Below, one piece after another: positions 1-64,000 of a stretch of DNA of 64,000 nt. The stretch covers positions 30,488 to 94,487 of the forward strand of contig JBKECM010000082.1 in assembly GCA_047974615.1 (NCBI GenBank), in the 5' to 3' direction. The DNA comes from Lachnospirales bacterium (GTDB taxonomy: Bacteria > Bacillota > Clostridia > Lachnospirales > CAMZNU01). A model generated the notes under the pieces. That model did no database searches. It was given only the letters and a program-made list of their open reading frames with translations, and had not been told where the DNA came from. Every line of letters starts with the position of its first letter. Within the stretch, counting starts at the first letter, position 1. A program made the translations under genes and the position numbers.

Positions 1-2
1 AT

Positions 3-1169
3 GTTGATTGTATTGTTTATTCATCTGCTATAAGTGATGATTTTTTAGAGCTTGCATATGGAAAATCACAAGGAATACATTGTATTAATCGTGGTGAAAT
101 GATTGGTGAAGTTTTAAAAAAATATGAAAAACCTTTATGTATAAGTGGTACTCATGGTAAAACTACTACAACTGCTTTAGTTGCTACTATGCTACTTTGT
201 GCAAATGAAAATCCTACTATTTCTGTAGGTGGTCATTTGCCTATTATTGATGGTGTATTTAAAATCGGTAATAACAAATTTTTTGTTTTAGAATCATGTG
301 AATATAAAAATAACTTTTTGAATTTTGGCGCAAGTACTGCTCTTATTATGAATATAGAAATGGACCATAGTGATTTTTTTAAAGATTTAGATGAAATATA
401 TACTACATTTAATAACTTTGCTAAAAATGCAAGTGAAAAAGTAATCATCAATATGGATATTAAAAACTATTTGGAAGTTTTACAAGATGTAAAGACAGAT
501 ATTGTAACTTATAGTTTATATAATGAAGATGCAAAATATTATGTTAAAAATATAGAGTATTCAAGTGCTGGAACTAATTTTGATTTATTTAAAGATGGTG
601 AAAAATTGGAAAGCTTTAATTCAAAGCTTTTAGGTGAACATAACTTATATAACTCTTTAAGTGCTTTAGTTACTGTTTTAGAAAATGATATTGATGTTAA
701 ATATTGTAAAAAAGGTTTATTAGAATTTACAGGCATAAATAGAAGATTTCAATACAAAGGCATTAAAGATGGTATAGTTGTGTATGACGATTATGCACAT
801 CACCCAACAGCTTGTAAAAAAACTTTAGAAACTTTTTTAAATTTAAAAAAGAAGGATATATATTGTATTTTCCAGCCACACACATATTCAAGAACAATTA
901 GTTTGCTTGATGAGTTTGCATCTTCTTTTAAAGATGTATCTAAAGTTCTTTTATTAGATATCTATGCGGCTCGTGAACAAGATTTAGGTGTTGTAAGTTC
1001 TAAGTTGTTAGCTGAAAAAATTAATGAGTATAGCAATAACGCTATTTATTTTAAAGATAAACTTGAATGTATTAACTTTTTAAAGGAAACTGCCCAAAAA
1101 GATGATATTATAATTACGCTTGGTGCAGGTGATGTTTATAGACTTGGGGAAGAGTTTTTAAAAGAATGA
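3..1169 (+). CDS. murC: UDP-N-acetylmuramate--L-alanine ligase MurC, 5' end cut by window edge
   Basis: Frame 3 is open from base 3 (VDCIVYSSAISDD..). Mur ligase ATP loop GTHGKTTTT; C-terminal DDYAHHP and ITLGAGD motifs. Track ORF 99-1169 is only the internal-Met version. Confidence 0.9.
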   Translation, partial: VDCIVYSSAISDDFLELAYGKSQGIHCINRGEMIGEVLKKYEKPLCISGTHGKTTTTALVATMLLCANENPTISVGGHLPIIDGVFKIGNNKFFVLESCEYKNNFLNFGASTALIMNIEMDHSDFFKDLDEIYTTFNNFAKNASEKVIINMDIKNYLEVLQDVKTDIVTYSLYNEDAKYYVKNIEYSSAGTNFDLFKDGEKLESFNSKLLGEHNLYNSLSALVTVLENDIDVKYCKKGLLEFTGINRRFQYKGIKDGIVVYDDYAHHPTACKKTLETFLNLKKKDIYCIFQPHTYSRTISLLDEFASSFKDVSKVLLLDIYAAREQDLGVVSSKLLAEKINEYSNNAIYFKDKLECINFLKETAQKDDIIITLGAGDVYRLGEEFLKE

Positions 1170-1181
1170 GGAGAACTTTAG

Positions 1182-2165
1182 ATGAAAAATTTACATATTA
1201 CAAAAGAACTTAAACCGGGAAAATTACATGATTTTTTAATTGATAAAATTTCAAATTTTCCTCCTGTTTATGTTGTTTTATATTTACACTTTAATGCTTT
1301 GGCTAAAAAAGATACTGTTGTTGATATTTGCGATATAGCTAAAAAATTTAATATCGTACTTACTGACGTGCTTTTAGCTTTAGAAAATTTTAAAGAACGT
1401 GATATGTTATTTTTAAAAAAAGATGGTGATGATCTTTATATATCATTTTCTGAAGAAGTTCAAATTGATAATTCAATATCTAAAAAAATAGAAAATGGCT
1501 GTTCTAATTATTCTCCTTTAGAACTTGAAGAACTTATAGAGAATAGCATCGAACTTAAAGAGTTTTATCAAAAGGCACAAGAGTCTTTTTCATATTCTTT
1601 TACATATGCTGATTATGAAAGACTTTTAGCTTGTCATGACTTATATATTTTGCCTTTGGAAGTTATACTTTCTGCTGTAGAATACTGTAAACTTGAAGAT
1701 AAACTAAGTATGGGATATTTAGAAAGCATTTGTAAAAAATTAAATATTGAAGAAGCTTTTACACTAGAACTTGCTCAAAAAGTACTAAAGTTATCGGGAG
1801 ATAGATATACAGAAATTTTAGAAACTTTGGGTATAAAAGGCACATTGAAACCTGTACAAAAGACTTTAATTGACACATGGTTTGACGATTTAAAGTATCC
1901 TATACAAATTATACTTGAAGCGTGTGATAAGGCTGTTTTAAGTACAAATAATCCAAATCTTAATTATGTAAATGGTATACTTAAAAACTGGAAAGATGCT
2001 GGCGTATCGACTATTTCAGAAATATCTGAATATGAAAAATCATATTCAAAATCTAACAATATTAAAAGAAAATCTAACACCAAAAATGAAAAATCTTCTA
2101 ATAATTTTGAAGGTAAGAGTATAAATTATAACGAAATAGAAAAACTTGAAAATACGTATTTATAA
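1182..2165 (+). CDS. DnaD-domain replication initiation / membrane attachment protein (DnaB/DnaD-like)
   Basis: 327 aa with a C-terminal DnaD-type repeat (NPNLNYVNGILKNWKDAGV). Sits directly upstream of dnaI, as in Firmicutes dnaB-dnaI operons. Confidence 0.7.
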   Translation: MKNLHITKELKPGKLHDFLIDKISNFPPVYVVLYLHFNALAKKDTVVDICDIAKKFNIVLTDVLLALENFKERDMLFLKKDGDDLYISFSEEVQIDNSISKKIENGCSNYSPLELEELIENSIELKEFYQKAQESFSYSFTYADYERLLACHDLYILPLEVILSAVEYCKLEDKLSMGYLESICKKLNIEEAFTLELAQKVLKLSGDRYTEILETLGIKGTLKPVQKTLIDTWFDDLKYPIQIILEACDKAVLSTNNPNLNYVNGILKNWKDAGVSTISEISEYEKSYSKSNNIKRKSNTKNEKSSNNFEGKSINYNEIEKLENTYL

Positions 2166-2175
2166 GGAGAAATAT

Positions 2176-3165
2176 ATGTTAGCAAAGTTACATGAAGATG
2201 TACAACGTGATTATGCAAATCAAAAAATTGAAAATTTGAATAAATTGAAAATACGTAAAGAAGAAGTACAAAAACTTTGCCCAGAAATTATAGATATTGA
2301 CGATAAACTTAAAAAACTGTACCCAAAACTTACTTTCATAGCATTAAATGGGTCTGAAGATGAAGCACTTGAAATGAAAATGCTTATAAATAGACTTTTA
2401 GATGATAAAAAAAGTATTTTAATAAAAAATAATATTGAACCGGATTATGTTAATAAGATTTATTTTTGTGAAAAATGTAAAGATACAGGACTTATTGAGG
2501 CAGGTGTTAGATGTCAATGTTATTACAATGCTCTATCTAAAAAAATGCTTGAAATGTTTAAACTTACAAAAAAACTTAATGAAGAAAACTTTGAAACATT
2601 TTCTTTAGATTTTTTTAGTAAGGATAAAGACCCAAATACGGGAGTTTCGCCTTATGACCAAATAAATAGTAATCTAAAAAAAATTCATAGTGCTACAAAA
2701 AATTCAGAGGACTTAGAAAATATTTATATTTATGGTGATACTGGTACAGGTAAAACTTTTTTACTTAACTGTATAGCAAATAAAGTACTTAATATGAATA
2801 ATTCTATTGTATATTTGCCGGCACAAGAACTTTTAAATATCATAAATGCTTTTAAGTTTAATAATAATACTCATGAATTTGCTAATGCTGAGTTTTATAA
2901 TTTTTTATGTAGTTGCGATATGCTTTTAATTGACGATTTAGGGACTGAAGCAAATACAACTTTTGCACAAGCTGAATTTTTTTATCTTTTGGACCTTAGA
3001 ATACGTAATAAAAGAGCAACTGTAATTAGTTCAAATTTGGGATTAGGTGATTTAGAAAATAATTATAATCAAAGAATTTCTTCACGTATAGTAGGAGAAT
3101 TTAACCTTTTGAAAATGAGTGGCACAAATATACGCATTTCAAAAAAATATGGACAAAATTTTTAA
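2176..3165 (+). CDS. dnaI: Helicase loader DnaI/DnaC-like AAA+ ATPase
   Basis: Walker A GDTGTGKTF, Walker B LLIDDLG, N-terminal Cys cluster CEKCKDTG..RCQC. Start placed at ATG 2176, 6 nt after AAGGAG, instead of track start 2146. Confidence 0.85.
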   Translation: MLAKLHEDVQRDYANQKIENLNKLKIRKEEVQKLCPEIIDIDDKLKKLYPKLTFIALNGSEDEALEMKMLINRLLDDKKSILIKNNIEPDYVNKIYFCEKCKDTGLIEAGVRCQCYYNALSKKMLEMFKLTKKLNEENFETFSLDFFSKDKDPNTGVSPYDQINSNLKKIHSATKNSEDLENIYIYGDTGTGKTFLLNCIANKVLNMNNSIVYLPAQELLNIINAFKFNNNTHEFANAEFYNFLCSCDMLLIDDLGTEANTTFAQAEFFYLLDLRIRNKRATVISSNLGLGDLENNYNQRISSRIVGEFNLLKMSGTNIRISKKYGQNF

Positions 3166-3235
3166 GTTATAAACTTATTAAGTTTATATACGTATATACT
3201 TATAAATAAATCTTACAAAAGATATGAGGTGGATT

Positions 3236-3904
3236 ATGACTTTTTTTGATAAACTAAAGAAAACATTTAAGTACTCTTTTTTAATTACTTCAATTTTCTT
3301 TATATGCTATATTATTCTTTTTACTGTACTGTATGGACCTTATATGGGTATTCTTTTTTCATTAGTTTTAACTTTTTTCACAAGCATAATAACTTTTTTT
3401 GTTATTTTTATAATGTTGATAAGTAAAAAACGTGAAAATGAAAAATATATTATTGAACCTAAAAAAGAGTTGACTGCTTTTGAATACAAAATTAAAGTTG
3501 TAAAATCTAATATTATAAAAATAAAAAAATCTTGTGATTATATTAATAATGATAGACTAAAGAAACAAGTTGATGAATTTATATTAAAATCAAATAGAGT
3601 ATTAAATATATGTGATAAAGATAATGAAAAAGAATTAAATAACTTTTTTGAATTTTGTGTTCCTACTGTCTTAGAACTTATGTTAGAATATGAAAAGTAT
3701 GAAAAACTTCAAATAAATACTGAGGAAGCTAAGCATTTTAAAGAAAAAGTTATCTCATCTATAGATGAAATAAATGATAGGGTTTCTTCAATAGAAAAAA
3801 CTTATATTAAAAAAAACACTGAAAAGTTTGACGTTAATGTTAAAACTTTAAATACAATACTTGAACTTGATGGATTTGAGGCTTTAACAGAAGATAAGGA
3901 GTAA
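3236..3904 (+). CDS. Membrane protein, XpaC-like (5-bromo-4-chloroindolyl phosphate hydrolysis family) partner of TelA
   Basis: Two N-terminal hydrophobic helices followed by a helical region. Immediately upstream of the TelA-family gene, which is the usual pairing. Start at ATG 3236 behind GAGGTGG. Confidence 0.5.
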   Translation: MTFFDKLKKTFKYSFLITSIFFICYIILFTVLYGPYMGILFSLVLTFFTSIITFFVIFIMLISKKRENEKYIIEPKKELTAFEYKIKVVKSNIIKIKKSCDYINNDRLKKQVDEFILKSNRVLNICDKDNEKELNNFFEFCVPTVLELMLEYEKYEKLQINTEEAKHFKEKVISSIDEINDRVSSIEKTYIKKNTEKFDVNVKTLNTILELDGFEALTEDKE

Positions 3905-3907
3905 TTT

Positions 3908-5152
3908 ATGAGTATAGATTTGGAATTTGATGAATTAGTAAACAATGTGAGCAAGGAAGATAATGTTGTGTCTGAAATAGTTCCTACTGCTAGCCATAGC
4001 AATGAGTCAGCTTTGGTTTTTGAAGAAACTAATAAGACTGAAGGAACTCTAAAAGTTAGCAATAAAGGCGATTATGAAGTGGATAAAGAATTTTTACTTG
4101 ATACATTATCAGATAATGAAAAAAAAGAAGTTTTAGATTTTGTTGATAAGATAGAACTTGATAAAACAGCATCTGTTATGGCGTATGGTCAAAAATCACA
4201 AAAAAAATTAGAAAATATGTCTAATAATATGATTAAAGAGGTGAGACTCAAAGATGTAGGTCTTGTTGGTGATAGTATAACTAAACTTGTACAAGAACTG
4301 AAGGGAATCGAAGCTGTTGACGAAGACAAGTCTTTTTTTGCTTTTATGAAGCCTAAAAACATTAAAAACAAAGTTGAAAATTATAAAATCAAATATGGTA
4401 CTGTTGAAAAAAATATCGATAATATAGTAGGGGAAATGAATAATCATAAAGTTAACCTTATTCGTGATATTCATAATCTTGATAACTTATATGAACTAAA
4501 TAAAGAACAATTTAAAGAGCTTACAATGTATATTGTTGCAGGTGAAGAAAAGCTTAAAAGATTTTATAAAGAGGATATTGAGAAAAAGAGAGCTGAGGCA
4601 GTTGAGTCAAATAGTCAAGTTACTGCACAAGAACTACAAGACTTAATCAGTCAAGCTAATCGTTTTGAAAAAAGGTTGCATGACTTAAAATTATCAAGGA
4701 TAGTTTGTTTACAGTTTGCTCCACAAATTCGACTTATTCAAAATAACGACACTGAACTTTTAGAAAAAATTCAAAGTACCGTTAATAACTCTATCCCTAT
4801 TTGGCGTTCTAATATGATAATTTCTATGGGTCTTGAAAATAGCAGAAAAGCTTTAGAAGCACAAAAGGCTGTTACAGATATGACTAATGATTTATTAAAG
4901 AAAAACTCTGAACTATTAAAACAAGGTTCTATCGAAATAGCTAAAGAAACAGAACGCGGAATTATTGACCTTGAAACAATACAACTTATTAATAATAATC
5001 TCATTAGTACATTAAATGAAGTTGTCGTTATTCATAGAGATGGTATCGAAAAACGTAAAAATGTAGAAATTGAACTTCATTCTATTGAAAATAATTTAAA
5101 AAAGCAAATATTAACTACAGCAGATGAAAGAATTGCTATTGCTAATAAATAA
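3908..5152 (+). CDS. Toxic anion resistance protein, TelA family
   Basis: 414 aa, coiled-coil rich, with TelA-like blocks (YGQKSQKKLENMSN, LYELNKEQFKELTMYIVAGEEKL). RBS AAGGAG. Confidence 0.75.
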   Translation: MSIDLEFDELVNNVSKEDNVVSEIVPTASHSNESALVFEETNKTEGTLKVSNKGDYEVDKEFLLDTLSDNEKKEVLDFVDKIELDKTASVMAYGQKSQKKLENMSNNMIKEVRLKDVGLVGDSITKLVQELKGIEAVDEDKSFFAFMKPKNIKNKVENYKIKYGTVEKNIDNIVGEMNNHKVNLIRDIHNLDNLYELNKEQFKELTMYIVAGEEKLKRFYKEDIEKKRAEAVESNSQVTAQELQDLISQANRFEKRLHDLKLSRIVCLQFAPQIRLIQNNDTELLEKIQSTVNNSIPIWRSNMIISMGLENSRKALEAQKAVTDMTNDLLKKNSELLKQGSIEIAKETERGIIDLETIQLINNNLISTLNEVVVIHRDGIEKRKNVEIELHSIENNLKKQILTTADERIAIANK

Positions 5153-5199
5153 TATTTGTAGTATAATAAACTTGTAGCAAAGTTGATTTTGCTGAAAAA

Positions 5200-5228
5200 A
5201 TAAACCTAACGTTTGTTAGGTTTATTTT
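5200..5228 (+). terminator. Intrinsic terminator after the TelA-family gene
   Basis: AAACCTAAC-GTTT-GTTAGGTTT hairpin followed by ATTTTA. Confidence 0.6.
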
Positions 5229-5294
5229 ACGATTAACTATAATATATTAGCAAAATGTTTAGTTAATTAAGGCAAAGTAAATTAAGGAGTTTGT

Positions 5295-5837
5295 ATGTTT
5301 AAAATTAGAGAAATAACACTTGTTGGGGTTTTTGTTGCACTACTTTCAGTATTTTCTCAAGTTTCAATTCCTACACCCATTTTAGTACCAATAAATTTAG
5401 GTTTATTAGGTGTATTTTTTATAGGAAGTATGTTGAGGCGTAAACTTTCTATTATGGTTATTTTAATATATTTACTAGTTGGTGCTATAGGAATACCTGT
5501 TTTTTCAAATTTTGGAGGAGGAATAGGGCATTTGTTTGGTCCAACTGGAGGTTTTTTATTTGGTTACTTGATTGCAGTTATAGTTATCGGATATATCGAG
5601 CATAAAAAACCAAAAGATTTAACAAGAAATGTTTCGATACTTTTGTATTTTATAACTTTTTTTGTAGCTACTATGATAACTTATTTTGTGGGCTCTTTTT
5701 GGCTTGCATTTGTTAATAATACAGATTTTTTAACTACTTTTAAGAGTATTTTTTTAGGTTTTATTTTAGTTGACCTTATTAAAATAACTATAGGTAGTTT
5801 AATAATTTTTGATTTAAAAAGAATTTTGAATAAATAA
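5295..5837 (+). CDS. bioY: Biotin transporter BioY (ECF S component)
   Basis: 180 aa, six hydrophobic segments, BioY signature GPTGGFLFGY and GIPVFSNFGGG. Confidence 0.85.
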   Translation: MFKIREITLVGVFVALLSVFSQVSIPTPILVPINLGLLGVFFIGSMLRRKLSIMVILIYLLVGAIGIPVFSNFGGGIGHLFGPTGGFLFGYLIAVIVIGYIEHKKPKDLTRNVSILLYFITFFVATMITYFVGSFWLAFVNNTDFLTTFKSIFLGFILVDLIKITIGSLIIFDLKRILNK

Positions 5838-5858
5838 ATTTAAATAAATGGAGTATAT

Positions 5859-7139
5859 ATGAATGAAGTAGTTTTAGCTGTAAGTATTTTTGTTATTACT
5901 TACGGTATTATAATATCAGAAAAAATAAACAAAGTTGCAATTAGTATACTTGGTGCTACTCTTGTAGTAATGCTAGGTATATTATCACAAGAACAAGCTA
6001 TTGACTATATAGAATTTAATACAATAGGTTTACTTATTGGTATGATGGTTATAGTTGGTGTTTTGAAAAGTAGTGGTATATTTGAATATTTAGCTATTTA
6101 TGTAGCTAAGAAAGTTAAAGGCGACCCTTGGAAAATTTTAGTTATACTTGGTGTTTTAACTGCTTTTGCTTCTGCTTTTTTAGATAACGTTACAGTTGTG
6201 CTTTTAGTTGCGCCAGTTACTCTTGTAATAACTGAAACTCTCGATATTGATGCACGACCTTTTTTGATTTCTCAAATTTTGCTATCTAATATTGGTGGTA
6301 CTGCGACACTTATAGGTGATCCACCTAACGTTATGATAGGTAGTAGCACTAATTTAACTTTTAATGACTTTTTAGTAAATCTTGCACCTGTTGTTGTTAT
6401 TGTAACTATTGTGTTTATTATATGCTTTAAGTTTATGCTTAAAAAATATGCTAAAAATATGGAATCAAAAAAAGAAAATATCGAATTACTTATGTCTATG
6501 GACGAAAAAGCATCTATAACAAATCCTGCACTTCTTAAAAAAAGTATTATAGTTTTGGCTTTAACTATTTTATCTTTTTGGTTATCTGAAGCAATACACA
6601 TTGAACTTTCAATATTAGCTTTGTTTTTTGCTGGAGTTATGCTAACTATAACTTACGTAGATGTGGAAGAAATTTTTGTACATGTTGAATGGACAACACT
6701 TACTTTTTTTGTTGCTTTATTTGTTTTAGTTGGTGCATTGGTTCAAGTAGGCTTTATCGATACCTTAGCTTCTGGTATGGTAAATATTACTCATGGTGAT
6801 GTGCTACTTGCTACAATGATTATTTTATGGGGTTCAGGGCTTGCATCTTCATTTTTAAACAATATACCTTTTGTTGCAACAATGATACCGCTTATTACAG
6901 CTATGGGTACTAGTGGAATGGATATTGAGCCATTGTGGTGGGCTTTAGCTCTCGGTGCTTGTTTTGGTGGTAATGGTACAATTATAGGTTCATCTGCTGG
7001 AGTTATTGTTGTGGGTGTTTGTGAAAAACGTGGGCAAAAAATAAGCTTTATGCAATATTTTAAAGCAGCATTTCCTTTAACATTAATTTCATTATTAATC
7101 TCAAGTATTTATTTATATGTGAAATTTTTTCTAATTTAA
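5859..7139 (+). CDS. ArsB/NhaD-superfamily (citrate-transporter-like) permease
   Basis: 426 aa polytopic membrane protein with an internal duplication and GDPPNVMIGS / FLNNIPFVATMIP motifs typical of the family. Confidence 0.7.
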   Translation: MNEVVLAVSIFVITYGIIISEKINKVAISILGATLVVMLGILSQEQAIDYIEFNTIGLLIGMMVIVGVLKSSGIFEYLAIYVAKKVKGDPWKILVILGVLTAFASAFLDNVTVVLLVAPVTLVITETLDIDARPFLISQILLSNIGGTATLIGDPPNVMIGSSTNLTFNDFLVNLAPVVVIVTIVFIICFKFMLKKYAKNMESKKENIELLMSMDEKASITNPALLKKSIIVLALTILSFWLSEAIHIELSILALFFAGVMLTITYVDVEEIFVHVEWTTLTFFVALFVLVGALVQVGFIDTLASGMVNITHGDVLLATMIILWGSGLASSFLNNIPFVATMIPLITAMGTSGMDIEPLWWALALGACFGGNGTIIGSSAGVIVVGVCEKRGQKISFMQYFKAAFPLTLISLLISSIYLYVKFFLI

Positions 7140-7149
7140 GGAGGATTTT

Positions 7150-7659
7150 ATGAACAAAACAAAATTTAAAAGAAATATTAACAACGATATCGTTGCATCG
7201 CATCACAGAATTAAACTACAACACTCCGGAGGAAAAGTTAATCAAATCGATTCAAAGGTTTGCTATGTAAGTTTTATGGTTGGAGATATTGAAGTAGAAT
7301 ATGTGTATAACATTAATCATCACGATATGTTTTTCATAGAGCGTATTAAGCCATATCCTGAACCTTTTGATACATTTAATGATGAAAAAGCCGTAGTTGA
7401 TCAGATTTTAGATGATGTTGAAAGATTTAAAAAAGCTAATAAATCTAAAAATATTGAGGAATTTATAGATATAAATAAATCTCTAAGTCAATTAATCAAA
7501 AATTTTGAAGATTTATATCTTTATTATAATGTTCCAAAAAAAGATGCAGACGATATTTATGAAAAGGTTGAAAATCTTGTTGAAATAGTATATAATATAA
7601 AGAATAACTCTGAAAGGGTATATTTTGATAGCGAACCTAAATCATTTGATAATGATTAG
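7150..7659 (+). CDS. Hypothetical protein
   Basis: 169-aa ORF with strong RBS TAAGGAGG and typical codon usage. No domain recognised. Confidence 0.6.
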   Translation: MNKTKFKRNINNDIVASHHRIKLQHSGGKVNQIDSKVCYVSFMVGDIEVEYVYNINHHDMFFIERIKPYPEPFDTFNDEKAVVDQILDDVERFKKANKSKNIEEFIDINKSLSQLIKNFEDLYLYYNVPKKDADDIYEKVENLVEIVYNIKNNSERVYFDSEPKSFDND

Positions 7660-7699
7660 TATTTATAAGAATAATGTTGTGTGGGTAGGGTAAACACTT

Positions 7700-9259
7700 A
7701 TGGATGTTTTTAATGAAATTTTTAAAATTTTAACTATTGTTTTTATAATATTTTATTGTATTGTTCTACAAGCAGTAGGCAAAAATGAACCGACGAAAAT
7801 AAATAAATATTTCAGTTGGTATTTGATAACTTCAATAATAGGGCAAATAGCCATTTATGCAACTTTAATTGATTTTTTCTTACCTTTTAATCATTTTTTT
7901 TATAAGATATCAAGTGTAACACTTGCTTTTGTTATTCCTTTTTGGATTCTTCTTGTTTTATCAAATGTTCTTGAAGATTTTGATGCAGAAACTAAGACTA
8001 TGAAGACGACAAAAAGAATTATAACAGCAGCTTTTATACCTGCTATTGTATTATCTATTGTACTTTTTTCTTTGCCTATGGAAGAAAAGATATATACGAT
8101 TGTAGATATTTTTAAATTTTCACATGAAAAAATACCGGTTTTACTTTTTCTCTATGCTATAATTACTATTGCTTTTATTTTATATGCAATGTTTAAGGTT
8201 AAAAAAGAGCTAAATGGTATGACTAGCTCTAAAAAATACTTTTTGTATTTTTCATTTTATACTTTAGGATTTTATGTTTTAGTACTTTTATCAACTATTA
8301 CAAGTTATAATATGAGTTATTTTTCTGTAAATATTATTATTTTTGTAATTGCATATGGTTTTTACAACGAAAGCTATTATAACAATAATTTTGCGAATAA
8401 AAATGCAATTATGACAGTTGTTATGAGTCGTATTCAGCAACCTTTTTTAGTATGTAATGTTAATAAAGAAATTGTTAGTGTTAATGATGCTGTAAAAGAT
8501 ATAATTCCAGAGTTTAAGTATGCTAATCAATTACGTCAAAAGATATATAATATACCAAGTTTAAGTTCTGTAGCACAAGAAATGGATAGAGATTGTGCTA
8601 GTGTTAATTTAACAATATTTACTGATGAATGTGTTAAATATTTAGAGGCATCAATATCTTGTGTTTTAGAAAAAGGTAAAATAATTGGTTATGGTATTGT
8701 AATTTACGACCAGACACCATTAATGATTGCTATCAAAAAACAAAAAAAACTTGCAGAAGAAGATTATTTAACTAATATATATAATAGACGTACCTTTATG
8801 AGGGAATGTAATATTTTATTATCTACTGCCCTAGAAGAAAAAGAAAATTATGCTGTTTTAATGCTCGATATCGATAATTTTAAAAAGGTTAATGATACAT
8901 ACTCACATTTAGCAGGTGACATTGTACTTGTTGAATTTGCAAATAAAATTAAGCAAACTATTAGTTACAAAATGTTATTTTCGAGATATGGTGGAGAAGA
9001 ATTTGCTATTTTCTTGACTAGCTATAATAAAGAAAGCATAGAAAAATATGCTGAAAAACTAAATGAAATTGTACGTGATATGGTAATAAAATATAAAGAA
9101 GAAAATATAAAGATAACAGTTTCTATAGGTATTTCTTTCGTAAGTACAGGAACTAAAATACCTTTTTCTAAGATATTATCTCAAGCAGATGAAGCTTTAT
9201 ATGAATCTAAAACATCGGGCAAGGACAAGTATACTATTTATACAAATGATACACTTTAA
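7700..9259 (+). CDS. Membrane-anchored diguanylate cyclase (GGDEF domain)
   Basis: N-terminal ~230 aa with multiple TM helices, a central sensor-like region, and a C-terminal GGDEF domain with active-site RYGGEEF. Confidence 0.85.
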   Translation: MDVFNEIFKILTIVFIIFYCIVLQAVGKNEPTKINKYFSWYLITSIIGQIAIYATLIDFFLPFNHFFYKISSVTLAFVIPFWILLVLSNVLEDFDAETKTMKTTKRIITAAFIPAIVLSIVLFSLPMEEKIYTIVDIFKFSHEKIPVLLFLYAIITIAFILYAMFKVKKELNGMTSSKKYFLYFSFYTLGFYVLVLLSTITSYNMSYFSVNIIIFVIAYGFYNESYYNNNFANKNAIMTVVMSRIQQPFLVCNVNKEIVSVNDAVKDIIPEFKYANQLRQKIYNIPSLSSVAQEMDRDCASVNLTIFTDECVKYLEASISCVLEKGKIIGYGIVIYDQTPLMIAIKKQKKLAEEDYLTNIYNRRTFMRECNILLSTALEEKENYAVLMLDIDNFKKVNDTYSHLAGDIVLVEFANKIKQTISYKMLFSRYGGEEFAIFLTSYNKESIEKYAEKLNEIVRDMVIKYKEENIKITVSIGISFVSTGTKIPFSKILSQADEALYESKTSGKDKYTIYTNDTL

Positions 9260-9290
9260 AATTTAATTGGTTTATTAATTGATATAAAAA

Positions 9291-9332
9291 AAGATTTTAA
9301 GAAATTATTAAGTTTCTTAAAATCTTTTTTTT
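9291..9332 (+). terminator. Intrinsic terminator after the GGDEF gene
   Basis: AAGATTTTAAGAAA / TTTCTTAAAATCTT 14-bp stem, 8-nt loop, T-run. Confidence 0.8.
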
Positions 9333-9360
9333 ATTGTGCAGTTTTATAAGCATACTACAG

Positions 9361-9414
9361 AGTGGAGATAATATTTCCAGACGAGAAACGCTCAGCTTTT
9401 GACTTTGTCAAAAG
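9361..9414. repeat. Repeat fragment (module Y) homologous to the interior of F2-a
   Basis: AGTGGAGATA..CAGACGAGAAACG matches AGTGAGATA..CAGCGAGAAACG at 54211-54246. Followed by hairpin CTTTTGAC-TTT-GTCAAAAG (9396-9414). Confidence 0.6.
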
Positions 9415-9425
9415 TCTTTGATTTA

Positions 9426-10535
9426 TTAATAAGTAAAAGTTGAAATTTTATCGTATAAATCTTCTAATTTAATGCTTTCAACTAGTTCATCTGTTCCATA
9501 ATCGTAAGTGTTAAATATTATATCAACTTCATTTATATCTAATTCGTTATATGTATAATAACCGTAAATTGCAGCATATAGAGATGGATAAACGTATGGA
9601 ATAGTTTCATCATAAAATGCATTATCGATATAGATATTTAACTCTGTATAAGTATCATTTACTTCGATTGAGTATAGGTTTGAAAGCTCTGTTAAATTTT
9701 GCATTGTTGATTTTGCATTATCAAGTTGATATTTATACAATTCACCAATGAAAAAACTAAATGTACGTGGTAAAGTAATATCAAAAGTTGTGTCATTATA
9801 TGCTACATCAATGTTGTATGTTTCAAATAAAGATAAGTCACTTGAAAAGTATTCAAGGAGTTCATATGGATAACTTACTGTTGTGAAAAAGTTTTCATAA
9901 CTAAATGTATTAATTATTTCACCGGAATTGTTATCTATAATTACTAGATTACTTGTTATTTCATCAAGTGGAACATCAGTGTAAATTTGGTAGCAAACAC
10001 TATTTAAAATAAAACTTTCAAACTCTACAAAGAGTGCATATGAAAATGAGTCATCAACAAAAAAATTAAAGTCAGTATAGTCTTCGTTTGCAGTAACATC
10101 TGTAAAAGTTTTATACTCTGTTTTTAGTGTTTCAATATAGTCGAGAATTGAAGCTTCGATTTGTTCGCTCATATCAAGTGCTTCGGAAACAGGAATCTCA
10201 TATACTGCTGAATTATTATCCATTATCTCTGGCATATATTCTCCAAGAGCTAAAGTATCAGCAATAAGCATATTATTTTCGTCAAAATATGATACTTCAG
10301 TCGCCATATAGTCAAGAATTTGCCAGTACTTTTCGGGAAACTCATAACTTTTAATTTCACCACTATCTTCGGTAGTTTCATTTTCTGTTACTTCGTTTTC
10401 AGTAGTTTCATTTTCAGTTTCTGTATTTTCTACTGGATTTGTGTCTGTAGTTGTTGTATCCGTCGTTGCTTCGTTACTTGTACATGAGCTAAGAGCAAAA
10501 GTAAGTAACATAATATTAAATATTTTCTTTTTCAT
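9426..10535 (-). CDS. Lipoprotein, function unknown
   Basis: Signal peptide with lipobox LSSC, acidic T/E/N-rich linker (TETENETTENEVTENETTED). No domain recognised. Confidence 0.7.
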   Translation of the reverse strand: MKKKIFNIMLLTFALSSCTSNEATTDTTTTDTNPVENTETENETTENEVTENETTEDSGEIKSYEFPEKYWQILDYMATEVSYFDENNMLIADTLALGEYMPEIMDNNSAVYEIPVSEALDMSEQIEASILDYIETLKTEYKTFTDVTANEDYTDFNFFVDDSFSYALFVEFESFILNSVCYQIYTDVPLDEITSNLVIIDNNSGEIINTFSYENFFTTVSYPYELLEYFSSDLSLFETYNIDVAYNDTTFDITLPRTFSFFIGELYKYQLDNAKSTMQNLTELSNLYSIEVNDTYTELNIYIDNAFYDETIPYVYPSLYAAIYGYYTYNELDINEVDIIFNTYDYGTDELVESIKLEDLYDKISTFTY

Positions 10536-10561
10536 TTTTTCTCCTAAAGTTAAATAATTTT

Positions 10562-10774
10562 TTATATGATAGTAATAAGCAATAAAACACTTAAAATTAT
10601 CAAAATTACACTAAAAAATATTAAAAGTCTTCTGTATTTTTTTGCTTTTTTGTTATGTCTGTCTATTTCTAATTTTTTTTGAAAATTAGCTGAATATTCA
10701 TCTAAGTCAAAATCGTCAAAATCATACTTAATAATAATCATATTTTGTGTAAACCGTTTTATAACATCTTTCAT
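10562..10774 (-). CDS. Small C-terminally anchored membrane protein
   Basis: 70 aa, RBS AGGGAG, single C-terminal TM helix. Upstream of and co-oriented with the lipoprotein gene. Confidence 0.5.
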   Translation of the reverse strand: MKDVIKRFTQNMIIIKYDFDDFDLDEYSANFQKKLEIDRHNKKAKKYRRLLIFFSVILIILSVLLLITII

Positions 10775-10791
10775 ATGTTTCTCCCTATATA

Positions 10792-10820
10792 TTGCAATTT
10801 TTTTTGTTGCGTGGTATAAT
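10792..10820 (+). promoter_or_regulatory. Sigma-A type promoter of the ECF sigma operon
   Basis: TTGCAA - 17 nt - TGgTATAAT (extended -10), about 60 nt upstream of the start codon. Confidence 0.65.
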
Positions 10821-10881
10821 CACTTTAAATGTTATAGTTACATTTTAACATACTTTAACTAAATAATAAAGAGGTGATTTA

Positions 10882-11469
10882 ATGAGTTATGAAGAAGATT
10901 TTGCCCTTGTTAAAAATGCACTAAAAAAAGATAAATTTAGTTTTGAAACTTTAGTTAAAAAGTACGAAAAACTTGTTTATAGTATTGCCTATAGAATGTT
11001 TAATAACAGAGAAGATGCAGAAGATATTACTCAAAATGTTTTCATTAAAGTATACAATAAACTTGATACCTTTAATGAAGGACAATCTTTTAAAGCTTGG
11101 ATTTCTACTGTAACAACAAATTCATGTATTGATGAACTTAGAAAAAGAAAAAATAAGAGTACAATAAGTATTGATAAAACAATTGATGGTGAGGATAATG
11201 AGTTTATGTTTGAGTTGCCTTCAAATGAAATAACACCTATAGACCAACTTGTAAATAAAGAAAGACGTAGTATTATTCTTGAGTCTATTTGTGAACTTAA
11301 AAAATCTAATAAACAACTCATTATACTTAGAGATATTAATGATTTGTCATATGAAGAAATAGCTTTACACTTAGATATGAATATTGGAACTGTAAAATCG
11401 AAAATATCTCGTAGTAGACTTAAACTAAAAAATATTATTATGGAAAAAATGGAACAAATAGAAAAATAA
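10882..11469 (+). CDS. ECF-family RNA polymerase sigma-70 factor
   Basis: 195 aa. Region 2 (EDAEDITQNVFIKVY) and region 4 HTH (LSYEEIALHLDMNIGTVKSKISRSR). Confidence 0.9.
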   Translation: MSYEEDFALVKNALKKDKFSFETLVKKYEKLVYSIAYRMFNNREDAEDITQNVFIKVYNKLDTFNEGQSFKAWISTVTTNSCIDELRKRKNKSTISIDKTIDGEDNEFMFELPSNEITPIDQLVNKERRSIILESICELKKSNKQLIILRDINDLSYEEIALHLDMNIGTVKSKISRSRLKLKNIIMEKMEQIEK

Positions 11470-11500
11470 ATCGTTTTTTAACAAAGGAGGTGCTATATAA

Positions 11501-14185
11501 ATGGAAGAAATAAAAGAAACAATTTCCTGTGAAGAATTTGAACTTATGCTAGTGGATAATTATGAAGGATTACTTACTGAAGAAGAAAAAGTTGCTTTTA
11601 AAGCACATAAAAAACAATGTAAAAAATGTAAAAAATCATTTAAACTTTTTAAAGAAATGATGGAAACTTTAAAAAATGATTCTGTAGACCTACCGGAAGG
11701 TTTTCATAGTAGACTTATGGATAAAATTGGTTCTGAATGTTTTTTTAATGATAAAGTTGAAAATGAAGATTCTATTATCATTAATGATATTGAAGTTATA
11801 AAAACTGATTTATCTGAAGATATTGAAAAAATTGAAGATACTGAAGCTATTGAAAAGATGGATACTGATTTAGATGAAAATGTTATAGGAGAACAAAATC
11901 AAGAAATTGAAAATGTTGACCAGGTAAAAGAAGATTTAGATAATAAAGAAAAAATTTCTGCTTTTGTTACTTCGTTCAAAGATAAAGCTAAAGGAACAGT
12001 TGATTTTGTTGTAACTTCAACGGAAGGCGTAAAAGAGAAGGTTTCAGAAAAAGTTTCGGAAGTTGTTCATAATAAAGATAATGAGAATGCTGAAGTACAA
12101 AAGGTAATAAAGGAAGAACATACAGAAGAGGTTGCTATTGTTGAGGCTGCATCTATTGATACTGAAGAAAAAGTAAAGACAAGCTTTACCGATAAGATTA
12201 CTGATTTCTTTGGTATGAAAAAGAAAACTTTAGGGTTTGTTGTGGCTGCTTGTTGTTGTATTATAGCTGTACCTATTATTGCTTCTGTTATGGATTTTGG
12301 TGTTGGAAGTACTGGTACTGATTATGCTGTAGAGAGTACAGGTGCTGAAACTTCTAATCTTATGGAGTTAGCTGAAGATTCTGAAAGTGATTTAAGCGAT
12401 GAAGTTGTTGCAGGTGGAACAACTCCACAAGTTAGTAGTGCAAAAGCAAGTGTTGATAGAGCAGTTTTTGAGAAATATGTTGTTGATGATAGCTTTAAAA
12501 CAGGTAATTTCAATTTAGTATATGAAAACAACCAAAAATTTGCTAATACTCTTTTTGCAAAAATAAATGCTGATGAAAATATGCGTGTTTTAAATGAGCA
12601 ACTTAGTAAAAGAGAATCAAATAGTGTTGGTACTACAACTTATAAACAAGGTGATTTTTTTGATATTTATGGTGACGATTTAGAAAGCTATAATTTTAAT
12701 CATAATGATATACCTTATGTTGTAGAAGAATATAATGCTCATATGATTTCTATTACTAACCAAATTAATTTACTTGATGATGCTAAAGATAACTTGAGTA
12801 ATAAAGAGGCTAGTAAGCTTGAAACAGAAATACTACTGCTTGAGTCACAAAGAGATGCATATATGGCTGAATTTCAAAGGATTGAAAGCTCTTTGGGTAA
12901 CTATGCATACTCTATTACAGTTTCTAACTATGATAATGTATGGAGAGATGGATTTTTTACTACTATAATAAATGATCTTACGAATTCTATAAATTTTTCT
13001 TTCGTATTAGTGTTAATACTTTTTGCAATAACTGTTATCTTACTTATTTTACAAAAAGTGTTTAATCAAAAAATCGATGAAATTGACTTAAAAAAGCATT
13101 ACAGTAAATTTTTAAAAGGTGCTTTAGCAATTACCTTTTTAAGTACTTTAATATTTGTAATTTCTTCAGTGTTTGAAACATATGATAGTGGATATAGTAC
13201 AGGGGTTGGAATTTTAAATGATTTTTTATATACTAAAGATGTTACTGAAAGTGCAACATCTGAAGTTGATGAAGTAAGTAATTCTGCATATAGCGAATAT
13301 GAAGAACAGGTTGCTTATAGTGGATATGTATCATTAGAGATTAAAAATTTACAAAAGGCATCGAATAGTGTAGATGAAATAATTGATACCTATGATGTAA
13401 AGGTAGAAGATAGCTCATATTCAAATGGTGATTTTGATTATATGTATATGACTTTACGTGTTCCAAATGATAGCTATGATGAAGTTTATAACAAGCTTTT
13501 AACTTTAGGTACTGTTGTCGAATCAAATAAGAGTATGGAAAACTATACTGATACTTTAACTACTTTAGAGTTTGAAACTTCAAATTTGAAAAATACTATT
13601 GAAACTTATAAAGATAGTGTTAGTGATTTTACTAAGGCAGATGATATTATTAATATTGCTAGTACTATTAGCTCTTTGGAATATGACCAATATTATAATG
13701 ATACTATGGCTTTAGCTTTACAAGATAAGGTTGACTATAGCACAATAAACTTAACTTTAGCTAAAACTAATTCAGGTATTGTATTTTTACAACCTAGTTT
13801 CTATGGTGATATTATTGGTACTGTATTTAGAATATTTGCATACATTCTATCCTTTGCGTTACTTATCTTTTTACCAATAATAGTTATTTATTTATTTAAT
13901 AGAATAGCTATTAAAGTATTTAAGATAGTAAGATTTAAAAAAATTACAAGTGGCGATGAAAGTAAAAATCCTTTTGTTAAAATAAAAAATAAAGTTTCTA
14001 AGTCAAATGTAATAGAAGAAACTGTTGTTAATAGTGATACTGAAAATTTAAATAATGAAATAGAAAACAATAAGGAATCCGAAGTTATTGAAAATACAGA
14101 TATTACTGTTGCAAATACTGACACCGATGATAATCTTGAAGTTTTAAATTTTTCTGATAAATATGCAAAAGATGATGAAAAATAA
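11501..14185 (+). CDS. Anti-sigma factor, zf-HC2 N-terminus with membrane-embedded DUF4349-like C-terminal region
   Basis: N-terminal H-x3-C-x2-C (HKKQCKKC), long acidic linker, several TM helices, and a DUF4349-like block (..MTLRVPNDSYDEVYNKLLTLGTVV..). Translationally adjacent to the sigma gene. Confidence 0.7.
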   Translation: MEEIKETISCEEFELMLVDNYEGLLTEEEKVAFKAHKKQCKKCKKSFKLFKEMMETLKNDSVDLPEGFHSRLMDKIGSECFFNDKVENEDSIIINDIEVIKTDLSEDIEKIEDTEAIEKMDTDLDENVIGEQNQEIENVDQVKEDLDNKEKISAFVTSFKDKAKGTVDFVVTSTEGVKEKVSEKVSEVVHNKDNENAEVQKVIKEEHTEEVAIVEAASIDTEEKVKTSFTDKITDFFGMKKKTLGFVVAACCCIIAVPIIASVMDFGVGSTGTDYAVESTGAETSNLMELAEDSESDLSDEVVAGGTTPQVSSAKASVDRAVFEKYVVDDSFKTGNFNLVYENNQKFANTLFAKINADENMRVLNEQLSKRESNSVGTTTYKQGDFFDIYGDDLESYNFNHNDIPYVVEEYNAHMISITNQINLLDDAKDNLSNKEASKLETEILLLESQRDAYMAEFQRIESSLGNYAYSITVSNYDNVWRDGFFTTIINDLTNSINFSFVLVLILFAITVILLILQKVFNQKIDEIDLKKHYSKFLKGALAITFLSTLIFVISSVFETYDSGYSTGVGILNDFLYTKDVTESATSEVDEVSNSAYSEYEEQVAYSGYVSLEIKNLQKASNSVDEIIDTYDVKVEDSSYSNGDFDYMYMTLRVPNDSYDEVYNKLLTLGTVVESNKSMENYTDTLTTLEFETSNLKNTIETYKDSVSDFTKADDIINIASTISSLEYDQYYNDTMALALQDKVDYSTINLTLAKTNSGIVFLQPSFYGDIIGTVFRIFAYILSFALLIFLPIIVIYLFNRIAIKVFKIVRFKKITSGDESKNPFVKIKNKVSKSNVIEETVVNSDTENLNNEIENNKESEVIENTDITVANTDTDDNLEVLNFSDKYAKDDEK

Positions 14186-14196
14186 ATTTAATTTTA

Positions 14197-14247
14197 CAGA
14201 TTAAACCTCGCCTCTAAGCGTTAGCATAGGCGGTGGGAAATGCTAAC
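14197..14247 (+). repeat. GC-rich ~50-nt repeat module X
   Basis: CAGATTAAACCTCGCCTCTAAGCGTTAGCATAGGCGG.. is homologous to the reverse complement of 32934-32978 (inside F2-c). Contains GTTAGCAT/ATGCTAAC 8-bp stem. Confidence 0.6.
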
Positions 14248-14289
14248 TTGTAGTTATTTGACTTTGTTATAAAAAAGTTTTCAATTTTT

Positions 14290-14315
14290 GGAACTTTATT
14301 ATAAAATATACGTAC
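14290..14315 (+). promoter_or_regulatory. ECF-sigma type promoter upstream of the SIMPL gene
   Basis: GGAAC - 16 nt - CGTAC, 37 nt upstream of ATG 14352. Matches the generic ECF -35 GGAAC / -10 CGT pattern. Confidence 0.55.
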
Positions 14316-14351
14316 AAGATAATGAAACACATATTTAAGGAGGAAATTATT

Positions 14352-15107
14352 ATGAAATTTAAAAAACTTTTTATCGGAACACTTGTTGCATCAATGTTAA
14401 TGGCTCAAAGCATTTTTGCAAGTACTACTCTTACTGTTAATGGTGCTTATGAAGCAAAAACAGAAGCAAATGCAGGAAATATATTATTTGATCTTACAGT
14501 AAAGGGTGAAACTGCTAGTGAGTCAAGAACTGCTGCTATAAAAGAGCTAAACGTTATTGTAGAGAAATTACTTGCTACTAACTATGGCTTAACTAAGGAA
14601 GATATCGTGTTGACTAGCCAAAACACATGGGAGTCTTATGATTATTTACCTGTTGAACCAATGCTTGTTGAAGACAGTATGGCAACAATAGCGTATGAAG
14701 AAAATTATGGTGTAGTAGGTTATGAAACATATCTTAGCGTTGCTGTAAATGTTGATGATATAGATAAGGTTTCTGATGTATATGACTTTATTTTAGCTAG
14801 TAGTGATAAAGTTACTGGTGCTTGGGTTGACTATGTATTAGAAGATGATGATGCTACATACTATGATGCTTTAGATAAAGCTATTGATGAAGCTTATGAA
14901 AATGGTGAAAAATTAGGTAAAAGATTATTCCCAGGTAAAGCATTTAAAGTAGTTTCAGTTACTGAAGCTAGCACAAACTATTCATATTCTACTTATTATG
15001 GTGCACCTATTAAAATTGAAAATAGTGCTCCAGGTACAATAGGAGCTACTTTACCTGATGTAACTACTTATGCAAATGTTATTGTTACATTTGAATTTGA
15101 AGACTAA
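14352..15107 (+). CDS. SIMPL/DUF541-domain secreted protein
   Basis: Signal peptide (MKFKKLFIGTLVASMLMAQSIFA). SIMPL-like layout (TLTVNG..A.A..A.....A..). Start at ATG 14352 behind AAGGAGG. Confidence 0.6.
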   Translation: MKFKKLFIGTLVASMLMAQSIFASTTLTVNGAYEAKTEANAGNILFDLTVKGETASESRTAAIKELNVIVEKLLATNYGLTKEDIVLTSQNTWESYDYLPVEPMLVEDSMATIAYEENYGVVGYETYLSVAVNVDDIDKVSDVYDFILASSDKVTGAWVDYVLEDDDATYYDALDKAIDEAYENGEKLGKRLFPGKAFKVVSVTEASTNYSYSTYYGAPIKIENSAPGTIGATLPDVTTYANVIVTFEFED

Positions 15108-15155
15108 TATTAAGATTTAATTTTATCTTATAGATTAGACTAATTAAATAGTAAT

Positions 15156-15192
15156 AAAAATAGTGTTAATGAGAAATCATTGCACTATTTTT
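15156..15192 (+). terminator. Intrinsic terminator after the SIMPL gene
   Basis: AAAAATAGTG..TAATGA-GAAA-TCATT..CACTATTTTT hairpin plus T-run. Confidence 0.7.
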
Positions 15193-15253
15193 TATTATAA
15201 ATAAATATTTAATATTTTAAAATTTATAAATATAATAAATATAAATAAATATA

Positions 15254-15282
15254 TTGCTTTTTACAATAATTTGTATTATAAT
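15254..15282 (+). promoter_or_regulatory. Sigma-A type promoter
   Basis: TTGCTT - 17 nt - TATAAT. Leaves a ~170-nt AT-rich leader before ATG 15458. Confidence 0.5.
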
Positions 15283-15457
15283 GCAAGTTGTAAATATAAT
15301 TTATTATGTATTTTTTTGTTAAAAAAAACATTATTTAGGTTTTAACTAAAAAATACTAGTAAAGATATAAAGTTCGAAGAATTTTTATATAAATTAAAAT
15401 TAACTATATAATTTATATTTACTTACTTTATGGGTTATGTGAAAGAGAGGTCAAAAA

Positions 15458-16729
15458 ATGGCGAACAATCAAGAAATGTGGAAAGATTTGGGAATGAATT
15501 TAGAAACACATGATTTACTATGTCAAGTATTACCTATGGCATTTGGAGATGTATATTTATCTCAAGAGAATAGACCTACCTCTATGGATTTTTGGGACAT
15601 GGTAGTTTCTGATATTCATGGTATAAGACCTTCGGAGTTAATTGAAGCTCAAAAAAATGGACAAAAAGTTTTTGGTACTTTTTGCGTTTTTGTTCCTGAT
15701 GAAGTTGTTATTGCAGCTAATGGTATTGTTACAGGTCTTTGTGGTGGATCACAATTTTGGGTACCAGATGGAGAAAAGGTTTTACCGAAAAGTACATGTC
15801 CACTTGTGAAAGCTTCTGTTGGTGCAAGGCTTGGCAAAACATGTCCATTTTTTAGAATAGCTGATATGTATGTTGGTGAAACGACTTGCGATGCTAAGAA
15901 AAAAGCTTGGGAGATTTTAGGCGAAGATGTTCCTATGCACATTATGGATATGCCACAAATGAAACGTGAAAAAGATATTGTTAAATGGAAAGAAGAAATT
16001 GCAGATTTTGCCAAAGCTGTAGAAGGTGTTACAGGTAATACAATTACTTCAGAAAAACTTAAAGAGTCTATTGAAATTGTAAACAATAAAAGAAAAGCAT
16101 TAGAACGTGTTTATGAAGCTAGAAAAGATAAAAATATACCTATAAGCGGTAAAGATGCACTTTTAATGATGCAAATTGCATTTTTTGACGATCCTAAACG
16201 TTGTGCTGATATGGCAAATCGCTTAGCTGATGAATTAGAACAAAGAAATAAAGACGGTGTTTCTGCGTTCCCTAAAGGCGTAAAACGTATTTTAGTTTCC
16301 GGTACTCCTATGGCTATTCCAAATTGGAAATTACATCATATTATTGAAACTTCTGGTGCAGCTGTAGTTTGTGAAGAAACTTGTACTGGTACTCGTTACT
16401 TTGAAAGAGAAGTTGATAACTCTAAAGATACTTTAGATGAACAATATATGGCACTTGCTAACCGTTATATGGGTATAAACTGTGCTTGTTTTACACCGAA
16501 TACTGGTAGAATAGATGATGTAGTACGTTTAGCTAAAGAATATAATGTTGATGGTGTTATAGATGTAAACCTAAAATTCTGTTGTTTATATGATACAGAA
16601 GGTTACACTTTAGAAAAAGCTTTAAAAGAAGCGGGTATACCTGTTTTAGGCGTTGAAACAGATTACGCTGATTCTGATGCAGAACAGTTACGTACTAGAA
16701 TAGATGCTTTTATTGAAATGTTAGGTTAA
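15458..16729 (+). CDS. 2-hydroxyacyl-CoA dehydratase (BcrC/BadD/HgdB) family protein, double-cubane-cluster type
   Basis: 423 aa, family-typical Cys-rich blocks (GLCGG, KSTCPL, GETTCDAKKK, CEETCTG, LKFCCLYD). No activator ATPase adjacent. Confidence 0.75.
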   Translation: MANNQEMWKDLGMNLETHDLLCQVLPMAFGDVYLSQENRPTSMDFWDMVVSDIHGIRPSELIEAQKNGQKVFGTFCVFVPDEVVIAANGIVTGLCGGSQFWVPDGEKVLPKSTCPLVKASVGARLGKTCPFFRIADMYVGETTCDAKKKAWEILGEDVPMHIMDMPQMKREKDIVKWKEEIADFAKAVEGVTGNTITSEKLKESIEIVNNKRKALERVYEARKDKNIPISGKDALLMMQIAFFDDPKRCADMANRLADELEQRNKDGVSAFPKGVKRILVSGTPMAIPNWKLHHIIETSGAAVVCEETCTGTRYFEREVDNSKDTLDEQYMALANRYMGINCACFTPNTGRIDDVVRLAKEYNVDGVIDVNLKFCCLYDTEGYTLEKALKEAGIPVLGVETDYADSDAEQLRTRIDAFIEMLG

Positions 16730-16734
16730 AATTT

Positions 16735-17004
16735 GTGGAAAAAGAAATAAATTATTATGTATTATTTGAAAACCATACTCATGGTATGATTTTACAAAAA
16801 CTTTTACGAGAAGGTAATGTGCCTTCTCGTATTGCTCCAGCACCAAGATGTACACATAGTACATTAGGTTGTGGAATAGCTTTACTTATTAAAGAAGAGC
16901 ATATTAAGGAAGCAAAAGAAGTCATACATAAAAGCAAAGCTAATTTTATTGAAATAATTGCTCTTGAGAATGAAATAAACCCATTTCGAGATAGGTTTTG
17001 CTAA
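16735..17004 (+). CDS. DUF3343 (putative Se/S carrier-like) protein
   Basis: 89 aa, YYVLFENHTHGM..L...G......APAPR......CGIAL pattern typical of DUF3343. GTG start is the only option upstream of the conserved N-terminus. Confidence 0.6.
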   Translation: MEKEINYYVLFENHTHGMILQKLLREGNVPSRIAPAPRCTHSTLGCGIALLIKEEHIKEAKEVIHKSKANFIEIIALENEINPFRDRFC

Positions 17005-17045
17005 ATTTCAAACCTAAATGTTTTATTACTTACTTTAGGAGGATT

Positions 17046-18194
17046 ATGATTTACTTTGATAATGCAGCAACGTCTTTAAAAAAACCAGATGAAGTTATTG
17101 TAGCTATTACTAATGCACTTAATTCTCTTGGTAATGCCAATAGAGGCGTAAATGAGGCATCTTTGACTGCCAGTAGTTGTATATTTGATGTTAGATATAA
17201 GCTAGCACGATTTTTTAATGCTGAAAGTGTTGATAGAATCGCATTTACTTCTAATTCTACTGAAAGCTTAAACTTAGCAATTAAAGGCTTATTTAAAAAG
17301 GGTGACCATATTATTACTACAGTACTTGAACATAATTCTGTACTTAGACCATTATATGAGTTGGAAGAAAAAGGTGTTAATATATCCTTTGTTAAATGTA
17401 ACGAATTTGGTTGTATAGACTACGATGATTTTGACAAGCTTTGTAATGAAAAAACTAAGGCTATAATATGTACACATGGATCTAATTTGACAGGTAATGT
17501 TATTGATTTAAAAAAAATAAGCCAAATTACTAAGAAAAAAGGTTCGTATTTTATTGTAGATGCTTCACAAACAGCAGGCTTTTTTGACATAGATGTTCAA
17601 GATTTAAACATAGATGTTCTATGTTTTACTGGTCATAAAAGTTTGCTTGGTCCACAGGGTGTTGGTGGTATATATGTTAAAGAAGGTATTGAAATTAAAC
17701 CCTTGAAATCAGGAGGTAGTGGTAATAAGACATATGAAAAGGCACAACCTAAAAGTATGCCAGACTGTTTTGAGGCTGGAACTTTAAATGGGCATGGTAT
17801 CGCTGGCTTAGGTGGTGCTTTAGATTATATAGAAAAAGTTGGAATTGCTCATATACGAAATATTGAAATCGAATTAATGAAATATTTTTATAATAGCATT
17901 AAAGATTTGCCTTGTATTAAAATATTTGGGGATTTTAGAACTTTTGAAAGATGTCCTATTGTAACAATAAATATTGGTAACATTGACTCTGGAGTTGTTG
18001 GAGATGAATTATTTACAAAATATAATATTTCTGTAAGAACAGGTGCACATTGTGTGCCATTACTACATAAATCTTTTAATACCGTAAATCAAGGTGCAGT
18101 TAGATTTAGTTTTTCTCATTATAATACAAAAGAAGAAATCGATATAGCTATATGTGGATTAAAAGAAATATGCAATGCTATAGCAAATAAATAA
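17046..18194 (+). CDS. Class-V aminotransferase / cysteine desulfurase family protein
   Basis: IYFDNAATS N-terminus, PLP-lysine block FTGHKSLLGPQGVGG, C-terminal RTGAHC active-site Cys loop. Start at ATG 17046 behind AGGAGG. Confidence 0.85.
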   Translation: MIYFDNAATSLKKPDEVIVAITNALNSLGNANRGVNEASLTASSCIFDVRYKLARFFNAESVDRIAFTSNSTESLNLAIKGLFKKGDHIITTVLEHNSVLRPLYELEEKGVNISFVKCNEFGCIDYDDFDKLCNEKTKAIICTHGSNLTGNVIDLKKISQITKKKGSYFIVDASQTAGFFDIDVQDLNIDVLCFTGHKSLLGPQGVGGIYVKEGIEIKPLKSGGSGNKTYEKAQPKSMPDCFEAGTLNGHGIAGLGGALDYIEKVGIAHIRNIEIELMKYFYNSIKDLPCIKIFGDFRTFERCPIVTINIGNIDSGVVGDELFTKYNISVRTGAHCVPLLHKSFNTVNQGAVRFSFSHYNTKEEIDIAICGLKEICNAIANK

Positions 18195-18216
18195 GTAGCA
18201 ATACTTTCAAAACAGA

Positions 18217-18256
18217 AAGAGAGTAAAATTCATAATTATGTGAATTTTACTCTCTT
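18217..18256 (+). terminator. Terminator-like hairpin after the desulfurase gene
   Basis: 16-bp perfect stem AAGAGAGTAAAATTCA / TGAATTTTACTCTCTT with an 8-nt loop. The T-run is weak. Confidence 0.55.
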
Positions 18257-18371
18257 ATTAAATTGTATGATTTACCGACTTATCTCAAAAATAAAAGTGG
18301 TAATGCCTAAAAATACACCAGTTTTTTCGTCATAATGCATGGTCAAAAAGTCTGAACAAATGCAATGCATT

Positions 18372-18537
18372 TGGCATTGCCCCAAATATACTAGTATTTT
18401 AGTGAAAAATTAGAAGGGTTTTCCGAAGAAAACTACTGTGAAAAAAATCATCTTTTAGCCATTTTTAGCCTTTTTCACATTTTGCGTTTTAGATTTATAT
18501 ATAAATCTTGGCATAATTGCATTTTACAATGATGCCA
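18372..18537. repeat. Diverged F1-related repeat copy (F1-G)
   Basis: Ends in CATTTTACAATGATGCCA (15/18 match to the F1 terminal repeat). The last ~75 nt are homologous to 46008-46082. The left boundary is uncertain and may extend to TGGTAATGCC at 18297. Confidence 0.55.
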
Positions 18538-18610
18538 AGTTATAAATTGAGAGCTGTGTTCTACATTTTCCAAAGGAAATATAACAATACAATTTTTAAA
18601 AATACTATTA

Positions 18611-18919
18611 TTAGCTTATTGTAGGTAGTGAGTCTAAGTTGTTTGATGTTGTGTTATCAGGTAAAGAACGTAAATATTCTGTTCCTTGATTTGTAGCTAC
18701 ACCTACACCTTTAATATCACCAGATTTTGCCATAGAAATTGCCTGTTGCTTATCTACTACTTGTCCATTTGAAAGTTGATAACCTGTTACTTGGCTTCCA
18801 CTTTTTTGAACTGCAACAATGTCCGAAGCATTTGCTTTTGGTGTAGGAATTTGTGTAAAAGTATTACTTGCTTGGTAAGTTGTACCTTGATTTTGTTGGT
18901 TGTTAGTATTTTGATTCAT
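18611..18919 (-). CDS. DUF3892-domain protein
   Basis: 102 aa. Block VTGYQLSNGQVVDKQQAISMAKSGDIKGVGVATNQGTEYLRSLPD matches the DUF3892 pattern. RBS GAGGTGA. Confidence 0.55.
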   Translation of the reverse strand: MNQNTNNQQNQGTTYQASNTFTQIPTPKANASDIVAVQKSGSQVTGYQLSNGQVVDKQQAISMAKSGDIKGVGVATNQGTEYLRSLPDNTTSNNLDSLPTIS

Positions 18920-19082
18920 ATAATCACCTCATTATTTTTTTATGCTATTTTATAACACGTTGAAAGTATTACCCAATTTATCTTTTTAATACATCTATTT
19001 TTATTTTGGTTAAAATAAATTTTTTTAATTTATAAAATTTTTGTTTTCAAAATTAAGTAGGTTTCTTAATAGCCTTTTAATC

Positions 19083-19111
19083 TTTACATTAAGTTTAAAA
19101 TTTGTTATAAT
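19083..19111 (+). promoter_or_regulatory. Sigma-A type promoter of the nucleoside salvage block
   Basis: TTTACA - 17 nt - TATAAT, about 27 nt upstream of ATG 19138. Confidence 0.65.
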
Positions 19112-19137
19112 ACTCATATTAATAGAGGAGGTTTTTT

Positions 19138-19644
19138 ATGACTACAAAAGATTTAACAAAGGCAGGAATTATAGCCGCATTGGTGTTTTTAGGTACATTT
19201 TTTTTAAAAATTCCTAATCCGGTATCTGGTTATATACATTTAGGTGATACATTTATGTTGTTATCAGGTTTGTTAATAGGTGGACCACTAGGTGGGCTAG
19301 CAAGTGGACTTGGGGCTTTACTTGCTGACCTTTTAAGCGGATATGCTATTTATGCAATTCCTACATTTTTCATTAAATTTTTACAAGTTATGTTTGTGAC
19401 TTTATTATTTAACAAGCTGACTAAAAATAAAGAAAAACCTCGAAGAATGCACATTTTCTTCTTGCTTGCACTGTTTTCCGGGATAATAATGATTACTGGA
19501 TATTTTGCATATGAAGTCTTTTTATATGATTTCAGTGTAGCATTTGCAAATATTTTGTTTAATGCTATTCAAGTTGGTGCTTCTGCTGTACTTGCTACTG
19601 TACTATTAGTACCTATGTTAAAAATTAAAAATATTTTGAAATAA
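19138..19644 (+). CDS. ECF transporter S component (ECF_trnsprt/DUF3816-like), substrate unknown
   Basis: 168 aa, five to six TM helices. [33 protein letters not shown] motif typical of this S-component family. Confidence 0.65.
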
Positions 19645-19658
19645 ATATGGAGGATTTA

Positions 19659-20843
19659 ATGAAATTTAAAAAGGTGTATTTAATCGTTATGGATTCTGTT
19701 GGTGTAGGAGAAAGCCCTAAATCTTGTGAATATGACGATTTTGGTGTTAATACAATTTCAAATCTTGCTAAAGCTACAGGTGGTATATCATTACCGAATC
19801 TTGAAAAACTTGGTTTTGGTAATATAACTAGTATCAATGGTGTTAATGAAACAAAAAGCCCTTTAGCCTATGTAACAAAGTTAGATGAGGCTTCACTTGG
19901 AAAAGATACAATGACTGGTCATTGGGAGATGATGGGCATAAAAGTTACTAAACCTTTTAAGACTTTCACTGATACAGGTTTTCCAAAAGAACTAATTGAC
20001 GAACTTGAAAAAGCAACTAATCGTAAAATCATAGGTAATAAATCTGCTTCTGGTACTGAAATACTTGATGAGTATGGTGAACACCAAATGAAAACAGGGG
20101 ATCTAATTCTTTATACTTCAGCCGACAGTGTGTTACAAATAGCGGCTCATGAAGAAATTATTCCTCTAAATGAGTTATATGATATTTGTCAAAAGGCACG
20201 TGACTTAACTATGAAAGATGAGTGGAAGGTAGGACGTGTTATTGCTAGACCATACATTGGAACTGGTGTTAACAAATTTAATAGAACTTCAAATAGACAC
20301 GATTATGCACTTAAACCTTTTGGTAAAACTGTTTTAGATTCTTTAAAAGAAAATAACTTTGATGTAATTTCTATCGGTAAAATAAATGATATTTTTGATG
20401 GCGAAGGTATTACTGAAGCTATAAAAACTGTATCAAATGATGATGGTATGGACAAGTTAATTAGTCTTACAAATAGAGATTTTACAGGTCTTGCTTTTTT
20501 AAATCTTGTAGATTTTGATGCATTATATGGACATAGAAGAAATTCTGAAGGTTACAAAGTTTGTCTTGAAGAATTTGACTTTAAACTTGGTGAATTTCTC
20601 GATAAAATATCTGATGATGACCTTGTAATGATTACTGCTGATCATGGAAATGACCCAACATATAAGGGTACTGACCATACTCGTGAGTACGTTCCTCTTA
20701 TAATGTATAATAAAAAGTTAACTAATAATGGTACATTAGATATTGGCGAAACTTTTGCAAATATCGGTGCTACTATTGCAGAAAATTTTTCAGTAGATGT
20801 TCCTAGTGGTCTTGGTGAAAGTTACTTAAATATTTTAAAATAG
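19659..20843 (+). CDS. deoB: Phosphopentomutase
   Basis: [13 protein letters not shown]-terminus, [16 protein letters not shown] motifs. Start at ATG 19659 behind GGAGGA. Confidence 0.9.
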
Positions 20844-20851
20844 GAGTGAAT

Positions 20852-22381
20852 ATGGAATATATAATTGAAATGAATAATATTTCAAAATATTTCCCTGGTA
20901 TTAAAGCTAATGATAATATTACTTTAAAACTTAAAAAAGGAAGTATTCATGCACTTTTAGGTGAAAACGGTGCTGGAAAATCCACGCTTATGAGTGTTTT
21001 ATTTGGTTTATACCAACCTGATGAAGGTGAAATTTTTGTTAAAGGTGAAAAAGTACATATTCAAAACCCTAATGTTGCCACAAAACTTGGTATTGGTATG
21101 GTTCACCAACATTTTAAGTTAATAGAATGTTATTCCGTTCTTGAAAATATTGTTTTAGGAATAGAACCTAAAAAAAGTTTTGGTAGAGTTGACTTTAACT
21201 ATGCTAAAAAAAAGATTTTAGATATTTCTAAAAAATATAATTTAGAAGTAGATTTAAATGCAAAAATAAATACTATTTCTGTTGGTATGCAACAAAGAGT
21301 TGAAATCCTAAAAATGTTGTATAGAGATGCAGATATATTAATATTTGACGAACCTACGGCTGTTCTTACTCCTACGGAAATTGATGGTTTAATGGAAGTT
21401 ATGAGAAACTTAACAAAAGAGGGGAAATCTATTGTTATTATTACTCATAAACTACGTGAGATTAAAGAAATTGCATCTGAATGTACTGTTATCAGAAAAG
21501 GTAAGGGTATTACAACTGTTGATGTTGAAAGTACTTCAATACAAGAAATGGCTGATTTAATGGTAGGTCGTAGTGTTATATTTAAAACAGAAAAAAAAGA
21601 ACCAAACCCTAAGGAAGAAATACTAAGAGTAGAAAATCTTGAAAAAATAAATTCTAGGGGGATAAAATCCCTTAAAAATGTAAACTTTTCTGTTAGAGCT
21701 GGTGAAATTTTAGGTATTGCAGGCATAGAGGGTAATGGACAAAGTGAAGTAATTGAGGCTATTACAGGTTTGGACAATAAATTTACTGGTAAAATTTTTA
21801 TTCATGGTAAAGAAGTAACAAATCTTTCTATACGTGAAAAAACTTTAAGTGGCATTGGACATATTCCAGAAGATAGACATAAATATGGTCTTGTGTTAGA
21901 TTATACTTTGGAAAACAATATTGCACTTCAAAACTATTTTAAGGAACCTATTTCTAAAAAAGGTATAATGAATAAAAAAGAAGTTACAAAGCAGTCTGAA
22001 GAAGTTATCAAAAGGTTTGATGTGCGTTCTGGACAAGGCTCAAGAACTGTGGCTCGTTCAATGTCAGGTGGTAATCAACAAAAAGCTATAATTGGTCGTG
22101 AGGTATTAAGACAACCAGATTTACTTATAGCTGCACAACCTACAAGAGGGCTTGATGTTGGTGCTATAGAGTTTATACATAAAGAGCTTATAGAGGCACG
22201 TGATAGCGGTAAAGCTGTGCTTTTAGTTTCTTTAGAACTAAGCGAGATTTTAAATGTATCTGACCGTGTCATTGTTTTCTATGAGGGCAAAGTTCAAGGT
22301 GAATTAATAACAAAAGATACAAATGAAAGAGAAATAGGACTTTATATGTCAGGTAGTATTGGAGGTCAAGATATTGAATAA
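20852..22381 (+). CDS. BMP-family (nucleoside/sugar) ABC transporter ATP-binding protein with duplicated ATPase
   Basis: Walker A GENGAGKST, signature sequences, a second degenerate NBD (MSGGNQQK). Start at ATG 20852 behind AGGAG. Confidence 0.9.
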   Translation: MEYIIEMNNISKYFPGIKANDNITLKLKKGSIHALLGENGAGKSTLMSVLFGLYQPDEGEIFVKGEKVHIQNPNVATKLGIGMVHQHFKLIECYSVLENIVLGIEPKKSFGRVDFNYAKKKILDISKKYNLEVDLNAKINTISVGMQQRVEILKMLYRDADILIFDEPTAVLTPTEIDGLMEVMRNLTKEGKSIVIITHKLREIKEIASECTVIRKGKGITTVDVESTSIQEMADLMVGRSVIFKTEKKEPNPKEEILRVENLEKINSRGIKSLKNVNFSVRAGEILGIAGIEGNGQSEVIEAITGLDNKFTGKIFIHGKEVTNLSIREKTLSGIGHIPEDRHKYGLVLDYTLENNIALQNYFKEPISKKGIMNKKEVTKQSEEVIKRFDVRSGQGSRTVARSMSGGNQQKAIIGREVLRQPDLLIAAQPTRGLDVGAIEFIHKELIEARDSGKAVLLVSLELSEILNVSDRVIVFYEGKVQGELITKDTNEREIGLYMSGSIGGQDIE

Positions 22382-23546
22382 TTTTTTAAAAAGCTTTGAC
22401 GAATCCAAAGTTAAATATTTTACACCAGTAATTTCTGTTTTTCTTGGCTTATTAGTAGGTCTTATAATTCTTTATGCTTCAGGATATAATGGTTTTGAAG
22501 CTTATCAAGAACTATTTAAAGGAAGTTTTGGCAATCTTAGAAGATTTGGAAATACACTGTCCTATATGACACCACTTATTTTTACAGGTTTATCTGTTGC
22601 GTTCGCATTTAAAACAGGACTTTTTAATATTGGTGCGAGTGGTCAATTCTATTTTGGTGGGTTTGTTGCAGTTTTACTTGGTGCAACTTTAGATTTACCT
22701 TTTGGAATACATCATATTGTTGTTATGCTAGGTGGTATGATAGGTGGTGCTTTTTGGGGATTTATTCCCGGATTTTTAAAAGCGAAGTTTAACATACATG
22801 AAGTTGTAACTTCTATTATGCTTAATTACACTTCTATATGGGTTATACAATATTTTGCAAAAACTCTTATGCCGGGTAAATATGAAACAGAGTCTTTAAC
22901 AATTATGGAAACTGCATCATATAAAAGCGATTTCTTTTATAATTTAACAGGTGGTTCAAACTTGAATTTGACATTTTTTATCGGTATTATAACTATAATC
23001 TTAATATTTATTTTGATTGAAAAAACTACTTTTGGTTTTGAACTTAAAGCAGTTGGTTTTAATAAAGATGCTGCAAAATATTCTGGTATGAAAGTTAATA
23101 GAAATATAATTGTATCTATGGCTATTGCTGGTGCTTTAGCAGGTCTTGGTGGTGCTTTATATTATACAGGTTATCGTTCAAATATAAATTATGGTGTACT
23201 TCCTAGTTTCGGTTTTGATGGTATTGCTGTGTCACTTTTAGCTTTAAATAGCTCTATTGGAGTTATGTTCTCATCATTTTTATTTGGTGTTTTACGTGGC
23301 GGTGGAGAGTTTATGGTTGCTAGTATAGGTATACCTAAAGAAATAGTTGATACTGTTATTGCTGTTATTATTTATATTTCTGCTATTTCATTACCTATTG
23401 AACTCTTTCTAATAAACATTATACGTGGTAAAAAAAATAAAAATACTAATAGTGATAAATTAGATACAATAAATGATAAAGAAAACATAAATAATATTGT
23501 TAATAATAATGCTGTAGATAATGAAATGAATAAGGAGGAAGAATAA
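22374..23546 (+). CDS. ABC transporter permease (NupP/BmpE-like)
   Basis: Polytopic membrane protein. TTG 22374 lies 7 nt after GGAGGT; the alternative TTG at 22359 is the track start. Confidence 0.8.
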   Translation: MNNFLKSFDESKVKYFTPVISVFLGLLVGLIILYASGYNGFEAYQELFKGSFGNLRRFGNTLSYMTPLIFTGLSVAFAFKTGLFNIGASGQFYFGGFVAVLLGATLDLPFGIHHIVVMLGGMIGGAFWGFIPGFLKAKFNIHEVVTSIMLNYTSIWVIQYFAKTLMPGKYETESLTIMETASYKSDFFYNLTGGSNLNLTFFIGIITIILIFILIEKTTFGFELKAVGFNKDAAKYSGMKVNRNIIVSMAIAGALAGLGGALYYTGYRSNINYGVLPSFGFDGIAVSLLALNSSIGVMFSSFLFGVLRGGGEFMVASIGIPKEIVDTVIAVIIYISAISLPIELFLINIIRGKKNKNTNSDKLDTINDKENINNIVNNNAVDNEMNKEEE

Positions 23547-24523
23547 TGTTTCAGCTTGTATATGATATTATGCCTTATGCTTTAATGTTTACTGCTCCTT
23601 TGTTACTTGCTGCATTAGGCGGTTTAGTTTCCGAACGCTCAGGTGTTGTAAATATTGCACTTGAAGGTATAATGGTTGTTGGTGCTTTTGTTTCTGCTAT
23701 TTTTATATATTATTTATTTAAAACGCCTGACGACTATTATATTGTGTGGTTAGCTTTACTTTGTAGTGGTATTGTTGGTATGCTCTTTTCATCTTTACAC
23801 GCATTTGCTAGTATAAACTTATCGGCAAACCAAGTTATCTCTGGTACTGCTTTAAATATGATGGCACCGGCTTTAACTATATTTTTTGCAAAAAAACTTA
23901 CTACTACTCAAAATGTTACTATTGTACAGTCTATTAAGCGTCAAACTATAGATGGTGAAGGTATTATTCCTTTTAACTTATCTGAAATACCTATTGTAGG
24001 TAAAATGTTTTTTACAAATGCTTATTTATCTACTTTAATTGTACTTATAATATTTTTGTTACTTTGGTATGTTTTGTTTAAAACAAGTTTTGGTATGAGA
24101 TTACGTGCTTGTGGTGAAAATCCTTCTGCTGCAGATTCAACTGGTATAAATGTAAAAGCAATGCGTTATATTGGTGTTTTGACATCTGGATTTTTAGCTG
24201 GCCTAGGTGGTGGAGTATATGTTTTAACAGTTGCTGGTGAGTTTACAGGTTCTGTAGATGGTCTTGGATTTTTAGGTTTAGGTGCTTTGATTTTTGGTAA
24301 ATGGAAGCCTTTTAATGTTCTTGGGGCTGCTTTCTTTTTTGGTTTTACAAAAACCTTAGCCTCTGTTTCACCTGTAAATGAAACCTTAAGAAACTTCAAT
24401 TTGCCTATGGAGTTTTATAATGCAATACCTTATGTTATAACTATTATTGCCTTAGTAATTTTCTCAAGTAATGCAGTTGGCCCTAAAGCTGCAGGTGAGC
24501 CATATGATAAAGGTAAAAGATAA
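23546..24523 (+). CDS. ABC transporter permease (NupQ/BmpF-like)
   Basis: 325-aa polytopic protein. Start overlaps the previous stop (ATAATG). [11 protein letters not shown] motif. Confidence 0.85.
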
Positions 24524-24537
24524 TTTTTGGAGGATTT

Positions 24538-25200
24538 ATGAAAAAAAGTAAATATATTGATCATACATTGTTACGTCAAGATGCTAGAAAAGAAGAAATT
24601 TTAAAATTATGTGAAGAAGCTAAAGAATATGATTTTGCTTCTGTATGTGTTAATCCAACTTGGGTTTCATTTGCAAAAGAATTACTTAATGGTAGTGGTG
24701 TAGATGTTTGTACTGTAATAGGATTTCCTCTTGGTGCAAATTCTTCTAAGGTAAAAGCATATGAAACAGAAATTGCTATTGCTGATGGTGCTACTGAAAT
24801 TGATATGGTTATAAACGTAGGTGCTTTAAAAGATAAAGACTATGATAAGGTTTATGAAGATATTAAAGCCGTTTCAACTGCTTGTAATGGTACTTTACTA
24901 AAAGTTATTATCGAAACTTGCTTACTTAATGATGATGAAAAAGTTAAAGTTTGTGAACTTGCTGTGAACGCAGGAGCAAATTTTGTAAAAACATCAACTG
25001 GTTTTTCTACTGGTGGTGCTACTAAAGAAGATATTGCACTTATGAGAAAAACTGTTGGAGAAAATATTGGTGTTAAAGCTTCAGGTGGAGTAAGAACACC
25101 AGAAGATTTTGAAATAATGATTTTAAATGGTGCTACTAGAATTGGAACTTCTGCAGGTGTAAAACTTATGCAAGGTGAAAGTTCTACAAGTAACTATTAA
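24538..25200 (+). CDS. deoC: Deoxyribose-phosphate aldolase
   Basis: IDHTLL N-terminus, FVKTSTGF Schiff-base lysine block, VKASGGVRT. Confidence 0.9.
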
Positions 25201-25219
25201 TTTTTTAGGAGGTTTTAAA

Positions 25220-25945
25220 ATGGCTATAAGTATACCTACACCTCATATTGAGGTAAAAGACAACAAAGATAATTCTGTTATTGCAAAAACAATTTTGTTA
25301 CCGGGTGACCCACTAAGAGCTAAGTTTATTGCTGATACTTTTTTAAGTGATGTAGTTATGTGGAATACTACAAGAAATGCTTTTGGTTATACAGGTACGT
25401 ATAAGGGTAAAAAGATTTCTGTTATGGGTACTGGTATGGGTATGCCATCTATTGGTATTTACTCATATGAACTTATTCATGGTTATGGTGTTGAAAATTT
25501 AATTAGAATTGGCTCAGCAGGGTCTTTCCAACCTGACTTAAATCTTTATGATATCGTTGTTGGTATGAGTGCATCTACGGACTCAAACTATGTTTCAAAC
25601 TTTAATTTACCGGGTCACTATGCACCTACAGCTTCTTTTGAACTTTTAGATAAGACTTTAAAAATCGCTAATGAAAAGGGGACTAAAGTTCGTGTAGGAA
25701 ATATTTTGTCTTCTGATGTTTTTTATGGTGATGAAATAGATTCTTGGAAAAAATGGCAAAAAATGGGCGTATTATGTGTTGAAATGGAAGCTGCAGCTTT
25801 ATATATGAATGCAGCCAGAGCTGGAGTAAACGCTCTTTGTATTTTAACTATAAGTGATAGTTTAGTTACACATGAAATTACTACTGCTAATGAAAGACAA
25901 ACTGCTTTTACTAAGATGATGGAAATAGCACTCGAATTAGCATAA
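25220..25945 (+). CDS. deoD: Purine nucleoside phosphorylase, DeoD type
   Basis: TPHI N-terminus, GMGMPSIGIYSYEL, VEMEAAALY. Start at ATG 25220 behind AGGAGG. Confidence 0.9.
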   Translation: MAISIPTPHIEVKDNKDNSVIAKTILLPGDPLRAKFIADTFLSDVVMWNTTRNAFGYTGTYKGKKISVMGTGMGMPSIGIYSYELIHGYGVENLIRIGSAGSFQPDLNLYDIVVGMSASTDSNYVSNFNLPGHYAPTASFELLDKTLKIANEKGTKVRVGNILSSDVFYGDEIDSWKKWQKMGVLCVEMEAAALYMNAARAGVNALCILTISDSLVTHEITTANERQTAFTKMMEIALELA

Positions 25946-26024
25946 AAAATACTACAAAATCTTTACTTTACATAATTAATAGTGTATAATGTTCTAAGAG
26001 ACTTATTTTATATGGAGGCATAAA

Positions 26025-27218
26025 ATGAAAAAATTATTATCTATAGGTATTATTGCAACTTTAGCTATTACTGCAACTGCATGTAGTTCAAATGAAACTC
26101 CTGCTGATACTGCTACTAGTACAGAAACTGAAGGTAGTACAGACAGCACAAGTGATTCACAAAGCACTGATGAGGCTGCTGACGTTGAATTATACAAAGT
26201 TGGTATGACTACAGACTCTGGTACTATTGATGACAAATCATTTAATCAAGGTACTTGGGAAGGTATCAAAAGATACGAGGAAGAATTTGGTACTATTGAA
26301 TCTCGTTATGTACAACCTGCTGGTGAAGCTGAACAAGATTATTTAGATGCTTATGCAAATCTTGTTGATTTAGGTTATAAAACAATTTTTAGCCCAGGAT
26401 ACAAATTTGAAACTGCTGTATATAAAGCTCAAGAGCTTTATCCAGATGTAAACTTTGTAATTTTAGATGGTTATCCACATTCAGGTGATTATGCAGCTGA
26501 TATTGCAAGTAATACAGAATCAATTTTCTTTGCTGAGCAAGAATCAGGTTTTTATGCAGGTGTAGCTTCTGCTATGTCTACAAATACTGGTAAAGTAGGT
26601 TTTATTGGTGGTTCTGAAATACCTGCTGTTCAAAAATTCGGTTGGGGTTATGTAGCTGGTATTGCATATGCAAACGAAAATTTTGGTACTGATGTTTCTG
26701 TTTCTGAATATATTTATCAAGGCACATTTACTGATATTGCTGCGGGTAAAAGCTTAGCTGGTCAGTTTTATGATAACGGTTGTGACATTATTTTTGCTGC
26801 TGCTGGTGGTGTTGGTGTTGGTGTTATTGATGAAGGTAAAACTCGCCGTTCAAACAGTGAAGATGTATGGGTAGTTGGTGTTGACGTTGACCAATATGAG
26901 TCTGGTAAAATGGCTGATGGTTCATCTGTTATTTTAACTTCTGCTATGAAAGATTTAAATGCTGCTTCTTATAATGCACTTGATGAAATTTTAAATGGTA
27001 CATTTAAAGGTTCTGAGATGATTACTCTTGATACTTCTAACGGTGGTGTAGGCTTACCAGAAGAAAATCCTAATCTTTCAGAAGAAGCTTTAGCAAAATA
27101 TGAGGAAGTATATGCATCTGTTTTAGCTGGTGATATCGTTGTTCCTTCTACAGTAGAAGATTTAGAAGCTTTCTTAAGTGAACATGGATATACTACTCCA
27201 AGTGGTGTTGTTTACTAA
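26025..27218 (+). CDS. BMP-family (PnrA-like) ABC substrate-binding lipoprotein
   Basis: Lipobox ITATAC, T/S/E-rich linker, BMP-family blocks (VGMTTDSGTIDDKSFNQ, FIGG..IP.V..F..G). Context next to the nucleoside ABC transporter. Confidence 0.85.
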   Translation: MKKLLSIGIIATLAITATACSSNETPADTATSTETEGSTDSTSDSQSTDEAADVELYKVGMTTDSGTIDDKSFNQGTWEGIKRYEEEFGTIESRYVQPAGEAEQDYLDAYANLVDLGYKTIFSPGYKFETAVYKAQELYPDVNFVILDGYPHSGDYAADIASNTESIFFAEQESGFYAGVASAMSTNTGKVGFIGGSEIPAVQKFGWGYVAGIAYANENFGTDVSVSEYIYQGTFTDIAAGKSLAGQFYDNGCDIIFAAAGGVGVGVIDEGKTRRSNSEDVWVVGVDVDQYESGKMADGSSVILTSAMKDLNAASYNALDEILNGTFKGSEMITLDTSNGGVGLPEENPNLSEEALAKYEEVYASVLAGDIVVPSTVEDLEAFLSEHGYTTPSGVVY

Positions 27219-27241
27219 TATAAACGAAATATAAATGTTTT

Positions 27242-27276
27242 AAAAGTGATGATGATTTTTTCATTATCACTTTTTT
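27242..27276 (+). terminator. Intrinsic terminator after the BMP lipoprotein gene
   Basis: AGTGATGATGA / TCATTATCACT stem (one G-U pair), T5 loop, T-run. Confidence 0.75.
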
Positions 27277-27279
27277 ATT

Positions 27280-27453
27280 TGGCAACGTTGCAAAATTCAA
27301 GAAATGGCACATTGCAAAAGGAAAAATCAAATTTTCATATTTTTGACAAACGCCTGAAATGGCAAAAAAAGCCATTTCTACAGTTTTTGTCAAAAATCGC
27401 AAAGCCGTTATTTTTCTGTGAAAATGGATTTTCTATATTTTGCAATGAAGCCA
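27280..27453 (+). mobile_element. F1 miniature inverted-repeat element, copy A (174 bp, lacks module 2)
   Basis: Starts TGGCAACGTTGCAAAAT and ends ATTTTGCAATGAAGCCA. Near-identical to the reverse complement of 50709-50941 apart from a ~50-nt internal gap. Begins 3 nt after the terminator. Confidence 0.8.
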
Positions 27454-27508
27454 TTTGGTTTAATCAACAAAAAATGGTATAAGGTAACGTTACCTATAGA
27501 TAAAAAAA

Positions 27509-27550
27509 TAGCTTATAGTGTACCTTAAGTACGCTATAAGCTATTTTTTA
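27509..27550. terminator. Bidirectional intrinsic terminator
   Basis: A-run, AGCTTATAGTGTAC / GTACGCTATAAGCT stem (one wobble), T-run. Lies between convergent genes. Confidence 0.75.
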
Positions 27551-27599
27551 GCAATTCATAGAAAATATCATATTTTGCTATGACGTCATATGGTAAATA

Positions 27600-28931
27600 T
27601 TATAATAATAAATATAGATTTTCAGGAGTAATTTCTCCTATTTCTGAAAAAATTATCCAATCATTTATAAAGTTATAAGAAAATTCTACAACTTCACCAC
27701 TGTTAAGTTCTTCAATGTATATAGGTTCAGACATAAGTTCGCCTTTTATTGTTTTTTTGTCCGTATTTTTAATAAATTTAAACCATAGATTTTCATTTGT
27801 TCTATCTATTGTAACTTTATCTTCATCTATAGGGAAAGCTGCTTTTATTCTACCCTCTAAAATTTGAAGTTCGGGATTTTTTAAATTTTTAACGAATTTT
27901 TTTAAATTTGAAACAACTTCTTGTTTTTCGATAATTTTTACGAATAAATCGAAAAATTCCCTTGCCATAGTATTTTTACGTTCTTTTTCAATTAAACTTT
28001 CTGTAAAGGTTGGTTCAACTAAAAAAGGAACTAATTCAGATAATTCTTTTGTTTTATGTTCTATATAAGCAAATGCTGTTAAATAATAATGATGCAAATT
28101 TTTTCTGTCATCACTGTTTGTTCCAATAATTCCGCGATATTTCTTTATCGCATCGCTAGAGTTATGCAATGATAGGTATATGTTTTCGCCAAGATAAATA
28201 GGCATACCTTCTTTTGGCATTCTATGTTCTACGAGGTTAGAAACTAGATATGGTAATAAAATGGAACATATTTGATAGTTTTCTAAATTTAGATTTAAAA
28301 ATTCTATATCATATATATTGCATCGTCTTAAACCTTCGGTATAAATCCACGTATTAGCCATATTATCATTAACAATATGCAAGTTGTACATATAAGATGT
28401 ATTTGGTGGTACTGAGGCGATTGCCATATTGTTTAGCCATTTTCCAGAAAAAAGAGCACGTGAAGAACAGTCTGCTAATGCACAAACTTCACCAAATAGG
28501 GTATTTACAAGTTTTAATTGAAAGAGATAAGATTTACATATATTTTCATTAAACATAATTTCAGTAACTACGCCCATAGAATTTTCTAAGGCACTCATTT
28601 CTTCCTTAGAAAGATATGTTCTTTGTAAATAATCATCTTTAACAAAATCCTTAAAATATAGTTTTACAGAATATAAGGATCCTCTAAACTCAATATTTAC
28701 CTTTCTAATGGTTTCAGAAACATATGTTTCTGTATGAAAAATAAATTCTTTAGAGTTTTTTATACTTAATATAATTTCATCAAGTACTAAATTTAAAAAA
28801 ACTATATTATCAAAGCTTTTTGTTTTTACCATCGTTTCAAGAATTTCACTTGATGCAAGGTTATAAGGTATAGCCATCATATATGAAGGTACTTGTAATA
28901 AATTTGGGTTATTTAAATTATTATTTTTCAT
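27600..28931 (-). CDS. Hypothetical protein, DUF4026-like N-terminal region and DUF2314-like C-terminus (tentative)
   Basis: 443-aa ORF, RBS GAGGTGA. Motifs TWIYTEGLRRCNIYDIEFLNL and C-terminal ENLWFKF..GELMSEPIYIEELNSGEVVEF..INDW resemble those families from memory only. Confidence 0.4.
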   Translation of the reverse strand: MKNNNLNNPNLLQVPSYMMAIPYNLASSEILETMVKTKSFDNIVFLNLVLDEIILSIKNSKEFIFHTETYVSETIRKVNIEFRGSLYSVKLYFKDFVKDDYLQRTYLSKEEMSALENSMGVVTEIMFNENICKSYLFQLKLVNTLFGEVCALADCSSRALFSGKWLNNMAIASVPPNTSYMYNLHIVNDNMANTWIYTEGLRRCNIYDIEFLNLNLENYQICSILLPYLVSNLVEHRMPKEGMPIYLGENIYLSLHNSSDAIKKYRGIIGTNSDDRKNLHHYYLTAFAYIEHKTKELSELVPFLVEPTFTESLIEKERKNTMAREFFDLFVKIIEKQEVVSNLKKFVKNLKNPELQILEGRIKAAFPIDEDKVTIDRTNENLWFKFIKNTDKKTIKGELMSEPIYIEELNSGEVVEFSYNFINDWIIFSEIGEITPENLYLLL

Positions 28932-29075
28932 TTTATCACCTCATTTACTATATTATATAAATAATTTGTGATTAATTTGTGATAGTATAGTGATAAATCT
29001 ATAAAGAAAATCAAAAAAATTTTTAAGATTGCAATAATTGGATATGTTTCTTATTCTTTATACATTTTAAAACAA

Positions 29076-29110
29076 AAATTACCATAAATAAGTGATTTTA
29101 TGGTAATTTT
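29076..29110. terminator. Bidirectional terminator downstream of the tautomerase gene
   Basis: AAATTACCATAAA / TTTATGGTAATTT 13-bp perfect stem flanked by A-run and T-run. Confidence 0.7.
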
Positions 29111-29145
29111 ATATTTTATAATTTCACAGATATAAATGTGTAAAA

Positions 29146-29364
29146 TTATTTATTTTCATTTGCTTTTTCACGAGCTTCAATTTTATCAGTTAATTGAATT
29201 CCACCGTTACCAAAGTTGTCTGAAGACTTTTCATCTATTATGATCGCTACCGTTTCTTTTGGATAGCCTGTCGAATCAGATATTGCTTCTGTAACCTTTT
29301 CAATTAAGTCTCTTTTTTTATTTCTTGTTAAACCTTCTTTTAATGATACAAATACTGTTGGCAT
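29146..29364 (-). CDS. 4-oxalocrotonate tautomerase family enzyme
   Basis: 72 aa starting MPTVFVSLKEGLT (catalytic Pro1 after Met removal), beta-alpha-beta pattern. RBS GGAGGAAA. Confidence 0.8.
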   Translation of the reverse strand: MPTVFVSLKEGLTRNKKRDLIEKVTEAISDSTGYPKETVAIIIDEKSSDNFGNGGIQLTDKIEAREKANENK

Positions 29365-29506
29365 TGTTTTCCTCCAAGTTTTTATTTTATTATATCATTT
29401 TGTAGGTTAAAGTTCAATATTGACTTTAAATATCTTGATATGAATGTGTTGAACTTAGTAGATATCTACTTTGTAACAACTAAAATACGCTATTTACTAT
29501 GCTATC

Positions 29507-29542
29507 TAATAATTTTTTTTCTACTGACTTTGTCAGCACCCT
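29507..29542 (+). repeat. Solo terminal repeat of family F2 (F2-b)
   Basis: TAATAATTTTTTTTCTACTGACTTTGTCAGCACCCT aligns with the right end of F2-a (AGTAATATTTTTTTCTATCCTTTATCAGCACCCT). No partner end nearby. Confidence 0.65.
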
Positions 29543-29576
29543 CTGGTATAGACAGTTTTATGATAAATTTTCTAAT

Positions 29577-29762
29577 TGGCAACGTTGTAAAATTCAATAA
29601 ATGGCACATCGCAAAAGAAAAAATTAAATTTACATGTGTTTGTCAAAAGTCGCAAAGCCATTGTTTTGTAAAGAACCCGACGAACAAGGGCGACGAAGTC
29701 GTTTTCACGTAGTGAAAATTCCGATTTTAAAATGGATTTTTCTATATTTTGCAATGAAGCCA
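29577..29762 (+). mobile_element. F1 miniature inverted-repeat element, copy B (186 bp, lacks module 1)
   Basis: TGGCAACGTTGTAAAAT ... ATTTTGCAATGAAGCCA. Carries the GC-rich module 2 (29677-29723). Same orientation as copy A. Confidence 0.8.
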
Positions 29763-29891
29763 ATTATAAACATCAATAAAAAATGCAGTAAAGAAAAATT
29801 CTTTTAAATATTGACATTATTTGATATTTGTTTTAAAATTTTTATATATAATACATTAAAAAATTTTGTGTGAATTTAAGTGAGGGGAAGA

Positions 29892-31043
29892 ATGAAAGCA
29901 TTATTGCCAAATGATATTAAAGATCAAAATAGAAAAATAATTTATGATATATTGTTGTTTAACTCTCCGATTGCAAAAATTGAAATTTCAAAAATGACAA
30001 CTATGAGTTTGGTTACTGTTGGTAAAATAATTGATTATTTTGATGAGATTGGTCTAGTAAGTGCCTCAAACGAAAGCAGAGAAGGTGCAGGTGGCTTAGG
30101 CAGAAAGCGCTTGTTATATGATTTTAATCCTAATGCATATACAAGCATAGGTATTCAATTAATCGGAAATAGTGCAAGAGCTATTTTGTTAAATTTAAAG
30201 CATGAAATTATTGATGAATATATTATTGAAGATGAAGTTTTTTTTTGGGACGAAACATTAGTAAATACTCTTATTGACGTTAAGAAATATTTTAAAACTA
30301 CAGTTGAAAAGTATAATTCAGAAATACTTGGTATAGGTATAGCTGTTGATGGAGCTATAAATACGCAAGAAGAAAAAATACGTATAAAAGTTAGTTATAT
30401 AGCTGAAAAAGAGTATAGTTATTCTAAAATAAAAGATTCACTTGAGGAAAAATTTGGAGTACCAATTTATTTGGAAAATGACGTAAATGCTTCAGCAATA
30501 TGCGAATTTTTCCAATTAAGTTTAAAAATTGAAGATTCTAACGACTTATTAGAAATTGCTTTAAATTCAGGTATTGGTTCTGGAATTATTTTAAATAAAA
30601 AATTGTACCGTGGTAATAAAAAAGGTGTTGGTGAATTAGAGTATTTATGTTTTGACTTAGACTATGTTGCTATGCCTACATCGGTGGGGTGGCTAGAAAC
30701 TAAGCTTAATATAAAATATTTAGAAAAAAGATTTGGTTTAGATTTTTTGGATTTAGATAGATCAAAAGTACGAAATATTTATGAATGTGTTGAGTATATA
30801 TCGAAATATATTGCACTAACTATATGTAATGCTGTGAGTTTATTGGATATTTCTAATATTGTATTAAGTGGACCTGTAATAAAGGCTCTATCTGATGAAA
30901 TACTTGAAAAAGTAGAATTTTTTGTATTTAAGTATACTGGTTGGAAATTAAATATATATGCCAGTAATATGGAAAATGCTAGTGCTATAGGTGCAGCTAC
31001 ATTATCTATTGAGCAAGAAATTAACAATAAATTATTCAGTTAA
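29892..31043 (+). CDS. ROK-family transcriptional regulator
   Basis: N-terminal wHTH (NRKIIYDILLFNSPIAKIEISKMTTMSLVTVGKII) plus a ROK sugar-kinase-like domain. Start at ATG 29892 behind GAGGGGAAG. Confidence 0.8.
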   Translation: MKALLPNDIKDQNRKIIYDILLFNSPIAKIEISKMTTMSLVTVGKIIDYFDEIGLVSASNESREGAGGLGRKRLLYDFNPNAYTSIGIQLIGNSARAILLNLKHEIIDEYIIEDEVFFWDETLVNTLIDVKKYFKTTVEKYNSEILGIGIAVDGAINTQEEKIRIKVSYIAEKEYSYSKIKDSLEEKFGVPIYLENDVNASAICEFFQLSLKIEDSNDLLEIALNSGIGSGIILNKKLYRGNKKGVGELEYLCFDLDYVAMPTSVGWLETKLNIKYLEKRFGLDFLDLDRSKVRNIYECVEYISKYIALTICNAVSLLDISNIVLSGPVIKALSDEILEKVEFFVFKYTGWKLNIYASNMENASAIGAATLSIEQEINNKLFS

Positions 31044-31063
31044 TAAGATTTATATTATTTTTT

Positions 31064-31098
31064 AAAAAGTTTGACTACTATGTAGTTGAGCTTTTTTT
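31064..31098 (+). terminator. Intrinsic terminator after the ROK regulator
   Basis: AGTTTGACTAC-TAT-GTAGTTGAGCT (three G-U pairs) followed by T6. Confidence 0.55.
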
Positions 31099-31225
31099 AA
31101 ATATCAAAGAATAATAGTAGACTGGAAACAATTTGTAGATACTTCTTTGTGGATTTATTAAGATAAATTTTTTAAATAATATTAATTAATTAATTAATAA
31201 AATTAATAAATATTATATATTTATC

Positions 31226-31254
31226 TTGACAGTTTTATAACGTTGACCTATACT
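31226..31254 (+). promoter_or_regulatory. Sigma-A type promoter of the ManD-type dehydratase gene
   Basis: TTGACA - 17 nt - TATACT. Confidence 0.6.
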
Positions 31255-31319
31255 TGAAGTGCTTATACTAAAATTTTTAAAATTTATATACAAAAAATTA
31301 TATTAGAGGGAGAATTATA

Positions 31320-32543
31320 ATGAGCAGACTTAAAATTACTGATGTAAAGACTATTATTACGGCACCTGAGGGTATAAATTTAGTTGTGGTTAAAATATAC
31401 ACAAATGAACAGGGACTTTATGGGTTGGGCTGTGCAACATTTACTCAAAGATACTTAGCTGTAGTTACTGCAGTCGATGAATATTTGAAACCATTCTTAA
31501 TTGGCAAAGATCCTGAAATGATTGAAGATATTTGGCAAACTGCTATGGTTAGTGGGTATTGGAGAAATGGACCTGTTTTAAATAATGCACTTTCTGGTGT
31601 AGATATGGCTTTATGGGACATTAAAGGTAAATTAGCAAATATGCCACTATATCAGTTATTTGGTGGTAAAGTTCGAGGTGGTGTTGCAGCTTACAAACAC
31701 GCTGATGGAACTTGCCTTTCTGAAGTAGAAGAAAATGTAAGAAAATGTCTTGAAGAAGGATATCTGAATGTACGTTGCCAAATGGGTACTTATGGTGGAG
31801 AAATGGGAGATAAAGCATCTAAGTCTCAAATTATTACAAAACCAATAGGTTCTTTACCCGGAGAATATTACGATCCGAAACAATATATGAGAGGTGTATA
31901 TAAACTTTTTGAACATATAAGAACAACTTTTGGTAATGAAGTTGGCTTATTACACGATGTACATGAAAGACTTTCACCAATCGATGCTGTAAATATGGCA
32001 AAAGAAATGCAACAATTTGATTTATTTTTCCTTGAAGATTTATTGCCACCAGAACAATTAGAATGGTTTAAAATGGTAAGACAACATTCAACAACACCAA
32101 TAGCTGTGGGTGAATTATTTAATAATCCCAATGAATGGATTAATTTAATCTCAAATAGATTAATTGATTATATACGTGTACACATAAGTCAAATAGGTGG
32201 AATTACGCCTACAAGGAAATTAGTTGCCCTTAGTGAAACTTTTGGTGTACGTACTGCTTGGCATGGACCGGGTGACCTTACACCTATAGGGCATGCAGTA
32301 AATGTTCATTTTTCAATATCAAGTACAAACTTTGGTATTCAAGAGTGGAATGGTTTTGAAGAACCAATATATGAAGTTTTTACGGGTTTACCAGAATTTA
32401 AAAAAGGATATATTTACCTTAATGAAAAACCGGGTATTGGTATAGATATTGATGAAAAGGCAGCTAAAAAGTATCCATGTGATAATACATTGCCAGATTG
32501 GACTTTGGCACGTTTGCCAGATGGCACGCCAACTAGACCGTAA
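31320..32543 (+). CDS. Enolase-superfamily D-mannonate dehydratase-like (ManD/RspA subgroup) enzyme
   Basis: 407 aa. MSRLKITDVKTIITAPEGINLVVVKI..GLYGLGCATF and LHDVHERL, EDLLPPE, GELF blocks typical of the ManD subgroup. Confidence 0.8.
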   Translation: MSRLKITDVKTIITAPEGINLVVVKIYTNEQGLYGLGCATFTQRYLAVVTAVDEYLKPFLIGKDPEMIEDIWQTAMVSGYWRNGPVLNNALSGVDMALWDIKGKLANMPLYQLFGGKVRGGVAAYKHADGTCLSEVEENVRKCLEEGYLNVRCQMGTYGGEMGDKASKSQIITKPIGSLPGEYYDPKQYMRGVYKLFEHIRTTFGNEVGLLHDVHERLSPIDAVNMAKEMQQFDLFFLEDLLPPEQLEWFKMVRQHSTTPIAVGELFNNPNEWINLISNRLIDYIRVHISQIGGITPTRKLVALSETFGVRTAWHGPGDLTPIGHAVNVHFSISSTNFGIQEWNGFEEPIYEVFTGLPEFKKGYIYLNEKPGIGIDIDEKAAKKYPCDNTLPDWTLARLPDGTPTRP

Positions 32544-32590
32544 TTAAGGATAGCAAAAGTAAAAATTAAAGTTTAAGAAGTTTATACTAT

Positions 32591-32651
32591 AGACTGTATC
32601 ACTATCAAGAAGTTAGGCTAAAAATTTAACTTTTTGATATTGATACAGTCT
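32591..32651 (+). terminator. Long hairpin after the dehydratase gene (terminator-like)
   Basis: 25-bp stem with two mismatches (AGACTGTATCACTATCAAGAAGTTA / TAACTTTTTGATATTGATACAGTCT), 11-nt loop, weak T tract. Confidence 0.5.
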
Positions 32652-32659
32652 TTATATAT

Positions 32660-33044
32660 AGTGTCGAAAAAGTTAACAAAGTAAAAAAATATGGGGGGTT
32701 TTGAAGAAAACGGGAAATTGCATAAAAAACAGAAAAAAATATAGTGGTATCAGTGCAAAATGCAACGTTGTGTAGTAACGAGGAGAATTTTCAATTAGAA
32801 AATGAAAATTTTTTAAGAATCTTCAAAGAAGTGCGACCTTAGGAACAAGCAAAACAACGATTTTGCGTTAAGTGAGTAAGGAAAAAGTCAAATGACCTTT
32901 CCTCAGTTATGGCTTTCGCCGTAATTTTCGGAAGATTAGCCATCACCTAAGACTACGCTTAGTGGCGAGGCTAATCTGTATGATTGAAATTATCTTATTG
33001 AGAAACTCCCAAATTAATTTTTTTCTAACCCTTTTCAGCACTTT
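32660..33044 (+). mobile_element. F2 element, long composite copy (F2-c, ~385 bp) carrying nested repeats
   Basis: The left end AGTGTCGAAAAAGTTAACAAAGTAAAAAAATAT and right end AATTAATTTTTTTCTAACCCTTTTCAGCACTTT match the two F2-a ends. Contains the mini F1 copy (32745-32773) and module X (32934-32978). Confidence 0.6.
32745..32773 (-). repeat. Miniature (ends-only) F1 copy E nested in F2-c
   Basis: TGGTATCAGTGCAAAATGCAACGTTGTGT aligns with copy D (TGGCTTCATTGCAAAAGGCAACGTTACCA) at about 21 of 29 positions. Confidence 0.55.
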
Positions 33045-33315
33045 CTTTAGTGTGGATAAACTTAATTGCTGTTTTCTTTAAAGTTATCATCTTAACGCCT
33101 TAGATTATTAGTTTAATAAATATTAAAAGTGACAATACAACTAAATTATGAAAAATTTAATAAAAACATATAAAAATAAACAAAAAATAGAAAAACAAAT
33201 AAAAATAAGAGACAAATACAATAAAAATCAATAGAGGATTTAATAAAAACATACAAAAATGTCTAATATATTACTATAAATAATTAAAAAAATGTAAAGA
33301 ATTTAAAAATAGTGA

Positions 33316-33344
33316 TTGACAAATAGGAATTTTTATAATAAAAT
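33316..33344 (+). promoter_or_regulatory. Sigma-A type promoter of the nagB-like / GH operon
   Basis: TTGACA - 17 nt - TAAAAT. An alternative TATAAT has only 12-nt spacing. Confidence 0.45.
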
Positions 33345-33357
33345 GACATTAATTAAT

Positions 33358-33377
33358 AAACTTAATTAAATAAGTTT
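33358..33377. promoter_or_regulatory. Operator-like inverted repeat between the promoter and RBS
   Basis: AAACTTA-ATTAAA-TAAGTTT. ATAAACTTAATT also occurs at ~33060. Confidence 0.3.
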
Positions 33378-33400
33378 CGATAAAGTTATAAGGAGGTAAA

Positions 33401-34138
33401 ATGTTAAAAATATTTGAAAATGAAAAAGATTTAGCTCAAGAAGTGTTTAAAGAAATGAAACAACAAATATTAACCGAGGATAGTCCTGTGTTCTCTTTAG
33501 CTTCTGGAAGTACACCTAAAAAAATATATAGTCTTTTTGCAAAAGAAAATAACAAAGATATAAACTTTGATAAACTAAAAATTGTTAGTTTAGATGAATG
33601 GATAGGAGTTACAGAAGATACAGTTGGAAGTTGTTATCAAATGTTAAATGATGATTTATTCAAAAATATTGATTTGCCAAAAGAAAATATTGTATTTTAC
33701 AAAACTGTAAACAGTGATTTGAACAAAGAGTGTGAAAGAATAGATAACTTTATAAAAAGAAATCCCATAACATTTACCTTAATGGGTGTTGGTATGAATG
33801 GTCATATAGGCCTAAATGAACCAAATGATATTATTAGGAACTACAGTAGTGTAGTTAACTTATCTGAAAAAACAAAAGAAGTTGCTGTAAAATACTTTAA
33901 TGAAGATGTAAAAATAGAAGAAGGAATAACTTTGGGTTTAGAACAAATTATTTCTGCAAAAAGAACTATAGTGATTATAACTGGTGAACACAAAAAAAAT
34001 ATTGTTAAAGAAATATTTGAAAATGGAAATGCTAATTTGCCTGCACAAGTATTGTTAGGACATAATCATATTGATTTTTACATTGATAAAGCAGCAGGTC
34101 AACTACTTGAAAATTTGAAAACAAAGGAAGTGTTATAA
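33401..34138 (+). CDS. Glucosamine-6-phosphate deaminase / 6-phosphogluconolactonase family protein
   Basis: 245 aa. LASGSTPKKIY, SLDEW, GMNGHIGLNEP blocks of the NagB/SugarP isomerase family. Confidence 0.75.
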   Translation: MLKIFENEKDLAQEVFKEMKQQILTEDSPVFSLASGSTPKKIYSLFAKENNKDINFDKLKIVSLDEWIGVTEDTVGSCYQMLNDDLFKNIDLPKENIVFYKTVNSDLNKECERIDNFIKRNPITFTLMGVGMNGHIGLNEPNDIIRNYSSVVNLSEKTKEVAVKYFNEDVKIEEGITLGLEQIISAKRTIVIITGEHKKNIVKEIFENGNANLPAQVLLGHNHIDFYIDKAAGQLLENLKTKEVL

Positions 34139-35031
34139 TGTATGAATGTTTCATTGCGATTGATGTAGGTGGGACGAATGTTAGAATAGCCTTAATCGAC
34201 AATGATCTAAAAATTATAAATAAAGTACAAATTACAGCAAGTAGTATAAAAGATAGCGATGATTTTTTACATACATTAAAAGAACAGGTCGAAAAGGTAA
34301 AAAAAGAATTTGATGTAAAAAAAATTGGTATTGTACTTCCTGCACCATATAAAAAAGGTTATACAAATATTGTAGATATTACAAATATACCTTGTATCGA
34401 AAATTTAGAATATTCTAAAATAAAAGATGTATTATCCGATTATAAAGTTTTTTTTGAAAATGATGTTAATGTTATAGCTTTATCTGAAAGCATATTTGGT
34501 GTAGGTAAAGGATATAAAAATTTAATATATATTACTTTTAGTACGGGCGTTGGTAGTGGTATTATTATTAATGGTAAAATACATAACGGTATAAATGGTT
34601 ATGCAGGTGAAATTGGTAGTATACTAATAGATTCTAATAGAGAAAATATTTTTGAAGGAAATTTTGAAAATTTATGCAGTGGTAATGCATTGACACTTAA
34701 AGCTAAAAAAATCTTTGGTGAAGATAAAACAAGTGAGTATATTTTTAGAAAATATCAAGAACAAGATGAAAAAGCAATTATTATAATTAATGAATGGATA
34801 AATTACGTTTCTTCTGGAATTGCAAATGTTATACATTTATTTGATCCTGAAATTATTGTTTTAGGTGGACCTTTGATAACTTGCAATAAATGGGTTGTAG
34901 ATTTAATTTATAGTAATACAAAAATTAAACTACTTGGAAATTTATCTAACAAAATAAAAATTGAAACAACGCAGTTTGGTTCTGATGCAGGTTTGATTGG
35001 AGCAGGTTATTATACAAAAATGAATATTTAG
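34138..35031 (+). CDS. ROK-family sugar kinase
   Basis: IAIDVGGTNVRIALI ATP-binding N-terminus, ENDVNV, GYAGEIG. No HTH. Start overlaps the previous stop. Confidence 0.8.
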   Translation: MYECFIAIDVGGTNVRIALIDNDLKIINKVQITASSIKDSDDFLHTLKEQVEKVKKEFDVKKIGIVLPAPYKKGYTNIVDITNIPCIENLEYSKIKDVLSDYKVFFENDVNVIALSESIFGVGKGYKNLIYITFSTGVGSGIIINGKIHNGINGYAGEIGSILIDSNRENIFEGNFENLCSGNALTLKAKKIFGEDKTSEYIFRKYQEQDEKAIIIINEWINYVSSGIANVIHLFDPEIIVLGGPLITCNKWVVDLIYSNTKIKLLGNLSNKIKIETTQFGSDAGLIGAGYYTKMNI

Positions 35032-35040
35032 GAGGCTATT

Positions 35041-36429
35041 ATGAAAAATATGAAAATAGCATTAATTGGTGCTGGTAGTGTTTCTTTTGCATTAGGTGCA
35101 CTTAATGATATAGTTTTATCAAAAAGATTACAAAGCGAAGTGGAATTAGAAGTTGTATTAATGGATATTGAAGAACATAATTTAAAAAGAACTTATAATT
35201 ATGCTTTGCAAATGTTTGATGATTTTAGTTGTAAGACAAAATTATTACAAACTTTAAACTTAGAAGAAGCAGTTAAAAATGCAAATTTTGTAATTACTGC
35301 TATTGAAGTTGAACGTTATCAATATTGGGCACAAGATTTTCATATTCCACGTTTATATGGTAGCAAACAAGTTTATGGCGAAAATGGTGGACCGGGTTCA
35401 ATGTTTCATACTTTAAGAAATTTAGGACCTATGCTTGAAATTGCTCAAACAATGGAAAAAGTTTGTCCTGATGCTTGGTTGCTAAATTATACTAATCCTG
35501 AAGCAAAATTGGTTGAGGCAATTTCTAAATTTACAAAAATAAAAGTTGCTGGTTTATGTCATGGTTTACAAATGGGAATAGACCAAGTTGCAGAGTTTTT
35601 ACAGATGGATAAAGAAGTGATTGCTGTTGAAAGTGGTGGGTTAAACCATTTTGGTTGGTTTACTAAAATTTGGAATAAAAATACAGGTGAAGATTTATAC
35701 CCATTGTTTAAAGTAAAAGAAAAAGAAGCTAGTGGTCTAGCACAATTTGATCATGTTGGTTTATCAAGAACAATGTTTCATCTATATGGTATGTATCCAT
35801 ATCCGGGTACAAATCACTGTGGTGAGTATGTAAGTTATGCTGATGATTTCTATGTTGGACTTTCTTTACTATATAGATATGACCCATTGAAAGATAAACC
35901 ATATAAGCATAATGATGGTAAAGATTTACAATTTGTTTATAGTGCTAGTGGTAACCAGCTAGATAAAAAGTTTTTTGATGAAAATGTTACTCAAGAAATG
36001 TGGAATGAAGAGGCATATACATATAGTAAGGAAAAAGTTTGTTGTAGTGGCGAATATGCTATACCAATTATTGAGTCAATTTATTTTGATGAAACATACT
36101 ATTTAAAGGCTGTTAATATGCAAAATAACGGTGCGATTAAAGGCTTGCCTGATGATATGGTTATAGAAACACAAGCTACAGTAGATGGTAATGGTATAAA
36201 GTTAACACAGATGACACAAGATTTACCGACGGCAATAATCGGTACAATAAATATTCAAGGTAGTATTCATAAATTGATATTGGAAGCTTATCAAGAAAAA
36301 TCTAAAAATAAGCTTTTACAAGCAATATTACTTGACCCACAAGCACCAACATATTATCAAGCAGCAGCTATGATAGACCATATGTGTGAACTTCAAAAAG
36401 ATATCTTGCCAAAATTAGAATGGAAATAG
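35041..36429 (+). CDS. Glycoside hydrolase family 4 (NAD/Mn-dependent; LplD/alpha-galacturonidase-like)
   Basis: MKIALIGAGSVSFA Rossmann N-terminus, GENGGPGS, NYTNP, GLCHG motifs. Confidence 0.85.
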   Translation: MKNMKIALIGAGSVSFALGALNDIVLSKRLQSEVELEVVLMDIEEHNLKRTYNYALQMFDDFSCKTKLLQTLNLEEAVKNANFVITAIEVERYQYWAQDFHIPRLYGSKQVYGENGGPGSMFHTLRNLGPMLEIAQTMEKVCPDAWLLNYTNPEAKLVEAISKFTKIKVAGLCHGLQMGIDQVAEFLQMDKEVIAVESGGLNHFGWFTKIWNKNTGEDLYPLFKVKEKEASGLAQFDHVGLSRTMFHLYGMYPYPGTNHCGEYVSYADDFYVGLSLLYRYDPLKDKPYKHNDGKDLQFVYSASGNQLDKKFFDENVTQEMWNEEAYTYSKEKVCCSGEYAIPIIESIYFDETYYLKAVNMQNNGAIKGLPDDMVIETQATVDGNGIKLTQMTQDLPTAIIGTINIQGSIHKLILEAYQEKSKNKLLQAILLDPQAPTYYQAAAMIDHMCELQKDILPKLEWK

Positions 36430-36439
36430 TGGTGAACAG

Positions 36440-38581
36440 ATGAAAGAAAAAGATTTACTAAATATTCTTAATAGTATGACTACTGAAGAAAAATTTGGAC
36501 AGTTAACTCAAAGTACTGCTGAACATTTTTTAAAAATGGATAATGAAGACTATAGTTCTGAAATAGTTGAAACTGGTCCAACAGGCGATTTTTTAGGACT
36601 AAATGAGGATAATATTTTTACTATAGGTAGTGTATTAGGTGTTTCAAGTGCTAAAGTTATAAACCAAGTACAAAAAAATAATTTAGAAAAAAACGCACAT
36701 GGAATACCTCTTTTGTTTATGCATGATGCTATTCATGGATACAAAACAATATTTCCTATTCCTCTTGCACTTTCTTGTAGTTGGGATAGTGAAATAATTA
36801 AGAATGTTGCAAGCTATACAGCGAAAGAACTTCGTGCTACAGGTATTCACGTAAACTTTTCACCTATGGTTGACCTTGTTCGTGATTCTCGTTGGGGTAG
36901 AGTTATGGAAGCGTTTGGTGAAGATCATAAACTTGCCGGAGATTTAGGGAAAGCTATGGTTTATGGATATCAAAAAACAGACTGTGGGAATATTTCAGAT
37001 GATGGAGTTGCAGCTTGTGTTAAGCATTTTGCTTGCTACGGTGCAGGTGAAGGCGGTGTGGATTATGCTTCAGTTGACTTGTCAATGAAAGAGTTTTATG
37101 GATATTATATTAAGCCTTATGAAATTGCTATTGAGGCTAAACCATGGTTTGTTATGAGTTCTTTTAATAGTATAAATGGTGAAGCAGTTACAGGAAGTAA
37201 ATTTATATTAAAAGATGTATTGAGAAATCAATTAAATTTTGAAGGTATTTTAATTTCTGACTGGGGAGCAGTTATTGAATTATTAAATCACGGAGTTTGT
37301 GAAAATCCTTATTGTGCAGGAGAATTAGCCTTTAATGCGGGTGTTGATATTGAAATGTGTTCAACTACTTATATGCAAAATGGTAGTAAATTTATTGAAA
37401 ACAATGAGGAACTAGAAAAGCAACTTGATGATGCAGTATTTAAAGTACTTAAACTCAAAAATGATTTAGGCTTGTTTGAAAATCCATATGTTGACGAAAA
37501 AAAAGAAAGCACTACTATACTATCAGAAGAAATTAAGGAATTTGCTAAAGTAGCGGCGATTGAATCTTGCGTTTTATTAAAAAATGATAATAGTGTTTTA
37601 CCTTTTAAAAAAGAGTTAAAGTCTGTTGTGGTTATTGGTGAGTTTGCTAAAACTAATGAGTTGTTAGGTAACTGGGCTTGTAAAGGTAGTTTTGATGATG
37701 TAACTTCTTTAGAAGTTGGTGTTAAAAACTTTCTAGGTAAAGATACTAAAGTAAGTGCATATACATCACTTGATGAATTTAACACAACAGAGGTTAAAAA
37801 TGCAGATGCTGTAATTGTTACAGTAGGTGAAAGTTGGGAACTAAGTGGTGAAGGTCACAGTAGTGCAACTATTGATTTAGGCTTTAAACAACAACAACTT
37901 GTTCAAGCTGTATCAAAACTTAATTCTAATGTAGCATGTGTTGTTTTTTCAGGAAGACCACTTGTATTAAGTTCAATAGAACCATATACTAAATCTATTT
38001 TATGGTGTTGGTATTTAGGCACTAAAACAGGTGATGCAGTTGCAGAATTATTATTTGGTAAGGAAATACCTTCTGGAAAATTAACAATGTCATTACCTAG
38101 AGTTAATGGTCAAATGCCTTTAAGATACAATCACTTAAGATCAGGTCGACCTGCTAATGAGTCAACATATAGTAGTAGATATCAAGATTGTGAAATTGGC
38201 CCGCTTTATAGATTTGGACACGGTCTAAGTTATGCAAACATAGAATATTCAAATTTTGAAATATCAGATAATAAAATTACTGAAAATTCTAATATAAATA
38301 TTTCCTTTGACATCATAAACAAAAGTGATTTTAGTTGTAAAGAAACAGCAATACTTTTTTTTGAAGACCCAGTTTCAAATATTGTTAGACCAGTTAGAGA
38401 AATGGTTAAATATGAAAAGGTTGAGTTGGAAAACTTTTCTAAGGTGAAAATTTCTTTTGAAATTTCTTTAGATGATTTAAAATACACAAATGATAAAAAT
38501 GAAAATTTAATCGAAAAAGGCAAAATAAACTTCTATTTAAATACAAATGAAAATAAAATTTTCGAAGTAGAAGTTTTATAA
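36440..38581 (+). CDS. Glycoside hydrolase family 3 (beta-glucosidase/BglX-like)
   Basis: 713 aa. KHF.CYG, ISDWGA nucleophile region, C-terminal Fn3-like domain (LKYTNDKNE..). Confidence 0.9.
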   Translation: MKEKDLLNILNSMTTEEKFGQLTQSTAEHFLKMDNEDYSSEIVETGPTGDFLGLNEDNIFTIGSVLGVSSAKVINQVQKNNLEKNAHGIPLLFMHDAIHGYKTIFPIPLALSCSWDSEIIKNVASYTAKELRATGIHVNFSPMVDLVRDSRWGRVMEAFGEDHKLAGDLGKAMVYGYQKTDCGNISDDGVAACVKHFACYGAGEGGVDYASVDLSMKEFYGYYIKPYEIAIEAKPWFVMSSFNSINGEAVTGSKFILKDVLRNQLNFEGILISDWGAVIELLNHGVCENPYCAGELAFNAGVDIEMCSTTYMQNGSKFIENNEELEKQLDDAVFKVLKLKNDLGLFENPYVDEKKESTTILSEEIKEFAKVAAIESCVLLKNDNSVLPFKKELKSVVVIGEFAKTNELLGNWACKGSFDDVTSLEVGVKNFLGKDTKVSAYTSLDEFNTTEVKNADAVIVTVGESWELSGEGHSSATIDLGFKQQQLVQAVSKLNSNVACVVFSGRPLVLSSIEPYTKSILWCWYLGTKTGDAVAELLFGKEIPSGKLTMSLPRVNGQMPLRYNHLRSGRPANESTYSSRYQDCEIGPLYRFGHGLSYANIEYSNFEISDNKITENSNINISFDIINKSDFSCKETAILFFEDPVSNIVRPVREMVKYEKVELENFSKVKISFEISLDDLKYTNDKNENLIEKGKINFYLNTNENKIFEVEVL

Positions 38582-38625
38582 ATTAGGAGTTAAAAAAATC
38601 ACACATAGAAAGAAGGTGAAAAACG

Positions 38626-40290
38626 GTGTTTGAAACTAGATTAGTTAGTTCGTTGGTTAAAATATTTCCAAATGATGAATTAAAGGCAGAATGTTTAAAT
38701 AAAACAAGTGCTTTAATGGGCGATGTGGTATATTTTCAACTTGCAGTAAAGTCCGAAGAATTAGCACATAATGTAGAAGTTACCGTTTTATCTAATATAA
38801 ATGAACATATAGAAATTGGATATGTTGGCTTAGTTCCTTCTATGTTACCAAATTATGGAGATCACGATGAGTACTTGTTAAAAACAGAAGCGGGACTCTT
38901 TCCTGATCCAATTTACCAAACAAATAAAATTTCTATGGTAAATGGGCAATGGAACAGTTTTTGGGTTACGATTAAGACTTCAGATTTGAAAGCGGATAAA
39001 TATGAAATTATTTTGAATGTTAATTATAACAATGACAAAGTTGCTGAAGAGGTTTTTACACTTAACCTTCTTAATGTGAAAGTTAGTAATTCGAGTTTAA
39101 AGCACACTGAATGGTTTTACTTTGATTGTATTGCCGATTTTCATAAGACTGAAATGTTATCTGATGAGCATTTTGAAATTATCGGAAAATATATTGATAA
39201 TTATGTTGAACATGGAATTAATATGATTTTAACGCCACTTTTTTCTCCTGCTTTAGAAATGAAAGTAAACGGGGATAGACCAACTGTTCAATTAGTCAAA
39301 ATTTTTAAAGAAAATGAAGATTATTATTATGACTTTGATTTGTTAGATAGATTTATGACAATATGTTTGGAAAAAGATATAAAATATTTTGAAATGACTC
39401 ATCTATTTTCACAATGGGGAGCAGAATATGCACCTAAAATATATGCTGAAGTAGATGGTGAACAACGAAAAATTTTTGGCTGGCATACAAGAGCTGATTC
39501 TGATGAATATAAAAATTTTTTAAAGTCTTTCTTGGAGGCTTTGCATATATTTCTTAAGAAAAAGAACCTTGAAAACATTTGCTATTTTCATATTTCAGAT
39601 GAACCTAATATGAGTAATATAGAGCACTATAAAGTTGCTAGAGATATTATAAAGGAAATAGGTTGGAATGTGCCTATATTTGACGCATTGTCTGATTTTG
39701 AATTTTATGAAAGAGGTTTAGTTGATATTCCAGTTGCATCTACTGAGCATATTTCAAAGTTTTTAAATAAGGATATTAAAAACTTATGGGCTTATTATTG
39801 TTGTTGTGAATATAAAAACGGATTATCTAACAGATTTATGAGTATGCCTAGTTTACGTACACGTATTATCGGGTTGCAACTTTATAAAGCAAAGGTTGAA
39901 GGGTTTTTGCATTGGGGCTATAATCACTGGTACGGTCACAAATGTTTAAATATGGATATTAACCCATATTTAAACACAGATGCTGATAGAGGGTTTCCTT
40001 CAGGTGATGCATTTTTAGTTTATCCTGGTAAAAGTGGACCAGTTAGCTCAATTCGACTTAAGTTACTTCATCAAGCATTTCAAGATGCTGACGCTTGTAG
40101 AACACTTGAAAATTTAGTAGGTAGAAAAGCAGTAATTGATTTGTTAGATGAAGAAATTCAAATTGATTTTGAAAATTACCCTAAAAGTGAGAAATGGCTA
40201 CTAAATTTGAGAGAGAAAATAAATTATGAGATATTTGAAAATAAACAAAAAATTAACTCTAATAATAATGTGATAGGGGTGGAAAGATGA
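38626..40290 (+). CDS. DUF4091-domain protein (glycoside-hydrolase-like, GH123-associated domain)
   Basis: 554 aa. The N-terminus MFETRLVSSLVKIFPND is typical of DUF4091 proteins. GTG start behind GAAGGTGA. Confidence 0.6.
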   Translation: MFETRLVSSLVKIFPNDELKAECLNKTSALMGDVVYFQLAVKSEELAHNVEVTVLSNINEHIEIGYVGLVPSMLPNYGDHDEYLLKTEAGLFPDPIYQTNKISMVNGQWNSFWVTIKTSDLKADKYEIILNVNYNNDKVAEEVFTLNLLNVKVSNSSLKHTEWFYFDCIADFHKTEMLSDEHFEIIGKYIDNYVEHGINMILTPLFSPALEMKVNGDRPTVQLVKIFKENEDYYYDFDLLDRFMTICLEKDIKYFEMTHLFSQWGAEYAPKIYAEVDGEQRKIFGWHTRADSDEYKNFLKSFLEALHIFLKKKNLENICYFHISDEPNMSNIEHYKVARDIIKEIGWNVPIFDALSDFEFYERGLVDIPVASTEHISKFLNKDIKNLWAYYCCCEYKNGLSNRFMSMPSLRTRIIGLQLYKAKVEGFLHWGYNHWYGHKCLNMDINPYLNTDADRGFPSGDAFLVYPGKSGPVSSIRLKLLHQAFQDADACRTLENLVGRKAVIDLLDEEIQIDFENYPKSEKWLLNLREKINYEIFENKQKINSNNNVIGVER

Positions 40291-41201
40291 TTAAAAATAA
40301 AATGAAAAAATTAAAAGCACAATGGCCATTACAAATAATGGTTTGGCCTTGCATAATTTTAATGATTGTGTTTTCCTTTATTCCTATGCTCGGTCTTATT
40401 ATAGCTTTTCAAGATTATTCGCCCTATGACGGATTTTTAGGCTCGGAATTTGTTGCATTAGCTAACTTTAAATCATTTTTAACTGATCCATTTTTTTTCG
40501 AGGCTTTAATTAATACATTTGGTATTAGTACAATAAAGCTATTTATAGGATTTCCAGCTGAGATAATACTTGCAATAATGATTTATGAACTTGCTGATTC
40601 AAAGTTTAAAAAAATTTCACAAACAATTTCATATTTACCTCACTTCCTTTCATGGGTTATATTAGGTGGTATGCTAATTTCATGGATGGGTTCATCTGGT
40701 TTATTTAACAATATTTTAATAGGTTTAGGTATTATTGATACACCTATTTTATATTTAGGAAACCCTGACTGGTATTGGTGGATTGCTGCTCTTTCTGAAA
40801 TTTGGAAAGAAATTGGTTGGGGTACGATTTTATACCTTGCTGCAATGGCGGGAATTGATCCAACACTATATGAAGCAGCTGAGGTAGATGGAGCAGGTAA
40901 GTTAAAAAGAATTTGGCATATCTTACTACCTGGTATAAGAAGCATAATTATCTTGATGTTTGTACTACGTGTAAGTGGAATGATTGGTGCGAATTTAGAC
41001 CAAGCATTAGTATTACAAAACTCTGCAAATTTAACAAAAAGTCAAGTAATAGATTCTTATGTTTATACAATGGGTATGAAAAATGGAGATTATTCCTATG
41101 CTACAGCAGTTGGTATTTTTTCATCTATTGTTTCTGTAACATTCTTACTAGTAGCAAATTTTTTAACTAAAAAAATTGATAATGAAACTTCAATTTTTTA
41201 A
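40287..41201 (+). CDS. Sugar ABC transporter permease (LplB-like)
   Basis: Six TM helices. EAAEVDGAGKLKRIWHILLP EAA loop. Confidence 0.85.
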   Translation: MIKNKMKKLKAQWPLQIMVWPCIILMIVFSFIPMLGLIIAFQDYSPYDGFLGSEFVALANFKSFLTDPFFFEALINTFGISTIKLFIGFPAEIILAIMIYELADSKFKKISQTISYLPHFLSWVILGGMLISWMGSSGLFNNILIGLGIIDTPILYLGNPDWYWWIAALSEIWKEIGWGTILYLAAMAGIDPTLYEAAEVDGAGKLKRIWHILLPGIRSIIILMFVLRVSGMIGANLDQALVLQNSANLTKSQVIDSYVYTMGMKNGDYSYATAVGIFSSIVSVTFLLVANFLTKKIDNETSIF

Positions 41202-41219
41202 TAGAGAGGAGTGTTAAAG

Positions 41220-42074
41220 ATGTCAAAAGGTGAAAAATTTTTTAAAATATTTAATGTTGTATTTATTACGTTTTTTAGCCTACTAATTATACTACCTATT
41301 ACAAACATAATTGCACTTTCGTTTAACGATGGTTTAGATTCAGTAAAAGGCGGAATTTACTTTTGGCCGAGAGAGTTTACATTTGAAAATTATAAAGTAA
41401 TGTTAAAAAACGAAGATATATATAATGCATTTATAGTATCTGGTATGAGAGTTTTAATTGGTGTAAGTGCCCACTTATTTATAACAGGTATTGCAGCTTA
41501 TGCTATGAGTAAAACAAATCTAGTAGGTAGAAGTATATTTATAAAAATGGGTATTATAACTATGTATTTTAGTGGAGGAATGATCCCTACGTTTTTATTA
41601 ATAAATTCATTAGGTTTATATAATTCATTTTGGGTATTCATTATTCCAACTATGTTTAGTTTTTATGATATGATTATTTTAATGAATTTCTTTAGAAATT
41701 TACCTAGTTCACTTGAAGAAGCAGCAAAAATTGATGGTGCTGGTGTTTTTAAGATTTTCTTTAAAATAATTGTCCCATTATCTATGCCAGTATTTGCAAC
41801 TATTGCACTTTTTCATGGCGTGTATCAATGGAATGACTATTTTACGGCAAAATTGTATATAGATGATGCTAATTTATTTCCAATTCAATATTATTTATAT
41901 TTGATGTTAACAAGTGTGGGTAATCAAGATGCAGTAAAAGCAGGAGCAGTAATACCTACACAAGCATTGCAACAAGCGGCTATGGTTATTACAACATTGC
42001 CAATAGTATGTATTTATCCTTTCCTACAAAAATACTTTATAAGTGGTATGTTAATAGGTGGGGTTAAAGAATAA
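41220..42074 (+). CDS. Sugar ABC transporter permease (LplC-like)
   Basis: EAAKIDGAGVFKIFFKIIVP EAA loop. Start at ATG 41220 behind GAGAGGAG. Confidence 0.85.
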   Translation: MSKGEKFFKIFNVVFITFFSLLIILPITNIIALSFNDGLDSVKGGIYFWPREFTFENYKVMLKNEDIYNAFIVSGMRVLIGVSAHLFITGIAAYAMSKTNLVGRSIFIKMGIITMYFSGGMIPTFLLINSLGLYNSFWVFIIPTMFSFYDMIILMNFFRNLPSSLEEAAKIDGAGVFKIFFKIIVPLSMPVFATIALFHGVYQWNDYFTAKLYIDDANLFPIQYYLYLMLTSVGNQDAVKAGAVIPTQALQQAAMVITTLPIVCIYPFLQKYFISGMLIGGVKE

Positions 42075-42150
42075 ATTAAAAATATTAAAGTGTTTATTCT
42101 CTTAAAATAATAGAAGGGCAATAAACGCAAAGATTTTAGAGGAGGCTATT

Positions 42151-43791
42151 ATGAAGAAATTTAAAAAAGGATTATCCGTGTTACTTGTTTTAGCTGTATC
42201 AGCAGCTACTATTACAGCATGTGGCAGTAGCAATGAAAGTGCTACTGGTGATGATGAATGGAATTTACCTGAACCGACATTCACAGTTGATGCAAATACA
42301 CCAAGTTGGAAAATTGATGACAGTACAGCTGATATTGATTGGTATATGGGATTTGACTGGTTTACTCCTGGTCAACAAGATTCCGTTGCTATGAATTATC
42401 TTAAAGAAGATACTGGAGTAAACATTACGTATCAAAGTGGTGGGAATGATAAAATAAATTCCTTAATCGCTGCTAACAACTTACCTGATGTTATTACAGT
42501 AAATGAAGGTGATGCATCATTAATTGCCGATTTAGAAAAGGTTGCTATACCAATTGAGGTTCTTTCAGAAAAATATGACCCATATTTTATGAGTACAGTT
42601 GCTGACCCAGAAATAGTTAAATTTTATCAAAATGCAGATGGACATCTTTATATGTATCCAAACTATGCAATTCCACCATCAGACTATGAAAATGGTGGCG
42701 TATATGGAAATGAAGCTTTTCTTGTAAGAAAAGATATTTATGAAGCTATAGGTTCCCCAGATATGAGTACTCCAGAAGGGTTTTTAGATGCCCTTGCTAA
42801 AGCACAAGAGTTAGGTGAAACAGATGGTACTGGTAAAGAAGTAATTCCTTTTGGTATCAATCATATTGAACCAAATAATATAGGCACTGATGTTTCTTTA
42901 GCAAATATGTTAGGTATTCCAACTACTGAAGATGGCAAAATTATTGATAGATATACAGATCCTGACTTTGTATCTTGGATGAAAGTTTTTGCAGAAGCTA
43001 ATCGTGAAGGTTATATGGATCCTGACGTTATTACATTGGTTGATGCAGATAGACAAGCTAGAATAACAAATGGTTCATATTTTGCATATTTAAACTCAAA
43101 TCTTAATGCAGACCCATATACACTTACTAGCTGGTATAACCAAGATTCTTCTAAAGCATATATTGCAGTTGATGGACCAGCATCTTTAGTTGGTAATCCT
43201 GTAACATATTCAGGACCAAATTTAACAGGATGGACTCGTACTTTTGTTTCAAAAACTTGTAGTAATCCACAGAAAGTAATGGAAGTTATTACTTATCTTT
43301 CTTCTGAAGAAGGTGCTTTAGCTGTATATTTTGGTAGAGAAGGTGTAGATTACACAATGGAAGGTGAAAAAGCAGTACCAAACCAAGAAATTACAGATTT
43401 ATATAATTCTGATCCTGGTGCTTATCAAATTAAATATGGTTTTGGTGAAATTTACCAATTCAATAATACTTCATTTACTTCAATTTTATATGGTGTTGAA
43501 CAATTTGGTTTAGGTCTTCAACAACCAAAACAATTCACAGTAGATTATATTGTTTCAGATAATTCTGTTTTTGAAAAGGATAAATATTTATCTTCTGAGG
43601 AACAACGTAATAATGAAAGAATTAAAACACAATGGTTCCAAACTTTTTCAAAAATGATAACAGCTAGTGATGATGCAGAAGTTGATAGTTTAATGCAAGA
43701 GTATGTTGATTTTAGAGATGCAAATGGATATGCTGAAATCGAAACTGCACAAAATAAAGCAATAGCTGAAAATATTGAAAAATTAAAATAG
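42151..43791 (+). CDS. Extracellular solute-binding lipoprotein (LplA-like, large family-1 SBP)
   Basis: Lipobox ITAC, 546 aa. Context with the LplB/LplC-like permeases. Confidence 0.8.
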   Translation: MKKFKKGLSVLLVLAVSAATITACGSSNESATGDDEWNLPEPTFTVDANTPSWKIDDSTADIDWYMGFDWFTPGQQDSVAMNYLKEDTGVNITYQSGGNDKINSLIAANNLPDVITVNEGDASLIADLEKVAIPIEVLSEKYDPYFMSTVADPEIVKFYQNADGHLYMYPNYAIPPSDYENGGVYGNEAFLVRKDIYEAIGSPDMSTPEGFLDALAKAQELGETDGTGKEVIPFGINHIEPNNIGTDVSLANMLGIPTTEDGKIIDRYTDPDFVSWMKVFAEANREGYMDPDVITLVDADRQARITNGSYFAYLNSNLNADPYTLTSWYNQDSSKAYIAVDGPASLVGNPVTYSGPNLTGWTRTFVSKTCSNPQKVMEVITYLSSEEGALAVYFGREGVDYTMEGEKAVPNQEITDLYNSDPGAYQIKYGFGEIYQFNNTSFTSILYGVEQFGLGLQQPKQFTVDYIVSDNSVFEKDKYLSSEEQRNNERIKTQWFQTFSKMITASDDAEVDSLMQEYVDFRDANGYAEIETAQNKAIAENIEKLK

Positions 43792-43861
43792 TACTATAAA
43801 TAAATTATTATACAAGAGCTGGTCGCAAGGCTGGCTTTTGTAATAAAATAAGGAGGTATAT

Positions 43862-44443
43862 ATGTTTAGTATAGATGGTAAATTATATGGTATTTTAGTA
43901 ACTATAATGAACTTAGTTATTTTGGATTTATTGCTCATAGTGACTTTTATACCTATATTTACAATACCTATAGGTATATTATTTGTATGTCAAGGTTGTA
44001 TTAATATTTTGCAAGATAAAAAATTTAATTATGGTTTCAAATTTAGCAAAAAGATTTATATTAGATTATTGTCACTTACTGTTTTGACTGTATGCTCAAT
44101 TTTGACTATTTTAACTTTGTTTTCACCAAATAATATTTTTCCAGGCTATATACTAATTTCAATAATAATTTCTTTTTTAGTAGTATCATACATTATGATT
44201 TTACTTTATTCTGACAATTTACTACTTTTATTTAAAAGTGCTTTTTATTATACTTTAATATTTTTTTACAAGACTGTAGTACCTATTTTTTTATTATTAA
44301 TAGTTTTTACACACCCATTAAGTTTTGGTATGTTTATGACAATGTTAGTTATACCAATAATTTATCTTTATGTATTTATACGTATTAATTTTAACGGTAT
44401 TTCAGAAATAAAATGGCTTACGAAAAATGAAGAATTACTATAA
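43862..44443 (+). CDS. YesL/DUF624-family membrane protein
   Basis: 193 aa, N-terminal block LVTIMNLVILDLLLIVTFIPIFTIPIG. Usual position after Lpl-type ABC genes. Confidence 0.55.
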   Translation: MFSIDGKLYGILVTIMNLVILDLLLIVTFIPIFTIPIGILFVCQGCINILQDKKFNYGFKFSKKIYIRLLSLTVLTVCSILTILTLFSPNNIFPGYILISIIISFLVVSYIMILLYSDNLLLLFKSAFYYTLIFFYKTVVPIFLLLIVFTHPLSFGMFMTMLVIPIIYLYVFIRINFNGISEIKWLTKNEELL

Positions 44444-44648
44444 AAATTACAATTAATGTATATGTATCTAAATATTATATAAAAGCAACATATTACTTTC
44501 TACAAAGGTAAAAAGTGTGCTTGTATATTTTGAAAAAAATTTATAAAAACTATAAATACGAAAATTCTAAAATATAACTAAATACTATTTTTTAAGAAGT
44601 GTTATATTTTAATTAAATATATTAATACAATTTGAAAGGAAATATATT

Positions 44649-45941
44649 ATGAAAACAGAATTACAATATTACGACATTTTTCCAAAAGTGGTATTAAAAA
44701 ATAAAGAAACAATAGTAACTATTAAGTCCCTTGGTAAACATACAAATTTTGAAAATGGTGATGTTTATAAAATATATCCATTACCAATGAATGAAGTATA
44801 TGCAAACTTTAAGGTAGATAGTCCTTTCATTGAAGCTACTGCTTCTTCTACAAAAATTTCTTTCAGTTTTTCATTTAAAAAAGAGCAACAATATAATATT
44901 GTTTTATTCGATAAAAATGATAAAGTAGTTGTTGATTTAAGAATGTATTGTTTGGAAGATGATTTATATGAACTTATTCCTCTAAAAGGCGACCTTCACG
45001 TTCATTCTTTTCGTTCTGATGGAAAAGAATCTCCTGAGATAGTTGCTGCTAATTATAGAAAAGCTGGTTTTGATTTTATGACAATTACTGATCATGAAAT
45101 GATGTACCCTTCTTATGAAGCTATTGAGTGCTATAAGGAGGCTGAAATTGATTTGTTAATTGTACCTGGTGAAGAAGTTCATACCCCTAATAATGAAGTT
45201 CATATTGTGAATTTTGGTGGAAGTATAAGTGTTAATGAATTTTTTCAAAAAAATAGTGAGAAATACTATGAAGAAGTAAAAGAAGTAGAAAAAGACTTAG
45301 AAAAGATAGATGGTGTTGATTCATATCAATTAGCATCAAGTATTTGGGCTTTTAATAAAATTAAAGAAAATGGCGGGTTAGCTATTTTTCCTCACCCAAA
45401 TTGGGTTTACGAATATTGCTATCATATACCTGAAAAACTAAAACTTGCTTTGTTTGAACTTGGTGCTTTTGATGCTTTTGAATTAATTGGTGGACAGTCC
45501 CTTAATGAAAATACTATGCAAATTAATTTATATAACGAGTTATGTGCAAAAGGAATTTCAGTGCCTATTGTTGGTAGTAGTGATTCTCACGGAACTATTA
45601 ACTCGGAGTGGTTTCAGATAGGAAAAACTGTTGTTCTTGCAAAAGAAAATAGTAAAGATGAAATCATATCTGCTATTAAAGGCTATAAGGCAGCTGCATT
45701 AGAACAATATGCAAGTAATGGTGAAATTAGACCTCGTGTATATGGTCCGTTCCGTATTGCAAGTTATGTAGAATTTTTGATAAATGAATATTTTCCATTA
45801 CATGATGAATTATGTTTTGAAGAGGGACGTTTGATGAAGGATTATGTTAATTGTGTTGAAAACTCAAAAGAAGAATTAAAAATGCTTAAGGGTAGAACTA
45901 ATAAGTTGATAAATAAATATTTTGGAAAAAATATTATTTAA
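44649..45941 (+). CDS. PHP-domain metal-dependent phosphoesterase-like protein
   Basis: GDLHVHSFRSDG and ITDHE motifs after a ~110-aa N-terminal extension. Confidence 0.6.
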   Translation: MKTELQYYDIFPKVVLKNKETIVTIKSLGKHTNFENGDVYKIYPLPMNEVYANFKVDSPFIEATASSTKISFSFSFKKEQQYNIVLFDKNDKVVVDLRMYCLEDDLYELIPLKGDLHVHSFRSDGKESPEIVAANYRKAGFDFMTITDHEMMYPSYEAIECYKEAEIDLLIVPGEEVHTPNNEVHIVNFGGSISVNEFFQKNSEKYYEEVKEVEKDLEKIDGVDSYQLASSIWAFNKIKENGGLAIFPHPNWVYEYCYHIPEKLKLALFELGAFDAFELIGGQSLNENTMQINLYNELCAKGISVPIVGSSDSHGTINSEWFQIGKTVVLAKENSKDEIISAIKGYKAAALEQYASNGEIRPRVYGPFRIASYVEFLINEYFPLHDELCFEEGRLMKDYVNCVENSKEELKMLKGRTNKLINKYFGKNII

Positions 45942-45995
45942 CTATACTATACTTTTATACAATTAAACTAATAGTAGTTAAACAATCATTGAAGA

Positions 45996-46082
45996 TTTGA
46001 GGCGTTTCAGAAAATGTTACATTTTGGTGATTTTAGATTTGCTACGCAAATCATAACATAATTGCATTTTGTAATGATGCCA
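45996..46082. repeat. Truncated F1-related repeat copy (F1-H)
   Basis: GAGGCGTTTCAGAAAATG.. aligns with CAGGCGTTTGTCAAAAGT.. of F1-C. Ends in CATTTTGTAATGATGCCA. Hairpin GATTTGC-TAC-GCAAATC. Abuts the RBS of the MFS gene. Confidence 0.55.
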
Positions 46083-46110
46083 TATATTAAATAAATTGGG
46101 AGGTTATGTA

Positions 46111-47370
46111 TTGAAAGAAAATAAACTAAAGAAAAAAGAGCATATTTACTTGTTCTTCTGTTTATGCTTTTTGGTGTATTTCACTACATATTTGGGACGT
46201 TTAAATTATGCAGCTTCCCTTGCTGAAATTATTAATACTGAAAATTTTTCAAGAGGTAGTGCTGGACTTATTGGTACAGCATTCTTTTTTTCTTATGGTA
46301 TAGGGCAGTTTTTAAATGGCTTTATTGGAGATTACATAAACAGTAAATATATGGTGTTTTTAGGACTGTTTATTTCAGGTTTAATGAATGCTATTATGGG
46401 TAGTGCTAGTTCATCAGAAGTTATGACTGTTGTTTGGTGCTTAAATGGTTTTGCACAGTCTATGATTTGGTCACCTTTACTAAAAAGTATTTGTGATAAT
46501 TTACAAGTTGAAAACCAACGTCGTTTTTGTATGTATATTAATTATTCTGTGCCTTTGGGAACATTAACGGCTTATGCACTAACTGCATTTTTAATTAATA
46601 ATAATAATTGGCACGTTGCTTTTTTTGTACCTTCAGTTATAATTATAGCTATAGCTATAATTTGGTTGCTTTGTATGGGCTATATTGAAAAAATAACTGG
46701 GAATAATATTTTAGTTGTACAAGAAGAAAATAACATACCTATAGTTAAAGGCAGTATGAAAAATATTTTTATCCAGTCTGGACTTATTTTTGTTGGCATA
46801 GCCTTATTGGTGCAAGGTGCACTTAAAGATAGTGTAACAACATGGATACCGGTTTATTTAATTGATAATTATAATATAGGCAATATTGTAGCTATTTTGA
46901 GTACTATTGTAATACCAATATGCAATTTATTTGGTGTGTCATTTGCTGTTGTTGTAGAGAAGAAAACAAAGGGGAATGAGGTTTTAGCAGCTTCGATTTT
47001 CTATTGTATTTGTGGTCTTTCTTTACTAGCTTTATGGGGATTAAATGGGAAAAGTGTAGTTGTGTCTATAGCATTGTTAGCAATAGCTACAACTGTAATG
47101 ATGTCAGTTAATTCGCTACTTATAGCAGTGTTACCTTCAAGGTTTGGAAAAATAGGGAGAGCATCTAGTGTTTCAGGGATACTTAATTCTTCTGTATATG
47201 CAGGTTGTGCAGGTTCAACATATGGAATTGGCGTTTTATCAGAAAGATTTGGTTGGGATAAAGTAATTCTTTTATGGGTTGCTGGAGCTTTTTTAGCATT
47301 TTTAATATGTTTATTTACTAGTAGAAAATGGCGTGAATATGTAAATACGAAATTAGATAAAATAAAGTAA
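46111..47370 (+). CDS. MFS transporter
   Basis: 12 predicted TM helices. TTG 46111 lies 7 nt after GGGAGG; track start 46096 overlaps the RBS. Confidence 0.8.
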   Translation: MKENKLKKKEHIYLFFCLCFLVYFTTYLGRLNYAASLAEIINTENFSRGSAGLIGTAFFFSYGIGQFLNGFIGDYINSKYMVFLGLFISGLMNAIMGSASSSEVMTVVWCLNGFAQSMIWSPLLKSICDNLQVENQRRFCMYINYSVPLGTLTAYALTAFLINNNNWHVAFFVPSVIIIAIAIIWLLCMGYIEKITGNNILVVQEENNIPIVKGSMKNIFIQSGLIFVGIALLVQGALKDSVTTWIPVYLIDNYNIGNIVAILSTIVIPICNLFGVSFAVVVEKKTKGNEVLAASIFYCICGLSLLALWGLNGKSVVVSIALLAIATTVMMSVNSLLIAVLPSRFGKIGRASSVSGILNSSVYAGCAGSTYGIGVLSERFGWDKVILLWVAGAFLAFLICLFTSRKWREYVNTKLDKIK

Positions 47371-47430
47371 ATGTTCTGACAGCGAAGTGATTTAATATAC
47401 TAAAAATAAAATGACTATAAGGAGAATGAG

Positions 47431-48756
47431 ATGAAAACATATGAATCTAAAAAATCAAGTTATAAATATTTGGTTGAAGTAAATGAAAGAAAAAATATTA
47501 AAGCTACTGAAAAGATTAGTATAAATAAAGAAAAGACTTACCAAAAGCATATAGGCTTTGGAGGTGCATTTACTGAATCAACTTGTTATATGCTAAGTAT
47601 GATTTCAAAAGAAGAAAGAAGAAAAGTTTTGGAAAACTATTTTGACAATGTAAATGGTTCAGGTTATAATTTCTGTCGTTTACATATTCATAGTTGTGAT
47701 TTTTCGATGTCAAACTATGAATATTCAAGAGATAAGGAAGATAAAGAATTATTAAACTTTAATATTTCTAATGATTTGATTTATATTATACCTATAATAA
47801 AAGAAGCAATGGAAATTGCTAGTGAAGAAATTATTTTTTTTGCATCTCCATGGTCTCCTCCGTCATTTATGAAAACTACAAATATGATGAATCACGGTGG
47901 CAAACTTAGAGCTGAATATGCTAATATGTGGGCATTATATTTTGTAAAATTTATTAAAGCATATGAAGATTTGGGTATAAAAATTTCTGGTGTTACAGTG
48001 CAAAATGAGCCAAGTGCTTGTCAAACTTGGGAAAGTTGTATTTATACTGCAGAAGAAGAACGAGATTTTGTTAAAAATCACTTAGCACCAATGTTTAAGA
48101 AACACAATTTGGATACAAAAATAATTATGCATGACCATAATAGAAATGATGTTTTCGATAGAATGGATATTGCTTTTTCAGACGATGAAGTATTTAAAAA
48201 TGTGTGGGGGACTGGTGTTCACTGGTATATGAGTGAAGATTATGAAAATCTCACAAAATTACATGAAAAATATCCGGAAAAACATATTGTTTTTACTGAA
48301 GGCTGTTGTGCGTATAATGAGGCTGAAGGTGGGTTCACAACTGGAGGTTGGGAAAATGGAGAACAGTATGCATATGATATAATAAACAATTTTAATAACT
48401 ATGTGGAAGCTTTTTGTGACTGGAATATGGTACTTGATGAGTTTGGTGGACCTAATCATGTTAAAAATTTTTGTGATGCCCCAGTTATGATACATACTGA
48501 TAAAAAAATTACTGTTTATCAAAATTCATTTTATTATATTCAGCATTTTGCAAAATTTATTAAAAAAGGTTATGAGAGAGTTGACTTTTTTAAAGAAGGT
48601 AAAGATTTGCATGTGACAGCATATAAGGGTGATAATGAAGTTGTTTGTGTACTTTTAAATAAAAATCAATACGATGTGAATTATAGCATTGAAATTGAAG
48701 ATGTTATAGTTACAAATATTATTCCTGCAAGAGGGATACATACTGTAGTTATTTAA
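47431..48756 (+). CDS. Glycoside hydrolase family 30 (glucosylceramidase-like)
   Basis: GFGGAFTE, SPWSPPSFMK, TVQNEP (acid/base Glu), FTEGC (nucleophile Glu) motifs. Confidence 0.8.
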   Translation: MKTYESKKSSYKYLVEVNERKNIKATEKISINKEKTYQKHIGFGGAFTESTCYMLSMISKEERRKVLENYFDNVNGSGYNFCRLHIHSCDFSMSNYEYSRDKEDKELLNFNISNDLIYIIPIIKEAMEIASEEIIFFASPWSPPSFMKTTNMMNHGGKLRAEYANMWALYFVKFIKAYEDLGIKISGVTVQNEPSACQTWESCIYTAEEERDFVKNHLAPMFKKHNLDTKIIMHDHNRNDVFDRMDIAFSDDEVFKNVWGTGVHWYMSEDYENLTKLHEKYPEKHIVFTEGCCAYNEAEGGFTTGGWENGEQYAYDIINNFNNYVEAFCDWNMVLDEFGGPNHVKNFCDAPVMIHTDKKITVYQNSFYYIQHFAKFIKKGYERVDFFKEGKDLHVTAYKGDNEVVCVLLNKNQYDVNYSIEIEDVIVTNIIPARGIHTVVI

Positions 48757-48958
48757 TATTATGTAAATTTTTAATTTTATAATTTGAGGAGATAAATAAT
48801 ATATATGCTTATGTTTTAAATTGCATTTAAAATAAAGGATAAATTATTACTCTTAAATAGAGCATTATAAAAATATTTTTTCAAGTTAATATACTTATGG
48901 ATTACAAGGGTTAAAGTTACATACTTTATTTCAAATTAAATAGGAAATGGGTGGAATT

Positions 48959-49900
48959 TTGAAAAAAATTTTAAATATAGGAGAAGCTATGGCATTGTTT
49001 GTTGCCAATGAAGTAGGTGATTTGGAAGATATAAATAACTTTACAAAATATACTGCTGGTGCAGAAATGAATGTAGCTGTTGGACTTGCAAGGCTAGGAT
49101 ATAATTCATTATATAGTACTATTTTAGGCGACGACCCACTTGGTAGTTATATTAAAAAATTTTTAGAAAATGAAAATATAAATATGAAATATGTATTTAC
49201 AAGTGATGAATTTTTTACTGGTCTTATGTTTAAATCTAAAGTTACAAATGGTGATCCTAAAGTTGCATATTACCGTAAAAATAGTGCTTGTTCGCATTTT
49301 AATATGCAATTAGCAAATAAAATTGATTTAAGTGAAATTGATATATTTCATAGTACTGGAATTATGTTGGCTATATCTGAAAGTGCAAGAGAAGTCGTAT
49401 TTGCTTTAAAAAATATTGCCTTGGGTATGGGAAAAATTATTTCATTTGATCCAAATATTAGACTATCTCTGTGGGAAAATAAGGAAAAAATGGTTGAAAC
49501 TATAAATGAATTTGCGAAAGATTGTGATTATTTTTTACCCGGTATTGGAGAGGGAGAAATATTAACAGGTTTTAAATATCCAGAAGATATTGCCGATTTT
49601 TATATTGATCTAGGTGTTAAAAATGTTATTGTAAAGCTTGGCGCTAGTGGTGGGTTTTATAAAAAGGATACAGGGGAAAGTGGATTTGTTTCAGGTTTTC
49701 ATGTTAGTAATGTTGTTGATACTGTTGGTGCAGGTGATGGATTTGCAACAGGTATTATAAGTGGTATACTTGATGAATGTAATATAGAAGAAATGTTAAA
49801 AAGAGCTTGTGCTATTGGAGCTATACAAGTTATGAATAAAAGCGACAATGAAGGATTACCGACTAAAGAAGAACTTGAACTTTTTATGAAAAGAGGATAA
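48959..49900 (+). CDS. kdgK: 2-dehydro-3-deoxygluconokinase (PfkB family)
   Basis: PfkB motifs (GGAEMNVAVGLARLG, DTVGAGDGF). Adjacent to eda. TTG 48959 behind GGGTGGA; ATG 48989 is an alternative. Confidence 0.75.
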   Translation: MKKILNIGEAMALFVANEVGDLEDINNFTKYTAGAEMNVAVGLARLGYNSLYSTILGDDPLGSYIKKFLENENINMKYVFTSDEFFTGLMFKSKVTNGDPKVAYYRKNSACSHFNMQLANKIDLSEIDIFHSTGIMLAISESAREVVFALKNIALGMGKIISFDPNIRLSLWENKEKMVETINEFAKDCDYFLPGIGEGEILTGFKYPEDIADFYIDLGVKNVIVKLGASGGFYKKDTGESGFVSGFHVSNVVDTVGAGDGFATGIISGILDECNIEEMLKRACAIGAIQVMNKSDNEGLPTKEELELFMKRG

Positions 49901-49907
49901 TCGTAAT

Positions 49908-50522
49908 ATGATTAATAATTTGAAAAATAATATTGTTGCAGTAATTAGAATCAAAAATTATGAATTAGCAAAAGCTGTAGCAGAAAATATTATAGCTAGT
50001 GGTATAAATTTTATTGAATTAACACTAACAATCGAAAATGCATCAAAATTAATAAGAGAGTTAAATGAAAAGTATAAAGAACAAGATGTTTTTATTGGTG
50101 CTGGGACTGTAACAACCCTTGATGAATGTAAAGAAGTACTGGATAGCAATGCTGCTTTTGTTGTTTCACCAATAACAAATTTTGAAGTTATTGATTATTG
50201 TATCTGTAATAACGTACCTATATTACCCGGTATTGGCACCGTAACAGAAGCGTATAATTGTTACATAAAAGGCTGTGAAGTTGTTAAAGTTTTTCCCGGT
50301 AATGTTCTAGGTCACGCCTTTATTAAAAGTGCATTAGCACCACTTCCACAAATTAAGTTTATGCCAAGTGGTGGAGTAACACTTGAAAATATGAATGACT
50401 GGTTTGATAATGGTGCGTATGCTGTAAGCATAGGTAGTGAATTATATTCAGGAATTACTTTAGAAAATATTGAAACTATTAGGGATAGGGTTGAAAATTA
50501 TTTGAAAAATTTACCAAAATAA
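49908..50522 (+). CDS. eda: KDPG / KHG aldolase
   Basis: 204 aa. IAVIR, GAGTV, VKVFPG, PSGGV motifs of the Eda family. Confidence 0.8.
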   Translation: MINNLKNNIVAVIRIKNYELAKAVAENIIASGINFIELTLTIENASKLIRELNEKYKEQDVFIGAGTVTTLDECKEVLDSNAAFVVSPITNFEVIDYCICNNVPILPGIGTVTEAYNCYIKGCEVVKVFPGNVLGHAFIKSALAPLPQIKFMPSGGVTLENMNDWFDNGAYAVSIGSELYSGITLENIETIRDRVENYLKNLPK

Positions 50523-50654
50523 TTTTATGTACAACTGTTAATTAATTAAATTTTTGAAATAAGATAATAACACCTAAAATATTTTTATAATATCAAAATT
50601 TGAAGATTATAAGTTTTATTATTATTTTTTCAGTAATTTGTTTTTTTTGAACAA

Positions 50655-50705
50655 AAATAACCTATTGTGGTTTCTATTTATTTTACCGCAGTAGGTTATT
50701 TTGTT
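50655..50705 (+). terminator. Intrinsic terminator after eda
   Basis: 16-bp stem AAATAACCTATTGTGG / CCGCAGTAGGTTATTT (two G-U pairs), 15-nt loop, T-rich tail. Confidence 0.65.
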
Positions 50706-50708
50706 ATA

Positions 50709-50941
50709 TGGCTTCATTGCAAAATATAGAAAAATCCATTTTCATATCGGAATTTTCACTACGTGAAAACGACTTCGTCGCCCTTGTTCGTCGGATTCTT
50801 TACAAAACAATGGCTTTGTGGCTTTTGACAAAAACTGTGGAAATGGCGTCTTTTTTTGCCATTTCAGGCGTTTGTCAAAAGTATGATAATTTGATTTTTT
50901 CTTTTGCAATGTGCCATTTCTTGAATTTTGCAACGTTGCCA
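50709..50941 (-). mobile_element. F1 miniature inverted-repeat element, full-length copy C (233 bp)
   Basis: TGGCTTCATTGCAAAAT ... ATTTTGCAACGTTGCCA. Reverse complement of copies A and B, and contains both internal modules (50748-50794 and 50823-50880). Confidence 0.85.
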
Positions 50942-50961
50942 TATTGTTTGATAAGTTTATT

Positions 50962-53900
50962 TTAAATTTCTTCTAAGTGTAGTACACCATATCCATAAAA
51001 ATTATTAGGATATTGAAAGTTTTTTTCTCTTATTGCGTTTTTACGCAAGATTTTGCGTATTTCTTTTACTCCGTAATTGGGGTGCTTTTCTAGAATAAGA
51101 GCTATTAAACCTATAGTTAGGGCAACTCCCATTGATGTACCAGATATTTTTTCTATGTCATATAGACCGTAGGCATCTATATCAACAGAAGGAGAGGTAA
51201 TATCTATTTGCCTAAAAGTACTGTATTCTGTAGCACCACTAGCTTTGTAAAATGTACTAAGGTATATATCATAGCCAGATACAGAAATTAAATTATTTAT
51301 AGTACCGGGTATTGTTATTGAACCTAAAATTTTTGATGAATAAAAAGTTGTATTTTCAGTAGATAGGGGAAGCACAGGTAAATAAAATTCACAGCTTGCA
51401 GAAATGTTCAGTGGTACAAGTTCGATATACCAAATTCCTTTTATGAAGCCATCTAGCCCTATTTCTATTTCTGTTTTTTGATTTGTATTATTAAAATTTA
51501 TAGTGATGTTATAATCAAAAGTTTCTTTATAGTATGTGTTATTTTCTGTTAGATTAAAACTTAATTCTTCAAAATTTCTGTTACCTATGGTAAGTAAAAA
51601 TTTTGCATTTTTTTGTGTGTATATACTAATTTTTGTTTGAGGGTCATCAATATTTAGATATGTCATATTTTTTTCATTTATTATAGCCTTTGTTGTAGTG
51701 TGCTTTTTTGATAAACATTCATTACCTGTAGGTGCGACAATGATACAATTTTCATTTTTACTTATGTCTGCAAGTATTTTTTCAAAAGCACAAAGTTCAT
51801 TGTGCGAACCTTCATTTGAACTTAAGGGTATACCTATAATCATAGGTAAATTGTATTTTTTTTGTACTGATATTAAATAGGCTAAAGCTTTAAGAATATC
51901 TATTGAAGAAATACCGTAAAGTTCTGCATTTATAAAGCTTGATTTTTTATTTGTAGATGTTGTATCTGAAACTTTAGCACATATAATTTTTGATTTTGGT
52001 GCAATACCTTGAAAATTGTCTTGAAAATTACCACTTGCTACGGAAAATGAGTTTGTTCCATGTCCTATTGTATCAAAATCTTTTAAATCTTCATCAATTA
52101 CTTTTTGAATATCTTGTTTAAAGTATATTTTGTTTTCTGTAACATCATATATTTCTTCTACTCTTGTGTTGCCTTCGGTCATAAAAATACTATTTTTTAC
52201 GCATATTCCTGTATCTATAAAAGATATTATAACATTTTCTCCATAAAGGTTTTGGTTTTTATAAATTTTTGTTGCACCTATAAATTCTGAAACTTCATAA
52301 TTTGAGAGAGCAAAAATCTTTACTTTTTCAAAAAAAATTTTTTCTTTATATAGAAAATTTTGAAAATCTGTTATATATAAATAATTTACATCTACTATTA
52401 TATAATTAAATAAAATTTCTTTTACTATAAAGTCAACTATGCCTTCTAAAGTAGCTAAAAAACCGTTATCATCTTTCACTAAATATTCTACATATTCTTT
52501 TTCGCTTTCAACTAATGTAACTAGTTCTTCATAACAAACAAAACCAAAACCATATGCTATATTTGGATAGTCTATGTTTTTTAACTTTGTTGCACTTTTC
52601 TCAAGTAAAGATTTTATCTCTATAGAAGTGTAATTTGGATTTTTCTCAAATATTAAAGATACAATACCAGCTACTATAGGAGCTGCAAAACTTGTGCCTG
52701 TTTTATAGCTATAGCCATATACACTATCTGCACACCTAATATTTACACCCGGTGCTGCTACATTTGGTTTAATTTCATCTAAAACAGTATTGCCTAAACC
52801 TGAAAAGGTGGCAATAGATTGATTTTGTCCATCATAAGCGGAAACAGTAATAGCTTTTTTACTTGTTGAAGGGAAGGTAATAGTGTTTTCAATGTCACTA
52901 CTGCTAAAATACGTATCATATCCTACAGATTCTAAGATAGGTAAATATAAGTGTATTTTTTCATTGACTTTTCTTATATTCAAACTTAGTAGTACTATAG
53001 AATTTCTTGCTTCTTTATATATTATTTTTATATTAAAAGTGTTATAAATATCAGAAAGTAATTCACCGTATGAAACATAATACTCAACTTCATCTTCGAT
53101 AATGTGTTCAACACCTGTATTTTGCTTAAAAGTTCTTGAAACATATCCATTATCAAATTCTATGAAAAAATCTATTGTGCTATCACTTGGTACAAAAATA
53201 AAAATACTAAATTCTTGCACATTGCTTACAATTTCTATTCTATCTGAAGTTGTTGCTATTTTATGATGTCCTGAGTCACCTTCGTTACCGGCTGCTATTG
53301 TTATACCTATTTTTTTGTAGTTTACTATTTCGTCAAGATAATTTTCGAACAAAGTAAGACCACTATGGCTTGCGTTATTGCCACCCATACTAATATTAAT
53401 TGAGAGTGGTTTATTAAGAGATTTTGAAACTTCTCTTAAAAAATATATACCCTTTAATACTTCAAAAGATTTAGTATTTGAATTACTAATTTTTACTACA
53501 CATATATCTGATTTTGGTGCTACACCTGTGTTACCTGCACAAATAGAGGTTACAGAAGTACCATGACCAACTGTGTCAAGATGTCCTAGGGGTGTATTAT
53601 TGCTTAAGGATAAGTTAATGTCTTCTTCTGTATATAGTTTTCCGGTGCTTATTCCAAAGCCACCTGTTCCTTCTTGTGAAAAGTCTAGTATATATTTTAT
53701 TCTTGTTGTACCATCTGTATTTTTAAATTCTTGGTGGAAAATATCTATACCACTGTCAATTACTCCAATAACAGTATTCATACCTGTTTCTTCATAGTCT
53801 GTTAGGCAAGCATATTCCTTGTAGTTATCTGCTACACTTGCGTATTCTTCTTGATAAAATTCTATTTCATATGCAAGTTCTTGTGACAATATTTCAGCTG

Positions 53901-54129
53901 TATTTATAACATTAAAATAGTTAGTATAGTTACAGGTTATTATTGCATAATTACTACCTATTATTTCTACCATACCAAATTTTTTTAATGTGTTTTCTAT
54001 ATCTCCTAAGTATTTTACTAAAATAACAATTTCAAAATTGTTTAGGTAGTTTGAAATTACTGTTCTATCGTTATTTTTTATTGCATAATCAACTTGGTAA
54101 GAAAAAATATTATTCAATTTATTTTCCAA
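50962..54129 (-). CDS. Fused two-domain Csp-like subtilisin (S8) protease, CspBA-like
   Basis: Two tandem S8 units, each with a YAIIT-type propeptide. Residues are numbered on the 1080-aa track ORF. Triads: D150/H214/S505 (IDSG, GHGT, GTSFAAP) and D664/H715/S1024 (IDTG, GHGT, GTSMG). No signal peptide. Start placed at TTG 54129, 6 nt after GAGGTG; track codons 1-25 run into a repeat. Confidence 0.7.
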   Translation of the reverse strand: MENKLNNIFSYQVDYAIKNNDRTVISNYLNNFEIVILVKYLGDIENTLKKFGMVEIIGSNYAIITCNYTNYFNVINTAEILSQELAYEIEFYQEEYASVADNYKEYACLTDYEETGMNTVIGVIDSGIDIFHQEFKNTDGTTRIKYILDFSQEGTGGFGISTGKLYTEEDINLSLSNNTPLGHLDTVGHGTSVTSICAGNTGVAPKSDICVVKISNSNTKSFEVLKGIYFLREVSKSLNKPLSINISMGGNNASHSGLTLFENYLDEIVNYKKIGITIAAGNEGDSGHHKIATTSDRIEIVSNVQEFSIFIFVPSDSTIDFFIEFDNGYVSRTFKQNTGVEHIIEDEVEYYVSYGELLSDIYNTFNIKIIYKEARNSIVLLSLNIRKVNEKIHLYLPILESVGYDTYFSSSDIENTITFPSTSKKAITVSAYDGQNQSIATFSGLGNTVLDEIKPNVAAPGVNIRCADSVYGYSYKTGTSFAAPIVAGIVSLIFEKNPNYTSIEIKSLLEKSATKLKNIDYPNIAYGFGFVCYEELVTLVESEKEYVEYLVKDDNGFLATLEGIVDFIVKEILFNYIIVDVNYLYITDFQNFLYKEKIFFEKVKIFALSNYEVSEFIGATKIYKNQNLYGENVIISFIDTGICVKNSIFMTEGNTRVEEIYDVTENKIYFKQDIQKVIDEDLKDFDTIGHGTNSFSVASGNFQDNFQGIAPKSKIICAKVSDTTSTNKKSSFINAELYGISSIDILKALAYLISVQKKYNLPMIIGIPLSSNEGSHNELCAFEKILADISKNENCIIVAPTGNECLSKKHTTTKAIINEKNMTYLNIDDPQTKISIYTQKNAKFLLTIGNRNFEELSFNLTENNTYYKETFDYNITINFNNTNQKTEIEIGLDGFIKGIWYIELVPLNISASCEFYLPVLPLSTENTTFYSSKILGSITIPGTINNLISVSGYDIYLSTFYKASGATEYSTFRQIDITSPSVDIDAYGLYDIEKISGTSMGVALTIGLIALILEKHPNYGVKEIRKILRKNAIREKNFQYPNNFYGYGVLHLEEI

Positions 54130-54151
54130 AAAAATCACCTCACATAATATT

Positions 54152-54344
54152 GAGGGTGCTGAAAAAGTCAAAAAAGAAAAAAATATTACTAATGACAATG
54201 GCACAAAAATAGTGAGATAGCATAAAATCAGCGAGAAACGAGTGCTAATTTTATGCTACATGCAAGATGATTTGCAAAGCAAATCATCAAGTCGAGCGTA
54301 ATTTTTGTGAAGTAATATTTTTTTCTATCCTTTATCAGCACCCT
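54152..54344. mobile_element. F2 miniature inverted-repeat element (F2-a, 193 bp) flanked by a 10-bp direct repeat
   Basis: Imperfect ~38-nt terminal inverted repeats GAGGGTGCTGAAAAAGTCAAAAAAGAAAAAAATATTACT / AGTAATATTTTTTTCTATCCTTTATCAGCACCCT. Internal perfect hairpins TAGCATAAAAT..ATTTTATGCTA and GATGATTTGC-AAA-GCAAATCATC. ACATAATATT occurs at 54142-54151 and 54345-54354. Confidence 0.8.
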
Positions 54345-54377
54345 ACATAATATTATGTAAGGTGATTAGGATTAATG

Positions 54378-56687
54378 TTATTTTGTGTTATCATTGTCAA
54401 TTAAATTACTTTGTTCTTTATTATTATTTTCTTCAAGAAGAACTTCTACTTGTTCAAATTCGATAGCTTTGCTTATTTCTATAGATACTCCTTCTTTTTT
54501 TAAGTCTTCGATTTTATCTTTTTCTATTTGATATAAATCATCTATAGATAACTGTGGGTCTTCAACTTCTATAACAATATCAGGTTTATATTTTTTTAAC
54601 ATAATCATAAAATCTTTACCGTCTATATTTTCTTTATCAAGTAAAGCTTCAGATAGTTCAATTAATGCCTGCTTGTATTCTATAAGTAAATCTTTTGCTT
54701 TTTCAAAGCATATATCCAATATTTTGTTTACTTCTCTATCTACATCAGCTAAAGTTATATCAGAACAGTTTGAAGAACTTCTACCACCTAAGTATCTACT
54801 TTGAACTGTTTCGATACCCATCATCTTAAATGTGTCACTCATACCAAACATTGTAACCATTGTTCTAGCATTTGCAGTTGCGTGTTCAATATCATTAGAT
54901 GCACCTGTAGTTTCCATACCAAGTCCTACAATTTCTGCGGCACGACCTCCTAAAGATGTTATAATTTCTGTTAAAATTTCGTCTTTTGTTTTGAGAACTT
55001 TTTCTTCTTCAGGTGTGTACCAAGCAAAGCCTAAAACACCATTTGTACGAGGTACAATAGTAATTCTTTGTATAGGCGTTGAGTTTTCTTGTAGGGCAGA
55101 AGTTAAGGCGTGACCGATTTCGTGGTAAGCAATAAGTTTTCGTTCCTTTACGCTTATGTGGTTTTCTTTTTTCTCTTTACCACCAACTATAATTTCAACT
55201 GCTTTAATTAAGTCTTTTTGCTCGACTTCTTTTCTACCTTCACGAACAGCAAGTAAGGCAGCCTCATTTATAATATTTGCTAAATCTGCACCTGTTAAGC
55301 CCGTTGTTGCTAGGGCAACTTTTTTTAGATCTACGTGTGTGTTATATTTTACTTTTTTGATATGAACATTTAATATATCTTGACGACCTTTTAAGTCTGG
55401 TCTTTCAACTATAACTTGTCTATCAAAACGGCCTGGTCTAAGAAGTGCTTTATCAAGTATTTCAGGTCTGTTTGTAGCTGCTAAAATAACTATAGCATTT
55501 CTTGAATCGAAACCGTCAAGTTCAGATAAAAGTTGATTTAATGTTTGTTCACGCTCATCGTTACCACCAAACTGGTTATCACGACTTTTACCTATTGCAT
55601 CAATTTCATCTATAAAAATAATACAAGGTGAATTTTTTTTGGCTTCATTAAATAAGTCACGAACACGAGTTGCACCTACACCTACATACATTTCTATAAA
55701 TTCTGATCCAGATATAGACAAGAATGCCGCATTACTTTCTCCTGCTACAGCTTTTGCTAATAATGTCTTTCCGGTACCTGGAGGTCCCACTAATAAGGCG
55801 CCTTTAGGTTGTCTTGCACCTATTTCACGATATTTTTCAGGATTGTGTAAAAAGTCTACGATTTCGGTTAAGCTTTCTTTTGCCTCATCTTGTCCAGCTA
55901 CGTCATCAAAAGTTACACCGGTACAATCCTCTTTAACATATAGTTTGGCTTTAGATTTGCCTAAACCTAAACCACCATCACCTTTGAATTTTTTAGTTAT
56001 AAATACCATAACTAAAATCAATATACCATATGTAAGAAACATTGGTAAAACCCAATCAGTAATAATAGTTACAAGTTGATTATTATTTACTACATCTATA
56101 TAATATTTTACATCGTGTTCTTTAAAAAGTTGGTGTAAGGTTTCATCAGGTAAGCGTCCTGTATAAAATAAGGTATCTTCTGTAGGAGCTTGAGATTTTA
56201 GACGTTGAAATTCTCCAAAAGCAAGCATAAATTCTTCGTTGTTCTCTAAGTCTTCAGAAGATGTTGTTGTACTTTCTGTTTCATCTGTTTCAAAATAATC
56301 TGTTGTAATATTTTCAAGTTCTTCAACTTTTGGTGCGATAATTAATTTATCATATTGTATTTCTACTTCCTCGACATAGTCAGATTCTACCATACTTATG
56401 AAGGTATCATAACTAATTTGTACATTCTTATTTTGAAATGATGAAGTCATCAAGAAGTTAAAAGCAATAGTAAAACCTAAAGCCATAAAAAGAAAAGTGT
56501 AAACTTGTTTTGGTGATTGAGTAGGGGGTTTACCTTTGTTTTGATTATTCTTATTATCTTGATTATCATTTTTGTTATTGTTATTGCTGTTATTATTTTT
56601 TGAATCATTATTATTGATATCATTTTTTTGTTTTAAATCTTTGTTGTCATTATTTTTATTATTTCCGTTAAGATCTTTTTTGTCCAT
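54378..56687 (-). CDS. ftsH: ATP-dependent zinc metalloprotease FtsH
   Basis: Walker A GPPGTGKT, SRH, HEIGHAL zinc site. N/K/D-rich N-terminal extension. Start at ATG 56687 (MDKKDL); track start 56738 overlaps the upstream gene. Confidence 0.9.
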   Translation of the reverse strand: MDKKDLNGNNKNNDNKDLKQKNDINNNDSKNNNSNNNNKNDNQDNKNNQNKGKPPTQSPKQVYTFLFMALGFTIAFNFLMTSSFQNKNVQISYDTFISMVESDYVEEVEIQYDKLIIAPKVEELENITTDYFETDETESTTTSSEDLENNEEFMLAFGEFQRLKSQAPTEDTLFYTGRLPDETLHQLFKEHDVKYYIDVVNNNQLVTIITDWVLPMFLTYGILILVMVFITKKFKGDGGLGLGKSKAKLYVKEDCTGVTFDDVAGQDEAKESLTEIVDFLHNPEKYREIGARQPKGALLVGPPGTGKTLLAKAVAGESNAAFLSISGSEFIEMYVGVGATRVRDLFNEAKKNSPCIIFIDEIDAIGKSRDNQFGGNDEREQTLNQLLSELDGFDSRNAIVILAATNRPEILDKALLRPGRFDRQVIVERPDLKGRQDILNVHIKKVKYNTHVDLKKVALATTGLTGADLANIINEAALLAVREGRKEVEQKDLIKAVEIIVGGKEKKENHISVKERKLIAYHEIGHALTSALQENSTPIQRITIVPRTNGVLGFAWYTPEEEKVLKTKDEILTEIITSLGGRAAEIVGLGMETTGASNDIEHATANARTMVTMFGMSDTFKMMGIETVQSRYLGGRSSSNCSDITLADVDREVNKILDICFEKAKDLLIEYKQALIELSEALLDKENIDGKDFMIMLKKYKPDIVIEVEDPQLSIDDLYQIEKDKIEDLKKEGVSIEISKAIEFEQVEVLLEENNNKEQSNLIDNDNTK

Positions 56688-56727
56688 TTGAGTACCCTTT
56701 TTCTTTATACTATTTAATAGCAAATAA

Positions 56728-57342
56728 CTAAAATACAATATCTTTACGACTATTTAATTCCCATAAATACAAGCTTAAAATTGAACAATATGGTGAATAT
56801 ATTTCCTTTAAATTTAAAAATATTTTTTTATCCATTTTTTCTAAATTGTGTATTCTCATTAAGCTTTTTTTTATAATTAAATCATTATAGCTTAATATAT
56901 TCAATCTATTAAGTGAAAAAATCATAAACATTTCTATAGTCCACTCACCAATGCCTTTTACTTCAATTAAACTATTAAAAATTTCTTCATCTGATAAGTA
57001 ATTAATTTTTTTAAAAAAATTTTCGTTTTCAAGTGCAAAAAAAGATAGATTTTTAATATATTCAACTTTTCTTTGAGATAAGCCACAAGATTTTAATGTT
57101 TCATCGTTTATTTCCATAATGTTTTTAGGTGTGACTTCTTTTACCGTTTCCAAAAATTTATTTCTTATGCTTTTTGAGGCTTGTTTTGAAATTTGTTGAC
57201 CTATTATTTGGTTAACTAAAGTTGCAAAATGATTTGTATTTATCGGTCTTTCTATTAAACCAATCTCATCAATAATGAGAGAAACTCTATCATTTTTTTG
57301 CTTTAAAATATTTAGTTGTTCTTCTGTATATTTAAAAAACAT
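56728..57342 (-). CDS. HhH-GPD DNA glycosylase (3-methyladenine DNA glycosylase II / AlkA-like)
   Basis: VKGIGEWTIEMFMIF helix-hairpin-helix and a downstream catalytic Asp (YNDL). Start at ATG 57342 behind GGAGGG. Confidence 0.75.
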   Translation of the reverse strand: MFFKYTEEQLNILKQKNDRVSLIIDEIGLIERPINTNHFATLVNQIIGQQISKQASKSIRNKFLETVKEVTPKNIMEINDETLKSCGLSQRKVEYIKNLSFFALENENFFKKINYLSDEEIFNSLIEVKGIGEWTIEMFMIFSLNRLNILSYNDLIIKKSLMRIHNLEKMDKKIFLNLKEIYSPYCSILSLYLWELNSRKDIVF

Positions 57343-57458
57343 AAGCCCTCCATAAATATATATTTTCATTATACATTATTAATTATAAAAATGCAAATAA
57401 TATAGAAAGTTTATTGTATAAAATTTATTATTAAAAAAAATTTTTTTAATAATAAATA

Positions 57459-57499
57459 AAAAGATATAAAAAGTCGTTATTTGACTGTTTATATCTTTT
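57459..57499. terminator. Bidirectional terminator downstream of sstT
   Basis: AAAAGATATAAA / TTTATATCTTTT 12-bp stem with an inner AGTC/GACT extension. T-rich on both sides. Confidence 0.7.
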
Positions 57500-57514
57500 T
57501 ATTTATTATTATTA

Positions 57515-58744
57515 TTATTTTATATTAACTGTTTCACCAGCTTTTTTTCTTTTTGCAATATCAGCAGTTGCTGTTAAAAGAACGTCTGAAGATGAGTTAA
57601 GTGCAGTTTCACAAGAGTCTTGAAGAACACCTACGATAAAACCAACACCAACAACTTGCATTGCTACATCATTTGGGATACCAAATAAACTACAAGCAAG
57701 TGGAATTAAAAGTAGTGAACCACCAGCAACACCAGAATCACCAAAAGCAATTACAGATGCTACAATACAATGTAATAAATCCATTAAAAAGTCAACTTGT
57801 ATACCTACTGTATACGCTGCAGATAATGTTAATACATTTATTGTAATTTCTGCTCCATCCATATTTATTGTTGCTCCAAGAGGTATAGAAACAGCATATG
57901 TATCTTTATCTAAACCTAATTCTTCGCAAAGTTGCATATTTACTGGTATATTTGCTGCTGAACTTCTTGTAAAGAATGCAGTGATACCACTTTGTCTAAT
58001 ACATCTAAAAACTAGAGGGTATGGGTTTTGCTTAATGTTTAAGTAAACTATAATAGGGTTTGTTACAAATGCACAGAAAAGCATTGAACCTACTAAAACT
58101 CCTAATAATTTTGAGTATACTAAAAGCGTACCTAAACCACCTTCTGAAACAGTTGAGAAGATTAAACCCATTATACCAAAAGGTGCAAGTTGGATAACCC
58201 ATCTAACTATTGTAGACGTAGCATCTGAAAAATCAGAAATCATTTGTTTTGTAGATGCGTTTGCATTTTTTAAAGTTATACCGAATAAAAGCGAAGTAAC
58301 TAAGATACCAATATAGTTACCGTTGTAAAGAGCGTTTATAGGGTTTGCTACAGCGTTTAATAATAAAGCTTGAACAACTTCACCAATACCTCCCGGAGGT
58401 GCTGTACTTTCAGGTATATCTGCTAAGATTAATTCCGTAGGGAACATAAAACTTGCAGCTACGGCTACAAGAGCAGCTACTATTGTACTTATAACATAAA
58501 GTGCAATAATATGCTTCATATTCGTTTGACTACCTTCTTTATGTTGCGCTATAGCTGACATAACTAGGAAGAAAACGAGAATTGGTGCTATACCTTTTAA
58601 TGCACCAACAAATAATGTTCCAAAAAATGAAACAAATCCAAAAATGTTTGGTGCCACTAAACCTAAAATAGTACCCAGTATAAGACCTGCTACTATTCTT
58701 GCTATTAATGAATAGCTTGACCATTTTTCTAGTAGTTTATAAAT
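57515..58744 (-). CDS. sstT: Serine/threonine:sodium symporter SstT (DAACS family), probable ATT start
   Basis: The frame is continuous upstream of track start 58657 and encodes the first TM helix ([26 protein letters not shown]). An in-frame TGA lies at 58759-58757. The only start-like codon is ATT 58744, 7 nt after GAGGAGG. Confidence 0.75.
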
Positions 58745-58827
58745 AAAAAAACCTCCTCAGTACATATTAAATATGTATAATTTTTTAGTAATTATATCAT
58801 ATAAATAAAATAAAAGCAAATATTTTT

Positions 58828-58860
58828 TATAATATAATAAATATTATTTATTATATTATA
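58828..58860. repeat. 33-bp perfect AT-only palindrome
   Basis: TATAATATAATAAATA-T-TATTTATTATATTATA, between the ylmC stop and the sstT upstream region. Confidence 0.8.
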
Positions 58861-58865
58861 AATTT

Positions 58866-59123
58866 CTAGTAATTATGGATACATTTAGACGTATCAATAT
58901 TAACTATGATTAAATCGTCTCCTATTTGTTCAATGTCACAATATGATATTCTTAACTCTTGACCTCCGCTCATAAGTCCAAAAAATTTTGTACCCATAGG
59001 TATAACTAAATATGCTATATTACCAGTTTCAATGTTGAAAATTATATCAACGACACAACCATATCTTGAGCCATCTCTTATGTTTATTACTTCCTTTTCT
59101 CGTAGTTCACTAAATGATATAAT
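58866..59123 (-). CDS. YlmC/YmxH-family (PRC-barrel) sporulation-associated protein, probable ATT start
   Basis: IISFSELREKEVINIRDGSRYG matches the YlmC N-terminus MISISEF.. of B. subtilis. GGAGGTGA lies inside the track's first three codons, with ATT 59123 8 nt downstream. ATG 59138 has no RBS. Confidence 0.65.
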   Translation of the reverse strand: MISFSELREKEVINIRDGSRYGCVVDIIFNIETGNIAYLVIPMGTKFFGLMSGGQELRISYCDIEQIGDDLIIVNIDTSKCIHNY

Positions 59124-59177
59124 AAAAATCACCTCCATATACTATATTAAAATATATGAAAAGGTGATTTAATTATA

Positions 59178-60839
59178 CTAATTTAATTTGAAGGAATTTT
59201 TTAATGATACAATTTCATTTATAACTAAAGAATCTTTTGTAGACAATTTTGAGTCTAAGCAATAGTATCCATTTCTTATAAATTGTAATCTATCATTAAG
59301 GTCAAGGTCAACACAACTAGGTTCACATAGTGCATTAAACTCAAGTAAAGAATTTGGATTTTCTCTATAACCACTTTCTTCATTTTCGTCATCAAATACT
59401 ATAAAGTCAAACTTTCTTACTTTTGCAGGTATTGCTGTTGTTGCTTCAACCCAATGAATCGTACCTTTAACTTTTCTACCTGTAAAACCTGAGCCTGATT
59501 TTGTTTCTTCATCATATGTGCAATGTAATTCTGTTATATTACCTTCATTATCTGTTATAACTTCGTTACATAAAATAAAATAGGCACCTTTTAAACGCAC
59601 TTCTTTATCTTTTGTTAGTCTATGAAACTTTGAAGGTGCATCAAGCATAAAGTCCTCACGCTCAATATAAATTTCACGTCCAAAAGGTATTTGACGTATA
59701 CCTAAATTTTCATCGTGAGATGAGTTTTCCATATCTAAGTATTCTATTTTACCTTCAGGATAGTTTGTAATTACCACTTTTAATGGATCAAGTACAACCA
59801 TTTTATTTTTTGCTTTTTCCTTTAAATCTTCACGTACACAATATTCAAGTAGGGCATAGTCTACTAGGTTATCTGCTTTTGAAACACCGATTTTTTCACA
59901 AAAATCTTGCAATGCTTCTTTACTATATCCACGACGTCTAACTCCCGCTATAGTAGCAAGTCTAGGATCGTCCCAACCATCAACTACACCTGTGTTAACT
60001 AAGTTTTTAATGTAACGTTTACCCATAATAGTATTTGCAATTTTTAGTTTTGCTGATTCAATTTGACGTGGTTTTGATGGGAAATTTTCACAACAATTTG
60101 CAACTACCCAGTCATATAAAGGTCTATGTGCTTCAAACTCTAAAGTACAAATAGAATGTGTTATACCTTCTATTGCATCTTGGATAGGGTGTGCAAAATC
60201 GTACATAGGGTATATACACCATTTGTCTTGGGTGTTATGATGTGTTAAGTGTGCTATTCTATATATAATTGGGTCACGCATATTTATATTTGGGCTATTC
60301 ATATCAATCTTTGCACGTAAAGTATGTTCACCATCTTTAAATTTATCATTTTTCATATCTTCAAAGAGTTGTAGGTTTTCCTCGATGCTTCTTTCTCTAT
60401 ATGGAGAATTTTTTCCTACTTGTGTTAAGGTGCCTCTATATTCTTTCATTTCTTCACTGTTTAAGTCACAAACAAAAGCTAACCCTTTTTTTATCAATGT
60501 TATAGCACATTCATATGTCGCATCAAAATAGTTTGATGCGTGAAGTGATTCACCAAATTCAACTCCAAGCCATCTAACATCATTTTCTATCGAAGCAACA
60601 AACTCAGCTTCTTCTTTTGCTGGATTTGTATCATCAAAACGTAGGTTGAATTTTCCACCGAATTTTTTTGCTAAATTATAATTTAATAAAATATTTTTAA
60701 CATGTCCTAAGTGCAACCAGCCACTAGGCTCTGGAGGAAATCTCGTTACTATTTTATTTGTTTCATTTTTTAAATCATCAAGAATTATTTGTTCTATAAA
60801 ATTTATACTTTCTTTAGGTTCTTTTTTTTCTTCTGTCAT
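59178..60839 (-). CDS. glnS: Glutamine--tRNA ligase
   Basis: [18 protein letters not shown] (HIGH region), class-I GlnRS/GluRS core plus the C-terminal GlnRS anticodon-binding barrels. 553 aa. Confidence 0.9.
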
Positions 60840-60857
60840 AATATCAACCTTTCAAAT

Positions 60858-61076
60858 TTATTTAAAATCTTTGTTATAAAATAATGTGTTACAATGTTCA
60901 CAATACCCAAAAATACTAAGTTCTTTTGTATTTGTATCTAAAATTGATTGGCTTAAGTTGATTTTTATTTCTTCTTTTGCTACTTCACATAAATGCTTTT
61001 CAAAATAAAAATTTGAAACTTTAACAATTTTTGGTTTTTTTTCAAATATTTCATTTACTTTAAAAATTAAATCCAT
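60858..61076 (-). CDS. Small hypothetical protein with C-terminal CxxC
   Basis: 72 aa, GAGGTA RBS, CEHC near the C-terminus. Upstream of and co-oriented with glnS. Confidence 0.45.
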   Translation of the reverse strand: MDLIFKVNEIFEKKPKIVKVSNFYFEKHLCEVAKEEIKINLSQSILDTNTKELSIFGYCEHCNTLFYNKDFK

Positions 61077-61159
61077 AAATACCTCAATTTTTTCTTGATT
61101 TTATCAATTATTTATTGTAACATATTATAGTAAATAAGTCAAAATAAAATGAGGTATGT

Positions 61160-61621
61160 ATGATAGTATATCGTGTAACAGGGGAAGATGTAAAAATTTT
61201 TATGAGTGAGTTGTACAAGGGTAATGCTTTTAATGATTTTCCTGTTAGATTTTTTGAGGTAACTACTTTTATAAAATATAAGATTGATGGTTATTTAGAT
61301 AAAAATTATTTTGAGTCGAAAAGTGATTTTATTACATGGGGTGAAATTTTACCTTTTGCTTTATCAGCTTTGAAAGTTAAAAATTTAAAACCAAAGTCCG
61401 TTGAAATTGAATTTGCTTTGGATAATTCTATTGTTAATATAAACGATAAAGTAAAACTTTTTTTATTACATATGCACTATAGTAATGATGAAATAATATT
61501 AACTGCAAATACTGTAGATAAAGAATTTACTTTAAGTAAATCCTCTCAAGAGCAATGGCATGAATTTCTTTTGAATTTTTTCATTGATAAAAAACTGCCT
61601 GTTTTTAAAGACGAAATATAA
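61160..61621 (+). CDS. Hypothetical protein (possibly DUF5721-like)
   Basis: 153 aa, RBS GAGGTA. The N-terminal pattern MIVYRVTGEDVKIFMSELYKGNAFNDF resembles a Clostridia-restricted DUF family, from memory only. Confidence 0.5.
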   Translation: MIVYRVTGEDVKIFMSELYKGNAFNDFPVRFFEVTTFIKYKIDGYLDKNYFESKSDFITWGEILPFALSALKVKNLKPKSVEIEFALDNSIVNINDKVKLFLLHMHYSNDEIILTANTVDKEFTLSKSSQEQWHEFLLNFFIDKKLPVFKDEI

Positions 61622-61644
61622 TAAATTTTTTAAAAGATGAATTG

Positions 61645-61671
61645 TTAGCACTCGTTTTAAAAGAGTGCTAA
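61645..61671 (+). promoter_or_regulatory. CIRCE (HrcA operator) inverted repeat
   Basis: TTAGCACTC-GTTTTAAAA-GAGTGCTAA is a perfect match to the consensus TTAGCACTC-N9-GAGTGCTAA. Followed by T6. Confidence 0.85.
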
Positions 61672-61678
61672 TTTTTTA

Positions 61679-61707
61679 TTGACATTTTTAAAAAAATGGT
61701 ATATTAT
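61679..61707 (+). promoter_or_regulatory. Sigma-A type promoter of htpG
   Basis: TTGACA - 17 nt - TATTAT, or TGgTATATT with 15-nt spacing. About 40 nt upstream of ATG 61744. Confidence 0.6.
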
Positions 61708-61743
61708 TATATTATAAATTTTTAATTCAATTTGGAGGTAAAT

Positions 61744-63600
61744 ATGGAAAAAGGTAATTTATCAATTAATAGCGAAAACATCTTACCAATTATAAAAAAA
61801 TGGTTATATTCTGATACAGATATTTTTGTGCGTGAGCTTGTATCAAATGCATCTGATGCAATTACAAAACTTAAAAAATTAAACCAACTTGGTGAAGTAA
61901 TTATAAGTGATGATTTTTCTATCAACGTTTCAGTTGATAAAGAAAATAAGAAAATTTTTATTGAGGATAATGGTATAGGTTTAACAGACGAAGAAGTTAA
62001 AAAATATATAAATGATATAGCTTTTTCAGGGGCAACTGACTTTATAAATAAACTTAACTTAAATAACGAAAACAAAGAAGAACAAGGGGAAATAATCGGT
62101 CATTTTGGACTTGGTTTTTATTCTGCTTTTATGGTTGCCGGTATTGTTGAAATCGATAGTTTAAGTTATATTGATGGTGCTAAACCAATACATTGGACTT
62201 GTGATGGTGGTATAGAATACTCTTTAGAAGAGGGTACTCGTACAACACGTGGTACAACTATAACATTAAATGTTACTGATGACAGCTTAGATTTTTTAGA
62301 TGGCTATAAATTAAAATCAATTATCGAAAAATATTGTGGATTTATCCCTAACGACATCTATTTTAAAGACTTAAATGAGAAAAAAGAACCTGAAAAAGAT
62401 GATGATGGTAATGAGATAATTGAAGAAATATTACCTGTAAATAATAAATTTCCTTTATATTTAAAAAATCCTAGTGAATGTACTGAGGAAGAATATAAAG
62501 AGTTTTATAGTAAAACATTTTTTGATTATAATGAACCTTTGTTTCATATTCATTTAAATATGGATTATCCTTTTAGACTTAAAGGTATTTTATATTTTCC
62601 TAAGCTTAAACATGAGCTTGAAAGTATTGAAGGTCAAGTAAAATTATATAATAATCAAGTTTTTATTGCTGATAATATAAAAGAAGTTATTCCTGAATAT
62701 TTATTGCTTTTAAAAGGCGTAATAGATTGTCCTGATTTACCTTTAAATGTTTCAAGAAGCTTTTTACAAAATGATGGTTATGTTCAAAAAATGAGTGACT
62801 ATATAACTAAAAAAGTTGCTGATAAACTTAAATCTATATTTAAAAAAGATAGAGAAGAATACAATAAATATTGGGACGATATTAATCAGTTTATTAAATA
62901 CGGTTGTATTCGTGACCATAAATTTTATGAAAAAATGGAAGAGTATCTTGTGTTTAAAACAACAGAAGGTGACTACGTAACCATTTCAGAATATTTAGAT
63001 AATAACTCACATAAAACATCTGGAAAGATATTCTATAGCGATAATCCTAATACTCAAGCACAATATGTAAATATGTTTAAGGGTAATGATATTCAAGTTG
63101 CAATTCTTGAAACACGATTAGATTCACCGTTTATGTCATATATTGAGCAAAACAAAGGTGATTTGAAATTTGGTCGTATTGATAGTGAAGTTTCCGATAT
63201 ATTTAAAGAAGAGGGTAATGTCGAAAATGCAAGCGATATAGAAGAATTATTTAAAAAATCTTTAAATGATGAGCAATTAAAAATTAAAATTGAAAATCTT
63301 AAAGACATAAATATTACTTCAATGCTACTTTTGTCTGAACAAAGTCGCCGTATGGAAGAAATGATGAAAATGTATGGTGGAATGATGCCTATGGGCTCTA
63401 TGCCAAAAGATGAAACACTAGTTTTAAATGGTAACTCTAAAATAGTTAAAAAGCTTTTAGAAACTTCAGATTCAGAAAAGCAAAATTTGATATGTAATTA
63501 TTTATATGATTTAGCTAAAATAGGACATAAAACTTTGACTTCTGAAGAAATGAATAAATTCTTACTTAGAAGTAATGAAATTTTAACAAATATATTATAA
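61744..63600 (+). CDS. htpG: Molecular chaperone HtpG (Hsp90)
   Basis: LYSDTDIFVRELVSNASDA, GIGLT, IGHFGLGFYSAF GHKL ATPase motifs. Start at ATG 61744 behind GGAGGT. Confidence 0.95.
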   Translation: MEKGNLSINSENILPIIKKWLYSDTDIFVRELVSNASDAITKLKKLNQLGEVIISDDFSINVSVDKENKKIFIEDNGIGLTDEEVKKYINDIAFSGATDFINKLNLNNENKEEQGEIIGHFGLGFYSAFMVAGIVEIDSLSYIDGAKPIHWTCDGGIEYSLEEGTRTTRGTTITLNVTDDSLDFLDGYKLKSIIEKYCGFIPNDIYFKDLNEKKEPEKDDDGNEIIEEILPVNNKFPLYLKNPSECTEEEYKEFYSKTFFDYNEPLFHIHLNMDYPFRLKGILYFPKLKHELESIEGQVKLYNNQVFIADNIKEVIPEYLLLLKGVIDCPDLPLNVSRSFLQNDGYVQKMSDYITKKVADKLKSIFKKDREEYNKYWDDINQFIKYGCIRDHKFYEKMEEYLVFKTTEGDYVTISEYLDNNSHKTSGKIFYSDNPNTQAQYVNMFKGNDIQVAILETRLDSPFMSYIEQNKGDLKFGRIDSEVSDIFKEEGNVENASDIEELFKKSLNDEQLKIKIENLKDINITSMLLLSEQSRRMEEMMKMYGGMMPMGSMPKDETLVLNGNSKIVKKLLETSDSEKQNLICNYLYDLAKIGHKTLTSEEMNKFLLRSNEILTNIL

Positions 63601-63613
63601 TAATTTTACTATA

Positions 63614-63642
63614 TGGCTTCATTGCAAAAGGCAACGTTACCA
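63614..63642 (-). repeat. Miniature (ends-only) F1 copy D
   Basis: TGGCTTCATTGCAAAA directly joined to GGCAACGTTACCA, i.e. both F1 terminal repeats with no interior. Lies between the htpG stop and its terminator. Confidence 0.7.
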
Positions 63643-63644
63643 AA

Positions 63645-63676
63645 TAAAAAAGCAGACAATAGGTTGTCTGCTTTTT
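63645..63676. terminator. Bidirectional intrinsic terminator
   Basis: A-run, GCAGACAA-TAGG-TTGTCTGC, T-run. Lies between convergent genes. Confidence 0.85.
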
Positions 63677-63691
63677 AATATTTAAGAAATA

Positions 63692-64000
63692 TTATTTGTC
63701 TGTATAACTTTTTGATTTACTAAATTTCTTTCTGTCAGAACCTTTGTCGTCAAATTTTCTTCTATCTGAGCCTTTGTCGTCAAATTTTCTTCTATCTGAG
63801 CTTTTGTCATCAAATTTCATTTTACTAAAGCCTTTTTTGTCGCCATTTGTTTTTTTACTTTTAAAATCTTTGTTTGAGTTTGAACCAAATTTTGATTTTT
63901 TATCTGAATATTGACGATCACCTCTGTCTGAACGCTCACGTCTTGATGTTGTTACTTTTGCAATTTCGGCACTAACTGTTCTATTTTTTAATGTTACATC
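63692..64000 (-). CDS. 3' end of a gene with a charged K/D/R/S-rich repeat tail (possibly a DEAD-box RNA helicase C-terminus)
   Basis: The minus-strand frame is open from the window edge to TAA at 63694-63692 (..VSAEIAKVTTSRRERSDRGDR..KFDDKGSDRRKFDDKGSDRRKF..). Not in the ORF track because it has no start in the window. Confidence 0.6.
   Translation of the reverse strand, partial: DVTLKNRTVSAEIAKVTTSRRERSDRGDRQYSDKKSKFGSNSNKDFKSKKTNGDKKGFSKMKFDDKSSDRRKFDDKGSDRRKFDDKGSDRKKFSKSKSYTDK
63721..63830 (-). repeat. In-frame 30-nt tandem repeat (about 3.5 units)
   Basis: Units 63741-63770 and 63771-63800 are identical (CCTTTGTCGTCAAATTTTCTTCTATCTGAG). Flanking units are diverged. Encodes KFDDKGSDRR repeats. 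Confidence 0.85.

Follow-up and report, generated by a model that had tools for sequence, protein, structure and literature searches.

The window, i.e. the whole 64-kb stretch of DNA that was analysed, has a GC content of 28.7% and contains, between eda and a convergent protease gene, the fullest copy (copy C) of a repeat family which is referred to as F1. On the eda side, copy C is preceded by a terminator-like hairpin that is bidirectional (AATAACCTATTGTGG...CCGCAGTAGGTTATT, 50655–50701), and on its other side it is followed by the stop codon of the protease gene. This hairpin yields sub-threshold Rfam microRNA hits. The protease gene (50962–54204, minus strand) ends 21 nt from the element, and the bottom strand of copy C is the sense strand of this gene; its product is a subtilisin-like protein of 1080 amino acids, which is only distantly similar to the clostridial germination protease CspBA (290 bits in comparison to a cutoff of 1250).

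An open reading frame of 85 codons (50708–50965) spans the whole of copy C, and its ATG arises from a base of the duplication together with the GG at the start of copy C. The frame starting at the left end of F1 is shifted or stopped in most copies, which rules out that F1 is a coding mini-gene. This ORF is an annotation trap and not a gene, and is an example of the spurious ORFs which these repeats create.

Structure of the repeat and its copies in the window

Copy C is composed of a left arm, module 2, module 1, a subterminal right arm and a tail, in this order (Table 1). An alignment of 14 and then of 16 copies placed the limits of the element at GGC...GCC. An earlier note on this DNA had drawn them one base too far out on each side; the T and the A which it had counted as terminal are part of the duplication. 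The ends of F1 are imperfect 16-bp terminal inverted repeats starting with GGC (GGCTTCATTGCAAAAT and GGCAACGTTGCAAAAT), which are identical in 13 of 16 positions. In the copies of a second genome (the MAG described below) the right tip is usually TTTCT and not TTGCC, and the two ends therefore match poorly in their outermost positions. The presence of terminal inverted repeats had been recognized correctly, but the left end pairs best with the subterminal TTTTGCAATGTGCC (50902–50915), in which the subterminal right arm of copy C ends, and not with the terminal repeat. As the left arm pairs with the subterminal arm and not with the tail, the right end bears two copies of the core CRTTGCAAAA, 25 nt apart, and the left end one. 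The GCAACGTTGC palindrome was also considered as an operator of a LacI-type regulator; this was rejected, because all four of its occurrences lie inside repeat copies and none is promoter-specific.

Module 2 contains the stem-loops TTTTCAC-TAC-GTGAAAA and CGAC-TTC-GTCG. As proposed before, it is present in copy C and in copy B (29670–29724) and absent from copy A; it is likewise absent from 12/12 MAG copies. Module 1, whose inner stem (GGAAATGGC/GCCATTTC) covers positions 50839–50865, was found as expected in C and A (27340–27396) and additionally in seven MAG copies. Its supposed absence from B was largely confirmed, with one outer arm being kept. The module is missing from the 27-nt forms and from the MAG copies L027a, L030a, L032b, L034b and L037a.

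Table 1. Positions of the repeat copies and their parts in the window
Feature	Position	Strand	Remarks
F2, decayed copy	18372–18537	+	right end is a 27-nt palindrome (18510–18536); identity of 83% with MAG copy L028 6931–7103 over 95 nt
F1 copy A, 172 bp	27281–27452	-	with module 1, without module 2; E = 2.1e-47
Duplication of A, AAAT	27277–27280 and 27453–27456		read on the minus strand
F2-like fragment	27478–27580	+	abuts copy A; 79 nt match the interior of MAG copy L028b at 78% identity
F1 copy B, 184 bp	29578–29761	-	with module 2, most of module 1 deleted; E = 5.6e-27
Duplication of B, AATT	29574–29577 and 29762–29765		
F1, degenerate ends-only copy, 27 nt	32746–32772	+	exact duplication TAGT/TAGT (32742–32745, 32773–32776)
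F2, truncated copy	45996–46082	+	ends in the palindromic unit 46055–46081
Left duplication of C, ATAT	50706–50709		
F1 copy C, 231 bp, 36% GC	50710–50940	+	fullest form; nhmmer E = 2.5e-49
Left terminal inverted repeat of C, GGCTTCATTGCAAAAT	50710–50725	+	first 16 nt of the left arm
Left arm of C, 37 nt	50710–50746	+	starts with GGCTTCATTGCAAAAT; conserved in nearly all copies
Module 2 of C	50747–50801	+	55-nt insert, 45% GC
Module 1 of C, nested hairpin	50822–50881	+	outer stem CTTTTGACAAA/TTTGTCAAAAG
Subterminal right arm of C	50882–50915	+	inverted copy of the 37-nt left arm
Tail of C, 25 nt	50916–50940	+	carries the right terminal inverted repeat
Right terminal inverted repeat of C, ATTTTGCAACGTTGCC	50925–50940	+	contains the GCAACGTTGC palindrome
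Right duplication of C, ATAT	50941–50944		
F1, ends-only copy, 27 nt	63615–63641	+	15 nt of left repeat and 12 nt of right repeat

Copies A, B and C, which are 85–93% identical, lie where they had been located before. In a BLAST search of copy C against the window, B showed 95% identity over positions 1–127 and 93% over positions 180–233 of C, and A showed 97% over positions 1–36 and 91% over positions 96–233. A and C differ at about 7–9 positions per 100 nt, which is somewhat more than the few positions estimated earlier. The motif TGGCWWCRTTGCAAAA (up to two mismatches) occurred 11 times at seven sites of the window in comparison to 0.57 expected occurrences, and none of 100 shuffled sequences reached 11. 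The proposal of a modular, MITE-like family bounded by terminal inverted repeats is supported.

A family HMM was built from 12 copies, and the window was scanned with nhmmer. Strong scores (E < 1e-26) were obtained for A, B and C only; weak scores (E = 0.04, 0.9 and 2.5) were obtained for 18428–18537, for 45995–46082 and for the 63614 ends-only copy, respectively. The earlier count of seven or more sites applies to the terminal motif, but not to long F1 copies, of which there are only three. The clear members of F1 in the window are these three and two 27-nt ends-only copies; the other sites, two of which had been included in that count, represent a sister subfamily (F2) sharing the terminal repeats. 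One of the ends-only copies, assigned before to 63614–63642, is exact; it lies 14 nt past the htpG stop codon and is flanked by ATAT/AAAT (3/4 bases identical).

Copies A and B have the same orientation and are 2.1 kb apart, and the segment between them holds the genes of a tautomerase and of a DUF4026/DUF2314 protein (443 amino acids, 27600–28931, minus strand), which is not a transposase. Copy B itself is located between the divergent genes of the tautomerase and a ROK regulator. A composite transposon consisting of A and B is ruled out, because each copy has its own duplication and both must have inserted independently. All 19 copies from the window and the MAG are intergenic, several of them 0–5 nt from a stop codon, and the adjoining genes are unrelated housekeeping genes.

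The members of F2 are the two copies listed in Table 1 and the MAG copy L028 6931–7103. At one end they carry the right-type repeat of F1 and at the other a 27-nt near-perfect palindrome of two left-type halves (GGCATMATTGCATTTTRCAATGATGCC), which is preceded by a TTAGATTTATRTATAAATCT hairpin. The segments 18428–18537 and 45995–46082 have mainly the terminal repeat unit in common with F1. The truncated copy immediately precedes the ribosome-binding site of a gene for an MFS transporter. The F2-like fragment contains a perfect 14-bp palindrome (AGGTAACGTTACCT, 27482–27495) and a GTACCTTAAGTAC hairpin; its position directly beside copy A indicates that repeats of the two subfamilies cluster.

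Target-site duplication and occurrence in a second genome

F1 is flanked by an AT-rich target-site duplication of 4 bp with the consensus AWWT. It is exact in 9 of the 16 copies (ATAT three times, AAAT twice, and AATT, ATTT, TAAT and TAGT once each) and is identical in three of four bases in five more, a count that was never attained in 100,000 permutations. Crossed pairs of left and right flanks were exact in 9.6%. The duplications of the MAG copies are AAAT, ATTT, TAAT, ATAT and ATAT. The two-base identities beside A (TT), B (AT) and C (TA) noticed earlier are real and became longer in the larger sample, but their size had been taken too small, as they represent the middle of the 4-bp direct repeat. 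The central dinucleotides of the duplications are TA, AA, AT, TT and AG. A 2-bp duplication is superseded as a model, since it needs two unexplained target preferences, both of which are explained directly by the 4-bp model.

Matches of 5 bp between the flanks were found in none of the 16 copies. An 8-bp duplication was suggested by matches of 8 and 7 nt in L027b and L030b, but over the extra 6 nt the own pairs were no better than crossed pairs (P = 0.29), and the additional similarity results from the 4-bp duplication together with the conserved right tip. In L030b and in the copy at 32746–32772 a T instead of an A is found beside the right end, and the matching base of the left flank is also a T; this fits a direct duplication and not an inverted repeat.

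The exact 19-nt left end was searched in 185,579 species-representative genomes and gave relevant hits, six in number, in a single MAG, Lachnospirales bacterium VLC_061 (JBKEBX01); all of these hits (6/6) belong to short copies. In the six corresponding 8-kb loci (48 kb) 12 copies of 75–175 bp were identified, which have the same ends and the same left and right arms and possess variable interiors. Further copies outside the window, as expected from the earlier note, thus exist. The identities amount to 79–93% among the MAG copies and to 75–90% between the genomes. An additional, independent sign of repetition in the source genome is that short-read unitigs of the same organism in Logan (SRR30067259, SRR30067261; L001, L002 and L058) break off within the repeats, after 25 nt of copy C and after about 100 nt of copy B.

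Only chance matches were obtained in a JGI metagenome collection (19-nt left end) and in viral collections (three patterns), and no copy occurs in 54 kb from the nearest relatives, whose Eda proteins are 69–75% identical to that of the window. A search for empty sites or presence–absence polymorphism by means of Eda homologues and flanking proteins could show none, as no relative is close enough; those with Eda identities of 69–75% have no alignable intergenic DNA. With identities of 75–93% between its copies, F1 is not demonstrably active at present.

In the sampled DNA, a copy of F1 occurs roughly every 8–20 kb, which would extrapolate to an order of a hundred or more copies per genome. These repeats break short-read assemblies of this lineage.

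Nature of the family and alternative explanations

F1 is a previously undescribed family of small, gene-less MITEs which occurs in the organism of the window, an uncultured low-GC member of the Clostridia, and in one related genome. A full-text search for the end sequences revealed no paper containing them, and no MITE of this group of Clostridia was described in the literature searched. In Rfam, no match at the gathering score was obtained in the window, and a permissive threshold gave sub-threshold hits at chance level only; BLAST searches of plasmids with copy C and the ends-only consensus gave nothing meaningful. The statement that F1 belongs to no named family can therefore be maintained.

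The generic definition of MITEs was taken from the literature (PMC3049150, PMC3184786). The copies of F1 have a size of 27–231 bp (limit for MITEs about 300 bp) and no coding capacity, carry the terminal inverted repeats and the duplication of fixed length described above, and are dispersed in intergenic DNA (the 64 kb of the window hold seven sites and one fragment, and the 48 kb from the second genome hold 12 copies). They also show strong base pairing, with z-scores of the foldback of -5.1 as DNA and -4.4 as RNA. Single-sequence and consensus folds agree in that the left arm (50710–50746) pairs with the subterminal arm and forms a long foldback (alignment columns 1–37 paired with 175–208 in the consensus), and the tail, i.e. 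the last 25 nt, remains separate. The occurrence of the same non-coding interior at unrelated loci indicates that the short form itself has multiplied. The ends, the duplication and the multiplicity of the copies are direct observations. Because terminal inverted repeats, a duplication of fixed length, small size without a conserved ORF, dispersal in two genomes and multiplication of the short form coincide, F1 most probably consists of non-autonomous DNA transposons which moved by a cut-or-copy-and-paste process; we assign a probability of about 0.8 to this reading.

The hairpin of module 1 deserves separate consideration. In eight copies, 85.7% of the alignment cells were paired in comparison to 38–54% with slid partners, and four pairs change on both sides; pair 22–47 was seen as GC, AU, UA and GU and pair 29–40 as C-G or U-G. 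Some compensatory change in the hairpin arms, which the earlier note had asked for, is present, but with eight related sequences this is suggestive and weak. On the bottom strand the inner hairpin of module 1 is followed by a T run, which scored as terminator-like in copy A. It might be concluded that F1 is a family of structured RNAs or terminators functioning in the host, whose hairpins are kept for terminating or stabilizing transcripts or as small RNAs and for which transposition is at most historical. The compensatory change, the tolerated G-U pairs and the many copies just after stop codons would agree with this, as would both tandem-gene contexts (L032a and L037b), in which the upstream gene reads into that end which gives the hairpin in the terminator sense. 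However, copy B, five MAG copies and the 27-nt forms have ends and duplications without module 1, and the hairpin is therefore not needed for spread; moreover, the genes on either side of B, L028a and L030a are divergent and require no terminator between them, and no Rfam family matches. As such a function leaves the terminal repeats and the duplications unexplained and could only be a secondary layer over a MITE, it is very unlikely to be the primary nature of F1. Co-option of individual copies as terminators is nevertheless plausible.

Even less probable is a mosaic resembling REP or BIME sequences, in which a short palindrome of two half-sites is the basic unit and linker modules separate the units, in which spread is due either to a RAYT-type single-strand (HUH) transposase or to recombination, and in which the identity of the flanks reflects a target preference. 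Units consisting of half-sites only indeed occur alone (63615–63641, 32746–32772) and as ends of F2 copies, the F2 units fold as good hairpins (-7.2 and -11.8 kcal/mol), and the modules are combined in a mosaic manner. The 4-bp direct repeats are, however, specific for each copy and do not represent a common motif (own pairs exact in 9/16 copies, crossed pairs in 9.6%), the ends-only unit at 63615 folds no better than shuffled sequences (z = -0.4), no window ORF gave a hit to Y1/RAYT or another transposase, and F1 elements are AT-rich instead of being GC-rich stem-loops. Stable palindromes without duplication and with a Y1 transposase, which characterize REP sequences and REPINs with RAYT, were accordingly not found in F1. 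We regard as least probable of all that each copy is an independent internal deletion of a resident insertion sequence and not a mobile miniature element. The varying size of the interiors and the fact that no partner IS was seen would be in line with such decay, but one and the same non-coding interior of left arm, hairpin and right arm recurs, at 75–93% identity, at loci of the two genomes which are unrelated to each other; the same junctions would not recur by independent deletions, and the short form must have multiplied.

Related elements and the putative transposase

As a MITE, F1 is an ordinary kind of element and opens no new kind of biology. Correia elements duplicate a TA dinucleotide, and members of the IS630 family also make TA duplications. 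ISL3 elements make duplications of 8 bp, and IS5-group and IS701-type elements make duplications of 4 bp and have ends starting with GG or GA (ISfinder family table); IS5 itself targets YTAR. An origin from IS630/Tc1-mariner elements, as for MITEs of the RUP or Correia type, was rejected, since the duplications of F1 comprise 4 bp and not TA. The ISL3-like flavour ascribed to the ends by the earlier note does not stand either, and an ISL3-derived element was rejected, because the duplications are 4 bp instead of 8 bp long.

Correia elements (CREE/NEMIS) of Neisseria resemble F1 in being abundant intergenic MITE-like elements with terminal inverted repeats, variable interiors, a strong foldback and no identified partner transposase; they differ in the TA duplication in comparison to AWWT, and sequences and host phylum are unrelated. 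In F1, moreover, the repeat motif is doubled, at one end only. The internal sequences of Correia elements reach up to 156 bp and are delimited by 26-bp inverted repeats (PMC3049150). RUP of Streptococcus pneumoniae is like F1 an AT-rich MITE of Firmicutes of roughly 100 bp with terminal inverted repeats, target duplications and an RNA foldback; its mobilization in trans is attributed to IS630-Spn1 (PMC3049150). In F1 the test for TA failed, there is no candidate partner and no sequence similarity to RUP. The BOX element of S. pneumoniae is modular, too, with conserved end modules, optional internal modules, inverted-repeat ends and target duplications; between boxA and boxC, its boxB is repeated in tandem with a varying number of units (PMC3049150). 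The analogy to BOX elements drawn in the earlier note is appropriate for the presence or absence of modules, but the modules of F1 are single and tandem repetition was not seen.

The IS6/IS26 family has a 14-bp terminal repeat with GG at positions 1–2 and G at position 7 and is characterized by 8-bp duplications and formation of cointegrates (PMC6807381). The IS26 repeat GGCACTGTTGCAAA and the right repeat of F1 (GGCAACGTTGCAAA) are identical in 12 of 14 positions, including the GG and the G at position 7, and IS1216 has the terminal repeat GGTTCTGTTGCAAAGTT (PMC7864471, PMC2920175, PMC6807381). The left repeat of F1, in contrast, has an A at position 7. Ends of the type GG..TTG.AA also occur in other families, for example in IS903D (GGTTTTGTTGAATAAATC; PMC7864471), and the similarity to IS6/IS26 is therefore not diagnostic. 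The flanks speak against an IS6/IS26-derived element, since no copy has an 8-bp match there and the duplication is 4 bp long.

Among the ORFs of the window there was no hit to transposase or integrase families, in agreement with the earlier note. An autonomous element with F1 ends was found neither in the 64-kb window nor in the 48 kb of MAG sequence, beside the MAG copies or among the matches in the collections. Four ORFs of the window (9426–10535 on the minus strand, 7150–7659, 42151–43791 and 43862–44443) gave no Pfam hit at the thresholds applied, and no repeat motif or repeat end is located near them. The 4-bp duplication argues against partners from the ISL3, IS6/IS26 and IS630 families. 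IS5-group or IS701-like enzymes fit best to a roughly palindromic, AT-rich 4-bp duplication and to ends starting with GG; this follows from the ISfinder family table and is a lead only, and the AWWT of F1 differs from the YTAR of IS5.

Presumably, the CRTTGCAAAA core would be bound by a DDE-type transposase whose gene lies at another place in the genome, and this enzyme would join the ends of F1 in trans to an AT-rich target (AWWT) which is cut with a 4-bp stagger. The interior would be dispensable, as 15 + 12 nt of the ends are all that remains in the smallest copies. The longer copies differ from each other by insertions or deletions, namely of the 55-nt GC-richer module and the nested hairpin of roughly 60 nt, and a full copy is a long foldback, since next to the right tail, on its inner side, the 37-nt left arm recurs in inverted form. 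Persistence in intergenic DNA, often only a few bases from stop codons, is probably due to the tolerance of insertions there, and some copies may have been recruited by the host as terminators or RNA-stability elements. A transposase-bearing partner would carry GGCTTCATTGCAAAAT...TTTTGCAACGTTGCC ends, and the ends of F1 provide an exact query for the responsible enzyme. It appears unlikely that this partner belongs to an uncatalogued transposase lineage with IS6-like GGC..TTGCAAA ends, a 4-bp AWWT duplication and substrates down to 27 bp, and/or that the host has co-opted the foldbacks as terminators or RNA-stability elements throughout the genome.

With F1, the Clostridia gain a MITE which is well delimited: its ends are defined, its duplication is 4 bp long (AWWT), its minimal form comprises 27 bp, and its modules are optional. 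As its copies adjoin stop codons and promoters, they may alter expression there. The 11 nt past the right end of copy A (27270–27280, minus strand) and past the ends-only copy (63642–63652) are identical (AAATAAAAAAG) and are followed by different terminator hairpins at the two sites; this could be due to chance, to a preference for A-tracts before terminators or to shared ancestry.

Follow-up and report, generated by a model that had tools for sequence, protein, structure and literature searches.

A CspBA-like fusion of two subtilase units, both with intact catalytic residues, in a Lachnospirales bacterium

The cspBA-like gene and its start codon

A cspBA-like gene occupies positions 50962 to 54129 of the stretch of Lachnospirales DNA analysed here (64 kb in length, referred to below as the window), and comprises 1055 codons and a stop in the open reading frame and its translation. 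The minus strand is the coding strand; the coordinates and codon count of the initial annotation were right. The product has 1055 aa and shows 100% identity to P0001, named in NCBI 'MAG: S8 family serine peptidase [Lachnospirales bacterium]'.

The longest version of the frame reported by the ORF finder begins at a GTG at 54204, but the TTG at 54129-54127 is the better start, as had been annotated. A Shine-Dalgarno sequence, GAGGTG, is located 6 nt before it (54136-54141, minus strand), and an orthologue which is 60% identical (P0002) has the same N-terminus, MENKLNN, starting from an ATG. The block preceding the start, TATGTGAGGTGATTTTTT, is also conserved in two related loci, L088 and L003, in an alignment of the intergenic regions. 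No signal peptide or hydrophobic N-terminus was detected by Kyte-Doolittle analysis of the product from the TTG start, as stated initially; the 15-residue mean peaks at 1.36 for segments starting within the first 45 residues. A hydrophobic stretch arises solely with the GTG start, and is located within an inserted repeat element.

Genomic neighbourhood and upstream region

Immediately upstream on the same strand is ftsH (54378-56738, minus strand; 700 bits to TIGR01241 FtsH), and the downstream flank of the csp gene is a convergent sugar-acid operon (KDG kinase, KDPG aldolase). The gene for a YlmC/YmxH-family sporulation protein (58866-59138; 75 bits against a cut-off of 44) is the sole sporulation marker within the window. 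No second Csp-like gene was found in the 64 kb by tblastn with both halves of the protein as queries, and scans of the open reading frames with Pfam and NCBIfam detected no SleC-type (PG_binding_1), yabG or Ger genes, which extends to the whole window the earlier observation that neither cspC nor sleC is adjacent. Searching the window for Rfam families and tRNAs gave no matches.

The ftsH gene also precedes the csp orthologue in L088, L003, L001/L002 and L008, the last being a 51%-identical relative found by a search of genome contigs, and is absent in L004. The other neighbours of csp differ between the window, L088, L003, L001 and L008; ftsH is a conserved neighbour in the close family, as a matter of genomic context only. 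The gap between ftsH and csp is 56-66 nt in L088 and L003, and these two loci have intact hairpins (-18.7 and -18.4 kcal/mol, respectively) with the csp Shine-Dalgarno sequence in the 3' arm and a U-run after it. In L008 a gene on the opposite strand is located between ftsH and csp. An obligatory ftsH-csp operon was considered and rejected in view of the hairpin in L088 and L003; the intervening gene in L008 and the lack of ftsH in L004 also make it unlikely.

Between ftsH and csp in the window there is an inserted element of 192 bp (54153-54344, minus strand) with 10-bp terminal inverted repeats (AGGGTGCTGA / TCAGCACCCT), a 9-bp flanking direct repeat, ATATTATGT, and an internal 16-bp inverted repeat. 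It is missing at the orthologous loci in the intergenic alignment of the window, L088 and L003, and it splits the terminator-like hairpin between ftsH and csp in the window. The remnant of this hairpin after the ftsH stop codon (54339-54364, minus strand) has a fold of -13.7 kcal/mol (z -4.65), and its 5' arm, CACCTTACATA, takes in CATA, the first four bases of the box CATAATAT, which then runs into the loop. CATAnnAT boxes are present upstream of csp, and no sigma-E or sigma-K -35 element (ATA or AC at 16-18 bp) was found before them; the one element in common is a TTA at 15 bp, and so these boxes can be considered as no more than putative promoters. A scan for sigma-70 promoters returned 51 matches against 43.9 expected from shuffled sequences, and was uninformative as there was no enrichment.

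Domain organisation of the two S8 units

The protein consists of two tandem S8 units, as originally described, with a Pfam match of the S8 core (PF00082) at 2.9e-51. When aligned, the N and C halves are 28% identical (E 4e-38), and 4/4 catalytic residues are in register. The motifs of the first unit are D125 (IDSG; codon at 53755-53757), H189 (GHGT; 53563-53565), N282 (AAGNEG; 53284-53286) and S480 (GTSFAAP; 52690-52692), and those of the second are D639 (IDTG; 52213-52215), H690 (GHGT; 52060-52062), N803 (PTGNEC; 51721-51723) and S999 (GTSMG; 51133-51135), all on the minus strand. The complete triad and oxyanion Asn that had been read in both halves are thus present, and the Asp, His, Asn and Ser of each half align with the catalytic residues of CspB in the comparison with PDB sequences. 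The His-to-Ser spacing, given before as approximately 290-310 residues, was measured as 291 in the N half and 309 in the C half.

The N-half prodomain extends from residue 1 to a predicted boundary at about residue 96 (53842-54129, minus strand). In the AF2 model it has beta-alpha-beta elements at 33-96 and a dip in pLDDT at 91-100, and, by comparison with where the mature chain of 4I0W begins, the junction with the mature enzyme would be near Y96/A97. It is followed by the N-half, CspB-type subtilase domain (residues 97-545; 52495-53841, minus strand), which aligns to the CspB of both C. difficile and C. perfringens and in which the Pro of GTSFAAP is P484 (52678-52680, minus strand). A jellyroll insert (residues 289-396; 52942-53265, minus strand) separates the oxyanion Asn from the Ser and has nine beta-strands predicted in 289-395, and the HMMER alignment of the N half continues through the jellyroll of 4I0W.

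After a short linker in the AF2 model (approximately residues 542-545), the C half has the same layout. Its prodomain covers residues 546 to about 609, again with a predicted boundary (52303-52494, minus strand), and has beta-alpha-beta elements at 546-608; pLDDT then falls below 50 in the segment 611-623. The C-half, CspA-type subtilase domain (residues 610-1055; 50965-52302, minus strand) has A1003 in place of the GTSxAxP Pro (51121-51123, minus strand), and its jellyroll insert (residues 810-917; 51379-51702, minus strand) has ten predicted beta-strands in 810-916; each beta-rich insert is approximately 108 residues long. The YAIIT and IIVD strings, by which the prodomains were initially recognised, map to predicted prodomain beta-strands (61-67 and 576-582), in agreement with that annotation. 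Each half has the make-up of a complete Csp unit, with a predicted prodomain, a subtilase core interrupted by a jellyroll, and the Asp, His, Asn and Ser residues, without a secretion signal.

Placement in the Csp family

The best NCBIfam matches of the protein are CspBA (290 bits, 2.4e-86) and CspC (193 bits, 8.6e-57), both below their cut-offs. The trusted cut-off of the CspBA model, NF040809 (germ_prot_CspBA), is 1250 bits, but this model, of the 'exception' type, was made to fit the protease/pseudoprotease protein of C. difficile, and failure to reach the cut-off therefore rules out equivalence to that protein and not membership of the wider family. In searches of PDB sequences the N half matched the CspB of C. 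difficile (9sj6, 9.6e-51) and C. perfringens (4i0w, 2.3e-50), and C. difficile CspA at 3.9e-40; the C half matched 4i0w at 1.8e-31, and the alignments of both halves span the jellyroll. A nine-strand jellyroll within the subtilase domain has been described as unique to Csp proteins (Adams et al. 2013).

Structure prediction and a Foldseek search, proposed earlier as a check on the jellyroll insert and prodomain, predicted both features and gave Csp structures as the best matches to both halves. The full-length AF2 model (pLDDT 87) has only Csp structures as its best 11 matches in the PDB (E 1e-38 to 1e-42), the first non-Csp match being Tk-SP at 2e-18. The C half modelled alone (pLDDT 84.6, pTM 0.90) likewise has Csp structures as its best 11 (E 9e-33 to 4e-35), with the next match at 7e-13. 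Csp structures are set apart from other subtilases by over 20 orders of magnitude in Foldseek E, and TMt to CspB, CspA and CspC is 0.80-0.86 with either the full model or the isolated C half. The TMq of the C half to the full-length CspC and CspA chains is 0.86-0.87, which implies that the prodomain is included in the alignment. The Pfam CspB_prodomain model (PF18425) has no match in the protein, and an HMM built from the prodomains of PF18425-positive fusions scored 23 bits on the N half; one from the C-half prodomains of other fusions gave a weak 12.6 bits on the C half. Beyond the small family to which the protein belongs, no fusion is more than 32% identical to it. Judged by sequence comparison and predicted structure, both halves belong to the Csp germination-protease family, and the initial description of the gene as a CspBA-like fusion holds, as the best matches by NCBIfam, PDB sequence and Foldseek were all Csp.

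The single reading frame has the CspB-type unit first and the CspA-type unit second. The GTSxAxP motif of the N half is as in 32/32 fusion N halves and both CspB references, and its Pro is absent from the C half of the window protein, from 35/35 fusion C halves and from C. difficile CspA. A neighbour-joining tree of 176 Csp units parts CspB-type from CspA/C-type units with a bootstrap of only 40%, and by raw distance the C half is no nearer to C. difficile CspA than to CspB, so the CspA label depends on the position in the fusion and the loss of the Pro. On this motif and the 40%-bootstrap split the N half is probably CspB-type and the C half CspA-type. The loss of the Pro in all of the CspA-type units examined is a simple sequence marker that could aid annotation.

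Fused homologues and conservation

Among 35 fused homologues, D125, H189, N282, S480, D639, H690 and N803 are invariant, as is the N-half Pro of GTSxAxP, and the position of S999 is at least 90% conserved, with Ser in 33/35 C halves and Cys or Ala at this nucleophile position in the other two. The C-half triad is intact in 23 of the 32 fused genes in the set with genomic context. In 20 of these 32 neither another csp nor sleC was found in the retrieved locus, so the 'orphan' state is common. A SleC-like gene (PG_binding_1) is directly after the fusion or within 1.4 kb of it in C. butyricum (L005), Epulonipiscium (L009), Tepidibacter (L018) and C. rectalis (L029). Two-triad fusions are distributed over Clostridiaceae, Defluviitaleaceae, Epulonipiscium and Vallitalea, as well as many lineages that have not been cultured.

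Seven members of the close family, which are 36-60% identical, retain all eight catalytic and oxyanion residues. Identity within this family is 52-66% for the N half (38% to P0007) and 48-53% for the C half (33% to P0007), the C half being the more divergent; these levels indicate that both halves are constrained.

Proposed function and alternative readings

The best explanation as a whole, which we consider likely, is that this gene encodes a CspBA-type germination protease fusion in an AT-rich and probably endospore-forming member of the Lachnospirales. By analogy with the characterised systems, its most likely function would be that of a spore-packaged protease which activates the cortex hydrolase SleC. 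A germination role is suggested by the related fusions that are located beside SleC-like genes, by the C. septicum mutants, by the C. difficile csp operon, which is sigma-E dependent, and by the YlmC/YmxH gene in the window. As solitary placement is common among the fusions, distance from cspC and sleC needs no special explanation. The fusion would be made in the mother cell during sporulation, and its N-half prodomain would be removed by an autocatalytic cut, predicted near Y96/A97, and then remain bound as an inhibitor. A YabG-like sporulation protease may separate the N and C halves, and the Csp proteins would be packed into the spore. During germination the CspB-type half would cleave pro-SleC and thereby activate cortex hydrolysis, and the C half, which retains its triad under constraint similar to that of the N half, may be either a second protease, the role assumed for C. 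perfringens CspA, or a partner that regulates CspB.

Whether the C half is active in practice bears on the last step. An intact triad would not in itself be proof of activity, to judge from C. difficile CspA, in which restoration of the triad did not regain autoprocessing and the authors warn that triads can over-predict activity. The C half may be a pseudoprotease within the same germination role, a non-cleaving CspA with a regulatory or scaffolding part to play in the control of CspB or the sensing of germinants. Such a reading refines the best explanation without competing with it, and is plausible, though we lean against it. It would fit with the loss of the GTSxAxP Pro in every CspA-type unit, the degenerate local motif (GTSMGVALTIG), the Cys or Ala at the nucleophile in two fused homologues and the greater divergence of the C half, as well as with the lack of activity after restoration in C. 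difficile. However, the C halves of very distant taxa all have Asp, His and the oxyanion Asn, and 33/35 have the Ser, which is hard to explain unless there is selection on catalysis, or at least on autoprocessing, and the linker that follows the C-half prodomain in the AF2 model (611-623) is disordered, consistent with a processing site.

A role outside germination is improbable. The gene could be a generic intracellular subtilase, acting for example in FtsH-linked protein turnover, and its likeness to Csp would then reflect shared ancestry; the absence of sleC and cspC nearby, the same-strand ftsH upstream in the window, L088, L003, L001 and L008 where other neighbours vary, and the short gap in L088 and L003 would all agree with this. 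But both halves carry the Csp-specific combination of a prodomain, predicted to be retained, and an internal jellyroll and have high-significance matches to Csp only, related fusions adjoin sleC, and the link to ftsH is weakened by the strong terminator-like hairpin and U-run in L088 and L003, the opposite-strand gene in L008 and the lack of ftsH in L004. That the gene is a decaying relic, in a lineage without sporulation or without a Csp-SleC route, is very improbable, since its high divergence, the lack of partner genes in the window and the insertion of a repeat element that parts the ribosome-binding site from the conserved hairpin upstream are set against an intact frame of 1055 codons, the eight residues kept throughout the seven family members, a conserved ribosome-binding site and start context, and a YlmC/YmxH sporulation gene nearby.

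The CspBA-type germination protease explanation can be extended speculatively, into a scenario that is improbable when its parts are taken jointly. The fused CspB-CspA would be a whole Csp module without CspC, in which the intact CspA-type half is the germinant sensor or a protease that activates CspB. The hairpin would hide the csp ribosome-binding site and insulate it from ftsH, such that a promoter inside the hairpin (CATAnnAT, of a mother-cell sigma type) alone yields translatable mRNA, and the 192-bp element may rewire expression.

Comparison with known Csp systems

The CspBA of C. difficile (CD2247; NF040809; 9sj6 for CspB, 9pr8/9pr9 for CspA) is like the window protein in having CspB then CspA in one reading frame, a prodomain (predicted in the window protein) and jellyroll in each unit, no signal peptide, and a GTSxAxP that is kept in the N half and lacks its Pro in the C half. 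The two proteins are approximately 25% identical, and the window protein scores 290 bits against the family cut-off of 1250. C. difficile CspA is without the His and Ser (signature DQNAA), whereas the C half of the window protein keeps D/H/N/S, and cspC is immediately downstream in C. difficile, whereas tblastn found no third csp in the 64 kb of the window. Both marks of the C. difficile-type CspC:CspA pseudoprotease arrangement, degenerate triads and an adjacent cspC, are therefore missing from the window gene.

The initial annotation had taken the intact triads and orphan state to point to a different wiring of germinant signalling or to a non-germination role. This reading is not supported; C. 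difficile, its sole comparison, is the exception. Adams et al. (2013) found C. difficile alone among the cspBA-carrying species to be without the CspA triad, and Donnelly et al. (2020) list some CspA domains without any substitutions. Nor is the orphan state special, in view of the 20/32 fused loci without other csp or sleC and of C. difficile itself, where sleC is 1.9 Mb away from cspC.

In C. septicum the csp orthologues retain Asp-His-Ser, bar one cspC with Cys, and both cspBA mutants and sleC mutants fail to germinate. Its CspBA-81 is fused like the window gene, is found outside the Peptostreptococcaceae and is needed for germination; it belongs to a cspBA-cspC-sleC operon, however, whereas the window gene is alone beside ftsH. 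The CspB (4I0W), CspA and CspC of C. perfringens are presumed active, have intact triads and activate pro-SleC, and 4I0W is the best or second-best match to both halves of the window protein. These are separate genes with sleC after them, in contrast to the fused units of the window.

Parallels in two-unit organisation are also seen in the unstudied fusions of Defluviitalea, Epulonipiscium, Vallitalea, C. butyricum, C. thermobutyricum and C. collagenovorans (P0008, P0018, P0022, P0024 and others), which have two intact triads like the window protein and many of which are also alone. They differ in being 60-180 residues longer and only 25-32% identical, in being matched by the Pfam CspB_prodomain, which the family of the window protein is not, and in that none of them neighbours ftsH. 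The two-triad, stand-alone state is the usual one for fusions outside C. difficile and the claim of novelty fails, given the finding of Adams et al. (2013), the need for the fusion in C. septicum germination, the 23/32 intact triads and the 20/32 solitary genes. The gene carries little weight as a discovery and extends the Csp germination proteases by one divergent branch from the Lachnospirales. Together with the survey it shows that two-triad cspBA fusions are widespread in Clostridia, many of them without nearby cspC or sleC, which corrects the impression from C. difficile that a fusion implies a pseudoprotease half, and means that statements in the literature of solely separate Csp genes in Clostridiaceae and Lachnospiraceae need qualifying.

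Gene model and family assignment of the two halves

The csp gene of the window was initially annotated as an ORF at 50962-54129, and this is a real gene, carried on the minus strand. Read mechanically, the ORF reaches a GTG at 54204; the sequence nevertheless supports the TTG at 54129, the start chosen in the initial annotation, because GAGGTG lies 6 nt upstream of it, because the orthologue P0002 (60% identical) opens with the same MENKLNN from an ATG that follows an identical ribosome-binding block, and because the 25 extra codons from the GTG lie within a repeat element that has been inserted at this site. The 1055-aa product shares its entire sequence with an NCBI entry whose only name is 'MAG: S8 family serine peptidase [Lachnospirales bacterium]'.

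All of the motifs previously described were found: the first unit carries D125, H189, N282 and S480, and the second D639, H690, N803 and S999. The proposed tandem of two S8 units is borne out by the mutual alignment of the halves (28% identity, E 4e-38), in which the catalytic residues are in register, and the long His-to-Ser spacing (291 residues in the N half and 309 in the C half) and the lack of a signal peptide, the N-terminus being without a hydrophobic core, also stand.

The N half matched C. difficile CspB (9.6e-51), C. perfringens CspB (2.3e-50) and C. difficile CspA (3.9e-40), and the C half alone matched C. perfringens CspB at 1.8e-31, with the Csp alignments of both halves extending through the oxyanion Asn-to-Ser region. 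The best NCBIfam models for the protein were CspBA and CspC, with scores far under their trusted cut-offs. The Pfam CspB_prodomain model had no match in the protein, and a profile made from the prodomains of Pfam-positive fusions gave weak matches of 23 bits (N half) and 12.6 bits (C half).

In the AlphaFold2 model of the full-length protein (pLDDT 87, pTM 0.73) there are two prodomains of beta-alpha-beta layout and two insertions made up of nine to ten beta-strands, at residues 289-396 and 810-917. [quoted passage not shown] The C half modelled by itself (pLDDT 84.6, pTM 0.90) likewise had Csp chains as its first eleven matches (9e-33 to 4e-35) followed by Tk-SP (7e-13), with a query TM reaching 0.87 for full-length CspC and CspA. 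The structure check thus places both halves with the Csp proteins and not outside their clade, in agreement with the sequence searches, which group both with the clostridial germination proteases.

CspB-type and CspA-type units

Thirty-five two-unit homologues were aligned. Every N half has the Asp, His, Asn and Ser as well as the GTSxAxP Pro; every C half has the Asp, His and Asn, and the Ser is present in 33 of 35, with P0027 having Cys and P0038 Ala in its place. The P0027 case resembles C. septicum CspC-1718, for which an Asp-His-Cys triad is reported. None of the 35 C halves has the Pro, which is replaced by Ala or Ser.

A neighbour-joining tree was built from 176 Csp units, whose sources were 87 fetched loci and three PDB references. 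Its CspB side holds all 32 N halves, 59 Pro-bearing single-unit proteins, both CspB references and two Pro-less single units, and the other side holds all 32 C halves, 48 Pro-less single units and C. difficile CspA; bootstrap support for this CspB versus CspA/C split is only 40%. Together with the GTSxAxP signature, the split agrees with the CspBA-like identity first proposed, with a CspB-type half followed by a CspA-type half in the usual order. The putative CspA-type assignment of the C half draws on its position in the fusion and its loss of the Pro more than on the tree.

Across the 176-unit alignment the Pro is missing from every CspA/CspC-type unit and kept in every CspB-type unit, whether the triad is intact or not, and it is therefore a simple marker separating the paralogues. 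The close family (P0002-P0007) is 36-60% identical to the window protein, with 52-66% identity in the N half and 48-53% in the C half, except for P0007, which is lower (38% and 33%, respectively). The two halves are thus conserved to a similar degree.

Genomic neighbourhood

The window gene is flanked upstream by ftsH (54378-56738, also on the minus strand) and downstream by a convergent KDG-kinase/KDPG-aldolase pair, and a sporulation gene of the YlmC/YmxH family is located 4.7 kb upstream. Same-strand upstream ftsH genes were found at the close-family loci L088 (56 nt from csp), L003 (66 nt), L001/L002 (1.1 kb) and L008 (3.6 kb, with an opposite-strand gene in between); ftsH is absent from the close-family locus L004 and from all of the distant fusions. 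In the window, L001, L003, L008 and L088, ftsH (704-799 aa) is the sole conserved neighbour, and the other flanking genes vary.

On the plus strand, three overlapping hairpins that resemble terminators (51033-51084) lie within the 3'-terminal part of csp and presumably end the convergent KDG-kinase/KDPG-aldolase transcript, which would then be antisense to the 3' end of csp. These two genes belong to a large plus-strand carbohydrate-use block (29880-50522, GC 26-32% throughout) that also encodes ROK regulators or kinases, GH4, GH3 and GH123 enzymes, ABC permeases and a GH30 enzyme related to endo-beta-1,6-glucanase, and it suggests an anaerobe of gut or sediment that degrades polysaccharides.

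A terminator-like hairpin (L088 3181-3214; L003 9958-9998; remnant in the window 54339-54364) immediately follows the ftsH stop codon and is conserved in three orthologous loci despite protein identity of only 52-60%. Its stem is 14-15 bp (-18.7 kcal/mol, z -5.2 in L088; -18.4 kcal/mol, z -3.7 in L003), and in both of these loci the order is ftsH stop codon, hairpin, U-run and csp start codon, with the csp Shine-Dalgarno sequence GAGGUG forming part of the 3' arm. A CATAnnAT box, like the -10 box of mother-cell sigma factors, starts in the 5' arm (CACCTTACATA). Since the hairpin holds the Shine-Dalgarno sequence, read-through from ftsH would terminate with the ribosome-binding site masked, and a transcript begun inside the hairpin would be translatable.

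In the window this hairpin is interrupted by a 192-bp element (54153-54344, read on the minus strand) between ftsH and the csp ribosome-binding site; the element is missing from L088 and L003. It ends in perfect 10-bp inverted repeats (AGGGTGCTGA / TCAGCACCCT), has a 16-bp inverted repeat in its interior and is flanked by a 9-bp direct repeat, ATATTATGT. Its left end and the old 5' arm re-form a hairpin (-13.7 kcal/mol), and the Shine-Dalgarno sequence is now about 200 nt downstream, beside a weak stem only. A sigma-70-like match, TTGACT-16-TATTAT (54171-54144), runs across the right end of the element, and a solo 18-nt match to this end, 94% identical and including TCAGCACCCT, occurs at 29525-29542 within about 950 bp of non-coding sequence (28932-29879).

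Proposed mode of action

In C. difficile the csp operon depends on sigma-E, so by analogy the window protein is probably produced in the mother cell. As in related proteins, autocatalysis would cut the N-half prodomain, which would then be kept as an inhibitor; the predicted cut is near Y96/A97, judging from the offset to the mature chain of C. perfringens CspB (4I0W) and a dip in model confidence. YabG may separate the halves, as it does in C. difficile. The CspB-type half, packed in the spore, would cleave pro-SleC upon germination. In the AlphaFold2 models a disordered linker lies behind the C-half prodomain (residues 611-623) and would suit a processing site. The C half may be either an active protease or a regulatory partner, which the sequence does not separate.

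Comparison with known Csp fusions

No other subtilase, SleC-type gene or Ger gene was found within the 64-kb window, so the reported absence of an adjacent cspC or sleC extends to its full length. From this absence and the two triads, a different wiring of germinant signalling or a non-germination role had been suggested. Fused genes were found in Defluviitalea, Epulonipiscium, Vallitalea, Tepidibacter, C. butyricum, C. thermobutyricum, C. collagenovorans, C. rectalis and many MAGs. For the 32 with genomic context, the C-half triad is intact in 23, and neither another csp nor sleC is present in the fetched locus of 20 (11 of these with 5 kb or more of flanking sequence on each side). A SleC-like gene lies within 1.4 kb of the fusion in five (within about 60 bp in four), and it is only in Peptostreptococcaceae-type loci that the fusion is followed by cspC. 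The 'orphan' fusion with two triads is the commonest configuration among the fusions recovered.

Other arrangements were also seen. Peptostreptococcaceae bacterium VA2 (L020, 6591-15023) has two tandem cspBA fusions, both with degenerate C-half triads (DTNAA), and then a cspC-like gene, and some Clostridia genomes carry four or five single-unit csp genes in tandem (L019, L037, L071; also L060 and L075).

A cspBA fusion was described in five clostridial species, among which only C. difficile lacks an intact CspA triad (Adams et al. 2013), and the CspA domains of fusions have one, two or occasionally no substitutions (Donnelly et al. 2020). The latter authors caution that a triad is no proof of activity, as restoring it in C. 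difficile CspA did not give autoprocessing. C. septicum has a fused cspBA within a cspBA-cspC-sleC operon, and its mutant fails to germinate; in C. difficile, sleC and cspC are 1.9 Mb apart. Given these reports and the survey, two-triad, partnerless fusions are usual, and the suggested novelty falls away, while the observation and the family assignment were right: the window gene is a divergent member of the known Csp fusions.

Follow-up and report, generated by a model that had tools for sequence, protein, structure and literature searches.

A MITE-like element inserted into a conserved hairpin between ftsH and a csp-like protease gene of a Lachnospirales bacterium

Results and Discussion

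Organization of the ftsH/csp-like junction

The window (the whole 64,000-nt stretch of DNA that was analysed) has a G+C content of 28.7%. Its minus strand carries ftsH and, downstream of it, a gene encoding a protease related to the Csp proteins, the two being separated by a spacer of 248 nt. The features of this junction, and of related sequences elsewhere in the window, are listed in Table 1. The identities proposed earlier for the two products, FtsH and a Csp-like protease, were borne out by Pfam searches, which matched Peptidase_S8 in four stretches of the csp-like product, a protein with two S8 domains; more distant homologs of this protein contain the CspB prodomain (PF18425). The csp-like product is identical over its entire length (100% identity and coverage) to the NCBI protein P0001, which originates from a metagenome-assembled genome (MAG) of a "Lachnospirales bacterium". 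The TTG start codon (54127-54129) is in frame, agrees with the NCBI annotation and is matched by the ATG in the alignment with the closest ortholog. As had been predicted, the Shine-Dalgarno sequence (SD) of this gene, GAGGUGA, is part of the 3' arm of a hairpin that is interrupted in the window.

Table 1. Position of the features of the ftsH/csp-like junction and of other F2-type sequences in the window
Feature	Position	Strand	Description
ftsH coding sequence	54378..56690	-	Pfam FtsH_ext, AAA, AAA_lid_3, Peptidase_M41, and translation; putative start ATG at 56690 (open frame extends to 56738)
ftsH stop codon	54378-54380	-	TAA
Hairpin 5' arm	54355..54367	-	(A)AUCACCUUACAU, includes anti-SD CACCUU; sequence, inverted repeat, kept in L001, L002 and L005
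Target-site duplication, ftsH-proximal copy	54345..54354	.	ACATAATATT on the plus strand; direct repeat
Element F2-a	54152..54344	.	193 bp, non-coding, MITE-like; inverted repeats, absence from orthologous junctions, rod fold
F2-a terminal inverted repeats	~54152-54190 and 54311-54344
F2-a inner hairpins	54218-54258 and 54266-54288
Promoter-like hybrid site	54144..54171	-	-35 TTGACT (54166-54171), -10 TATTAT (54144-54149); consensus match only
Target-site duplication, csp-proximal copy	54142..54151	.	ACATAATATT; direct repeat
Hairpin 3' arm	54134..54145	-	AUGUGAGGUGAU, includes SD GAGGUGA
SD of the csp-like gene	54135-54141	-	GAGGTGA (GAGGUGA), within the hairpin 3' arm; start codon 5 nt beyond it
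U-run	54128..54134	-	7 U behind the stem; last two shared with the UUG start codon
csp-like protease gene	50962..54129	-	1055 aa, TTG start, two S8 subtilase domains
F2-b	29507..29543	-	terminal fragment (GAGGGTGCTGACAAAGTCAG...), 84% over 37 nt, E = 5e-6
~390-bp relative	32657..33045	.	F2-type ends (TATAGTGTCGAAAAAG ... CTTTTCAGCACTTTC); boundaries approximate

Structure of F2-a and the target-site duplication

The spacer contains F2-a, which is bordered by a perfect 10-bp direct repeat located exactly where the original prediction had placed it. At the base composition of the window, a perfect match of this length is expected by chance at a rate of ~5e-6 per position pair. The 10 duplicated nucleotides comprise the loop of the hairpin (AAUAUU) and the 4 nt with which its 3' arm begins.

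The imperfect terminal inverted repeats, claimed previously, were also recovered (36-38 nt, 75-80% complementarity). Positions 54144-54179 and 54318-54353 are complementary at 75% over 36 nt, and self-BLAST aligned 54133-54190 with 54367-54311 (80% over 61 nt, E = 3e-7). The inner part of the repeats forms a perfect 16-nt block (54175-54190 with 54311-54326). The longest ORF detected within F2-a by an ORF search encodes 37 aa, and a protein search performed with a 40-aa internal reading frame gave no match. Comparison with Rfam yielded chance-level matches only, both for the window at gathering thresholds and for the region 54000-54500 at E <= 10; no Rfam family was matched, and F2-a as a known RNA family was ruled out. 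Neither tRNA nor tmRNA genes were found.

F2-a is shorter than ~500 bp, lacks a transposase gene, and has terminal inverted repeats as well as a target duplication with a corresponding empty site, which are three of the characters by which MITEs are recognized, the others being several copies per genome and a cognate autonomous insertion sequence (see below). A short, non-coding sequence with inverted repeats, a duplicated target and a stable fold represents the standard anatomy of bacterial MITEs (PMC3184786). F2-a is thus a MITE-like insertion, and the 10-bp repeat is a true target duplication, located where the loop of the hairpin meets its 3' arm.

Reconstruction of the uninterrupted hairpin

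The junction was reconstructed by in silico deletion of positions 54152-54354, i.e. the element together with one copy of the repeat, and aligned pairwise with that of the closest relative (L001, see below). On the minus strand the excised junction reads AAUCACCUUACAU-AAUAUU-AUGUGAGGUGAUU, followed by the U-run and GG. The deletion restores the 12-bp stem with one G-U pair that had been proposed (14 bp in RNAfold, -17.5 kcal/mol); the stem contains four G-C pairs and has 6-7 U directly behind it. Two details of the earlier description required correction: seven T are indeed present (54128-54134), but only six U remain beyond the 12-bp stem, and the 5' arm begins 11-12 nt past the end of the ftsH stop codon and not, as stated, 13 nt past it.

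With a stable stem, an immediate U-run and a location 3' of the ftsH stop codon, the hairpin has the structure of an intrinsic terminator. In predicted energy it does not stand out from the other long palindromes of the window, which range from ~-9 to -34 kcal/mol and mostly lie between -17 and -29 kcal/mol. The hairpin is unique in the window and is otherwise present at orthologous junctions only, which led us to reject the possibility that it is a genome-wide repeat. The sequence CATA, conserved in the 5' arm, was also considered (by eye) as the -10 element of a sporulation sigma factor promoter, and this candidate was discarded, there being no consistent -35 partner.

The hairpin resembles both intrinsic terminators and SD-sequestering hairpins in having a stem and a U-run behind a stop codon, and an SD inside the 3' arm. 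In contrast to intrinsic terminators, its U-run continues into the start codon of the next gene. This oddity implies that the csp-like gene must be expressed from transcripts that either cross the hairpin or start within it. Since the SD is placed in the 3' arm, the structure could limit read-through from ftsH and also mask the initiation of translation; it may act simultaneously as an attenuator and a translational mask.

Empty sites in related genomes

A search with the csp-like protein identified relatives with 60, 53, 52, 51, 51 and 36% identity, and the respective contigs were compared with the window. In the closest of them (L001, 60%), ftsH is located directly upstream and the spacer has a length of 56 nt. 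The L001 junction (GTCACCTTACAT-ACTATT-ATGTGAGGTGAT-TTTTT-ATGGAAAATAAATTA, start codon ATG) carries no insert and is colinear with the excised window, as revealed by pairwise alignment; it contains the reconstructed hairpin with one difference in the loop, the start codon at the same place, and one copy of the region corresponding to the duplicated 10-mer (ACTATTATGT). A simple terminator scanner missed this hairpin. In L002 (53%) the junction, ACACCTTACATA-TAATTAGAAAAATTA-TGTGAGGTGT-TTTTTT-TG, likewise consists of the hairpin without an insert. The same was observed in L005 (51%), whose csp-like gene starts within the same hairpin. L002 and L005 share the same arms, with loops of 11-13 nt, followed by T7 and G. 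The U-run and the start codon appear in the orthologs as U6-AUG or U7-G at the equivalent place. The most distant relative (L020, 36%) has a 1.1-kb spacer, in which no such hairpin was found.

The consensus structure of the window, L001, L002 and L005 comprises 12 pairs, 10 of which are invariant; a compensatory change, from U-A to A-U, affects one pair located at the stem base. The sequence GAGGUG of the SD is paired in all four genomes. The invariance of the arms, despite 40-49% divergence of the proteins, suggests a constraint beyond simple pairing, as far as can be judged from four sequences.

A comparison with orthologous junctions had been proposed as a check of the insertion, which would have been called into question by relatives devoid of both the element and the hairpin; L001, L002 and L005 carry the hairpin and no insert. 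The presence of the hairpin in these three relatives indicates that it is ancestral to the clade, and that the 203 additional bases were inserted in the lineage of the window. Judging from the sequences compared, the insertion took place after the split from L001 (relatives with at most 60% protein identity); no empty allele from the same species, which would indicate polymorphism, was encountered.

Other F2-type sequences

The "F2 family" is represented in the window by one complete copy (F2-a), one terminal fragment (F2-b) and one longer relative of ~390 bp (Table 1). The flank of F2-b is TGGTATAGAC, which differs from ACATAATATT. Downstream of the gene 31320-32543 there is a long hairpin whose outer 3' part contains the ~390-bp relative, and the search for a duplication around it revealed split 6-mers only (TCTTTA, TAGTGT). 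As anticipated for a true target duplication, the other F2-type ends (29543, 32657, 33045) share the inverted repeat, and ACATAATATT is absent from their flanks. The consensus of the inverted repeat, derived from five ends, is (G/T)A(G/A)(G/A)GTG(C/T)(T/C)GA.AA(A/G)G.

The pattern AGGGTGCTGANAAAGN{2,10}GAAAAAAA produced 8 matches in GTDB representative genomes, 6 in JGI metagenomes and none in IMG/VR. All of these were judged to be chance matches, as the BLAST similarity did not extend beyond the pattern. BLAST searches with F2 gave one A-rich chance match among plasmids and none among phages. F2-a is so far the single complete copy known from the window, the GTDB representatives, JGI, IMG/VR, plasmids and phages.

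Possible source of the transposase

No full-length element with F2 inverted repeats was detected in the window, the compared loci, the GTDB representatives, JGI, IMG/VR, plasmids or phages; the missing autonomous partner may be a matter of sampling. The most suitable candidate is the ISAs1 family, whose members have inverted repeats beginning with CAGGG and generate 10-bp direct repeats (PMC11946415). ISArsp11 has the inverted repeat CAGGGCTGATGCAAAGTCG and a 10-bp direct repeat (PMC6305408), and an element of Frankia also gives a 10-bp duplication (PMC6305408, PMC11946415). The F2 counterpart of the ISArsp11 repeat is GAGGGTGCTGAAAAAGTCA, and the two have the blocks AGGG..CTGA..AAAGTC in common, in an alignment that contains two indels. 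The tips of the F2 ends (GAGGG, TAGGG, GAGGG) match CAGGG at 4 of 5 bases, the first base being G or T and not C. The criteria used for the family were an inverted repeat of 14-22 bp and a duplication of 8-10 bp, and the 10-bp duplication of F2-a lies within the latter.

No ISAs1 transposase (DDE_Tnp_1 / DDE_Tnp_1_assoc) was seen in the window by a Pfam scan that took in part of its ORFs. A tblastn search of plasmids with YhhI of E. coli returned 868 records; no ISAs1 element of Firmicutes was present among the 60 records listed of these 868, or among the ten commonest genera (the count left out the other 91). Two of the plasmid ISAs1 elements were read, and their inverted repeats begin with CAGGGCT and are otherwise unlike F2.

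The nAGGG tip and the 10-bp duplication fit best with the ISAs1 family, as a lead rather than as membership: the putative assignment is derived from the agreement of four out of five bases at the tip, a similarity (with gaps) to a single insertion sequence and the length of the duplication, with no transposase bearing matching ends detected. F2-a departs from the family in the first base of the tip and in the two indels relative to ISArsp11, no ISAs1 transposase was seen in the scanned ORFs of the window, and the ISAs1 elements sampled from plasmids were non-Firmicutes.

Predicted folding of the filled junction

The transcript of the junction was folded from just past the ftsH stop codon to the end of the U-run (245 nt); all folds presented here are equilibrium predictions. 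F2-a is a near-perfect palindrome, and for this reason its transcript is predicted to fold as one rod that reunites the two arms of the hairpin. The filled junction forms a single rod of -95.5 kcal/mol (mean of shuffled sequences -38.9 kcal/mol, z = -14.5). The original arms are paired again in the basal part of the rod, and the palindromic duplicated loop lengthens this helix to 18 continuous bp directly before the U-run. Every base of the SD has the original anti-SD arm as its pairing partner, at probabilities of 0.996-1.0.

These observations can be combined into the following explanation, which as a whole we regard as probable. F2-a would be a non-autonomous DNA transposon mobilized in trans by a transposase of the DDE type cutting with a 10-bp stagger, most plausibly one of the ISAs1 family. 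Its target was the conserved hairpin between the ftsH stop codon and the csp-like start codon, presumably a terminator-like structure (12-14 bp, ~-17 kcal/mol, U6-7) with the only SD of the csp-like gene as its 3' arm. The cut would have extended over the loop (6 nt) and into the 3' arm by 4 nt, which accounts for the 10 nt that are now duplicated. The element is a long imperfect palindrome with tips (AGGGUG / CACCCU) that resemble the arms of the hairpin, and its transcript is predicted to form a 230-nt rod, in which the arms would be re-paired over 18 bp directly before the U-run. The insertion would be tolerated because the hairpin is preserved, with secondary effects on expression at most.

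Alternative consequences of the insertion

The original prediction had raised another possible outcome: with the anti-SD arm moved away from the SD (by 203 nt), termination behind ftsH would be weakened and the SD left accessible, resulting in read-through and increased translation of the csp-like gene. A route to such a state can be found in the predicted folds. A competing hairpin, built from the 5' arm together with the duplicated loop and the tip (AGGGUG) of the element, may form at the left junction (CACCUUACAU-AAUAUU-AUGUAGGGUG, -13.7 kcal/mol, without a U-run); it arises first during transcription and could delay formation of the rod. If this hairpin persisted, the SD would be left with the element tip CACCCUC as its partner, in a weak hairpin (CCUC...GAGG, 5-7 bp) that spans the right junction and precedes the U-run; it is this hairpin that was called by the scanner as the sole terminator-like site in the region. 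The right-junction region folds at -8.8 kcal/mol, compared with -17.5 kcal/mol for the ancestral hairpin. However, keeping the left hairpin costs 19 kcal/mol relative to the rod, and in folds of transcript prefixes (at equilibrium) the inverted repeats displace it as soon as the right repeat emerges. In the rod the SD is paired with its original arm at a probability of ~1.0 and the helix preceding the U-run is longer, not shorter. The folds thus argue against unmasking, which we consider unlikely; the insertion most likely preserves the hairpin.

About as doubtful, and perhaps slightly more so, is a role of the duplex formed by the element and the arms as a new substrate of RNase III, which would cut the ftsH mRNA apart from that of the csp-like gene and alter the stability or translation of both. 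The ancestral 14-bp hairpin was likely too short for this enzyme. The 18-bp perfect helix of the filled junction is continued by pairing of the inverted repeats to more than 30 bp with small bulges, and RNase III is known to bind transcripts of Correia elements, which it either cleaves or protects (PMC2649163). For F2-a, no sign of such cleavage was seen in the sequence. Such processing would supplement preservation of the hairpin and does not exclude it.

There is a small chance that the insertion created a promoter, with a -35 box in the inverted repeat of the element and a -10 box in the duplicated target, driving a csp-like transcript with a short leader devoid of the anti-SD arm. The site agrees with the consensus at 10 of 12 positions, its two boxes are 16 nt apart, and it is correctly oriented, with its end 14 nt ahead of the start codon; Correia elements are known to supply outward or hybrid promoters (PMC2649163). 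Equally good sites, however, occur at 0.58 per kb per strand and in ~3-4% of comparable 60-nt stretches, the promoter-like matches of the region are at the level of shuffled sequences (7 vs 5.8), and transcription would be predicted to start inside the SD. Moreover, a germination protease gene is expected to be transcribed under a sporulation sigma factor and not from a sigma-70-type promoter, which also counts against this possibility.

Least probable is that no transposition occurred, i.e. that the 10-mer is an extension of the palindrome, that the relatives descend from a filled junction and have each lost the 193 bp precisely, or that the junction is an assembly artefact: the target is palindromic, so that part of the repeat doubles as inverted repeat, and the source is a metagenome-assembled genome, but three independent genomes hold a single copy of the 10-mer region in an intact hairpin (three separate precise deletions would be required), the 10-mer is absent from other F2-type ends, and a chimeric join would not yield a perfect 10-bp duplication exactly at the ends of an inverted-repeat element. 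These readings are largely refuted, including that of the 10-mer as part of the terminal repeats, which the original prediction had left as an alternative.

Possible target preference and comparison with known elements

The tips of the element are similar to the arms of the hairpin (AGGGTG vs GAGGTG; CACCCT vs CACCTT), and owing to this similarity both junctions can re-form hairpins. The motif CACCYT is found 10-30 nt upstream of only ~0.3% of random positions. In silico removal of the ~390-bp relative lengthened its host hairpin, with a change in energy from -35 to -49 kcal/mol, a value obtained post hoc by scanning the boundaries. One clear and one unclear case hint at targeting of palindromes or of sequences similar to inverted repeats. 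It is conceivable, albeit improbable, that F2-type elements are hairpin-seeking MITEs, whose tips mimic SD/anti-SD sequences or terminator arms, whose transposase is drawn to palindromes resembling the ends, and whose insertion in or beside the loop rebuilds the host hairpin. If this were true, such elements could settle in regulatory junctions under the tightest constraint and leave them functional, and the added long duplex, sometimes with a -35 box, could retune a sporulation or germination gene. In another genome, an unrelated MITE (F1) is located just upstream of the same gene.

F2-a shares several characters with the Correia elements (CREE) of Neisseria, Nezha of cyanobacteria and RUP of the pneumococcus, all of which are short, non-coding and intergenic, with inverted repeats, a duplicated target and a rod-like RNA. 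The Correia and RUP elements duplicate TA. F2-a differs from the described MITEs in being known from one complete copy, in its 10-bp duplication, and in the lack of sequence similarity and of a detected autonomous partner. Correia elements alter neighbouring genes via promoters and RNase III (PMC2649163), and filled and empty sites of MITEs can be compared between related genomes (PMC3184786), as was possible for F2-a. Insertion into an extragenic, hairpin-forming palindrome is also typical of IS1397, ISKpn1 and other insertion sequences targeting REP/PU (PMC1525189, PMC3184786). Unlike F2-a, those elements are autonomous and their target is a high-copy repeat family, whereas the target of F2-a is a unique hairpin.

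The insertion of a MITE into a hairpin is an event of an already known kind and not a new mechanism, and the present case does not change existing knowledge of MITEs or terminators. Its value lies in being clean and internally controlled: a transposon occupies the sole palindrome-tolerant position of a 45-nt junction, and both the filled and the empty sites are known. The comparison also reveals a conserved layout in an uncultured lineage of Lachnospirales, in which the terminator-like hairpin behind ftsH provides, with its 3' arm, the ribosome-binding site for a germination protease of the Csp type. If this hairpin gates expression of the protease, its alleles would constitute a natural experiment on the loop size and the extra duplex that such a structure can tolerate.

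A second family of MITE-like elements

A further family of MITE-like elements, F1 (approximately 170–240 bp), is present in the window and is unrelated to F2, the family of the element inserted between ftsH and the gene of the Csp-like S8 protease. Its members have the termini TGGCAACGTTGCAAAAT...ATTTTGCAATGAAGCCA, and each copy is flanked by a 2-bp duplication (TT, AT, TA), as judged by eye. One F1 copy lies directly 3' of the stop codon of the Csp-like gene, which thus has a different element on either side. In the related contig L004, an F1 end (97% identity over 38 nt) was also detected, approximately 50 nt upstream of the Shine-Dalgarno sequence (SD) of the Csp-like gene; the junction of this contig is devoid of the 5' arm of the hairpin, at the site carrying the F1 end.

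Coordinates of the repeats and other features of the analyzed sequences
Feature	Sequence	Position
F1 copy	window	27259-27476
F1 copy	window	29556-29785
F1 copy	window	50704-50944
F1 fragment	window	63603-63629
F1 end	L004	9-52
F2-type element (~390 bp)	window	32657-33045 (region 32583-33065)
F2-type terminal fragment	window	29507-29543 (region 29400-29556)
A/T palindrome	window	57423-57511
A/T palindrome	window	58826-58862
FtsH N-terminal extension	window	56500-56690 (minus strand)
Extension of Csp-like frame	window	54130-54204 (minus strand)
AT-rich spacer	L020	2901-4000
Hairpin arms	window	54134-54367
Hairpin arms	L001	3183-3213
Hairpin arms	L002	4959-4997
Hairpin arms	L005	1-33

Other repeats in the window

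Downstream of the gene at 31320-32543, a 76-nt hairpin harbors, in the outer portion of its 3' side, an element of approximately 390 bp with F2-type ends. Removal of this element in silico lengthened the host hairpin (from −35 to −49 kcal/mol), and the tip of the element (TATAGTG) forms base pairs with a TACTATA located 5'. A search for a clean duplication around this element yielded only the split 6-mers TCTTTA and TAGTGT. The divergent promoter region that separates a minus-strand gene with its end at 29364 from a plus-strand gene with its start at 29880 contains an F2-type terminal fragment, whose opposite end is degenerate or deleted; an F1 copy lies 12 nt away from this fragment.

The spacers behind the genes 56728-57369 and 57515-58657 contain long palindromes composed almost purely of A and T (35–65 nt, 86–97% complementarity), which may be terminators or another type of repeat.

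The ftsH/csp junction

The reading frame of the Csp-like gene stays open for 25 codons further upstream, into the inserted F2-a element, as far as a GTG at 54204; because the insertion leaves this frame open, a purely mechanical ORF list gives 1080 aa, not 1055. FtsH carries, ahead of its first membrane segment, an N-terminal extension of approximately 60 residues with a very high content of Asn, Lys and Asp (NNKNNDNKD..., NNNSNNNNKNDNQDNKNNQNK).

In the relative L020 (36% identity), a conventional terminator is located directly 3' of ftsH. The distance from ftsH to the Csp-like gene is 1.1 kb in this relative, and the AT-rich sequence between them contains no ORF longer than 48 aa.

The hairpin arms CACCTTACAT / ATGTGAGGTG are nucleotide-identical in four genomes, in which the adjacent proteins are only 51–60% identical. 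This identity extends to the ACAT/ATGT part, outside the SD, which suggests that, in addition to the requirement for pairing, the arms are under sequence-specific constraint (as a promoter element or the site of a protein).
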